A DNA stretch of 64,000 nucleotides from Lingula anatina (taxonomy: Eukaryota; Animalia; Brachiopoda): positions 18,552,567-18,616,566 of the forward strand of contig CM120649.1 of the NCBI GenBank assembly GCA_051362555.1, read 5' to 3'. The notes under the pieces were generated by a model. That model had not been told where the DNA came from and did not search any database. It saw nothing but the letters and a program-made list of their open reading frames with translations. Every line of letters begins with the position of its first letter. Within the stretch, counting starts at the first letter, position 1. Of the stretch, positions 1 through 64,000 are shown one piece after another. A program made the position numbers and the translations under genes.

Positions 1-2
1 AC

Positions 3-6530
<6,528 letters not shown>

Positions 6531-6883
6531 CTTTCAAATAGAATTTTGTCTGCTGAAACGCAATTAATTTATAACAAGCAATGAAAAGTTTGACGGACAC
6601 CTAGTGACAGCACCTCCTGTCAACACCTGTCACCCTGCGTCTGTCAGCCTGCGTCTGTCAGCCTGTGGTTGCAAAAGTATTCCTAGGTATTAATACTATA
6701 GAACGTTATGCATGTCCAAATTCAACAACAAGCAACGATGAAGGGTTTGAAAAACCATCCATAAATATCAATTTATCATTTTTTTGTTTATCGATTTCTC
6801 TATTTGCTCATCACTTGATTCATTTCACTTTTCATTCTTCATGCTAATTGCAACAGACGAATATCTTTTCATCATTCGTTTAA

Positions 6884-7213
6884 AGGAGTAATAACTCTGC
6901 GTTTCGGCCATAAATGAATTTTCCTGGAGTAAAAAACAATTTCCCCATACTTACCAATGGTTAATGAATCCATTTTTACATTCAAAGTTAGTCCCTGGTT
7001 TTTTTCTAAAAAATTTGGTTTTTTGCTAAAATCTCTTAAGAGATTTTAACAGAGTATAGCCATCAATGGAGGTCACGTGGTCTAAAGACAAGCTCAGATA
7101 TCAGAATAATAGCTATATTTGCCGTTTTAAAACAGAATATATTATATTTCTATGAGTTATTCACAATGTTTTTATTGTGAAATATAGATCTCGTACGAAG
7201 AGTTATTATCCCT
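6884..7213. mobile_element. TTAA-flanked MITE (Kolobok-like); second copy at 34087-34399
   Basis: TTAA flanks and AGG..ATAACT / AGTTATTATCCCT termini. The internal sequence is colinear with 34087-34399. Confidence 0.6.
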
Positions 7214-7372
7214 TTAATTTTAGAACTTTTGGCATAATGTCCCACATTTTTTATTAAAAACTGGATATGGTTTAAGTTTACTATTTGTCTTTTTCCTTTT
7301 CATTATAATAATAATAATAATAATGACAGTGGTAGTAGATGAAGAATTTCCCATATATATATATATATATAT

Positions 7373-7539
7373 CAGGCCCGTAGCCAGCAATTTCAAAGGG
7401 GGGGTTCTTTTTCTGAAAAAGTGGACCTTTTACCATATAATTCCCATGTACCTAGGTCAAATTTTACCCAGAGTGGACCTTTTTCCAGCAAAAAGGGGGG
7501 GGGTTCTTTCGAACCCCCCGAACCCCCCCGGCTACAGGC

Positions 7540-7542
<3 letters not shown>
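7373..7542. mobile_element. hAT-like MITE (CAGGCCCGTAGCC..GGCTACAGGCCTG) inserted in a (TA)n tract
   Basis: TIRs visible directly; inverted copy at 23896-24061; (TA)n on both sides. Confidence 0.7.

Positions 7543-7544
<2 letters not shown>

Positions 7545-7611
<67 letters not shown>
7545..7611. repeat. (TA)n microsatellite
   Basis: Read directly. Confidence 0.95.
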
Positions 7612-7615
<4 letters not shown>

Positions 7616-8161
7616 ACTCTAGAGAGAGGAGACTTGGTTATGAAATAATGATCAATTACCCGACACATTCTCATTTAAGGATAAATAAACTATCAAACAA
7701 ACGAAGCCTTTCGTTAAAAAGGTGAAAATGAGCATTTTATATCTTATGTCCCCTTTTTTATTCTTGAGAAAGACCCTGTCCAATGATATTATGCTGGAAC
7801 ACATATTTTTGCTTCTTAAAAGCCACTAAACTGTTTCTTGTATTTGCTTCTACCCTAGCAATCCACTGATAAATTAAGCTAAAATTTCATCTCTAAAGAC
7901 AATTAACATTTTTAAAAGAGAATTTTTAAAAACCTGGGTAAGAAACCCTTTACAGCTTAATCTATTAATTTTTTACCAAATCAATACGATGATTATGATG
8001 AATCTTCCAGCAATTTATTTAGACGTATGAAAAGGGTTCGTGTTTGATCTGGTGGTTCAGGTATCGACTGAAATATTGTAACATTTTCGTGATAAGGAAT
8101 CCATTTCAATCATAAACATATTGGTTTCTTTTGTGTACAAGGATACGCTTGTAAATGTGTC

Positions 8162-8163
<2 letters not shown>

Positions 8164-8234
<71 letters not shown>
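8164..8234. repeat. (TG)n(AG)n compound microsatellite
   Basis: Read directly. Confidence 0.95.
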
Positions 8235-8240
<6 letters not shown>

Positions 8241-10149
8241 TAAAAACAGATAAATAGGTAAAAAAAAAGGACAAACAGTTCAGAAAATTTCACTTACAAG
8301 ATTTTGTAGCAGTCCGCTTCGTTCGATTTCTCGCAGTAGAATTATAAGAACACCGAAGTCTGCACCCAGTAGTTTAACCAAGTACTGAAGAACAGGTTGA
8401 CAGGATGCTGGTATCAGTTCATATCTTATTCAATCTTGCATCAAACATATGATTACAAGACCAGTACCCCGCCCTGAATATAAGATACTTTACCATTAAG
8501 AATTAGAATCTTCGAGTCATTAAGCAAGCAAGGAACAAAAAAAGAAAAACAATCAGAAGAAAAATTATTAATGGCATATTACATATTCCATGTAATAAAG
8601 GAGTTGTCATAATCATCGTGTAGATATTTCAAGTAAACCAAATTGCGTCCAACTGGCATATACAAAGTCCCTGAAAAAGGGGCATGAGCCAAAAGCTCGG
8701 AGGTCTTCAATCAAATGTTATTGGTATAGATACCAACTAGGCATGTACGGAGGTCTGTATATATAGGGTGAATACACGTTTTCCTTTATTAGCTCGGAAC
8801 CAAACTGGTCTCCGAACTGAATTCGGTCCTTTGGCTCAGTTGATTATAGGATTTCCATGAGAGCTCTGTAACACTGTTCCTGATAGGGGAAGATGTGCGC
8901 ATGTGACCATGTAACGTTGGCAATAAAGTTCTTAGCCAGGGAACAGTTTTTTTATGTATTATTTATTTATTTATTTATTTATTTGTGCAACTGGGGTTAG
9001 ACTAATAAACAAGTAGGAACCCTACGTAATGGCCATCTGGTCCTTGAGACAAGTGGTGACAGAAGTGATAGGCCTTGTCTAGTCGATTTCCGGAACCAGG
9101 AACCAGGAGAACACGCACCTCATTGGTTTGTGGGACAAGGAACAGAATACATTAAAAAATAATAAAAGTCTAATTTGAAAATATATGAGTTTCTCTTTGT
9201 TGCTCTTATTTGGCTGACTTGATCAGAAGAAAAGGACTTGTTGTTTTCCGTCAGGCTCAGCGTTGGTTCAGGTATGTACGTATGTGATATGAAGAGATCT
9301 GTCTGAAGTTCTTACACATGCGGGTTATCATTATTACCTGTTATTGCCTGCCTTTGCCATACCTTCAAAACGATTGCCAGTCTTGTCATGTCTCTCTCAA
9401 TTAATTACCATATGGCACAAAATGAAATATACAGTATAATGACAGTGATGAGCAGTTGCCACTGTTAATCATTTAACAGCACATGGAGCGGACTGCTACA
9501 CTCGGTCTACCTGTGCGTAAACGCTTGTCGTCAATTAAAGATTCAGAAGCAGGTAGACAAGCGTAAAGCACTTCAGCTGGTAGTTCCTGCCCTGTCACTG
9601 TATGCAAAGAAATACAATAGAATGCTGACGGTAAAGGGGAGTTTTCAATGACTTAAGAGTAAAAATGCCTGACACCCCTCCTTTATATGTACCAGGACCG
9701 TACATTGAACACGTTTCAACAGCAGGTAATTGTGTCATGGATTAACCAGAGACACATCTGTGAACATCTAATAAAATTAAAAACAGTCTGAGACCCTTTA
9801 CCAATCTGGTACACCCCCCCCCCCTCGAATTATTATCTATCTCTGATCTCTCCTGATTTACTCATTGTGGCATCATGAATATAAGTAGATAGCGTTTTCA
9901 GTCCAAGAAATAGACCCATGACTACCAGTCTTTTCTGTTGTGACGCCTGGCCCTGTTGAAAGTATTACCCTGGGCCTTGCGATCATTTGGAGTAATTATT
10001 CTGGTCCAGTTTAGAAAACAATGTAACAAAAGAAAAGGCTGCAATATTTACAGTCGAATGAGAATAATGTTTGGATTTAATTTAATGTATTTTCAAAAAA
10101 AAGGGGGGGAGGAGAGGGGGAAACATGCCATTAACACTTGGAAATTAAA

Positions 10150-11206
10150 AAAAAAATAATATGCCGCACTGTTACTCGCTCTTTGCGGGCAGCATTTCAA
10201 CATCATGTGTTCTTCGGTCCATGCGCTGCCACTCATGTATTCATACGCACCCCCACACAACGCACCTTTATATTAACACGGTATATAAGGCAATCTTCTT
10301 ACATGAAGTGCTTGGCACCGAATTCTGAATCACACTCGGATATCGTTTTTATTGTTGCATGTCAACTGTAAAACTCTATCTCGACTGTCATATAATTGTT
10401 TGAACTACATCACTATCCCATTACGATATACTTGTATGCGTTTGACCACAGATATTTAGAATGGAATTTTTTCCAGTGTGACACATGACAGATTGTGTTT
10501 GTTGCGATTTATGTTAGAATTGTGCTTATGTTGACGCACTAGTGCCGTAAATATCTAATGGCTAATTGACATATATTAAAAAAATGGACATATATTTAAC
10601 CCCCCCCCCCCCCCCCCCCACTTCCTGAACTGCTAATGATTTACGTGGTTGGGAAAGAATGTTGGAGGTATCTACGGCTATCCCTCATCTCCCCCCCCCC
10701 CCCCCCCCCCCCCCCGGAATCCTACGCCTGTGTGCATGGTTAAGCTCGGTTTCAAAAACAAGGTCTTTTTCAAATTCGGAAAAAATGGTAGATTTATTTG
10801 GCAGTTATTTTCACGTTAAACATCATTGACAAATTACAAAAACGGCAAGAATAATAATAAAGACGGTGAAGAAAAAAATCGTTTCTAAAGAGACAGAACG
10901 TGTTGCCTACCTATGAGGAATAACGTTGTCCTTTAGGCCTTTCCTCATATTTAAAGCACCTGACGATTTGCTTCCAGTCATCATAACAGAAGAATCGACG
11001 AAAAAGTTCACAGGCCTGAAGAGGTATTTAAAAACAAACGAACAAATAAAACGGTGTTCATCATTATCCTCCGAGAACAGCAGTGGTCGAATTTATTATA
11101 TATGGTGTATTCTCACAAAACACTGAGTTTCTTTCCATCGGCTCAAGTATGGGAGAAGCACAAGATAATTATAATAATGATAATAATACTAATTATAATA
11201 ATAATT

Positions 11207-11244
<38 letters not shown>

Positions 11245-12780
11245 TTCCGTGGAGTTTATGGGTGAGTTGACGGAAAATTATTGGACTGGGGGAAAGCGTG
11301 GGTAAATAGTAAAAATCGTATGAAAAAAAGTGGTCAAACTCACCATTGCGTAAGGTAGTAAGGGAGTTATTCCACATTTCTGGACTCATGGCCTTGACTG
11401 AAATATATGCATCCTTCATGGTTAGTATAGCTTCCAAGTTACTACTCACCCAGACGTGCCTGTCTACACGGCTTCTGCCGTTGCTGTTTTGTGTTGAAAA
11501 CCTGGACTCGATACATATTTACAGGTAAAAACAGAAAAAAAGAGTTTTTATGCGTTTTCATTTCATTTATTGGACTTTCAGCATAACAGTTACTTCAACA
11601 TCCGTTTTCGAATAATCCAATATTTTCTTTAAAAATAGTGCTAAACATGAATTATTTATGAACGACAGGAAAACGAACATTGCGCAAACGCATATAAGAT
11701 TGTCGTTTGAAAATTGTTCAAATGATGGTTCAGTCACCAAATAACTGGCCTGTGTGATAGTTTTACATTCAATAAGTCAACGTTAAACACATAATGAACT
11801 TCCATCAGCTAACCAGCAAACACACAGCGTATTATACCGTTACCATAACGTAGTTTAATATAAGCATCACAGTTAGTTCAGGATAGGGTTAGTCGGAGTA
11901 TTGGGGTTAGTATATGGGACGAATGTCACCTGTACAAAAAAAACGGGGTGCGGGCTACGGTTCCTAGCGGACTACCATTCCTGTTACACCAGTATAGACC
12001 ACATACGTTTGGAGCTGTCTTTCGCTAAAACTACTTGTACCTGTATAAACCTTGCCATTTTTGACATCGGGTCATATTGAAACACTCTACAATAAAAGTT
12101 TACTTAAAATTCAGGGAACTTACAATGTGGTACAAAAAGGGGTATTTTCATTAGCAATCTTTGAATTTCTTGGGCGAATTGTCTAAGGGAGATGGTCCAA
12201 GGTAAGATGAAAAGCAAATAAATAAATGTATGAAAGGGGTAATGCTTACGATATATTCAAAGGCTTTCTTGCCCTTAAAATACGTCGTTTTTAATTAGAA
12301 TTTTTACAAACAACCAATACTATATTGGTATATTTTTGTGTAATCAGTCGGTACTTACGTTGAAAGATGAGTACAGCTCCCAGAAGAAGTCCACCAAATG
12401 CCACTAGAAGACCCGTGATTAGTGCAGATTTTTTTCTACACATCGCTCTCCTGTGCTATATATTCGTAAATACGAAAAAAAAGAACTCCCTCCGTCCGTG
12501 CCCCTCCACACCGTGGTGCTCCACACCAGTTCTGGGAATCTAATATGCACAATATGCTCTCAGCTGGGGATATATTTTATCTCCCGCACTGTGCACTCAA
12601 GCAACACAAAGTGAACCGGTTTACTTCGTCGAGTAAAGAACCCTGGTTTTACATCAACGTATACCAAAACGTACATTCATATGGAAATGATCCAGCTTGC
12701 CTTGTCGCGATAATTTTATTGAAGTCTTCTTTTGCATAGAATCTATGAATGTTTCATTTAAGTATTTTTATTTGCATACC
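10150..12780. repeat. Segmental duplication, paralogous to about 13430-20330 with two large internal deletions
   Basis: Colinear blocks: 10160-10600 ~ 13430-14230; 10620-10990 ~ 14235-14600; 11450-11590 ~ 15060-15190; 11592-11990 ~ 15505-16180; 11990-12780 ~ 19555-20330. Confidence 0.85.
11592..12443 (-). pseudogene. Internally deleted METTL24-like paralog (copy A)
   Basis: Exon 1 (12359-12443) is intact: MCRKKSALITGLLVAFGGLLLGAVLIFQ plus a GTAAG donor. Exons 2-6 are missing. Only the acceptor and about 35 nt of the last exon remain (11592-11626, KILDYSKTDVEV). Confidence 0.8.
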
Positions 12781-13637
12781 ATGCCGTCCCCTGCTGTCAT
12801 ATATTTCAGTAGTTTAAATGGTCGCCGTGGGCTAGCGAATTGCCACAAATATGAAATATCGCTTACCTAAAGACTAAGGTATATCGTACGCAATGTGATT
12901 TATTTGAATTTTCACTTTTGACATCATAAATAAACAAGACGCGGAGCCAAACTAGGGGCTCTGAGACAAACATCCGAGCACTAATTAATTATTCATTCAT
13001 ATAGTGATCCGTATTGATATAGCACATAATCATAATATTACATAGTACACACAGTGTACATGTGTGGTTAGGATATGGTACCGTTCAACAACATTGAAAG
13101 TAAATACACTGTACTGTTACAGGCTTCGTCGTAAATAATACATAAAGCATTTTGAAGAACCTCTGGTGCCTTCATGATCCAATTAAAAAAGGGAATTATG
13201 TGATTATGCAGAAAAATACTCATATACTCATATTTGAGTAAAAGATGTTTCATATTTGTGGCGATTCGCTGAGCCACGGCGCTGATTTAATTAAAAACTT
13301 TAGTAAAACAGTCTTTTTTAAGCCGAGATAAATCTGTAAAAGTCCTCTAAAATTGGTGTCATTATTGACAAAGTTGTGAATAACAATCAGGACAAATATT
13401 CACACACTTGAAAATAAAATGTAATATGCTACACTGTTATTCGCTCTTCGCGGGCAGCGTTTCAACGTCGTGCGGTGTTCTTCGGTCAATGCGCCGCACT
13501 CCCACACAACGCACGGTAAATAAATACATTTGAGGCCCTATCGTAACTTTCAGTGCCTTGCACACGTACTCCGAAATATGCACGGACATTGTCTTTATTT
13601 CATCGCTGCATGTCAACGTACTGTAAAACTCGATTGG

Positions 13638-13670
<33 letters not shown>

Positions 13671-13676
<6 letters not shown>

Positions 13677-14029
13677 AAAAAGAAATAAAAAACAGCAGTT
13701 ATTTTACCCTGACCGGTTTCATCGCATCTTCAGGGGGTTTGTTTATTTTGGTTGATAAGTGAATGTTCTATAAACAAAAACAAGGACTTTACGGTATTCC
13801 CATTTTATAAATTCACTAGGGACACAACCCAAACAGAAAGGGAAATTAAAGAAATTTTATTTATTAATAAGTTAAAACCTACATTAAACAGGTAATAGCA
13901 GATCCTAAAGCATTGGTTAAAGCAACAATCAAATATCCATTGTCAGAGACATCACATTGAGTCTTTATGACATCACTTACCTCGGTCGGGGTAAAATAAC
14001 TGCTGTTTTTTTTATTTCTTTTTGTCACA
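13671..14029. mobile_element. MITE with about 45-bp TIRs
   Basis: TGTGTCAAAAAGAAATAAAAAACAGCAGTTATTTTACCCTGACCG and its near-perfect inverse at about 13983-14029. Absent from the paralogous segment near 10380-10430. Confidence 0.7.
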
Positions 14030-14626
14030 TATACTTTCAATATATTTACTCACAGTTCCATTAAGAACTGCTTGTATTCTTTTGACAACAGAACTTCAGA
14101 ATGGAATAATTTTTTCCAATGCGACCTACTTGTTGCGCTTTATGTTAGAATTGTGCTTTTAGAATAATATAATTTTAGGTAATTCGACCAGTGATGTTGG
14201 CTAATTAACATATATATTTAAAACCCCACCCCCTGCTTCCTGGGCTATTAACGATTGACGTGGCTGGAAAAGGGGGTGGAGGTATCCACGGCTACCCCTC
14301 CCCACCTCCCAATCCTACGCTTGTGTGGTGCGGCTTGTTTTCAAAAACTGAGCCTTTTTCATACTTTACAAATAATGGTAGATTTTTTGGCAGTTATTGG
14401 CAAACATCATTGACTAAGTATAAAAACAGCCAGAAGAATAATAAAGACAGTGAAGGAAAATCGTCTTTTAAGACAAAAAACGTGTTGTCTACCTATGAGG
14501 AAGGACTTTGATCTTTCGGCCTTTCATCAAATTTAAAGCGCCTTGATGAAATGACGGATTCGTTTTCTCCCTTAAGAAACGATTTGCTTTTCGTCATCAT
14601 CACAAAAAAATAATTCAAAGCTCAAG

Positions 14627-14903
14627 TAGTATCGCGTGTGTCCGCCTCAAGAAACGACACACGTTTCACAGCGCCTCCTCATTGAGATAAAGTCTTGAGC
14701 AACTGCCGTGGGATGGAATTCCATTCTTGGCCGAGCCACTGAGCGAGCTGATTGAGATCTACCGCTGGGGATGAAGTGGTAACGCTACAGGATCCCACAG
14801 ATGTTCTGTTGGGGGCATATCAGCAGGTCTGTTCATTTTGTGGACGTTCTACTGCTGTAAGAATTACGTGGCAACTCTTTCGAGCACTAGTACATGCGTT
14901 GTC
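14627..14903 (-). mobile_element. Degenerate Tc1-family transposase C-terminal relic
   Basis: Frameshifted translation DNA...DMPPTEHLWD...LNQLAQWLGQEWNSIPRQLLKTL..SMRRRCETCVVS*GGHTRY matches the Tc1 DDE C-terminal consensus. Confidence 0.75.
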
Positions 14904-15255
14904 ACCTTATTGAATGGCTCTATAACCTATTGGGAGAAGGTCATTACCACTGATATTAGAATTTCACATACAGCAGATGGTGGTAAAATGATAAAACGGC
15001 ACCACAACTAATACACTGCCACCACAAAACTGGTAGCGCTCATGTTCTGTCGCGTCATCTGGACTCGCCTGTACACACAACTATTGCCATTGCTGTTATA
15101 GGATGAAAAGTGGACTCGATACATTTATCAAATCAGAAAAAGAGGGGTTCTTTGCGTTTTTATTCATTTATTGGACTTAAAGCAAAACAGAAATAATTTT
15201 ACACTGCAACAATCACTAAAGTGCAATTACAGTAAACATCACACCGGAATCCCTT

Positions 15256-18151
15256 TTATTCTATAAAATTAATATTAACAAAATGAACCTCAAGGCAAGT
15301 GTTAATAGTTCTGTTGGTAGCATCCGTAGTCTTTCGCGAATTGTAGTTTCGTTTCGCGTAATAAATTCTGAAACCTAACTTGTAAAGTTCCAATACTGTT
15401 TTTAAGTCTTTTTCTTTCGGTAGCCAGTGAACTTCGATCCCAAGTTGCTTGACACGTGACAAGATGCCCTCACGGTATATTGTAGGTAAACTGTCCCATT
15501 CCGATGCTTCAACATCCATTTTCAAATAATCCAATATTTTCTAAAATAAAAAAGCTAAGTGTTAAAACATGAATTCTTTAGGAACGTCAGGAAAATGAAC
15601 ATTGTGCAAACGCATAATAAGATTGTCGTTTGAAAATTGTTCAAATGATGGTTCAGTCACCACATAACTGGCCTGTATGATAGTTTAATCTTTAATAAGT
15701 CAACGTTTAAACACATAATAAAGTTCCAACAGCTACAAAGCAAACATACAACGTATTATACCGTTACCATAACGTTACCTTTACGTTGTTTTTCATAAAA
15801 CATTATTGTAACGTTATTATAACGTTCTGTGTCGGCTGGGTAGAATAGCACATTTTAACGAAGGCCATAAGTTAACCATAGATGGGGAATTGAAATGCCT
15901 CTCAATGTAGTGACATAAACAAGACAGGAGGCGACGAAGGTGGGTATTTCCGCTCACTGGGACCGTTTTCGTAGTCACCAAGAGACTTGTACTATTTGTT
16001 TTATCATGCCGGTATGCCAGGAATAGTAGACCTAGGAATGGAAGACCAGGGTCCCGTATGATTAGTACAGGTTAGAGTTAGTCGGAGTATTGGGGTTAGT
16101 ATAAGGGACGTATGTCACCTATACAAAGTTATGGTGAACGGACTGCGGTTCCTAGAGGACTACCATTTCTGACACACCGGTTTGTCCACCAAATTATGGA
16201 GAAAGCCATCCTTCAGTTTGTATTAAGTCTAAGTTATGTCTAAGTTATTCACAGCGATCAAAAAATGTTAATAGACATGTGTAACTTACTCAACAATAAT
16301 TCTCAGGAGCTTTTTTTAGACTGCCTTAAAAACAAAAGCATTGCTCACGTTTTCGTGTCCGTACAACTGCAATATGGTGCCGAGGGTTGCCATACGCCAA
16401 TTTTCTCTTTTCCCTCTCTTTAATTTACGTTCCACGTAGCCGTTTGTGCCTGCAATGCCTATAGGATGAAATCGGATGTTTTTCGACCGAGAAAAGTCTG
16501 TCTTCTCAACCATGCTGGAAATAATACAGCATTTGTCAGAAAGTTTACTACAGTCGGGGTGGGGGAAGAGAAGTCAAATAGTAGAATTTTGAATTTCAGA
16601 AGACAATTAGCAGGAACAAGCATTTTAGCAGCTCATGCACGCGCTTGCCAACATAGTGCTTTTGATCTCACAGAGTGGCTGAAATAAAATCTTGAAATGG
16701 TGTGTAGCTATGGCAGTGACCTTCTATACGACATGCATTTTATTTTTGTTGAATATACGGAATACCCAGTACCCTCCCAGAAAAAACGGGGAGCTTTCGA
16801 CTATTAACATAACTAAAAACTCATGATGTTAACTGAAAAAGAGACCAAAGATCAAGCGAACGAGATGGTGTGTCATGTACAATAAGACAATTGCTATTTT
16901 GACAAATATGTTCTAATACACAAATGTAATTTTTACCACATCGGTCGACATACGTGTATGTGTGCAATGGTATATCATTGATATCTGCCTATTTCTTTTC
17001 TGTTTACAGGTGGTTTTGATGTTGAAATTGATCTGAAATTACATTGGGAATTAAGGAATTTGTTTAATTTATCTGAAAAGTACATGCCTTGGATCGAATG
17101 AGTGTACCTGGCATCCAAACTTTGTGTCCATGTAGTCATCAAACGACCATTCATTATTGATCCTGAAATAACATTTTTTTAAAGCTTTTAAATCATCAAT
17201 GTAGGTAGAGAACAGTGTTATTCAAGAAAAACTTGTAAAACGACTCCATGTAAGATTTAGAAATTCTGTTTTATTGTTGAGCTAAACACGGAGTCATAAT
17301 AATTTGTTCAACATAATAAACTGGAATTAATCTGTCCATTGCCTTTAAACTACTTTAACAAAAGATCAAAACAAAAAACAGCTTGATTTTCTTACCCAAA
17401 TGAATAGACTAAACATTCCCCACGAACCATATTGAAGGGGGGATCCAAACAAACCTCCCAGCCGCCATCTTGATATTCTTTCCTGCCAGCCCTAACCCTG
17501 TGGCGACAGTCGAACTGAGCTCTAAGAAGATACCTAGGACGACAAGCATGGAAATTACACTCCAACAGCGGTATAATGAATATAACATCTGCAATTTATT
17601 TCACTCGCATCTTTGTACTTACTAAATCACGATTTTTTCGGCGTATGAGTATGAACGTGAAAGCAGCGACAAATAACCTATGTATAGAGAAAGCACTTAA
17701 TATACGTTCAATCTTATACGGGTGATGCCATACTCCTGAATGCACTTTCCTCTGTACACAAGTACGCTAGAGTGTAGCAGGGCCGTTTAAACCTAGGCTC
17801 ACTGTATTATATCCTACTTTTAAATTCAAGATAGTAATAATAAATTGATTATTTAAATGGCTTTGGGTAAAGCACCTGGTGAAGTCCCTTTCCATAGCGT
17901 CGTAGGTAGCCGCTTCCTTAGTTGTGGTATTTGAAACTGTAGCTGGCATGGCTTTTGGAGAATAATCCATCTTTTCTAGCATAGGAAACAACTCGGAATA
18001 GATATACCTACTGCCCACTGGCTTTGCAGGATACTGGACCTTTAAAAGGAAAAAATTGATTTGTTATGGCTTAATCATAAATAATGCAAAGCACACCTTA
18101 AAGAACATATGGACCCATCATAATGAAATTAAATCTTGGAATTCCAGTATT

Positions 18152-18201
<50 letters not shown>

Positions 18202-20036
18202 TGTCTCAGTGAGTACATGTAAGAGTTATTTTCATTTGTGTCGATACGCTGATCCATGGCGCTGATTAGATAATTATCTAAGAGACTTAAGTCAAAATTT
18301 ACTTCTTTTGTAATCATTTTCCAATAGCTTTTGTTTTAAAATAACTTTTTATCTAATATTTGTTGAAATATTGTAAAAAGGTGCTAAATATTTATTGTAC
18401 GCTCCGTAATGTGTGTCATTCAAGAATTAATGGTTTATTTACTCTTAATTTAGTTTTTTTTCAAATATTAAAAAAAATGGCGTCATTGATGGGTGTATAT
18501 TTCACCAATACAACTGAATTATTAAATCATAAACACCCAGTAAAAACACAGAACGTTAATATAACGTTGCTATAATATTTATAACTATTAGCAATAAACG
18601 TTCTGGTAACGTTATGGTAACGGTACTAAACGTTCTGTGTTTGCAGGGAACAGGAAAGTACTTCGGCCCCATAGAAGGTTGATTTTTGTAAAATTGATTT
18701 TTAACCTTAATTTCTCATCTTTAAGACAGATGTTGCTCAAAATAAAATGTGACAAAAATAAAATGTTGGGTTCTGAGAAACCTTATTAACCATGTTTTTT
18801 TCTTTTCTTTTTTATGACCCATCAATCATTTCACTTTTTTTAAATAAAAAAACATCTTTCTTCACAGGGCCCAATCTTGAATATATTGTCAACTTACCAT
18901 CTTCCATATTTTCTTATCTGCAAAATGAATAAAAAATGTGTGGTTATTATCATAAATAGAGAGACTGGTTACGGACTACCACACAATAACCACGTTAAAA
19001 ATGAATTAAGATAAGTGTGTTAGAATCGCGTTTCTAACTCGCTTATCTAAATTCGGGCGTTTGAGTTCACACATAGAAACAAAATCGCGATTCACCTTCC
19101 TAGATCTGGTGATGGTACTGGCGCTCACCAGAGGAGCCACGGTATGTCTTTCTGAACATGCTCATTAGTTTCCAGTCTCTACAACCATCAGAACCATGCT
19201 TTCGCTTACTGATTCCGCCATCCAATATTAAATGTCCTTGCATCCATCTTTAATTCAGAGGAATGATATGCCCCCATCCGAGAAATTTTAGAAACTTGAG
19301 ACCGCGTTGTCATAGAGTAGTGTCTGATACAGAAAAAAATACGTTTTTAATCTTGATTCGTGTGAACATGTAAGTTAACTAATACAATCACACCACAACA
19401 AAAACAGAACGTTATTAACCGTTACCATAACGTATTTTGTTTATATAAACTTTATGGTAACGTTGTGATAACGTTATGTTTGCTAGGACAGCGGTTTCAT
19501 ATTTCAGCTGAGAGCGTCGTCTTCTGTCTTCAACCCGCTACAGTCAGGGAAATACCGGTATAGACCACATACGTTTGGAGCATGGTATATGGGGCATATT
19601 AAAAAATGTGTATTAAAATTTTATTTAAAATCCATACAGGCAAGACAGAAGACGCCTCCTTCATATTAATATATAAGCTTCTCTCTTCCCGGGAACTTCA
19701 TGTACATGTATCAACGGGATACAAAAAGAGGAATGTCCATTATTTTAATCTTTGGACTTCTTGGGTGAATTATCCAAGGGAGATGGTCCAAGTTAAGGTG
19801 AAAAGTAAATTAATAAGTGTATGAAAGGGGGAATGCTTAAAAATTAAAAATGTGTTGCTCATAGGCTCTCTTGCCCTTACAATACGTCTTTTTTAAGACT
19901 GAATTAAATTAAAATTGCTATACACCAAATACTAAATAGATATATATTGTGTAATCCACCCGTACTTACGCTGAAAGACTAGTGAAAATCCCAGAAGTCC
20001 AACCAATGCCACCAGCAGACCTGTTTTTCTGAACAT
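15256..20036 (-). CDS. METTL24: METTL24-like SAM-dependent methyltransferase (Methyltransf_22), type II membrane anchor, copy B, about 304 aa
   Basis: Exons 19970-20036, 18898-18917 (20-nt micro-exon), 17876-18039, 17396-17533 (DGGWEVCLDPP..CLVYSFG), 17088-17162 (INNEWSFDD..GCQVHSFDPS; GC donor), 16349-16514 (IRFHPIGI..TLGTIL..GHEN) and 15256-15540 (DYLKMDVEASEW..VKQLGIEVH). Total 915 nt, in frame. The symbol is family-level; orthology was not tested. Confidence 0.85.
16009..16180. mobile_element. About 170-bp MITE (CCGGT(G/A)TG.CAGGAAT TIR; internal ggttag..ttagtcggagtattggggttag)
   Basis: TIRs visible; further copies at about 48485-48654 and a partial copy at 11870-11992. Confidence 0.65.
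18536..18648. mobile_element. Short CCC..GGG non-autonomous element with AACGTT subterminal repeats (EnSpm/CACTA-like)
   Basis: CCCAGTAAAAACACAGAACGTT / AACGTTCTGTGTTTGCAGGG termini. Related copies at about 15735-15840, 19395-19487 and 11813-11850. Confidence 0.55.
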
Positions 20037-20658
20037 CGGCCTCCTGTGTTATATCTTCGTTAATACAAAATAGCACTACCTCTGTTCGTGCTACTCCGCG
20101 CCTTCTGGGTGTCTCAAATGAAGAATATGGCTATAGTACTCAGAAGGGAATATGTTTCATCTACCGGCACTGTACACTGGTAACGCTCAAGCAGCTAAAA
20201 GTGAGCTGTTGTTCTTCGTCGAGTTAAGTACCCTGGTTTGACGGCCACGTATACCAAAAACGTATTCTAATATGAGAGAGACACAGCTTGCCTAATCATG
20301 AATGTTTCATTCATATCTTCTTTTTGCTTACCACAACGTGGCCGCAAAACCAGGGGAGCATATATATATATAACACAAACCCGCAAGTATTATTGCCTTT
20401 CTATTTATCAAACCAAATATAACAGCTACCCAATCGCGGTGAGATTATCGCAAGGCTAAACACATAGGCTGAGCATCTCCTCTGCTATGCGCGTGGAGCT
20501 GCTAAGCGCGTGGAGCTGCTAAACGTGTGGAACTGCTAAACACGTGGTCCAACCTGCTCGGACATTTAGTGGACTTCCTTGCCATAACTGGTTACTTTTC
20601 TGAATATGTGTATTAATTACTGAGTGACTTTTGTTAAAATCCTGTAATTAAAGGGAGC

Positions 20659-20796
20659 TACCCTCTACCAGGGCCGCAGCTATTATTGTGGACAATTTTT
20701 GCTGAATCGGCATCAGACCAAAATGACTGTCTATTTATCTACAGACATATCTGTGAATATCTGTGGAAAATCAATCTGTCGCCCTGGTAGAGGATA
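20659..20796. mobile_element. About 140-bp Mutator-like MITE
   Basis: TACCCTCTACCAGGG TIR and near-identical 9-bp flanks; same family as 22695-22836 and 61196-61335. Confidence 0.7.
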
Positions 20797-21099
20797 AAGG
20801 GAAGCAATGGCTAAAACCTCCCTACAGGCCATGTTTCGGGTCTACCATGGTATAAAAGTGCATTTTATTCTGATTCCTTATTTTAATATTAAAATATATC
20901 CAACTATGTCTTTACTTTAGACCTAAATGATAACTGGTTAGTAGGAAGCATTATATTCACAGGCGGATGTGGGGTTTTGGAAAGGGTGGGGTCCAACCTC
21001 CAGGAATTAGAAAAACAAACTAAAAGAGGTCTTCACTTTCAAAATTTGGATAAACTCAAGAAGCCATTCATTTTTGGAGATGTGATCGTCAGCATCCAT

Positions 21100-21660
21100 C
21101 TGTATTGGATGGCCCAGTGGTTATAGTACCCGCCTTCTAAGCTGGCGAACCTGGGTTCGACTCCGTCTGGGGGCATATTACTCTTTCAAGGCAAATCATA
21201 ATACAGCAATATGACAGAATGATACAATAAAACATTTAGTGAGAAGGCCTGATAATAACAATAAATTACTTTCTAAATGAGAGCTATATGTAATAAATCA
21301 GATATTAATATTAAACCCAATGTGTCATTCAGTCACCACACGTTCTACTGCCTGTATGTTATAATTTATATTTAAGTATATATGCTAAATCTTTAAATAT
21401 TTCATTACGCTACTTATATATTTATTGTTCATACACTGAAGTAAAAATGTGCTAGAGCTTATTATATAAAGATTATCATGTTTATTATCATAAACGATAC
21501 CTGCTGTGCTGTGCTGTGCTTCATACGGCGTGCCGGGCTATAACCTCCCCAGGGAGGCAGTAGCGTCGACACCCAGATTGCATTTGGGCCAAAAATTACC
21601 AGGCGTCCGTAAACTACGCTGAGACGCATCAGTAGTGCGGTATATAAGAAGTGAACTGTC
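21100..21660 (+). mobile_element. Degenerate tRNA-derived SINE (family of 53059-53438) with a replaced or interrupted middle
   Basis: A box TGGCCCAGTGG 21110-21120, B box GGTTCGACTCC 21154-21164, and a cctccccagggagg core near 21545 shared with the 53 kb SINE. Acceptor and T stems do not pair, so this is not a functional tRNA. Confidence 0.6.
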
Positions 21661-21908
21661 CCTTTTTTTATTTATTATATTGTATTATTGGTGTGTATCG
21701 GCCTGATTCAATAAATTTTATATCTCCGCAAAACGCGTCATATTGCCAATCCTATTCAGGTTTAACGGGTGCAACATGCTTTGAAGCGTGCAACATGCTG
21801 TGGAGAGTTGCAAAAAAAAAAAAAAAAAAAAAATGAGACAAATCAGGCGCTTAGAAATGTGTTAAGGAGCTAAACGCTGTTTTTACAGTGTATGCCACAG
21901 GTTCGCTT

Positions 21909-24777
21909 TTAATTTATGAAATTAATATTAACAAAATGAACTTCAATACAGTCATTGATAGTCCTTCCAGTGACATCCGATTTTTTTCGCGAGTAGTAGT
22001 TTCGTCTTCCGTAATAAATTCTGAAACCTAACTTGTGAAGTTCCAATACTGTTTTTAAGTCTTTTTCTTTCGGAAGCCAGTGGACTTCGATCCCAAGTTG
22101 CTTGACACGTGCCAAGACGCCCTCACGGTACATTGTGGGTAAACTGTCCCATTCGGCTCCCTCGACATCAATTTTCAAATAATCTAATGTTTTCTGAAAC
22201 ACAAAATAAAAATATCGTGAAAGAAAACATTGTTTCTGAACCAAAGCTAGAACAACATTTTTGTTTGGAACAATCTTGATTTAAGATATCCTTCAAAACA
22301 AAATTCTTGGGGCTCATCCCTTAGGACACTATCGGTCTGCGTAGATCGATCCACATCCGCGGGGACTCTCGCTGAATGCAATCAGTTTAACAGATTAACT
22401 CACTTTCTCATGTTTCCAACATACTCGTTCAATCATCAGCTTTCCTCTCTTCTACTGACAGCCAGGAGAAGGCATGTCATTCAGTAACTCAGGGGCGGAT
22501 CCAGCTATATTTTCTGACAGTCTTCCAAATTATCTTTATTGATCCATCCTCCTTTTTTTGACAGTCTTCCAACAGAAAAAATTAGATACCCATCCATGTA
22601 AACTTGAAAATCTGATCGTCTTCCAGAAGACCCAGAAGGCGGCCTAAATCCGCCCCTGCAGTTAATATGATTGCATACTATAGCCAGGAGAAGGTACCCT
22701 CTACCAGGGTCTCAGTTATTATTGTGGACATTTTTGGCTGAGTCGACTGAGAGCCAAAATGACTGTCTATTTATCTAGAGACCTAGCTATCTGTGAATAT
22801 CTGTGAAAAATCAATCTGTCGCCCTGGTAGAGGGTAAGGAGAAGGCGTGTCATTTAGTTAATCTGATTACATTCAGCAAGAGTACCCGGATCTATCCAGA
22901 TCTATCCAGAGTTGGATAGATCGAAACAGACCCATAGTGTCAACGAATATTAAGTATTACTCACATTTTCATGTCCATATAACTTCAATATGGTGCCGAG
23001 AGTAGCCAATGGCCACTTTGCTTTCTGTCCCTTTTTAAGCACGAGGCTGTTTTTGCCTCCAATTCCTATAGGATGAAATCTGATGTTTCTTGATCGAGAA
23101 AAGTCTGTCTTCTCAGCCATACTGAAATAAATACGGATTAAACGTTGCCAGAAAGCTCAGGGGATTAGAGGGGGTCATCTGACAGCAAATCTGGATTCTC
23201 AACAATCCTCCTTGCCCTATAGCTATATTGGACAAGTCTATGGTCAACAGAGTGGTGGGAAAAACAAAATAAATGAAAGACCCATAATCTGTAGCAGTGT
23301 CAGGTTTAATGTAGGCCCTTATTGCCAATTTTGAAAATGATACAGTCAGTACGAGCGTAAGTGGCATTGCCTTCAAATTTGTGAGCCTTTTAGATAAAAC
23401 ATGGCATTTGTTTTAATCCATTCTATTAAATATTAAGTCGAGCGCTCGAGATAAAAAAAAATTGAGTGACCCCTGCGGGGCTCCGTACTATTCTCCTTGA
23501 ACCTGTTCAAATATTCACGTGTAATTACCCTAACGTGTCACACCCTAACGCTGATACAACTTATTGGCCTATTATAGGGCACCTACTGAGGTGCTTAATG
23601 GTGACCTAGGTACATGTAGAATAAAAGATCACACCAGTACATACCTAGGATCGAACGCGTGGACAGTGCACCCCAACTTTTTGTCCATGTAATCGTCAAA
23701 CGACCATTCATTGTTGATACTGGGATCAATTAAAGCATTAAAGTAACCAGTTTGAGTATGCATTTAATACTAGCAAAACACATATATGTAATTACCAGTA
23801 TACATTGTATCTACAACATAACCAAAATTATTCCGTCAATACTGAAACTACATTTTAAAGCTTTTAAGTCATCAATATAGGTAAACAACATTGGTCAGGC
23901 CCGTAGCCAGGGGGTTCGGGGGGTTCGAAAGACCCCACCTTTTGCTGGGAAAAGGTCCCCTCTGGGTAAAAAAATTATCTAGGCACATGAAGGTTTCATG
24001 GTAAAAGCTCCACTTTTTCAGAAGAGGAACCCCCCTTTTGAAATTGCTGGCTACAGGCCTGTTGGTATTGAACAAATACTTGTCAAATGACTCAGTTTAA
24101 GATTTACAATTCTGTATCATTGTTGAGTGAAACACGTATTCGTATTAATTTGTACAACATAATAAACTAAAATGAATCTGTCGATTGCTTTTCTTCTACT
24201 ACAACAAAATATTAAAAACAAAAGACTGCTGGACTTTCTTACCCGAACGAGTAGACCAAACATTTCCCACGAACTATATTGAAGGGGGGATCCAAGCAAA
24301 CCTCCCAGCCGCCATCTTCAAATTCACTCCTACCAGCCCTTACCCTGTGTCGACAGTCGAACTGTGTTTTAAGAAGATACCTTGAAACGAACGCGACGCT
24401 AGCTAAGTGTTAAATGCAGCAGATGACATTCCCCCAAAGACATTCAATGAGTACTGAATAAGACTGTTTGATGGTTCAGTTCTCATGTAACTTGACCGTT
24501 TCATTGCAGTACATAACTCGCAGTGTGCGAGGTCTTATGCCAGTATTGTGTTTGAAATGGGGCCGTAGCAATAGTCCGAAGGTTCATTGCCCCGAATGTC
24601 CACTCTAGGGCCTTGGGACCAACGAACCCTTGATTAAAAAAACTGGTGAAAATGTCACGATTTTTCGGACCAATTTGAAATTTGCGATGATAATAAGATC
24701 AATGTGCTGTTGATGATATTTTGAAAAATAAAGAGAGAGAACAAACTACTAGTACAGGACCGTTGGCGTTGAGGCGA

Positions 24778-24820
<43 letters not shown>

Positions 24821-27245
24821 GGAGGGAATGGAAGCGGTTATGGAATCGAGAGCCCCGCCATTTTGTACAGCTCTCACTAAAATGTGATCTAAGATCTATG
24901 TCCTTTCTCAGTTTGGGCCAACTAAGGGGGATAAGGAAGTCCACCTTTTTGTAAAACAACTTAAAAATTGCTGGCTACTGGCAATAATAAACTGAGTTTA
25001 GATACACTGCCAAATATCTCACCTGGTGAAGTCCCTTTCCATGGCATCATAGTTCGAGCCATTCTTACAGGAGATGTTTGTAACAGATGCTTGCATTGCC
25101 TCTGGAGAATAATCAACCTTTTCGAGCATAGGAAACAACTCGGAGTAGATGTACCTGCTGTCCACCGACTTTGTAGGATACTGGGTCTTTAATTAAAGAA
25201 AATGGGATATTTGTGAAGTCTTCGTCATAAACAATACGCCGCGCTATTGTTCAAATGTTGCTTTATCTTAAAAAGTAACTAAGAGAATTAAGACTCGCTT
25301 CCAATGAAACTATAGGTCTACATAGACTGATCCTACGGAACGTCGCGGGGACTCCCGCTGAATGCCACTGGGTTAAGTTATTTTAATAATAATATTGCAA
25401 TATTAAAATATTTAAACAAGATATGGGCTTGAATACGGCGGCTATGCAAACAACTATGTTGTAAAGGTATTGGCTTTCACCTCCATTAATTGGAAATAAT
25501 AAGCAAAGTACAACCAAAGTAAAAGATAGCGAATGATAGAGTGCAATTTTAACTGCCTTAAGAGTCACCACGTGCAGAAACTGTTTTCGTGTTCGGAAAT
25601 GATGCTAATTTAGTTAGCCATACAAAATAATGACTACATAAATTTTAGATGGTGGCTTCCCACCCGTAGTATCTTGTCATCTTACCATCTGCCATGATTT
25701 CCTATCTGTAAATGAATAAAAAAAAGTATACCATTATACAGTATCGATTTTTAATATGGAGTATTTCAGAATTAAAACACATGTCACGTAAAATGCATTG
25801 TTTTTCTTCAACTTGTGTTGCTCCTGAACCAAGTCGCTAGGAAAAGCTTTATTTTACAAGATGAAAATACCCGTCCACACACAGCACTTGTATATGCAGA
25901 TTACATGTACTAGCAGAACCAAAGAACAGCGCGACTGTTACTAGTCGAATCAATGGCCTTCTGGTGCTACAACACATCTGAAGCAAATTGGACAAGCTGT
26001 GAACTGGGCCTGTAATGTTATTCCAAATCAAATTCTTCGAAACTTTTAAGGACTTCCTTGCCGCTTGAAAGCCCTGGTAGCAGCCAGATGAGGCCAGACG
26101 CACCACTGACCACTGCCTTGATTAGACACTGATATGAGCGTCCTTTGTGAAGTATATAGCTATTTCACAGATGATAATTATAAACGCTTTTATGGTTGTT
26201 GTATGATTTAGAATCTGCCACTTATTCTTGTTGTCTTAATTCGGTGAATTCAATTAAAGAACTGATGTCACAATAACAATGAAGGCAATTAAAAGCTATA
26301 AAAATCCAATTGAAATCCTTGTTTTCATTTATCAGTCAGAGAAAGAGGAAAAATCGAAGACAAATTATTTGGAGCAATATATTTCAAATTAATAATGTCA
26401 AGTCTGTAAAATAAATTTACTTTAGTCTGCTCCAGGTATATAGGCCCCTATATTTTACGGGCTATTCATCGCATTCAGAAAAGCAGAACCATCCATAGCG
26501 GCGGCATAAAACATATCATTTCAATTAAGAACTATATGCATATGAACTGAAAACACAGAGGGCTTCGATCACTAATGGCTTCAATATAGCAGTAGATATA
26601 CACTGTAGATACACATTGTACAAGGACCTGGTTTCTAAACTTGGTACTGTCTCATGATGTTCCTCTCTAAAACTATAGCCATCAACTCCAATTATAAAGA
26701 AACCTAAGAAATTTTAAAAGATGTCCACACTTATTTCGTGCAGTGACGTGTTGACAGTAATTCTTTTTCTCTTAGTAAATGGGCGCATATTAAAAAAGCC
26801 GTGAATTTCCACACTGGCGCATTTAACTAGGGGTGGGGGTCCTAAGGCTAAAAATAATCATAATTATTGAATAATCATTCGCTTTTCTCTCTCTTTCTTT
26901 CTTTCTTTCTCTCTCTCCTTAATCCGCCACAGTAGTATAAAGATGAGGAATTTCATTCTGTACATTTATTGGATGGACGACTTGGGGAGATTGTTCGAGG
27001 TAAAGTGAAAATAAACGAACAATATGTAAAATAGGGGGCTTATTTCACCAATTTGCAGCACAAACGCCTCCCCATGCTAAGCACCAAATACTTTTTACTT
27101 CTATTTAATAATTTGACCCTGGAAGTAATACCGTATTGCTAAATTTCATTATCAATCCATACTTACGTTTATAGACGAGTGAAGCACTCACAAGTAGACC
27201 TACTACTACTGCAACCGCGATTAATGTGGATCTTCTTCTTTTCAT
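21909..27245 (-). CDS. METTL24: METTL24-like SAM-dependent methyltransferase (Methyltransf_22), type II membrane anchor, copy C, about 305 aa
   Basis: Exons 27167-27245 (MKRRRSTLIAVAVVVGLLVSASLVYK), 25686-25705, 25023-25186, 24243-24380, 23645-23719, 22965-23121 and 21909-22193. Total 918 nt, in frame, all GT-AG, same intron phases as copy B. Motifs DGGWEVCLD, CLVYSFGI, HAFDPS, DYLKIDVEGAEW. The symbol is family-level. Confidence 0.87.
22490..22658. mobile_element. hAT-like MITE (CAGGGGCGGATCCAG..AAATCCGCCCCTG)
   Basis: TIRs; near-identical copy at 63518-63686; related elements at about 52061-52222 and 55162-55423. Confidence 0.7.
22695..22836. mobile_element. Mutator-like MITE with a perfect 9-bp target-site duplication
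   Basis: TIR TACCCTCTACCAGGG; TSD AGGAGAAGG at 22686-22694 and 22837-22845. Confidence 0.8.
23896..24061. mobile_element. hAT-like MITE in METTL24-like copy C intron 4 (family of 7373-7542)
   Basis: TIRs, TTGGT direct repeat on both sides, and an empty homologous site in copy B intron 4 (about 17215). Confidence 0.75.
25858..26109 (+). mobile_element. Degenerate Tc1-family transposase C-terminal relic in intron 1 of copy C
   Basis: Frameshifted translation DENTRPHTAL...HI*SKLD...NVIPNQILRNF..RLKALVAAR*GQTHH* resembles the Tc1 consensus DNARPHTA..EHIWD..IP..RRC.A.I.ARGG.T.Y. Confidence 0.65.
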
Positions 27246-29180
27246 CGCTCTCTTTTGTTATATCCCGGTAAATACAAAACCACTCTCTCCGTCCTCCTGG
27301 AAATCTTACACGTACAACAAGACGATTGAACTCAAATTACTGAAAATATATGCCAGCGGGGAAAATATTTTATCTACCGGCACAGTGCACCAGGAACGCA
27401 TGAGCAGCGCAAAGTGAGCTGGATAACTACAGCGTGTCAATACGGGCTCGTTCACAGTAAAACTATCGTACTATAGGTAGTTCGAATTAACTCCGCGGGA
27501 ACTTTCGCTGAATGCAATCAGGTTTACAGATTGACAAGCTTCCTCGTGGTGTTAGGTAGAATACATTAAAAGCTAGGCCCTATTTCAATACCACCCTACG
27601 GATAAAACTGAGCAAGTGATAAAAATGTTTTTCAATGGACAGTTATCCTGATGATAGTGGCTATGTAACACCCGGATAGCAATATTACAGGCAAAAATTA
27701 ATATCTAGCATTTAGGAAATACCACTCTACCCAAAGGATAACTGACCAGAGGATAATCCAATGAGGATCCAATGATGATATACTAGTACGTTGGGAACAG
27801 GAGGAGTTTCTCAGACTTCTCAAGCTGCTTGGATACAGCAACAGTTAGTTCGAACTACTTAGTATGATAGTTTTATCGTGAACGGACCTTATAACTCCAG
27901 TTTTCCGGCAATGCTGTGAAAAGCAAGGAAGACAAGTGAAATATCCGTGGTTATGCGTGACCAAAGGCAAGTAAGTCATTTCCATATGATAAGGCCTGCT
28001 GGTCTTTTGTGTATTAATGAGTATTATATACACATTTTATTATATGAGTGGGTAGTACCATGGACGTTACCACTAAACCAACAAATCCTGTAGCGTTATT
28101 TGACAATATATGATACCTGTCATACATGTCGAAGCTTTACGGAAATTGGCAAAGTCTAGAAAATGCCTTCAAAATATACTTTTAACAGTTATAATCAAAT
28201 TCAAACTACGGCCACTACGCAACTACAGGTAATTTAGGTTGGGAGAAACACCAAAGGAGGAAAAAATCGCGTTTTTCTTAAATAACGCGAGACTTTGAAC
28301 CACGTGTCACCACATCAGATTCTGCACTGCAGACGACGTATGGGCGTGTAGCAAAAGCCTTTCCGCTTTTTTTAAGATAAAGCAATGTTTCAATTTGGCT
28401 TGCTCCCCGTGATGGCTATTTATATTGCCCCACTCGACCCCACCTACCGAACTTTTAATACATAAACGTAAGAAATGAAAGCATTCAGGAAGATTTTGAA
28501 GTTATTATATTTGTACCTATACACAGTCTACCAAATTGCAGAGAAATGAGTTTTTCATCGTCTCACTTAATGATCGGATGATTAAAAAGTGTGTATTGTA
28601 TGACCAGTGCGGGGCATGTACAGTTTGGAGACAGACTAATGGTTTGATTTCTTGGTTCACTATTCCACAACCTTGGATCCATATCAAGTGTAACATGTTT
28701 CTGACCAATACTTCAATAGGTATATTTTTAAAAAAATTCCCATTTCTGCCAGTGACTCAGAACTATTTGACCTCATAAAACATAATGTCACACTTGTATA
28801 ACAGATAAGTTTGATCTTAAAACTTAAACCTCTTAAAAACAATTAGACTCTGGGAAAAAATGTACATACCACAATGATGACTGTTATAAGCAGTAATGTA
28901 TATTAAGGGCAATATGCTGGTTAATCAACATAATGATAAAAAAAACATTCATGGAAAACAAATTAACCACTGATAAAATATTTCTTTCAAATCTGGCATT
29001 AAAAATCACAGTAACGGTAGATTTTAAAAATATTTGTCTCAGGCCACGAAAGTGATAGACACATTGCATTCAGCACCGTCTGTTATTTCTTGGCATACAT
29101 CTCCTCCCTGGTATCAAGACAACCAGGTTCTGGTAAAAGAATGCCTCCCCCCCCCCTCTCTCTCTCAACAGGTACATTGA

Positions 29181-32100
29181 TCACAGAAGCTCATACTCCT
29201 CATCTGTGTCATACTGCCTGTCATCCACCACTGTGAATTCTGAATAGGAAATCAAATGAGAATTGGCCATAAGTGTCTGTGGGAATTAAAATAGTAGACC
29301 TCACATATAGTTGTCTCCTAATTTGGACTCTCACCCTTACCATGCTGAATGTTAATGTCCTGGTCTTGTCCAACAACAGAGAACAGTGAACGCATATAAT
29401 GGACTTCACATACAAATTTGCCAAAATGGCCAGTTCAAACTATATGTGAGGTCTACTAATTTTTTCAAAAATAACACAGTACATGACTCAATTAATAGAA
29501 CAATATTTGAATAAATTCAGAGATGGTAACTTTTTTCCCACAATATTACAACCACAACATGCCTTTTATAGAACAAGGTTATGTACCACAATAGGAGAAT
29601 TCAAATAAGTGAACTGTCTCTTCCCAAGATAAAAGTGATGCTTGACATGATACAATATAAAAAGACATCAAAACTAAAGGAAAAGAGGGGCATTACCATC
29701 ACTTGGGCATGTACCACCAGCTGGATTAGATACATGAAGTGAGCAAACCATCTACATCAGTTACACCAGTTAAGAGACGTACATCATTCTAAACTAAATT
29801 GTATACAGTAAATCAAACATACCAGAATTTGTTCCTGGTTGTACTTCGTAAGGCTCAAAAGGAGGCCAATGCGCTGGTCTCACTTCATGGAGCTCAAACA
29901 TGGGCGTCTTACTGCGTTTTATGATGTTGTTTCTTATGTCACTGCAGAGATTTATAAAGTCTTTCTCAGTCTTACAGAAGAATCCCTAAAGAAAAGAAAA
30001 AAATATACCTGATAAAGATAACACGCAAGCTGCGTATTGGAAGTGAGCAAGCTAGCAGTTGATATGGCCAGTATATTTCCTAAGATAACCTATTTAATTT
30101 GCTTCAAATTGTCTTAACATTTACCACAGCAATGGAGGGATCCAGTTGTGACATCTTCATTCTGCTGGCATAAGGGCAGTGATAAGATTCATCAAAAGCA
30201 TCAAGCTCCAGGTCAACATAAGGCTGTGTAGTGTGGGGGTCCAGGTACACCATTTGATCACCTGTAATATAGCACAAAGGTCAACATAGGGCTGTGTAGT
30301 GTGGGGGTTCAAGTACACCATTTGATCACCTGTAATATAGAACAAAGGTCAACATAGGGCTGTGTAGTGTGGGGGGTTCAGGTACACCATTTGGTCACCT
30401 GTAATATAGGACAAAGGTCAACATAGGGCTGTGTAGTGTGGGGGGTTCAGGTACACCATTTGGTCACCTGTAATATAGGACAAAGGTCAACATAGGGCTG
30501 TGTAATGTGGGGGTGTCTGCCTTATTTGTGTTTGCATGCTTATGCCCTCAATGAAATATCCTACAAACCAGTGAGCATGGTTGGGATTGTCCCCTATGTG
30601 TGTGTGTGTGTGTGTGCGTGTGTGCGTGCGTGCATGCTTGCATGTGTGTGTACAAGTTTTCTTACCTACATATCCTACAAACCAGTGGGCATGGTTGGGT
30701 TTTCCCCCTATGATTCCTACTGACTGTGGTAATGTCAAACACACCTGAAATAAAACAAAACACTTGTTTAATTTCGGCAAGGCTTATGCTTCAGAAATTG
30801 GTGTGAACAGGACAAGGTACAGTGTACATTTTAAGATGATTAAGTCAACAGTAAAACAGCCAAACTTTACCTCAGTTCTTTAAAGACCAGAAGTTGTACA
30901 GTTTTAAAAGGTACAAATTCTGACACTTTTTAATAAACAAATAAATTGTAATTTTTTTCAATAAGTTTAAAGTATAAAAGTTTCAAGTAACAAAATAAAC
31001 CTAAAACTGAAGTCAAACAGTTAGGTTGAAATTGATGAGTAATGTGATAATTTGATGTCTGCTTTTAATGGCACCTGTATTGTGGTAATCATTCCATGTA
31101 TTCAGGAACTTAAAGAAAAACCATCAAGAGTAAAATGTGTAAGATGAACTATCATGCTGTAGCAAACTTTTTACAGGACATTTGAACAAATCAATCTACC
31201 AACACCACCACTTCATAACTTTGGTGTCACTCTGTATCTATTTGCCTTTTTCTTTTTTTTTTTTTTTTTCTAATTTTGTAACCAGCATCTACAAGTCTAC
31301 CTTAAGACTGTCCAAGTACACAGAATTGATTTCTGACAGCCCCAGTCTCAGCGGAATGATCAACAGTAATGGCCTCCAGCTTGCTCCTTTATAGTGACTA
31401 TCACTTTCACCATTTCCATCACCATTCAAATCTTCCTTAAAATCCTCAGATAGAGGGTCACGACCATGGTGCGTTTTCCCTTTGGATTTTTGTAAAGAAG
31501 GTCCATTTTGTGAAAAGTTTGACGTTTTTGTTTGATGTATTTTTCTAAGGTTCACTGTCATTTCCTTTGACTTGTGGTTGTAACCCTCCAAAGCACCATC
31601 TTGTTCTGTTCGCACTGGTTCTTTGCACATTGTCCCTACATTTATAATAATAATAACAACTGCAATAATAATCATAATGAAAATAATAATATCAGATATA
31701 CTGAAGTTGAATGGAGCGGCCACTAAATTCATAAATGCCAGTATTTTACTGACCTATTTTACAAGGTCAAGGGCACAAAGCTTCCTCCTCCTTCTCAAGT
31801 TCACAGAACACTTTAAAATTCATTTTTTCTGACGTATAACAACATTAATGACTGTGGACAAGTACATGTAAATATATAGCTTGTAACATAGTTTAGCTTC
31901 CACATAAGCTATGTGAATTTAATTCATTCACAAACATTCACTTGAACAAAAAATGTAAAACATTGTGCAAACATTCAAACAATCATATACATATCTATAT
32001 GGCAAACAATACATACAACAACAATGTTGAATAGTTTTAGTAGCTTTGTGTTTTAAAATTTTTTTGTCTGCTGACTCTCAGACTTTATCAGGGAAATGAG

Positions 32101-33056
32101 GGCTGTGTTAGTACCAGTTAATTTTTCTATACCTGGTTAATATCAGTTAATTTTTCTATCTATAGCTATTGACAAATTAAACTTGTGGTTTATTTAACTA
32201 CAAATACAAAATCCATAACAACAACTAAAACAACCACAAGGTTTCCACTCACATATATCTTTGATAATCACAGTATTGTCCATAGCAATGTGGACTCGTA
32301 TCTGACTCCAGTCATCGTAGACACACAGCTTGCGAAATACTTGAGCAATGGTGTTAGGGCCAAACCAGTGACCAATGGGTTTTCCTTCACACACGCCCAT
32401 TGAAGCTGAAAATAGGAGTGAACTGGATATAACTGATGTAATCAGATTTATTGAATGATAAATAGTGATTAATTTTTATGTGCGCTCAGTGACATCCTAC
32501 ACTTAGTGAAAAAGTTCCCAGAGGCTGAGCGCACACGAAAGTTGATCATGTCCTCACTGTCCAAGGAGGCGTGTCATTCAGTTAATCTGATTGCATTCTT
32601 CCGGAGTCCCTACGAAGTTCAATCAATCTACCTAGTACAATAGTCTTATTGTGAACACCCCACATGTCACTGCACTTGTATCTCAGTTTATAATAACCAT
32701 AATAATCACAGGGCAATCATTCTAAGAGACTTGTACTGTAAAGCTCTTTGCTTAGTCAGCCATATGATTTAAGCAACCTCTGCATAGCCCAGGAACTTTT
32801 GTGGAAAGAGGCCACATTCATACCTATTTGGTGTATGGAATAACAGGCATTCTTCTTATCCTGGAACATCTTTAGTATCCTTAGGTATGTGGGATCAGGT
32901 TTATCTCTGTCCCACATCCAATCTGAAATATATGTACAAAATCACGTTGGGAATGTTGTGCACAATAATGGCAAAAGTACACCGTTTCTAAAAGAAAAAA
33001 CTCTTTTGAACCTCATTCTGTTGGCCCAAAACAGAAAGAGTGGCCAGTAACAAATA

Positions 33057-33099
<43 letters not shown>

Positions 33100-34312
33100 C
33101 TAGCACTTAGAACAATGCCAGAGTGAGCATTGCATGTACCAATAGTCTAGACTATCACCTACCTCGTCCAATGTGTAAATGTATCAGTGCCTGGGCAACC
33201 ATCATCTGACCACAACGCAGCATACAACCCCAGCCCTGGTCTGACACGGGACCTGTACCTCCTGGGTAAAGAAAACAACTCATGTATCTACCTAGGCCAA
33301 TGCAAGGAACAATTGCCAAATCGTATTCTACCTACGCCAATGCAAGGAACAATTGCCAAATCATATTCTGCCTAGGCCAATGCAAGGAACAATTGCCAAA
33401 TCGTATTCTACCTAGGCCAATGCAAGGAACAATTGCCAAATCGTATTCTACCTACGCCAATGCAAGGAACAATTGCCAAATCATATTCTGCCTAGGCCAA
33501 TGCAAGGAACAATTGCCAAATCGTATTCTACCTAGGCCAATGCAAGGAACATTTGCCAAATCGTATTTCTACCTAGGCCAATTCAAGGAACAATTGCCAA
33601 CTCATATATACTAGGCCAAGGAGGTAATGTATTTGCTTTTGTTCTGTTGGCAGTTATCAGCCTACTAGACACTAAGAAGTTTTAAATGATACTTGCCAAT
33701 GGCACTGAAACCTCTCCTGTAGGTGAACCACAGTCTAGACAGTATGTCACCCATCAGCTCATCCATGTCTGAAATTATCACAGTATTATTTCCATGTATT
33801 AAAAAAATAAATAATTCTAATGCAACTGATCCTATTATTCTACTTTAGTAAATAAAATGATTTGATAGTTAAATCTTTGCTAGGCAACATCTTTAACAAG
33901 AGTTCTATCAAATGATTTCACAGAGGTGAAGGATACTGTATATTGGCAACAAAATACCGTATAGTGTGCTGTAAGATTTCCCCAGTATATACACTGGTTG
34001 TTCAGTCTTTGGGAACCCTTCATGTTCAAGTAATCCTGGTTCATATGTATAGGCAGCTGTAAATAGAACAGGTTATGGTTATTTAAGGGATAATAACTGG
34101 TCACTTTGGTCAAAAATGGGTTTTCCTGGGGTAAATGACAATTTTCCCATACTAACCAATGATTTATGAATCTATTCTGATATTCAAAGTTAGTCCGTGT
34201 TTTTTTTTCTTTGTAATATTCTATTGGGAGATTATTTTGAAGGTATAGCCATCTACACATGGTTTGATTGTGATAACTGCTGTTTTGGTATTAAAATGAA
34301 ATATATTTCTAT

Positions 34313-34370
<58 letters not shown>

Positions 34371-35349
34371 TATATATTTATTGTGAAGTTGTTATCCTTT
34401 TAACCACATCAGTTTAGGTAAGATAGGAAGTGTCTAAACTTATGCCCTTCCTGTACTCTGCTACTAGCCATAGTTAAAGCAACAAAACTCAGGTAGTAAG
34501 AGTCTAAGAATATCCGAGGGCATATCAAACTATGTGACCCATACTAACAACACTGTGCCAACCCAGGTGCTCACTTGGAATATATCAAAACAGTCTTTCA
34601 TCAGGGTGCACACATTTTTTTCTAACCGAGTAAGAAAATTAAGCAATGGAAGGAGGGGTTAAAATCTGACATTCAGGGGCAGTTTTTATAGAGGTTCGCA
34701 AAATCAAACAACTAGCACCACTAACTTTTGTTCTGAGCTCTCTACTTTCATTCTCTACTCTAGAATCATTTTCGTTTAGCTTGTCATGAGGCCTTGAATA
34801 GCAGAGTTACAGCTTTAAATTAGAAAAAGAAAGCATAAAAATAATAAACGTTCTTGTAGAATATGAAATGATACACTATGGTATTACTATGCTATTTGAA
34901 ACGATACGCCTTTTATGGTGGTATTTGGTCGTCATTCACTTGACAACTGGCTTCAAATGCATATTAAGTGAAATGCAACGTACCATAGAAAGAAGTAGAT
35001 CTACGTGCTTTTATACTCCCACTAAATAACACAGAGAACATGGGTGAAAAGTGCAATATAAATATTACTCGAAATATTACACCAATACATTGCCACATGC
35101 ACTAGTCACTACTTGAGGTTTCATAACACAACACAGCTGTGCAAAATGAACGACGAAATCAGCTGACTTAATCCGGAAGTAGTTGATAAATATTGATCAT
35201 TTGACATCGCAGATACGTCAGATCCTCCTACGATATAGCTTTCGGCTACAAAATTGACCGTGAGTCTTTCCTATTCTTTGTTTTTATATCATGGAGCACA
35301 AAAATATTCAGAAAAATACTTTTTTACCTGCTACCATTTCTTCCATCAT
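29181..35349 (-). CDS. ATG4B: Cysteine protease ATG4 (ATG4A/B type, peptidase C54), about 438 aa
   Basis: 11 exons: 35328-35349, 33958-34056, 33697-33768 (LWFTYRRGF; GC donor), 33163-33261 ([14 protein letters not shown], catalytic Cys), 32824-32922 (YSIHQI), 32253-32405 (WFGPNTIAQ), 31301-31635 ([14 protein letters not shown]), 30666-30744 ([16 protein letters not shown]), 30125-30261 (YLDPH, catalytic Asp/His; LDPSIAV), 29823-29985 (GFFCKTE), 29181-29239 (DEEYELL*, C-terminal LIR). Total 1317 nt, in frame. Confidence 0.95.
29292..29458. mobile_element. Small MITE or inverted repeat in the last ATG4 intron
   Basis: Perfect 21-bp inverted repeat TAGTAGACCTCACATATAGTT (29292-29312 / 29438-29458). 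Confidence 0.6.
30211..30514. repeat. 68-69 bp tandem repeat (about 4.4 units) spanning an ATG4 intron/exon boundary
   Basis: Units start at 30211, 30279, 30347, 30416 and 30485 (partial). Each full unit contains the 3' splice site and the first 51-52 nt of exon 9. Confidence 0.92.
33291..33619. repeat. 40-bp minisatellite (about 8 units, 120-bp higher-order period) in ATG4 intron 3
   Basis: Unit CCTAGGCCAATGCAAGGAACAATTGCCAAATCGTATTCTA; a variant unit recurs at 33331 and 33451. Confidence 0.92.
34087..34399. mobile_element. TTAA-flanked MITE (family of 6884-7213) in ATG4 intron 1
   Basis: Colinear with 6884-7213, TTAA flanks, internal poly-T expansion. Confidence 0.6.
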
Positions 35350-35500
35350 TTTCAGACGACAATAACAAAGCAAACGCGCATGCGTGCAACAAAATTTGTG
35401 AAATCCCCGCTGATTGGTAGAAAAATTAAAGCCGAAAGTTTGTGTCCAATCAAATCAAAGGTATTATTTAAGTGGTGGTAGCGCGACATCTGGCGGCGCT
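35350..35500. promoter_or_regulatory. Putative bidirectional promoter shared by ATG4 and nitrobindin
   Basis: Less than 250 bp separates the ATG4 start codon (35349, minus) from the plus-strand first-exon donor (35588). Contains NRF1-like CGCGCATGCGTG 35375-35386, oppositely oriented CCAAT boxes 35413-35417 and 35446-35450, and CTCF-like CCGCCAGATGTCGC (minus) 35483-35496. An ETS site CCGGAAGT lies at 35173-35180. Confidence 0.6.
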
Positions 35501-35587
35501 GTGTGACCTTGATGTTGTCCTTAACACAGAAAACGAGCAAGAACTCACCGTTCGCGGCTGCTTGAACGCTGGAAACGTGTTAGAAGG
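35500..35587 (+). other. Probable non-coding first exon of the nitrobindin gene (start approximate)
   Basis: Strong donor GG|GTAAGT at 35588; the next exon has acceptor TTTCAG at 36361 and contains the start codon. Confidence 0.55.
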
Positions 35588-36395
35588 GTAAGTTATGTCA
35601 GACAGACGCAGTTTTGTCACACGCAACAGCAGTTAAAACAGGAGGGACGATGAAGTTCTCGTACAGTATTCTGAAAGGTCGAAATGTTTTTTTGGAGAGA
35701 ATACGTTGTTATGCATGGGTGACATCTAACTGTGGGAAAGACAAGTCTTGTGGGTCAGTAAAAATTATTCAGTTTTTTGAAAAGACAACTTAGGAATAGG
35801 TCTGGATAATTACGATAAACTCGGACACATTTACAGTCTTCGTCTTTCCATGTGATACTTAAGTATGAGTGGAGTTAAGTATTTTTCAGTGACCTTTTTC
35901 TTCTCAGGCCAATCCTAGATTATTTTATCACACTTAACCTTAATGTTTACTTAACGAGTGTATGTTGACACTCCTTGTTAAGTGGATTAGTAAATGTAAA
36001 AGCTAAAAAGGTCCATTTGGGTTAATGTTATTTATGTAGCTTAATTTATCTGGGATTTCAAAACTGTATTTATTTATTTCATTTTATTATTTATCTCTTT
36101 ATATTTATTTATTTAGTGCCATAATAACTGATGCAGATGATTGAAGTATGATACATCTAAGGCCTTATGCCAACAAATGTTGAATTTTTTTTTCTGTTCA
36201 TTAAGAAGATGGAAAATCTGTTAATCATGAAAGAAATCAAAAGAAATAGAATGTGTCAGACCTTGATTTAATTGATAGCTTGTATGCCTTGGGTCAAGTC
36301 CTGAAATACCTCACTTGTGATAACATCCATGTGTTTGTTTGATGTTTTTCTTTTCTTTCAGAAGTGCATGCAGTAGTATAACACCAGTCAGACTC

Positions 36396-36626
36396 ATGTC
36401 ATGCTGTAAGTATGTTGTATTTATAATTTGTCATTTATTTTTCCTGAATATTTATACAAAATGTTTAACTGCAAATATTTTGGCAATTTAAGTAAATGTT
36501 AAATTTGATATGTTTTGATAATGAGGTCACATTTTTACTAGGCATTTCACAGTCATTTTTTTCACCTATCACCGTTAATGGGTTGAGGTTCTTTTCCCCA
36601 AAAAACATAAATCATCTAAAATTAAA

Positions 36627-36677
<51 letters not shown>

Positions 36678-39600
36678 CTGTTTTTTGGTGATGAATTATT
36701 GAAAACTGTCATGTTTTAGATTTCACAAGGGTTTTTGGAATTGGTCAGTTATAAAAAAGTAAAGACTTTACTGACCTACCTGCAGAAATTCATTCCTACA
36801 TCCTAAAAGTTTGTTTGGTAAAAAGAAAAATTTAAAGAATTAAGCCAAATCTGTTTTCAAGGTCACATTATTTCCAGCAAAACCACCTCAGCTGCATGAA
36901 GTCGTCAAACCTTTAGCATGGCTACTGGGAAAATGGCGATCAGAGCACGGCCGAGGGATGTACCCAACAATGAAGAACTTCACTTATGGAGAAGAGGTGG
37001 AGTTCTCACATATAGGACAGCCCAATCTACAGTATAGGTAGGTGTGAGTTTACTGTCCATGGTATAGGTAGGTATGAAAGTGTTCTGGACCATGCTTGAA
37101 GAATTTTTCAATGTAACAATACAAGACAGTAATATGTAATCATTATGAAGTCCACTGTTAATGAAGTAGATGCCCACATATATAAATATATAAAAAAAAA
37201 ATTTTTCTAAAAAGGAATACATTTATATGTGAACAAAAATCCTGAGATGCAAAGAGATTAGAAAGATGACTGACTATGAAGTAACAGATATTGATCAACT
37301 ATGCCCTGTCAGAGGCAGCCTTGGTGATGACATATTTGTAGAAAAATTCTCACAGTACAGAAATAAGCACAGCTAGTGAAAATAGTCACAGAAATGTCTG
37401 TTGACACTTTGGTGTGTGTCTGACTTTGTGATAATTGACAAGTGGGTGATGTGTTATTCATGCACCTGTCAGTGCAGGTGGTTAGTCAACCATGTAACCA
37501 GGTTTATAAAAGCTGAAGTTGATATGGAATGAAGGGCACCTGTTCCATTCCTCTTTATAAGTGCTTAGTTGAATGCCAGAAAAGGATTCTTTTGTTGTCT
37601 TCGATACTTTTTTTTGTCCAAAATCTTATTGTTCGAATCAGTTTTAGGTACCTTGTGAAAAAACCATGTATGATTGTTTTTGAATGCTGAAATTCATAAC
37701 CCTGCAAAAAAAAAAAAAAAAAAAAAAGGAAGAGAAAAAAGGAATAAAACAAACACGCAAGGAGTGCATTAACTATGCCTTAACCAGGCAAAGGGAAGTA
37801 GAATCTTCAAAAATGTACTGTACCCCAGTATATATATAAGATATTTCGGAGTTTGCAACTCGATACATTAATGATTGGTAATTGTATAAGAAAATGGTGA
37901 AGAATACCTGGTGAATTTGCTGTGTATAAAACGGGCTACTGGCAGTACGTGACTGGCCATATTTTTACATTTACTTAACCTAGGCTAGCTAGGAATCTAA
38001 AACATCTCAATATGCATTGGTTTGTTGCTTCACATACTGTATACAATAGTATGGTAACTGAAAACAATGGGATATGGTCCTTTAAAAAATGCGTAGAGTT
38101 GCCACGCAGGCCGTCATGGGTCACCAGAGGGGTTCCCCATACATACATACATTTCACCTAGGTCTCTACTGTACGTTCTACATACACCCCATTTCCATAG
38201 ATTAGATCGACCTACTTTAGATCGACCTAACTCCCTGGGGGTTCACGCTAAATAGCTGTCAGCCGGGCGGACACGAAAGTTAATTACCTCTTACAGCTTG
38301 TAGTAGGCGGGGACGGACACTTAAGGGGGATTATCTGACAGTAATCTAGTGAGACTCCCCGCAGTGATAGATCGATCTAAAGTTGTGGGAATAGACCCTT
38401 AGATTAAAGCAATGTTGCAAGTACTCTTGCTGAATGTTTCACAGATTAACATGCCTCCTCTTTTTGCCAGCGCTCTCCCATAACCACCAGATCTTAAAAA
38501 TTCTACTCAATGTCAGGAGAGGTGTGTTAATTTGATTACATTCAGTTAGGTTCCCTACGGAATTGGATCAATACCTATAGAACAAAGTTTCATTGTTAAT
38601 GAGCTCTAGGTCAGTTTTGTATATGTTGCTTAATGTTTTATGTTACAAGTAGCATCCAGTTGCATTTGTAAGAAACGTGTGATGTACCTTTTACATATAC
38701 CTATGACAAATGTCCTAAACTTATATAATTTTGAACGCTTAATTCAAGCGTGGACTCGAAATAGGACATTACGTTTTAGACTTACATAGTGGATAACGCC
38801 ATCCGAAGATTCCAGGGTTCGTGTCAGATTTACGTAAGGTCGCGCAAAGAAAACCCAAGTCCACATAATGACCAGTTAAATGATTTATTCGTTGACGCTA
38901 GGTAACTACATATTCTAAGTGAATTAAGTCTCCATCTCTTAACTCGTCCGCTCCGTGCTCCGTCACTTCCAATCTCCTCCTCCGCTGCTTCCTTCTACAT
39001 GTCTCCCGTATATCTCCCTGTTCAATCCTCATCACTTACTTTAAATACTATTTTGTTATCTTTACATGGATCCAGTGCTGCACTAGTATGAGTGTTAAAA
39101 ATAAATACCTACAGTTACAATTGTTATTATTAATATTATGACTTTTCTATTTGAAAGGCCATATGGTTCAACTGATAAAGTTTGCACATGATTTTTTATA
39201 ACAAAAGATTATTGATGTAACCTTGATCTTTCAAAAGTTTTTAGAGCAAGTAAGTCAACAACAAGCCATTGTGTAGCTGATGCACTTAATTGACAACCAT
39301 ATACACAACATTTCATATTAAATTAGTTTATTTTTACTCAGTTGAGTTGTTTGACAGAACCAACGATAAACTACTCGGCATCCATAATTTGCCTGCATTT
39401 TTACTCCCAACTTAATAAATAACTGATGGCACTGAAAACTCCTTTCACACTCTGCATAGTAACCCAGATAATGCCCAGGGATTTGACCTTTTTTTGAGAT
39501 GTGAACTTTTCCACCCATAACTTATATTTTATGTGGGGCCTTGTGCGTGCCACCTTGATAAAAACACCTTTAGAATTCCCACTGTTTTGTCAGGTGAAAC

Positions 39601-40225
39601 ATTCTTTACCTATTGTGTGTGGTTATTTGAGGTCAAGCCAAGGGGGTGTGATCAGCTGTTATTTTTTAGGTTATATACTATATGATGGCATGGCATTGTA
39701 CATGGCCCTATTCACCTGGTGCAATATGTGCACACTTTTGAGAGATTGACAGCTTAATAACCTGGCTATTGTAGAAGACGATCAAGAAAAATTAACAGAG
39801 CTTCTCTGCTCTAATTCAGGACTTGCATTGTACAACATAATTTCTCCTCTACATTTGCTCAGAATTAAATCCCTGTCTTCTCTACATCAAGATTTGCATT
39901 GAACAATTTCTTGATTTCTGTGTTACAATTTGCCAAGAATGAAACTTCTCCCTTTTTTTTTTAATTCAGGATTTATATTGTTCAGTATCACATACAGTTT
40001 TATATGCTACATTTGCCAGTATAACTGTATTTAAGTTCCTCTCTGCTCTGTTCCAGGGCCTACTCTTGGATGGGTGACCACGACACCCCGATGCACAGGG
40101 AGATAGGATATGTCAGGCTACAGCCTGGTAGTCTACATGTGGCCTTCATCATAGCTCATAATACGGGTGAGGATGGGGCTCCTCTTGGGTGAGGGGTTGG
40201 AAACTGCTAGGTGCCACCTGCTGGC

Positions 40226-40276
<51 letters not shown>

Positions 40277-43200
40277 GTTATTTTTGTAATGAAGTTTTGA
40301 GCTGGTAAGATAGATTTGTTAATACTGAGTTGCTATATCTTTTATGTCAGAGGTCAGACATATGAATATATATAAATGTACAAATTTGGAAATAACTTAT
40401 GCACATATTTTGTTCCAGCCTGACAAAATAAATCATATACTACAAAATGCTGTTTTAAAAAGCATGCTTGCAGTGTCTACCACTTCAACACTCTTGCTTT
40501 ATTCTGTGCAAATGATGGAAATTTTGCCTTGGTGTTTTTAGAAAGCCAGTTCTGCTCACTTTTGTTCAAAATGTTTGTTAAGATTTGAGATTTTAATTAG
40601 TTGTCAGTGGTATAATCTCATCAGAGCAATGATTACCTGTAGATAGTGAGGCAAGAAGCATGTCATTCCAAAATAATTCACACACACTAAGAAAAGCCAG
40701 AAATTTACTTACAAGTACATGTTTGTGAAAACCCTCTTTACAATACATTTACATTATTAGCACATTTAACTTTAATGATTTACATCCACTGGAATTTATA
40801 GTACCACCACCTTAATACACAGCTGGGGGGGGGGGGGGGTATTTCTGATTCAAGCACCTGTCTTGTGTATATGCCCACATCTGCATCTGTGCCAAATACT
40901 ATGCTACAAATACACACAAGACTTTGCTACTCAGGGCAACTTCTTTATCTCCAAATTTCCATTCATACCTGCTTGTTGCATGTGAACTTTACCATCTATT
41001 CAGTGCATTGCACTGGATCAATATATTCAGTGTATTGCATTCCCTGCTGTGGAACCAGGAAATCTGGACAACTTTTTAATGATATTTTGTTTTTTATTGG
41101 CCTGGCAAGCTTCCAAGCATGGCGAGCATCGAATCTGAGGCTCGAAGAACGAAGACATTTCAAAGACTTTTTTTCTGATTTTTACTTGTCACTTGAATTT
41201 TATCCTTGATTTATTTATCCATTTATTTTTATTTCCTTTAATATTATTATTATTATTATTATGTACCAGTCAATATGCATGACCTCTATTTATAGCCCAG
41301 TTTATATGTTAATTTGCATGTCACTGCCCCCCCCCCTCTTTATTTCCTTTCTTTCTTCCCGTGTAACAACTCAAAAACATGTCACAGACTATAAATTTCT
41401 TTTGCTTGTTTGTGTTTCTGCAAATTATTTAAAGCTCTGTTCACTATATGCACGTTTGATTGCAGCAGTTTTGCTTCAGTGATCTTTATATCTGCAGCGT
41501 TTGTTTGGCTCTAGGCTTGTCTGAGGTAGAGGAGGGGGAACTGGCGGGCCGCTCCATGCACCTCACTTCTACTCAGTGTGTTCGGGTGTCTTTTGGTAAA
41601 GAACCGGCAGTGAAGAAGGTGAAACAAATTTTTCTTTGAGTAATGTTTTCTACATCTCTGTGATTTTGAAGTGAAGGAAATAGGAACAAACATGGAAATC
41701 CTGTCATCTTAGGCCGCATTCAGAACAGTGGACTGTGACACTCTGAGGGCCAAATATGACTATCCACTGAAAAGTGTGCCATCTAATCCGCTATTAGAGA
41801 CTGAATAGATTCCCATGGGGAAGAATTCAAGTGGGTCGGCCATGTTTGACCCTCGGTTAGTTAGTCAATTATTCTGAATGCAGCCTAAGAGGAAACTTCT
41901 TTTATTTGGTATACTTTTGGCAAGTTTTTGCTTCCCCAAGAGTAATCTGAACTCTTTTAACACAGTTTATTTATTTAGTTATTTTTTCACTTTACTTGTT
42001 TGTTATCACAACTTTTTTTCGGGATGTTATTTCCAAAACATTCATTTTGAAAGTGTTGTTATCACTTCACTCGTGTTTAAATATGTTATATAATTTATTC
42101 ATTCTTTTATCTCTATTTATCTATTACTAGCATGCACTTGCTTTGCTATGCTTTAGGTGTGGCTGTTATATATAATTCCAGTGTTCTAATTTGCATGGGT
42201 TGCTATGGACATTTAAAGACGTATTGCCACACAAGTTAGGCAGCCCATCTCTTAAACCCATCACCATAGTTTGATGCAGGCTGTCAGGCTCTTCAGACAA
42301 TAAAATGATTGTGTATTTATCGTTGGGAATTTATTTATTTATTTATTTATTGACAATAAATACACAATTACTTTATTGTCTGAAGAGCCTGAAAGAGGCC
42401 AATACATTTATGACAAATTATTAGCCATTCCAATCATAATGTGACTTGTTTTGACTTTTAAAAAAATTATTTATTTAAATAGGTGTGAAGGAATTTCACT
42501 CACTGACTGTGGTGAGCATATCTGTATAAGGCACTCCCTAGAGAATGGGTAGCCTATCTGCACTATAAATACACCTAATTGTTTGTGTTCTCTATCAACC
42601 TACTTGTGTGGTTTGAGAATATACTGTTATATTTTTTTTATCTATTTTAATGACGTGTGATACTGTATGTCTGTTCATTAAACTTGCACCACACACATTT
42701 TTGCAGAAAGTACCATGAAACAGCTACGTATTCTTCCATTACCCTTTGCGGGGAAAAAATCCGAACAAAAAACTTTATACATTTCAGGGTTATGATTTGC
42801 ATATTCCGTGATTGAGAGAAACAAGAACTATTACTTCCACCACCACCCCTTTCTTATCCCTTATCCCTTATCCTATTGTCACCCATCCTGGTGATCCTCC
42901 ATCCCTTAACTATCCCTTAACACCTGTCAGGATTGTGTTACATGTTACAATTTCAGGTTTGTCTGAAGTAGAAGAAGGGGAAGTTAATGGAACGACAATA
43001 AAACTTGAATCAAAAGGAATTTCCAGGCTGTCATTTGGCAGTGAACCCTCAGTGAAGAAGGTAGATTTCTGTTGAATGGCTTTTGAACCACTCTTTAAAT
43101 TTTTGATCTATGTTTGTGTTTGATTTTCTGGTTGAACGTACAAATTTTAGTTCTCTTGGAATGTCTTTCCTCTATGTATTTCTTAATTTTTTCTTTGGAA

Positions 43201-44918
43201 AAAAAAAAAAAAAAAAAAAAAAACAGGCAATGGTTTGGATCTGAGGGCTGTAAATTGCTGTGATCTGTGTGTAGTCTGTACCATAATTTTGATTCCCGTC
43301 ATCTAATTAGGTCAAAAACAGCAACTTAAAAGGAGAGTAAAATAGTGTTGGCATTGTTTCATGAATTACCAAGGACATCAAATTATTTTATGATCAGCCA
43401 CCGTGTTTTATGCTCTTTGATTTCACCATCAAAGCTATGCATGGTTGTTTTGGAGATGCCAGAAAACACTCAATGGTGACTTAGAGTCAATGTCGGGAAA
43501 CACATGTTCTGGTAATTGCCAGTTTGGCAAACGTTTCTGCACTTACCCTGTGATTTTGGGCATTCCTTGCACTCCTTGGCGTTAATGAAGATGTTTATAG
43601 TTCAAGATGAAAATGTCAGATATCAGAAGGGGAAGGACAGTAAAAGAGCAAGCACCTGCTCAGACAGTGTATGTGTGGACAGTCAGTCTGAAATTAGGGA
43701 TTTGATCACAACAGAATCCAGTTTTACAAAATTACTTAAACCTGACGGTTGTTCTTAACTCCTAAATTATTTATAATTTATTTATTCATATATTTATTTT
43801 AATTTTTCAATTTTCAGTCAAAACCCAATGTACAAATAAAATGTCTAGTGTCCTAACTTTTTTAGGTCTGTATATAAATAATGTTTTTATTTGGGTGACA
43901 CTTTCGGTTATGTTTGATATGAAAGTTGCGCTTCAGCAATGGTGCCTTTGTCATTAGTGATGCAAGGTTTGTGAAATAACACAGCCTGGATTAGAAATCT
44001 GAAGATAAAGAACTGTAGTGGCTTGGTTGTGGTAGGTGGGAGATGCTGTCATTGCAGTAGTTGAGAAGGATGTGCTGAGCATTGTGCTGGGAAGTGATTA
44101 CTGGATTGGCTGATCATGTAGCATGTGTCATATGCGTCAGATGTAGAATTGTTAGGAATAAACTGGTCGAGGCCCTTATTCCTTTCCAGCGTGTACGCTT
44201 AATTAACATTTCAAGGTACTAATGTAATGGGTTGTGTTGAATAGATAAGATAATGCTTGGGTTGATATTAAACAAATAAACAATGAAGTAAGTATATCAA
44301 TAAATGGATAATGATGAAGTAAAAAAAAAAAATGTGATAAGTACCACTAGTTTTGTTGAGTGAAAATGTATGAATTCCCTAATGTCAAGTCTGAGAAACA
44401 AGAAGGATGCATAGTAGAATTTATAATTTTAACAGAAATGAACAGTAAGTTTATTACTCAGATCTGCAAGCTGGTTGTCATTACCCAATTAATCTTTTGT
44501 CACAAACTGCAAAATTATTCACATGAGATATTCAATGGACCATGGAACATCAGCCGCTTCACTAAAGTGTGTGTGTGGGGGGGGGGCATAAGATCTCTAC
44601 TATGTGACACAGCGCCATCTGTGTCATTCAGCAACTGATGAAGATGGCAGACAGTCCACAGACTTAACTCATGGCAGTAATTTTGCATTTTGTGACAGAG
44701 TACTGGTACTGTTATCATCCACCAAAATGATGACCCAAATATTCCCTGTTCAAACGTTCCAGATAGTTCGCACATTCAGGATGAAGGAGGAGGACGTACT
44801 GGAGCAAGTAATGTACATGGAGACCTCACGCACGCCACTCACTGAGCACCTCCGTATCCAGTATAAGAAACAGAAACACCACGCCTGGGAGGACAACGTC
44901 TTCTATACTGCATACTAG
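36396..44918 (+). CDS. THAP4: Nitrobindin / peroxynitrite isomerase (THAP4 C-terminal heme-binding beta-barrel) without a THAP domain, about 179 aa, two predicted isoforms
   Basis: Exons 36396-36405 (MSC), 36878-37037 (KPLAWLLGKW..GRGMYPT..YGEEVEFSHIGQP), 40057-40166 (PMHREIGYVR..VAFIIAHNTG), [41515-41618 OR 42957-43060], and 44763-44918 (IVRTF..LEQVMYMET..PLTEHLRIQYKK, containing the heme-ligating His). Total 540 nt, in frame. Confidence 0.92.
38183..38400. mobile_element. About 215-bp MITE (PIF/Harbinger-like), three near-identical copies
   Basis: Nearly identical to 58305-58522 and, inverted, to 51833-52049; gatcgatcta subterminal motifs; TWA flanks. Confidence 0.8.
41515..41618 (+). CDS. 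THAP4: Nitrobindin alternative exon A (mutually exclusive with 42957-43060)
   Basis: ctctag|...|gtgaaa, 104 nt, phase 1-0, open: GLSEVEEGELAGRSMHLTSTQCVRVSFGKEPAVKK. Confidence 0.82.
41712..41885. mobile_element. Tourist/Harbinger-like MITE between the two alternative exons
   Basis: TIR GGCCGCATTCAGAA / TTCTGAATGCAGCC with TWA flanks; relatives at about 60866-61039, 60340-60543 and 58205-58303. Confidence 0.7.
42284..42392. repeat. 37-bp inverted repeat (hairpin) with a 35-nt loop
   Basis: 42284-42320 pairs with 42356-42392 with one mismatch and one G-U pair. Confidence 0.85.
42957..43060 (+). CDS. THAP4: Nitrobindin alternative exon B (mutually exclusive with 41515-41618)
   Basis: tttcag|...|gtagat, 104 nt, phase 1-0, open: GLSEVEEGEVNGTTIKLESKGISRLSFGSEPSVKK. 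Confidence 0.88.
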
Positions 44919-45850
44919 ACATGGGGCACCTGCCAGGATGGACGGAGAGGAGTCCAGGGGATATACACTTTGTGGACACAATTGCAACAGATTGTTTATG
45001 CTTAAGCATGTATTTCTATGGTAATTGGTGGCCATTTTGGATTTTTTCCCCATGCGTGGATTTTTCAGGACATTGAGTATGTTGACAAGGAGACTTCAAG
45101 GAATTGCATTATGCAAAAAAAAAAAAAAAAAATTCTGCTGCAGTTTTGTCCAGTTTTATGGCAAAAGTGGTCCATCTAGCCTGGACTTTGGGGCAGGGCT
45201 GACATGTACCAGCCAAGATGCATACAGGACATTTACTTTTAATGGGACAGTAAAGGGGGGGGGGAGGGGGGCTTGATAATATGCTGAATTCCTTTCTGCT
45301 AGGTATGTCCACACTGAAGCTATTCTAGCGAGGTAGTTATTTAGAGTACCTTGAAGGCATTTGTCAGCTGATATTCCATATTACAATGTTATACAATTAA
45401 TATGACCACCTTTGGTCACATACTGATATATAATTATCTAATATTCTGCCATATTATAGGGTTAGGGGTATAATGTGCTTTGCTGTGTAGTGTTATGTAA
45501 CTTAATCAGCTTTTACCTGTGCATAGTACAACATATCTGTATAGACTATGAATATTTGACAGGGAAGTAAGGGCTAATATTTTGTTAGATTTTTTTCTCA
45601 GTTGTATATATGTTTGATATGGATATAATTAAAAGATTATGCATTTATTGTCACATGTACAACCTCGATCAGAATCTTCTATCAACGTAAACTTTTAATG
45701 TTTAACAGAAGAAAGGACTACGAAGGATGAGTAAGAAGGCAGCCTCCGGAAGGTGGGGTGTACAGCTGCAGAAATAATTGTTCTTTTCGTCTACTCTCAC
45801 CCAAGTAACACATGCACCTCGGAATGCATTCGGCATATGAGACACTGCTC

Positions 45851-46064
45851 CTAAAAGCCCCCTTTATACTGGTCGGCGTCCCTTCTGCGTCCCGGAGTAC
45901 GGCCCCTTTTGGTAGTTAACAAATAATAATACTTAAAGTGCCGACAAATGGCCTATCTGCAATCAAAGCCATATTTCTGTTCCTTTTTACGACCACAGCG
46001 ATGCCAGTTTCTTGGTTGCACAGCGGACGCAGAAAGGGCGGCGTCCAGTATAAAGGGGGTTTAG
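45851..46064. mobile_element. MITE (Harbinger-like)
   Basis: TIR CCCCCTTTATACTGG / CCAGTATAAAGGGGG. Confidence 0.6.
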
Positions 46065-46184
46065 GCACAAGTAGCTGTAGAATTCTTTTCTCCTTAAAAA
46101 ACTGGCTTATATGAATCAAAATCCATTTGAGTGAGCATTCCTTCCTGACGTTGTGCACCCTACCTTTCCGGAGAGCGGCTCCCA

Positions 46185-46406
46185 AAGGCACTGTCACACT
46201 TAGCGTACAGAACTTACGTACGAGAAAAATTAATCGTGGGCAGACAAACACAAAGGGCTCGTCATAACGCGAAAATATTTGGGGCACGTTCAGTAACAAT
46301 TTTATTTCGTGCTTGCATTGCCATTTGAATGCGTAGACACGGTGCAGGCATACGCTCACAGTTGTGCGTATAATCGATGTCTTTACGGTATGTGTGACAG
46401 AGCCTT
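46185..46406. mobile_element. MITE (Harbinger-like)
   Basis: TIR AAGGCACTGTCACAC / GTGTGACAGAGCCTT. Confidence 0.55.
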
Positions 46407-46648
46407 AGACAGGGTTCCCATACCTAGATCGATCTTACGGGATCGGTCCGTCTCCAAGAGGTTTCTCGAGAAATTGCTTTCAGCTTAAGCGGCTTGGCTA
46501 AAGCTGGTAAACGATAATTAATCACCTACTTGCTGTTTCAGTAGGCGCGACAGCCATCAAAGCCGCTTTAGTCGATTGCAATTTAGTGAAAATCCCCTTG
46601 GAGATAGATCGATCCACAGTTAGTACGATAGGCTCTGGGAATGGTCTC
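46407..46648. mobile_element. MITE-like repeat (family of 1986-2238)
   Basis: Colinear with 1986-2238; directly abuts the previous MITE. Confidence 0.6.
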
Positions 46649-47578
46649 TTAGAAAACACATACACCTTCGGTGAGTAATAGCCAGAACCTTATGCATTTA
46701 CCTTTTCATATATGCACGTTCGTCTTAGGCCAAGTGTCACAAGATGAGGGCGTAAGAGGCAGGGGGATTTAAAAGTAACATGATGATACCAGTGATGGGT
46801 TGCATTAAACCATCATACATTGTGTAAAGGTCAAGGATATTAAAACGTGTAATCCATTCCTTTCACTTATCAATGTGAACACGTAAATAGGTATTTTTAT
46901 TTTTTTATTTATTTTATAACCACTATTGTTAAAGGGAGCACCGTCATATTGTTGGAAGTAAAACACGTTTTTCTGAATGATCATCATACATTTTCTTCTC
47001 AATCTGTAGTTATGTATTAATTTTTTTGTGGAAATGTTTGTTTAACGAGACGAGACAGCTTAGTTTATTGGCATACCTCTCGAAGTGAAAACGGTCTTGG
47101 ATATTAAATCCTTTGAGGTGCATTACTCGCAGCAGAACGAAAAACGTGTTCATCTAGTACTAGCGTCTGGCAGCTTGATTGGAATCCCAGGTCTCTACAT
47201 CTGTTTGAATTTAATATGTTTGAATTTAACATGAAATGCATCGGTGTAGGCTAGAATGACGTTCATTTAATAAAGTCGCTAGAGGTCCATCTCACGTTCT
47301 CTGTAAATCAAATAATTTGGTTGAACATTCATTTTGCACGTTTGTTCAATTACGACGTGTGGAAATTCTTGTTATATTTTTATGATATCTCTTGGAGCAT
47401 AATAAAAAACTGACATTAAAACAAATGTGAATTCAGATTATTGCTGAGTTTTAAGATCAGTCTGATCTGTTGGTACGGGCGATGAAGGCAGACGTGAAAC
47501 GGAAGCACCTTACGACAAATTACACAAAAATGTTTTAAAAACTAGAAAATTAAAAAAATATCTTCTCAGCCATGAAAT

Positions 47579-49224
47579 TTATTGGCCTTTTATGTTTTCT
47601 GTCCTTCCTTCGTGTTCCCAAACCCCGATATCAAAGGTAAAATGAGTGAAGAGTTTTCTGGTCTTTTTTCCTACTAGTTTATACTTGACATTACTAAGTC
47701 CATCCTGCCTGTAACGAGATTTTGTTCCTGCTAGTAAAGAGTCCCTGTAAAATGAGAAAAATGTTTAGATTACCGAGCACAATGTTCTCATGATGATATG
47801 CAATGCAAAGATGCCATTACGGCTTGATGCAATCTGAGGGTATTAATTATAACTTCGTAGGTAAATGTGCGATTCATACAACGCTGATATATAAAATGTC
47901 AGTTATATATTAAAAAGATTCTGGGTGTCTAAACATTGAAACGTGCCAAACGTTTGGATGACCTCGACCACTTCATTGTGAAGGGTCACGAGCAGCCTGG
48001 AATGGTTCAATGTTTAGATTCCTAGATACTGGCAGCTAAAAAATAATAATGCGAATCAAGAATCAATATCGCTCCATGCAATCAGATTAACAAGTTTCAT
48101 TTTTGTTTCTGCGGTACTTCTATAATCACTGGAATTTTTAGTCTGCTCAACGTCAAGAGGCGTGTTTTAATATCCGATTAAAATATGTTAATCTGAATGC
48201 ATTCAGGGAGATTCCCCACGTAGTTGGATCGATCTAAATAGAACGATAGTTTTATTTGGAATGATCCCTTAGTATAACCCTTCACTATATTTCTAGATAT
48301 ACGTACATTTCTCTTTTGAAAAGCACCCATTCCCTCTGCTTGTGCACGATCATTTTGTAGCGACCAATTATTTGTGGCGGCCGCTGCAGCTTTAATTTTG
48401 ATTGTTTGAGCCTAAAACAAAGATAACCGACCTAGACGACTACCCAAAAATGTAATATATATATATATATATATATATACTGACAGGTGTGGCAGGAATG
48501 GCAGTCCTAGGAATGGAAGTCCAGGGTCTCGTATGATTTGTACAGGTTAGGGTTAGTCGGAGTATTGGGGTTAGTATACGTGACAAATGTCACCTGTAAA
48601 AAGTAATAGGGAGCCGACTATAGTTCTTAGCAGGCTACCATACCTGTCACACTAGTAGTGGTGATGAAAGCATTCCAGGGAATCCTTTAATATAATGTCC
48701 ATCATCAAAGTAACACATATAACAATTAAATGTGTAAAAATATAAAAATTAAAACTGCTGTCCAGAGTGACTGTATAACTTTACAACAGCAACGTCACTG
48801 AGGTGTAGTCACTTATCGGATGTTTGATTACAGAGAAACACTCAGCCTTCAAACTCAGAATTACCAGGGGTGATATTTTATCAACTATCTGCGGGTTTCA
48901 GGCTTTTGGGGAGCCAAAAATATTAGTGTCCTGGGTGCCCCCCTCTCCTGGACCCCACGCCGTGTTTTCTGACTTTTCCACTAAATGATGAAGTTTTTTT
49001 TTTTAATTTTCAGGTTTAAATGGTGATCCATACCGAATATCACCACTAAAACATAAGTTAGTCCATTTCTTACCTACCCTTAAAATTTCCTCAAAATCCA
49101 TCCATGACTTCCTGAGCTATAAAAATGCTCACACAATATACAATCACCTCCACGAAGAAATAATGGTAATAATAATGGTAACAACATTTTTTTTTCAATA
49201 ATCCTTAAAATGGGGGCAATTACG

Positions 49225-49274
<50 letters not shown>

Positions 49275-49630
49275 TTCAATGGCGGCAAACCTCCAAAGCC
49301 AATCTGAACCTCACCTTGTATACATGTCGTCGTCCTCTCCGCCCCATCCCCAGTACAAGTTGGAGTAGCCGTTCACTTTGAAGTAAGCCGCAACAGGAAA
49401 GGATATCACTCCGCCTATTAGTGTATCATACATAGTGCTGAAAAATACCCAGGTCTGACGTTTAACTGCCATATGACAGGGGGCTCTAAAGTTTGTTACA
49501 AATTTAAATTGAATATTTTTAAGTATTCAACTTTGTAACAGACTATAATATAATATAATATAATATAATATTATATTATATTATATTATATTATATTATA
49601 TTATATTATATTATATAATACATTGGGTAC

Positions 49631-49670
<40 letters not shown>

Positions 49671-50880
49671 ATTTCAACACAATATTCTGGAGGCAAAAAA
49701 AAAAAGGATGAGAAGAGAAGAAACCTACTCGTATCCAAACTTGCTGACAGACGGCGACAAGTGGGTGGGCAAGTCCCGGCAGTGGTACAAATTGTGGTCG
49801 TTTTCTAACAACATGTCAACGTCATGGAATATCACACAGTCAAAGTGAAATATCTTCCAACTCTCTGTAAATGCTGCGTTCATGATCCTGCCTTTGTTAA
49901 ACGTGCTGTTGCCGTACTGTAATGGTAAACAGGCATTAATTCTCCGCGGGCTTTCTAAATTGAAGATGATATCATTTATAAGGATGAAACTACGGGTGTG
50001 TAGACGACAAGCAATTAATGTGCTGCCAGATTCTGCGATTGACAAAATATTTAGCTGTACAAGTACACACACATCTCACTCTATGTATATATTTAATAAT
50101 CAGACATTAATATGATCAAAGGCAATATATCTGAATAATAAAAAAAATAATAAAATAATAATAAAAATAGTAATGTGTCGAGGGACGTTTCTCCCCCCCC
50201 CCTTATGACCAAATTTTAGAGTGAAAATGATGCTCTCAATAAAATAAACAAGTAAAGAGTGTACGATTTAAACCTTGTGTAGATACAGTTTACCTGTTCT
50301 GTTAAAACGATCCTGAAGTCTAGCTTCTGTCTTTTGAAAATGGGTAGATAATTTTCAAACCAACGAACTAAGTGGGGCCATCTATCTCGAAAAGGTATTA
50401 TAATCAGGACACGTGACCTGGGTTGGCAGTCACGTGGTGACCATGAACCGCCAGATGTCACATCCGGGTGTCTTGTTTCAATTTCTTCTAAAGATGATGC
50501 TTTTAAAGACGTGATCTTGTATCCAACTGAAAAAAAGAAGCAAATTAAAGGGACGCAAGTAACCCACATTGCTATTATTCCTTGGGATTAGCATTTTATT
50601 CATGGTTTAACACTAGACTGGGCTGATCTACCAAAAGTCAAATCTTTGAAAACTTACCTAATTCGTGTAATTCCGTCACAACCCTAGGGCATTCCGTGAC
50701 GTTCTTCGTTTCCTGTCCGTTCTCATTGCTCACAGTGCCGTTGATCATTGTCTTTATTGGATGCGTGAACTTGGTCGTTTCACGTCTGTTGTAGATCAGG
50801 AGAAGCAATGTCACCAATATCAGGAACTGGATGGCCCAAAACGTCAGGAAAGTAGATAACCCTTTTCCCAACCTAACCAT
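47579..50880 (-). CDS. GT7 beta-1,4-glycosyltransferase (B4GALT / bre-4 family), probably beta-1,4-N-acetylgalactosaminyltransferase, about 345 aa
   Basis: Exons 50658-50880 (type II TM), 50294-50526 (GGSWSPRDC..IIIPFRDRWPHL), 49729-49916 (FNKGRIMN..FHDVDML), 49315-49437 (VNGYSNLYWGWGGEDDDM), 48307-48411 (GRYKMIVH) and 47579-47744 (DGLSNVKY). Total 1038 nt, in frame, all GT-AG. Confidence 0.92.
48485..48654. mobile_element. MITE (family of 16009-16180) in a glycosyltransferase intron
   Basis: Colinear with 16009-16180. Confidence 0.6.
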
Positions 50881-51832
50881 GCTCGACTAGTGTACCGCTG
50901 ATATTATGACCCTGCCGACGTTCTTCTTTTTCTGTATTGTTTTCACAGAATTTTTTTCAAGACTGGAGAACAAATCCCTATACCTGAAACACATAGATCT
51001 TGCAGTTGACCTTCCGTGTCGCTGACTTAATGATATCATCCGATGCTAACCAGCAGCCAGGCGTAGAGCGCAGAGAATATAAATGACTAGATAATAACTG
51101 TAATTACCCTAAGTAAGAGTCTGTATTGAAACTACAAGTAACATGCGTGAAGAACTTGTCCACTTGCAAACCGACACCGATGAAGTCATAACATCACCTT
51201 CTTCAATATGTTCAGATGTGCTGTTCTATTTCCCGCACTGTTACTACTGTCTTACCCGTCCTAGAGGAAACTTAAATCTCAGCGGTAGTCAGTATCACTC
51301 ATGCCTGAAACAAACAAACAAAAGAAGGAATTTAATAGAGAGAAATTAAAGACAAAAAAGTAAATATAAAAGAAATGGAGTCTTGTTTTGATGGAGGATT
51401 TACACACGACTCTAAAAGGGCTTTATTTCGTTCTCTGGGTTTACTACAAGTACGCCAAATATTTCTTCTATTGAGGGCAAAAGAGGTCTGATCCATCTTC
51501 ATACAAACCTTCTCGAACAGTGATATGACTTCCTATCTTGCCTTGAATTTCAAAACAAGCAGAAACAAGTGCTATCATTTAACGGTACAATTGTCTGAAC
51601 CACAATAAATTCTTCATGGTAAGGGGCCACGATAATTCGACATCGAACTTTTCGTAACTGATGATGTAGGTGATCTTTATAATAATCATGCTACATTTAC
51701 GTAAACACGCATGCCAAATTTTACTTGGAATCTTTGAATCGATTTTTTATTTCACAAAGAGCACGACAATCGTTCATCTTATTATAACACATTCGAGTCC
51801 TGCTTGTTTGTTCATTTCCAAGCTTTAGTCTT

Positions 51833-52049
51833 AGGGCGTATTCCCAGACATTAAGATCGATCTATCCCCGTGGGGAGTCTCACTAGATTACTGTCAGTTA
51901 ATCCGGCTTAAATGTCCGTCCCGCCTACTACAAGCTGTAAGGGGGTAATTAACTTTCGTGACCGCTCGGCTGACAGCCATTTAGCATAAACCCCCAGGTC
52001 GTTAGGTCGATCTAGTTTGGATCGATCTAATCTCTGGGAATGGGGTCTT
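51833..52049. mobile_element. MITE (inverted copy of the 38183-38400 family)
   Basis: Reverse complement of the 38.2 kb and 58.3 kb elements. Confidence 0.8.
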
Positions 52050-52959
52050 AAACATATATCAAGGGGTGGATCCAGGATGCCATTTAGTACTCTTTACAAC
52101 TATGATTCAGCTAGTCAAAATTCTAACTTCAAGAGGGGACCATTGGTGTGATTTTTTTCAGAAATCGAAGCTGGAGTCAGGACCCCCCTGACCCCCACCC
52201 CCCATCCCTAATTCCGCCACTGTATACGCGGCGCCTCTCTGCGATCTCTTCAATTGACTGGAGTATGCTACAAGTACGCTAGTATAATTCTGCAAGGAGT
52301 CATACACGTAAACCCATTTAACATTACCATTCATAACCTCTAGTCAACAATATCACTTTCCTTCAAACAGTCATTGTTTTTTTAGATAACACTAATGCTT
52401 TTACCCACATTAAATCTAAATAAGTAATTATTTAATTGAAAACATATTGATTCACTTCATACACTAGGTAATGTAAAACGCCAATCTCAAGCCTCCTACA
52501 TCGTTTGTATTAGCTTAATAGTGTCGCAACAAATTGCATGTTACGAGCTACGCTAAGTGAGGAAATAATGCCAGCCGAGATATGGTCGGTGATTTTGCCC
52601 AATTTTTCATCTTTGAATAATTTCAATTAATATTGATACTGTGGGTTTTCTGGGAGTTCTCACAGGCCTTAAGTAGCTTTTATTCTGTTAGTGTCAAATT
52701 TTCTCCGAAAATTTAGTAGATCTTTACTCGAAAACCACCAGTTACCCTACTTCTAAAAAGTAAATGTAAACATTGTGATTGCTTATAATATGAAAAACGT
52801 TACCTTCTACATTGTACTACATTTATATGTTATCTACTTGCTGAAATCCCTGACAATTAAAAAGGAGCCACCCGGCCGCCCGATGATTAAAGTGTAAAAG
52901 TTAAAGGTGCACATAAAATGCTGGCAAAGTGTTGATTGTAATGATATTATAACCTTAAG

Positions 52960-54097
52960 TCTACCATGACCCTAAATTTTACACGTTCCCACCAATAGTT
53001 ATAAATGATATGCCAATCTGTGAGGTTACACAGTTCAAACTTCTGGGCATCATATTAGACCGACCGGATGGCCTTGTGGTTAGAGTGTCCGCCTCCGGAG
53101 CGGGAGGACGTGGGTTCAAAACCCGTCCGGGGACATACCAGTCCTTTATAAACGGTACCTGCTGTCTCCCCGCTTGGCACTCAGCACTAAGGGGTTGAAG
53201 CAGGGGCCTGGTCAGGCAGTGCAGAAATGATATCTTAGCTATATATAAGCGCCTAATATGGCAGCCGAGCTGTATCCTCCCCAGGGAGGTGAGACCGTCT
53301 ACGGAGTGCACCAGTGCAAAAATGACCAGGCTTCCTTAACTTGAATATTCATTTCATTTAAATAAATTACATAATTGTATAACCTTCGGGTTGCGATTAT
53401 CCAATAAAGATTACACATCACAATAAAGATTATTATTAATATTAGCAATGACCTAAAATGGGGTACTCATGTGGATCATATATATATATATAAAGGCAAA
53501 ACTCTATTTCCTCCGTCAACTGAAGCGAGCTAAGCTCAGTCCTGCTGACTTAATTCAAGTTTACCAAAGTATTGTGCGCTCAATTCTAGAATATGCCTGC
53601 CTTGTGTGGCGTCCAGGACTAATTATAGAGCAATGCAAACTCTTAGAGACTGTCCAAAGTCGTGCTTTGAAGATTATTTTCCCTTACCTACACTATGATG
53701 AAGCCTTGAACCTGGCAAATATGTGTACTTTAGATAAACGAAGGGAAGATCTGTGCAAAACTTTCTTTTACAAAATAACTGAATCCTCTGACAAACTGAA
53801 TCACATCTTAATTGAGCAATCCAATCGTCTTTTAAGATCAAACAATAGATACAAAGTGCCAAAATTTAAGACCGACAGATTCCGATGCTCTTTTATTCCA
53901 TATGCACTTTTAAATTTCAAATAGTATTATGTTGTCTTTTATCCTAAGTACAATAATTTTAAAGTTCAATTAGCAGTCTTTTAACTCAGTTTTATTCAAG
54001 CATATATTCATTTTATTTTCATTATAATTTTCTTAACACTCTATGTACAACTTCAAATCACTGGGTTGCAATCTTAATAAATTATTATTATTATTAT
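52960..54097 (+). mobile_element. 5'-truncated non-LTR retrotransposon (CR1/L2 group), ORF2 C-terminal fragment plus 3' tail, interrupted by a SINE
   Basis: PPIVINDMPICEVTQFKLLGII [SINE] SNDLKWGTHVDHI..KAKLYFLRQLKRA..YQSIVRSILEYACLVW..LETVQSRAL..KTDRFRCSFIP; 3' end GGGTTGCAATCTTAATAAA(TTA)n. Confidence 0.85.
53059..53438 (+). mobile_element. tRNA-derived SINE nested in the LINE fragment
   Basis: A box TGGCCTTGTGG, B box GGTTCAAAACC, 7-bp TSD ATATTAG (53052-53058 / 53439-53445) and a (TTA)n tail. Confidence 0.85.
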
Positions 54098-54381
54098 CTC
54101 TACAACCAGCAACCAGAGACATGTCCAAAAGTGTTTATTATGCAAGGATCAGCATAAACTGCAGCAATACCCAGTTATGCAAGAAAAAACAATGGACGAG
54201 AATTGGCATTATTAAGGATAATGAACAGCGTTTCGGGTGCTTGCGCATGGACACAGAGAGAATGAATGTAGAAATAAAAGAAATGCCAAAAATGCAACTC
54301 TTACCATCCAGCAATCCTACAAAAGTTAAGTGGTAGGTGTAGCAGTGTGCCATACGAGCCACAGTGCTGAGAAAAGTTCTA

Positions 54382-54680
54382 CCCAACTACCAGACTCGGC
54401 ACCGAATGATCCTGAATTCACCGGTATATCGGACCACACTACCCGTTTTCAAGGTGTGAGTCAGTACGCATTTCACAGTATCATACCGAACAAATTTTGA
54501 GTGGTGATGCAATGCTTTTCAACCCCGCTGAGAATCGTAACTATCACATCGCGTACTAGGCAAGAGCGGTGTCGCGTCTGTTACTGTGAAATGCGTACTG
54601 ATACACACCTTGAAAACGGGTAGTGTGGTCCGATATACCGGTGAATTCAGGGTCATTCGGTGCCGAGTCTGGTAGTTGGG
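54382..54680. mobile_element. About 300-bp foldback MITE with about 100-bp TIRs
   Basis: 54379-54480 is the near-perfect reverse complement of 54582-54683; CCC..GGG termini and TA flanks. Confidence 0.85.
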
Positions 54681-56408
54681 TAGGCCTGTGAGAATGTGCA
54701 CTCAGTCATACTCCCAGTAACAGTACTATGCTCTGTTTGTAACAATTTCTAATTTGACCTCCTTTCTTATCGTTAACGCTTTGCCAGTTGATTTACCAGA
54801 GCTGCGTTTTTTTTTACGTAATGTCGCCCTTTTCTACACGAGCGATGTCGATATACCCTACATGCCCCTAACAATCTTACCATTAATTCTTTTAAATAAA
54901 AACTATAGGCCTACAGGTCAAGCCACGCTTCTTGAAGCTTACGAATACACTATGTTTGATATTTTTAATTGGTTATATCGTGAATAATCGTGAAACCAGA
55001 GGACCTTCCGTTTCGCTGATTAAGTGATCCAATATACTTCATATGGAGCCTTGACTTGAATAAACTGCTTTACTTCGTTCATGGGTTTAATACGTCGTAT
55101 CTTCCCTCTGTCAAGGGGAAAAGAGGTCTAATCCATGTTTTTGAGGTTTTTGTGTGTTTATCAGGGGCGGATCCAGGATTATTTGAAGGTGGGTCCACGG
55201 CGTGGGGTTGGGGGCCTGCTGAAGGGCCCCGCAAAAATTTTGGTATTTTAGAAGGCGATCGGTGCCATTTAGAACTACGACTCAGCTAGTCAAAGTTCTT
55301 TATATTAATTCCGAGAGAGGAATATAAGTAATTTTTTTCAGAAATCGGAGGGGGGGGGGGGGGGGGGGGGGGGGAGGGTCAGGACTCCCCCCCCCCCCTG
55401 ACCCCCCCCTAAATCCGCTACCGTTTATAGTGATCAGAGACATATCTGCTGTGCGTTAATTTAAACCGTCCATTGATTGTAGCCTATAGTAGGGCAGAGA
55501 CCAGGTCAAAGTGATAAGTCAGGTTATCTACTATGACCAAGCTCTGTTATCTTGGTCTTCCACTTATGTCGTCCTTAGTCATTGGTATACATTGCGAAAT
55601 CGAAGAGATATGTTGAAGAGTTTTCAGTTTATCTTCCTATCTGACAAACCATTCACCACAAAAATTACCCCAATTGTGGACTATAGATACGTGCCAAGGA
55701 TTGTCCGCACGTAGTCCTGTTTGGCATTTAATTTATCCACCGATAAAAGTAGCAACTATAAAAGCACATATGACAAGACACCCAGGTTAAATAATGACTA
55801 TTAATAACGTTTTTTTTTTAATTCGAGTTATATTTATCTTACATTATCTATATTCTACACACGCCCCCCCCCCCCCCCCAAAAAAAAATCTTCGGCATCT
55901 ACGACTAAATCGAAATGACATATGTACATACTGAGTACACACATTAACTAAAAATAAACTATGTACATGAAGGCTGGGAAAAATAATGTTTATATATTCA
56001 TCTACACATAATTTTCTCGCCGTGTGACAATAAGACAACGGTTCAACTGCTCTTTGTGCCAAAAAGCCCCGTAGGCTGGGGGAGGTGGCGGGAGGCGTCA
56101 TAATTAACCGCCAATGTCGACGCACGAGGTCAACTATGAATCCAAGTTTCATCTAGGTTCTTTGTTATTATCTTTCAAACTGGTTCCGTTCAGCTAAGTT
56201 ACTTTGACAGTTGCTGGTAACAGTCCTGAATGTTGAAAAATCTGTTCAGTTTGGGCATGAAAGGATTCCACTCACCCAAGGCAATTACTAACCCATGGTT
56301 GTTTGGTACATTTGGTACATTTGGTATGTGCTTATGTTAAATGACAGGATACATAAACCCAATTAGTTCTACGTATTTCGGTTATTAAGTCACAAGGCAT
56401 ATCCTTAC

Positions 56409-56497
56409 CTGGTTGTACTGGTAGAATTCGATTCCCAAGATTTCCCTTGTAGTATATAAACCAGTGCTCTGTCTCCCGCCTGACTGCAAAGCGCTAC
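56409..56497 (-). other. Candidate 5'-UTR exon of the GT7 gene
   Basis: ttttcag| 89 nt without ATG |gtaagg. The first coding exon is preceded by an acceptor at 50984, so upstream UTR exons are expected. Confidence 0.35.
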
Positions 56498-58304
56498 CTG
56501 AAAATAACATGTGGAATATTGCTTAGCAATTGCTTCCGTTTACCTGTGCGTCCGTTCAATATGAAAGATTAGATTAGCGGCATTAAGCTTTTGTGGATCC
56601 AAAGGCCTCGCTTGCTTTTCTACAGCAGAACGGTAGTGTTGATGTTTAACGCCACACCGATGCTTCATCTCTATAGTGTACGCCGGTAGTCTTGTGAACA
56701 GTGTTATCTAAATTTACGTGGTGCACTCACCGCAAACTGCAAGCTCCTTAAAGAGATAGCAACTCTTCAAATGTCATTCAAAATTCCACAATAAATACAT
56801 CGTAAACAACATAAAGAAATACAATAAATTCCATTTTACCACCAATACAGCGGTTATCGCAGTTATTATAAAATCTGTGCTTGCCATCGGACCACGTGGA
56901 CCTTCATAAATGGCTACCATCTCTTAAGTAATTATTACAAAAACCACACTTTTTAAGAAAACAATCGACTTACTTTGAATGTTGGAACGGATTCATAAAC
57001 CATGAGAAAGTTTGGAGAAATTGTCGTTTACCCCAGAAAATTCCGTTTTATGGCACTTTTTCTGCCAAAATGAAGAGTTGCCGTCCCTTTAATTGCTTTA
57101 TCCGTCGCCCCGTTACGCACGACGATAAGTTCAAGTTTTATCAGAAAACATATGCAAATCACATTATCCACTATTTAAGAACCACCAGCTTGAGTTTTCA
57201 CTTATAAGCAGTATACACGTGCATATATTATTATATCATTTATATAACTGTCAATAGGGCGTGAACATATGCTTAAAATAAACCATTTGGAGGCACAGTG
57301 TATATCTATATGCACATCGACGGAGGTATGGGCCAGATATTCGGTGAATAATAAACCAGCTCGCATCCCGCATCCCAGTTGCCTTATCGCAAACTTCTTA
57401 TCGCAATTTATGTAAATTGTAGCATATGTCAACAGTAATTATCATGACGACGAGTAATTTTATAAACTGTCTTCACCGACGTATGCACCAATGCAGTTAG
57501 TGGTTTGGCGAGGAGTAGGCCTACATTTCTTCGCGGTTACCGCAAACACGTGGTATAAATATTGCAGACACGTTTTTACTTCAGTAATCCACCATTAAAG
57601 ATGCATACAAAGTCAATTTTTTTCACAAAAACCAACCAAATGCCAGCATATAGTTTCAAGTAGTATAACTAAGAGAATTACCAAAAGGCATTGTTTAATT
57701 TTACCCGAAAATGATGTTTGAACGGATTTTTCTGCTGGCATTCTAAGCTGTATGTCAATGGCTCAGGAAAGTAGGTCAAATTTACAACCAAAAATTTAAA
57801 GAAAGGAGCAGTCTAAAGGTCTTTTATGGCTGATTGAGTGATCTATTCAGTTTATCCCTTGGCATGTCCAATTTATTTGAGTCATATAAGAATCTAGTAG
57901 AAGTGGTTTACATGTGTTACTAGGAATCCACGCTCCAGCGATGCTCGGTTCGTATGTACCTTTAACCTTTCATTTATAAAAAGTCGATGAGATAGTTTGT
58001 GACTTCCTTGAGTGTAAGGAGCAAGTGGATTTTCACGGGGGGATAAAATACCCCGAAACCGAATAAAGCTCATACCGGCACTATCACATAACTTCTCCGA
58101 GAATGTACACATGTAGGCCTATGCCGAGTTGTGTAGGGCATGTAATGAGGAGATGTAGAATAGAGCAACTCGTTGTACATCAAGGAAAATAGCTCCCTAT
58201 CAGGCATTGAATAGATTCCACGCGGGGATCGCGCAACAAGCTTTCAAGTGGGTCGGCCATATTTGATCCGTGGGTCTGTTAGTCCGCTGTTCTGTATGCG
58301 GCCT

Positions 58305-58522
58305 TACACCCCATTTCCATAGATTAGATCGACCTACTTTAGATCGACCTAACTCCCTGGGGGTTCACGCTAAATAGCTGTCAGCCGGGCGGACACGAAA
58401 GTTAATTACCCCCTTACAGCTTGTAGTAGGCGGGACGGAGATTTAAGTCGGATTATCTGAAAGTAATCTAGTGAGACTCCCCGCGGGGATAGATCGATCT
58501 AAAATCTGTGTGAATAGAGCCT
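58305..58522. mobile_element. MITE (copy of the 38183-38400 family)
   Basis: Near-identical to 38183-38400; abuts a partial copy of the 41712 family. Confidence 0.8.
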
Positions 58523-59087
58523 AAGAGAGAGAGGTGTGGAGGGGGTAGATCGCCAACGCTATGAACCAGAGCGCGTGATGTTGAGGGGTCAAAGCACTTC
58601 CGTTAACACCTCTTGGAGATAGCGATCAACAACACAACCGCGAGGGAAAAGCTGCCTAGGCTTTGTTTGTCATAAACTAGGACTCAGTATCCATATTGGA
58701 CAATATAGATATTGAGTCGTACATGAAGTTATAAACTAGCCAGTTGCTTTTACCAGTAACCTTACCCTGTTAACTTTCAAATGGGCAACGAACCCCCTTA
58801 ACTGACACAAGTTGAAAAAGGACATATATAAATTTTCCTGGCCAAAAGGGCGGTACGTTCGAGCCACCCCCCTCCCACCCCCGGCTACGATTGTTTCAGT
58901 GGGAACGAGACCTTTGCTATGCCAGCCTTTCTACCTGACTTGAGCCGAACAAATAACTCCAGATACTTATTGTTCACCCAGAGCTCAATGGTGTAGTCAA
59001 CAATGCAGTCAGTCAAATAGGTGACCTAACCCCGCTATCATTTCAATATTCTATATGAAGACGCAGAAGACTAGAAATTAAACTTTA

Positions 59088-59371
59088 CCCGCACGCAAAC
59101 GAAGTAGATACTCCAGCGCAGTAGACTACTACAATTCTACTGCAAACATGCTTCAAATCTGCTTCGACTGGGGAGCTAATTAGCATATTTGAAACATGCT
59201 TCTATCATGCTGCAAATCTACTGCATTAATGCTCCTCCTCTGTATGACCCTATGTAATTTTTGAAGTAGAATTGCAGTAGGCTATGCTGCATTTCTACTG
59301 CAAATATGCTCCACACCACTACTGCGTTAATGCTTCTTTGCTACTTCGATACTACTGCATTTTCGTGCGGG
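59088..59371. mobile_element. CCC..GGG, TA-flanked non-autonomous element with CTACTGC/GCAGTAG internal repeats
   Basis: TIR CCCGCACG..AA / TT..CGTGCGGG and many internal ctactgc units. Confidence 0.6.
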
Positions 59372-59409
<38 letters not shown>

Positions 59410-60865
59410 ACATTTTAATGTACTGTCACATATTTCAATATTCGATTGCATTTTCACTATGAATGTAAAACTTTGACCTTTTGGTTGTAATTTTAAGTAT
59501 ATAATTGTAGTTATACATTAATCTTTCTTCTCTACCCCTCTCATGCCCTAATCTACCCCCGTTTTATCTAAGCAAACACTATACTAGATTTTTAAAAAAG
59601 CTGATTTATTGGAAAGGCAATAATGACAATGATCTTGATGTTGTTTTTTTCCTAAAATCTTCAATAATTTGTTTCGTCTTTAAAACATTATACTTTATGT
59701 CGTTATTCGAGTATCAAAAATCAAATGTCGACACTTGATTCCGATAATTAAACTCAGAAGTGTTGACGAGGCCGGAGCATCTAGCAGGATATACATGTAG
59801 GCCCCTATTTGTCAAAACGTGACTTACGAGGGGTGATTGGAAATATTTGAGCTTCTCCCATCATTTGTGGATTTCCATGTTTTTTATCACGAGAAACCAA
59901 CATTTCTCATATAATCATATAAAGATTGACATTATTATGAAATGCCAAGAAAACGATATCCTCACGTATGGGATTGCTAGGAGAAATCAAGAAGACAGTG
60001 CTGCAAATACTGCCATTTGATCTCAGTCACAAGTATCTGCAGTTTTGAGTGATACAGGATCACAGCTTGTTGAATAATATAGGAAAATAAGAGGAATGCC
60101 AAATAAACACTGAATAAAGGTGCAGTAAAGAAGTCTTAGTGAGCTAATTTGTTACGTGTACCTACTTGAAATGACTCGCCACTGTCTTTTTCGCTAGTAT
60201 CATCTTCACCCCTCGCTATGGAAAACGGACGCCCTGGTTGTGCTTATTACGTAACACCTTTTTAGGGGACTACGACCCTTTCCTACCTGTATATATGCAC
60301 CGGTACGTGTTATGAATTTTGGCTCTAGGTGACTAATAAGGGTGTGTTCAGATCAAGTTGGTCAGGGGGCTAACAGGTTTGCGAATCAAATATGGCCGAC
60401 GCACTTCAAAGCTTGCCGTATAATTCCTTAATAAATACTGAATAGATTCCTCGCGGGGATTACGCGGTAAGCTTTCAAGTGGGTCGGCCATGATTGATCC
60501 GCGGATGTGGTATTCCGCGGATCAACTTGCTCTGAATGTGCCCCTAGCTTCCAACAAAGATGTTCACTCAAGGATGTAGGGCCTATATCCCCTCTAGTGT
60601 ATTTTTGTTATCGGGTAGTCACGCGGGACACATTGTGTGACGGAAAAATGGGTGGGGAGAGGATGTTTAAAAGAAATCGTTCTAGGTTTTAAAGTGTGGG
60701 ATTTTTTACCAAAAATTTTATTTATTAAAAAAAAAAAATAATGCGAACAGCAATGATAAACTTATCAATGAACCATACATTTTGAGTGTGGGAGACTCGC
60801 AGGGGTCAAGGGGAGATATGGGCGTGGCTACTGAACTCAAGTGTCACACAGGAGGTCCCTCTATG

Positions 60866-61039
60866 GACGTATTCAGAACAGTGAACTAACTAGTCCGACG
60901 GTCAAGTATGGCCGACCCACTTGAATACTTCTCCTCGGAGACGCTATTTAGTGTCTATTAGGGGATTAGACGGCAAGCATTTTAGTGGGTCGCCATATTT
61001 GACCCGCGCACTATTTAGTCCACTGTTCTGAATGTGGCC
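60866..61039. mobile_element. Tourist/Harbinger-like MITE (family of 41712-41885)
   Basis: ATTCAGAACAGTG / CACTGTTCTGAAT termini and a shared aagtgggtcggccat core; another relative at 60340-60543. Confidence 0.65.
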
Positions 61040-61195
61040 CATAAACTATTAGGTAGACTAGCAAAGAGAGCCCTTGTCACCAGATATGTGTGACACAACA
61101 CACTGTCACCCGAGCGACATACATGTAGGCCTATATGTCCTGTAATGAGTAGCTGAGGAGCCAGGTTACCCAGGCTCTTCATGTAGACTTTCACG

Positions 61196-61335
61196 TACCC
61201 TCTATCAGGTCCACAGATTATATTTTCACTAGATATGAACAGACTTGTCTCTGGTTAAAATAGACGGCCTATCTGATATCTCTGTATTCGGAGTAGGCCT
61301 ACATAGAATAATAACTGCGGCCCTGGTAGAGGATA
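61196..61335. mobile_element. Mutator-like MITE (family of 22695-22836)
   Basis: TACCCTCTATCAGG / CCTGGTAGAGGATA termini. Confidence 0.6.
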
Positions 61336-62871
61336 GGCTTTTATCAATTAAAATCAATTAAAACAACCGAGACAGGCAGATACAGCCAGAGCCTGCTATT
61401 TAGAACTCAAAATTCGGATGTCTTCATCTGCAGGGTTATCTGTGCGTGGGTCGGCCCCTCTATCTCTCACCATCTCTCTGTCATCTTTTATCCCTTAATT
61501 TAATTGGGATTTCAATTAACCTGCTGCATACACTATGCTAATGACCTGGACCTGAATCTACCGGGGTATGAAAGCTCTACCTTGCATACATTCACTATCT
61601 TCCAAGAATAATTAACAGATTGCATTTGACTTACTTTTTCCAGCCAACACGCACGGGGGAAATTGTCCGGGAATTGGGGTGGGGGGTGGGGAGAGGGATT
61701 GTCTTGATACCCACCTCTGGGCATGTATTTACAGATATTTCGCTGTGATGAGGGGTAGGGTATGCTCGAACTAGTGATGACAAGGCAAAGGAGTGCGCAG
61801 ATGCAAACAATTCAGTTAGTGTCGTGGCCATTCTTTCAAATAAGTATGGTCTATATCTGAATCATGAATCACAATGCACTATTAAGGACGGAGTAGGCCT
61901 ACTACAATGGTTAAAAACGGACGAGTCGGCGCATATTTTGTTGTGAGCAAAACTCCCTCCCATGGTTTGCAAGGCGTTCGAGGGGCGCAGGTGGAAAGAC
62001 TGCCTTTGTCAGTTTGTTTTCTATTGATTTTCATTAAAACAGATTTAAGAAACTACTCCGAGCTTTAGGGCGGTGAGTCGGTCCTGCGTTTGATAGCCCA
62101 GCGCAAACAAAGGGTAAAAAGCAAGGTCCTACTTTGATCGTCTTTCTGCACAAAATCAGAAACATAGTTCTCTTGAAATCTCCACGTTCTATCTGACGTA
62201 GCAAAAAATATAAAAGAGTGTATAAATGTATCAAATACTTTTCCAGGAATCAAAAGAATAACGTAATCAAATGAAAATGTTTGATTAGTGAAGACTACGG
62301 ATTACTACTAAAAGCAGTGGTAGTAGATAGACAAAATCATTCTGACATTAACTAGCTTTTCAAGCCAAATCAACATTCAAGTAAACCATAAACGAAAAAA
62401 GGTCCCTTGAATTATTTAGTCTCTCTAGCCACATATGATATATTGCTCGAAAAGATTCGTGCTTTTTATCGGAATCTTTTACACAGATGAGAACGATTTC
62501 TATCAGTGAAACTTACTGTCAAGTCTTGAATTCTTCCCCCTAATGTCGCTTTTTTTTTCTTCGAAGTTAGGATCAATATGCGCAGAATCTAGGTTTGCGA
62601 GGTCACAGTATTCTTGCCATCAAATTGACCGAAATATTGCTTGACCTGCTGCAGTAGTTAAGTACACACGTGTGGTAAGTCCTCCTATAAATTCACGACA
62701 CACTACTAGCAGCTACAGCGAGCGGTGACGTCAAAGCCTCGCTAACCCCCCCCCCTCCCCCCCAGTTTACAGTACAGAGAGATGCCCGTACTTGACAAAG
62801 AAATATATGTGAACATCCGGCGAAAAGGTTATCTTTCACTATTTCATAAAAAAAGATTGTTGGTACACTTC

Positions 62872-62926
<55 letters not shown>

Positions 62927-63517
62927 TAGGCCTATAGGCCTAACTCACCAATCCTAGCAGCGTAACTGTCATACAAGGATTCTCTATGCCAGATTCCAGT
63001 GACTTATATACTAGTATAGTATATGCACTGTATAATGAATAGATAAATAAATAAATTATAAACAGGAGAAACACTCCCCTCATCGGCTCTTATGAAGTCC
63101 ATCTTTCTCTTTACCTAGGGCATCACTGAGAGAGATCACCTCCCAAAACTGCCCTTCCGAGCCCATCTTTCCCTTCACGTAGGGAATCACCGGAAGACTA
63201 CGCCTAAAATGTGCTTTGCGAGCTTGACTTGCGTCTAAAGCACATCTTGGGCTACATATTATTACTTCACCTGTATCTTCCGTTCCAAGTCGTCTTGTGC
63301 TACCAGTAGGCATTTGTAATAATAATGATGATGATGGTTTAATCAATATAATACCCACATCCATACTTACACGCAAGGTTATCTACTCCTCCAAGTTTTC
63401 CAACAAACTTGTCGGCGCGGGGAGTGGGGGAGGGGGGGAGGGGGGGTTGTACCGATTTCTCACTTCTACCTTATCATAGGCTACCTTTATAGATATTGAA
63501 GTTCGCAAGTCAATATA

Positions 63518-63686
63518 CAGGGGCGGATCCAGAGATATTTTCTGACAGTCTTCCACATTATCTTTGTTGATCCATCCTCAATTTTTTTACCGTCTTCCGA
63601 CAGAAAAAATTAGATACCCGTCAATGTAAACTTGAAAATCTGACCGTTTTCTGGAAGACCCAGAAGACGGCCTAAATCCGCCCCTG
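63518..63686. mobile_element. hAT-like MITE (copy of 22490-22658)
   Basis: Near-identical to 22490-22658, with intact TIRs. Confidence 0.75.
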
Positions 63687-64000
63687 ATATATATCTTTAA
63701 TGGACAACCAAATAAAAACACAATGCCTTGAGACTTTTCTGTCGATTTATACGTTGATGCTGATATCGAGCTTTGAAAATTGATAAAAAACGGAACTCCA
63801 CGTGGGAAATGTGAGGAAGTGTTTGTACCTAACAGTATTCTACACACACACACACCACGGCTGCAGAACTGAATGGATACAAATATACACGATCTTGTAC
63901 TCGTGAAAAAAATGTTGAAACCGAATATTTTTCAAATTAAACACGTTTCTGCTCTTGTTCAGGCCTTGGACAGAATTATATTATGTCCAAGCTCAGGCTA

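What the first reader, a model, noticed from the sequence alone, without database searches (positions are those of the whole stretch)
41515..43060. Duplicated, frame-enforced mutually exclusive exon pair in a nitrobindin (heme / peroxynitrite isomerase) gene
Seen: two homologous exons, 41515-41618 and 42957-43060. Both are exactly 104 nt and phase 1-0, with AG/GT ends and no stops. They encode GLSEVEEGELAGRSMHLTSTQCVRVSFGKEPAVKK and GLSEVEEGEVNGTTIKLESKGISRLSFGSEPSVKK (21/35 identical). Within the conserved GLSEVEEGE block the differences are synonymous third-position changes, as expected if both exons are under purifying selection. Including both or neither breaks the frame, so only one can be used. 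Established: this segment forms internal strands of the 10-stranded nitrobindin barrel. Exon B is closer to human THAP4 as I recall it (EVEEGEVNG), while exon A adds a His and a Cys. Inference: splicing switches between two heme-barrel isoforms that may differ in NO/peroxynitrite chemistry, redox sensitivity or dimerisation. I know of no described mutually exclusive splicing in nitrobindins, but could not search the literature.
Basis: partly seen in the sequence, partly recalled or inferred. Interest (0 to 1): 0.85.

Follow-up and report, generated by a model that had tools for sequence, protein, structure and literature searches.

The report
Swappable duplicated exon in Lingula nitrobindin
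In the lamp-shell Lingula, the gene for a heme-binding barrel protein (nitrobindin) carries two copies of one exon, and RNA reads show messages using one copy or the other, giving two protein versions that likely differ on the barrel's outside rather than in the heme pocket; this is a known kind of splicing, in a gene family where our searches found no report of it.

Summary
The window is Lingula anatina. Exons A (41515-41618) and B (42957-43060) are homologous 104-nt GT-AG exons of a stand-alone 179-aa nitrobindin gene. RNA reads from 8 runs show all four expected junctions. No A-to-B or skip-both junction was listed in the 4 runs with a complete table. B is the main form (364 of 396 downstream junction reads). 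A's share ranges from 0 to 38% between runs (permutation p 0.001-0.004). Exon A is under purifying selection. RefSeq already models both forms as isoforms X1 and X2. No second case appeared among 296 mapped homologues, which included no other named brachiopod. The proposed heme-chemistry switch is weakly supported: the two published heme-contact positions inside the swapped segment are identical in A and B, and His109 is common in homologues. A's distinctive patch is Gln114-Cys115-Val116. 'Frame-enforced' is only half right, because the skip-both stop lies in the last exon. Verdict: a real homologous mutually exclusive exon pair, a new member of a known kind, functional effect untested. Interest 0.4.

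The parts
35527..35587 (+). exon 1 (non-coding; 5' end approximate)
   Evidence: joint 35586->36361 GT..AG and a pile of read ends at 35527 in X8
36362..36405 (+). exon 2, ATG at 36396 (residues 1-3 plus one base)
   Evidence: the spliced translation equals the stored RefSeq proteins
36878..37037 (+). exon 3 (residues 4-57)
   Evidence: PF08768 56.1 bits vs cutoff 25; junction reads
40057..40166 (+). exon 4 (residues 57-94), with His70, Glu72, Asn92, Thr93 of the distal pocket; common upstream exon
41515..41618 (+). mutually exclusive exon A (Gly94-Lys128), minor form, RefSeq isoform X2 (XP_013392412.1, P0008)
   Evidence: junction reads on both sides; purifying selection
41704..41893 (.). MITE-like inverted-repeat element in the A-B intron, 85 nt after the exon A donor; no role shown
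   Evidence: 31-nt arms, 84% complementary; pile-up of partly matching reads
42957..43060 (+). mutually exclusive exon B (Gly94-Lys128), major form, RefSeq isoform X1 (XP_013392405.1, P0001)
   Evidence: junction reads
44763..44918 (+). coding part of the last exon (residues 129-179, stop 44916-44918), with the proximal heme ligand His157; common downstream exon
   Evidence: His157 invariant in 103 aligned proteins

Best explanation
The Lingula nitrobindin gene holds two homologous copies of its fifth exon, which likely arose by tandem duplication and are spliced one at a time: B is the main form, A a minor form whose share differs between samples, and the two proteins are predicted to keep the same ten-stranded barrel and heme contacts while likely differing in an outer or rim surface that tunes partner binding, dimer contact or stability. 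Shown: structure, homology, four junctions, unequal shares, purifying selection on both copies. Inferred: the spliceosome chooses between two exons with similar non-consensus donors, with cell-type splicing factors raising A in some samples; double-inclusion products would be removed by nonsense-mediated decay, while skipping both is likely avoided at splicing itself. Inferred: the functional difference sits in strand 7 and the following loop, chiefly Gln114-Cys115-Val116 of A.
For: Junction reads for both paths, with no A->B or exon4->exon6 joint listed in the complete table of 4 runs. A share by downstream junction: 0/12, 0/21, 6/16, 2/12, 1/55, 4/85, 7/71, 12/124 for X1, X2, X4-X9; heterogeneity p 0.001 by reads, 0.004 by distinct starts; X4 and X5 differ from X6 of the same study (Fisher p 0.0005-0.003). 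A vs B dN 0.39, dS about 1.6; A keeps 9 of 9 columns that are at least 70% conserved and matched by B, which 5 of 4000 neutral simulations did without a stop; differing sites are the variable columns (entropy 2.48 vs 1.45, p 0.0005). Flanking introns keep no extended homology. Both AlphaFold2 models have 10 strands, pLDDT 93; the A model matches 3IA8 at rmsd 1.0, TM 0.96 by target. Of 12 heme-site positions listed for Arabidopsis nitrobindin (PMC10135655 section 12), 2 fall in the segment (Leu95, Val126, mapped by hand) and are identical in A and B. Of 23 cavity positions chosen for engineering (PMC7894531 passages), 5 fall in it and only residue 125 differs (Ala/Ser). Homologous MXE differences are generally surface-exposed (PMC7954323 abstract).
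Against: No functional difference was measured. The tissue or stage of the runs is not known, so 'regulated' rests on unequal shares with low counts (32 A reads in all; comparisons chosen after seeing the data; individuals or alleles could also explain it). Side-chain orientation and the dimer surface were not computed. The animal-specific loop (about 115-122) is missing from the Arabidopsis protein, so its heme contacts are not covered by the lists used, and residues 118 and 122 differ there. Absence of both/neither products is limited by depth (3-read listing threshold; 6-30% of each run read) and by decay. Selection on A between the window and the diverged reads of study P3 is not significant alone (3 synonymous, 2 non-synonymous, p 0.10; 0.04 with one polymorphic synonymous site; from truncated variant tables).
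Confidence: 0.55

Rival explanations
1. The swap changes heme or redox chemistry: isoform A's Gln114-Cys115-Val116 patch and the Lys122/Ala125 loop reshape the heme mouth, or Cys115 acts as a nitrosylation or redox site, giving a second NO/peroxynitrite activity.
For: Gln114, Cys115 and Val116 occur in 1, 0 and 0 of 101 homologues, at columns that otherwise hold mostly small (114, 116) or aliphatic (115) residues. They lie just before the conserved Arg117-x-Ser-Phe120 loop. Residue 125 maps to Arabidopsis Lys127, a cavity-rim position. No change at codons 115-116 was listed in the diverged P3 reads (tables truncated). Precedent for an enzyme switched by MXEs: coq-2 (PMC7434440 passages).
Against: Listed heme contacts in the segment are identical; proximal His157 and distal His70, Asn92, Thr93 lie in shared exons. 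His109 is common in homologues. Gln114 is His in the P3 reads, so that site is not fixed. Unlike coq-2, no cross-species conserved A-type signature was found.
Confidence: 0.2
2. Functionally equivalent redundancy: A is kept foldable only because it is included in a fraction of transcripts; its substitutions are near-neutral drift and the varying share is noise or allele-dependent.
For: Differences fall in variable columns. A is about 8% overall and absent from 2 of 8 runs at the depth read. A's residues at the 14 differing sites fit the family profile worse than B's (summed log2 frequency -58.0 vs -39.9). Not seen in other phyla.
Against: Near-saturated synonymous divergence with no indel or stop and all 9 conserved sites kept implies long retention. 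Shares of about a third in two runs against 2% in a third run of the same study. Curated human cases of this event type are mostly old and conserved (PMC8373072 abstract and passages).
Confidence: 0.22
3. Exon A is a dead duplicate, or an assembly artefact (two haplotypes placed in tandem).
For: Low A counts; no A junction in X1 and X2.
Against: A has junction reads in 6 of 8 runs, including a diverged population; it is constrained; A and B differ at 41 of 104 nt, far more than alleles; both share the same flanking exons in reads.
Confidence: 0.03

Closest known systems
Nitrobindins (Pfam PF08768 THAP4_heme-bd; human THAP4 C-terminal domain PDB 3IA8, Arabidopsis At1g79260 PDB 3EMM/2A13, M. tuberculosis Rv2717c)
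   Same: 48% identity to 3IA8 in the structural alignment, ten-stranded barrel model, proximal His and distal His/Asn/Thr conserved.
   Different: Stand-alone (no THAP zinc finger), a 15-residue C-terminal tail, and two alternative versions of strands 6-7. The human isoform switch seen in the literature adds or drops the THAP domain (PMC12578292 passages), not a barrel segment.
Homologous mutually exclusive exons / tandem exon duplication-derived substitutions (236 human events, e.g. PKM; PMC8373072)
   Same: Tandem, equal length, same phase, homologous, one used per transcript, fold predicted to be kept, length not divisible by three (as in 60% of human clusters, PMC5740500 passage).
   Different: THAP4 is absent from the 236-event table (0 hits in main text and supplement). 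Most human events are shared with fish, whereas this pair was found only in Lingula among the proteins examined.
coq-2 exons 6a/6e (PMC7434440)
   Same: Two equal-length mutually exclusive internal exons (134 nt, also not divisible by three) in an enzyme of invertebrates.
   Different: The coq-2 swap changes invariant residues at the substrate site, is shared across helminths, annelids and molluscs, and has a shown function. None of these is shown here.

Membership tests
nitrobindin | PF08768 domain | tested here: met
   Exon 3 scores 56.1 and exon 4 25.9 bits against cutoff 25; the full protein carries PF08768.
nitrobindin | ten-stranded antiparallel beta-barrel | tested here: met
   Predicted only: 10 strands in both models; Foldseek of the A model to 3IA8 E 4.9e-18, rmsd 1.0.
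nitrobindin | proximal His (At His158, human His155) and distal-side His (At His76) | tested here: met
   His157 and His70 align to them; His157 invariant, His70 at least 90% conserved in 103 rows.
nitrobindin | heme binding, NO binding, peroxynitrite isomerisation | not testable with these tools
   Needs purified protein.
full-length vertebrate THAP4 | N-terminal THAP zinc-finger domain | tested here: not met
   The ORF is 179 aa, starting a few residues before the barrel; transcripts begin near 35527. It is a stand-alone nitrobindin despite the RefSeq name.
homologous mutually exclusive exons | tandem, same length and phase, homologous | tested here: met
homologous mutually exclusive exons | each exon spliced to both common flanking exons | tested here: met
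   All four joints, GT..AG; three of four also shown.
homologous mutually exclusive exons | no exon-joining or skip-both transcripts | tested here: met
   None listed in the complete joint table of 4 runs (threshold 3 reads from 2 starts; 174 upstream and 212 downstream junction reads). One search hid 29 of 44 rows and cannot be used.
homologous mutually exclusive exons | pair conserved across species | tested here: inconclusive
   Both exons are used in a diverged population under the same species label (X7-X9). No second pair among 296 mapped proteins, but no other named brachiopod or phoronid was in the set and genomes of relatives could not be searched.
MXE enforced by steric hindrance | branch point within about 50 nt of the upstream donor | tested here: not met
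   A-B intron is 1338 nt; branch-like motifs lie 40 and 51 nt before exon B. Branch points are not mapped experimentally.
MXE enforced by U2/U12 incompatibility | a U12-type donor on one side | tested here: not met
   Donors of exon 4, A and B do not match the U12 consensus (consensus recalled).
MXE enforced by docker/selector RNA pairing | competing long-range helices, conserved across species | tested here: inconclusive
   In 9 region pairs the best ungapped helix did not clearly exceed dinucleotide shuffles (best case 3 of 60 shuffles as good); conservation could not be tested.
MXE enforced by frameshift and NMD | premature stop well upstream of the last junction in both wrong products | tested here: inconclusive
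   Met for double inclusion (stop 42969-42971, 89 nt before the last junction); not met for skip-both (stop 44843-44845 in the last exon). The 50-55 nt rule is recalled and untested in brachiopods.

The most novel reading that the evidence does not exclude
Exon A encodes a tissue- or stage-switched nitrobindin whose Cys115-containing patch beside the heme mouth converts a peroxynitrite/NO scavenger into a redox-gated or NO-releasing form, a splicing switch in reactive-nitrogen handling in a burrowing brachiopod, comparable to the coq-2 switch.
Probability: 0.12. Interest if true: 0.7.

Novelty: new member of a known kind. Interest (0 to 1): 0.4.

Why it matters
The physiological role of nitrobindins is still described as obscure (PMC9599043 abstract). 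A natural pair of proteins identical except for 14 residues in strands 6-7 and the next loop, both kept by selection and used in different proportions between samples, is a ready-made structure-function test of what that face of the barrel does. It also adds a lophotrochozoan, apparently lineage-restricted example to a class of splicing events catalogued mostly in vertebrates and insects. Without a measured difference between the isoforms it remains an annotation-level finding that RefSeq already holds implicitly.

Tried and rejected
No whole genome was held, so relatives' genomes were not searched. Run search: no RNA holder listed; 9 raw-read runs under the same species label were offered and 8 were laid (X3 was not). 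A homologue search with exon A plus a few intron codons found nothing (13 candidates; weak evidence). Search for a second MXE pair: of 339 stored proteins 296 mapped; of 400 pairs with at least 95% identical flanks 8 had segment identity of 86% or less; 7 were vertebrate-type cross-species pairs or boundary artefacts at 83-86% and only Lingula A/B was at 60%. Named isoform sets of Haliotis, Dreissena, Littorina, Gigantopelta, Mizuhopecten, Patella, Magallana, Pomacea and Branchiostoma share one segment. Dating the duplication: a 35-column tree of 32 chosen rows is unresolved; A and B were sisters in 0 of 1000 ultrafast bootstrap trees, but the AU test does not reject them as a clade (p 0.376), so the age is open. 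Long-range RNA pairing: nothing clearly above shuffles (a first script timed out). The two original crystal-structure papers and one review were not held. Earlier findings of the scan: nothing in 3 look-ups. Rejected: U12 incompatibility, steric hindrance, pseudo-exon, haplotype artefact, His109 as a special residue.

Full report
1. Observation. Exons A (41515-41618) and B (42957-43060) are each 104 nt, flanked by AG and GT, open in the same frame, and 63 of 104 nt identical. Of 35 codons 10 are identical, 11 synonymous and 14 non-synonymous. The gene is: non-coding exon 1 ending at 35587, exon 2 (ATG 36396), exon 3 (36878-37037), exon 4 (40057-40166), A or B, last exon from 44763 with stop at 44916-44918. 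Either exon gives 179 aa; both give 132 aa and neither 120 aa, each lacking the proximal His157. No third copy lies in the window, and the introns around A and B keep no extended homology.

2. Identity. Exon 3 is 100% identical to XP_013392405.1 of Lingula anatina. That cluster has 3 members, of which 2 were read: RefSeq isoforms X1 and X2. They equal the window's B and A spliced translations letter for letter, so automatic annotation already holds both forms. The protein is a stand-alone nitrobindin: PF08768, E 1.9e-47 (B) and 2.3e-46 (A) to human THAP4 3IA8. AlphaFold2 with 103-row alignments gives ten strands and pLDDT 93 for both, and the A model overlays 3IA8 at rmsd 1.0. The swapped segment, Gly94-Lys128, covers strands 6 and 7, the following loop and the start of strand 8.

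3. Expression. Eight of nine offered RNA runs were laid, 6-30% of each run read. In one search, whose joint table showed no hidden rows, exon4->A had 0, 6, 1, 6 reads, A->last 0, 2, 1, 12, exon4->B 13, 6, 60, 82 and B->last 21, 10, 54, 112 in X2, X5, X6, X9; no A->B and no exon4->last joint was listed (threshold 3 reads from 2 starts). In one search (15 of 44 rows shown) A->last had 0, 6, 4, 7 and B->last 12, 10, 81, 64 in X1, X4, X7, X8. Overall A is 32 of 396 downstream junction reads. Shares differ between runs (permutation p 0.001 by reads, 0.004 by distinct starts); X4 (6/16) and X5 (8/24 over both junctions) contrast with X6 (2/116) of the same study. Tissue labels are not shown, counts are low and the pairwise tests were chosen afterwards, so regulation is likely, not shown. 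Runs X7-X9 carry many fixed differences from the window yet use both exons; L. anatina is reported to diverge among localities (PMC8146825 abstract).

4. Selection. Between A and B, dN is 0.39 and dS about 1.6 (near saturation). The 14 differing sites are the variable columns among 101 homologues (mean entropy 2.48 vs 1.45, p 0.0005). A keeps all 9 columns that are at least 70% conserved and matched by B; 5 of 4000 neutral simulations with 14 changes did so without a stop. Against the diverged reads exon A shows 3 synonymous and 2 non-synonymous fixed changes (Met108Leu, Gln114His), not significant alone (p 0.10), read from truncated tables. A is therefore a constrained exon, not a dead copy.

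5. Distribution. Among 339 stored proteins, 296 mapped over segment and flanks; only the Lingula pair showed identical flanks with a strongly different segment, and named isoform sets of nine mollusc and amphioxus genera share one segment. The set held no other named brachiopod or phoronid, only 27 clusters were opened, and protein collections miss unannotated exons, so 'Lingula only' is provisional. A and B are as far from each other (21/35) as from their best matches in other animals (21-23/35). The 35-column tree cannot date the event (AU p 0.376).

6. What the swap changes. Arabidopsis heme-site positions are Thr40, Phe44, Met75, His76, Glu78, Thr98, Leu100, Val128, Ile131, Met148, His158, Leu159 (PMC10135655, section 12 read in full). 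Mapped by hand through the alignment, only Leu100 (Leu95) and Val128 (Val126) lie in the segment, and both are the same in A and B. Of 23 cavity positions chosen in an engineering study (PMC7894531 passages), five lie in it and only residue 125 differs (Ala/Ser). His109 occurs in 11 of 101 homologues; Gln114, Cys115 and Val116 of A occur in 1, 0 and 0. This patch ends strand 7 just before the conserved Arg117-x-Ser-Phe120 loop, which Arabidopsis lacks, so an indirect effect on the heme mouth is not excluded. Side-chain direction and the dimer surface were not computed. I infer an outer or rim difference (partners, dimer, stability), in line with the general finding that such exons change surface residues (PMC7954323 abstract).

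7. How exclusivity is kept. Steric hindrance is unlikely (1338-nt intron, branch-like motifs 40 and 51 nt before B) and no donor is U12-like (consensus recalled). No long-range helix clearly beat shuffled controls in 9 region pairs. Double inclusion puts a stop 89 nt before the last junction, a likely NMD substrate; skipping both puts the stop in the last exon, where junction-dependent decay (recalled rule) would not apply, yet no such joint was listed. Exclusivity is thus probably set largely at splicing, with frameshift as a filter for double inclusion. In human clusters of this frame type, joining reads were found for 22% (PMC5740500 passage).

8. Literature. Full-text searches: nitrobindin + mutually exclusive (1 paper), nitrobindin + splic (6), nitrobindin (57, 30 listed), THAP4 + isoform + exon (9), Lingula anatina + mutually exclusive exon (1), THAP4 + mutually exclusive (7), nitrobindin + dimer interface (5), Lingula + nitric oxide + brachiopod (22, 15 listed). 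No listing concerns this event; most were judged from title and abstract start only. THAP4 is absent from the main text and supplement of the 236-event human catalogue. MetazExp includes L. anatina and calls MXE events with rMATS (passages), so the event may sit in that database unseen. A coral preprint names nitrobindin only in its references; bioRxiv supplements were closed. Passages only were seen of PMC10094804, PMC6275384, PMC9599043, PMC7434440, PMC12578292, PMC5740500; passages and the discussion of PMC7915275. Subscription papers, including the original structures, were not available.

9. Verdict. A real, expressed, constrained pair of homologous mutually exclusive exons in a nitrobindin gene; a new member of a well-known class, already implicit in RefSeq, found in one lineage so far, with a functional effect that is plausible but untested. 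Interest 0.4.

Noticed in passing
window 44868-44915: A 15-residue C-terminal tail (residues 165-179) not present in the 12 mollusc-type rows of alignment A1 nor the 10 other C-termini printed; the diverged reads show 3 synonymous and 1 conservative change there, suggesting constraint.
   Followed up: partly
window 41704-41893, 42281-42395, 44498-44697: Three inverted-repeat (MITE-like or hairpin) elements in the introns around the exon pair (31, 43 and 33 nt arms); the first draws many partly matching reads from elsewhere in the genome.
   Followed up: partly
window 38016-38997: High-copy, partly palindromic repeat(s) in intron 3 with very deep pile-ups of partly matching RNA reads on both strands.
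   Followed up: no
runs X7-X9 on window 36362-45050: Reads under the same species label differ from the window at many fixed exonic sites (about 5 in exon A's 104 nt) and have a 3' UTR rearrangement near 44920: a diverged population or cryptic species.
   Followed up: partly
P0074, P0075, P0079-P0084 and similar vertebrate models: Several vertebrate THAP4 gene models carry an unrelated insertion exactly after the residue matching Lys128, suggesting the intron 3' of this exon is at the same position in vertebrates (inference).
   Followed up: no
P0019/P0029, P0017/P0274, P0016/P0321: Batillaria, Mya and Mercenaria have two nitrobindin gene copies on one contig, i.e. whole-gene rather than exon duplication.
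   Followed up: no
window about 33295-33620: Tandem array of a unit of about 40 nt upstream of the gene, seen by eye.
   Followed up: no
window about 31290-31640: Looks by eye like a coding exon on the minus strand, possibly of a divergently transcribed neighbour.
   Followed up: no
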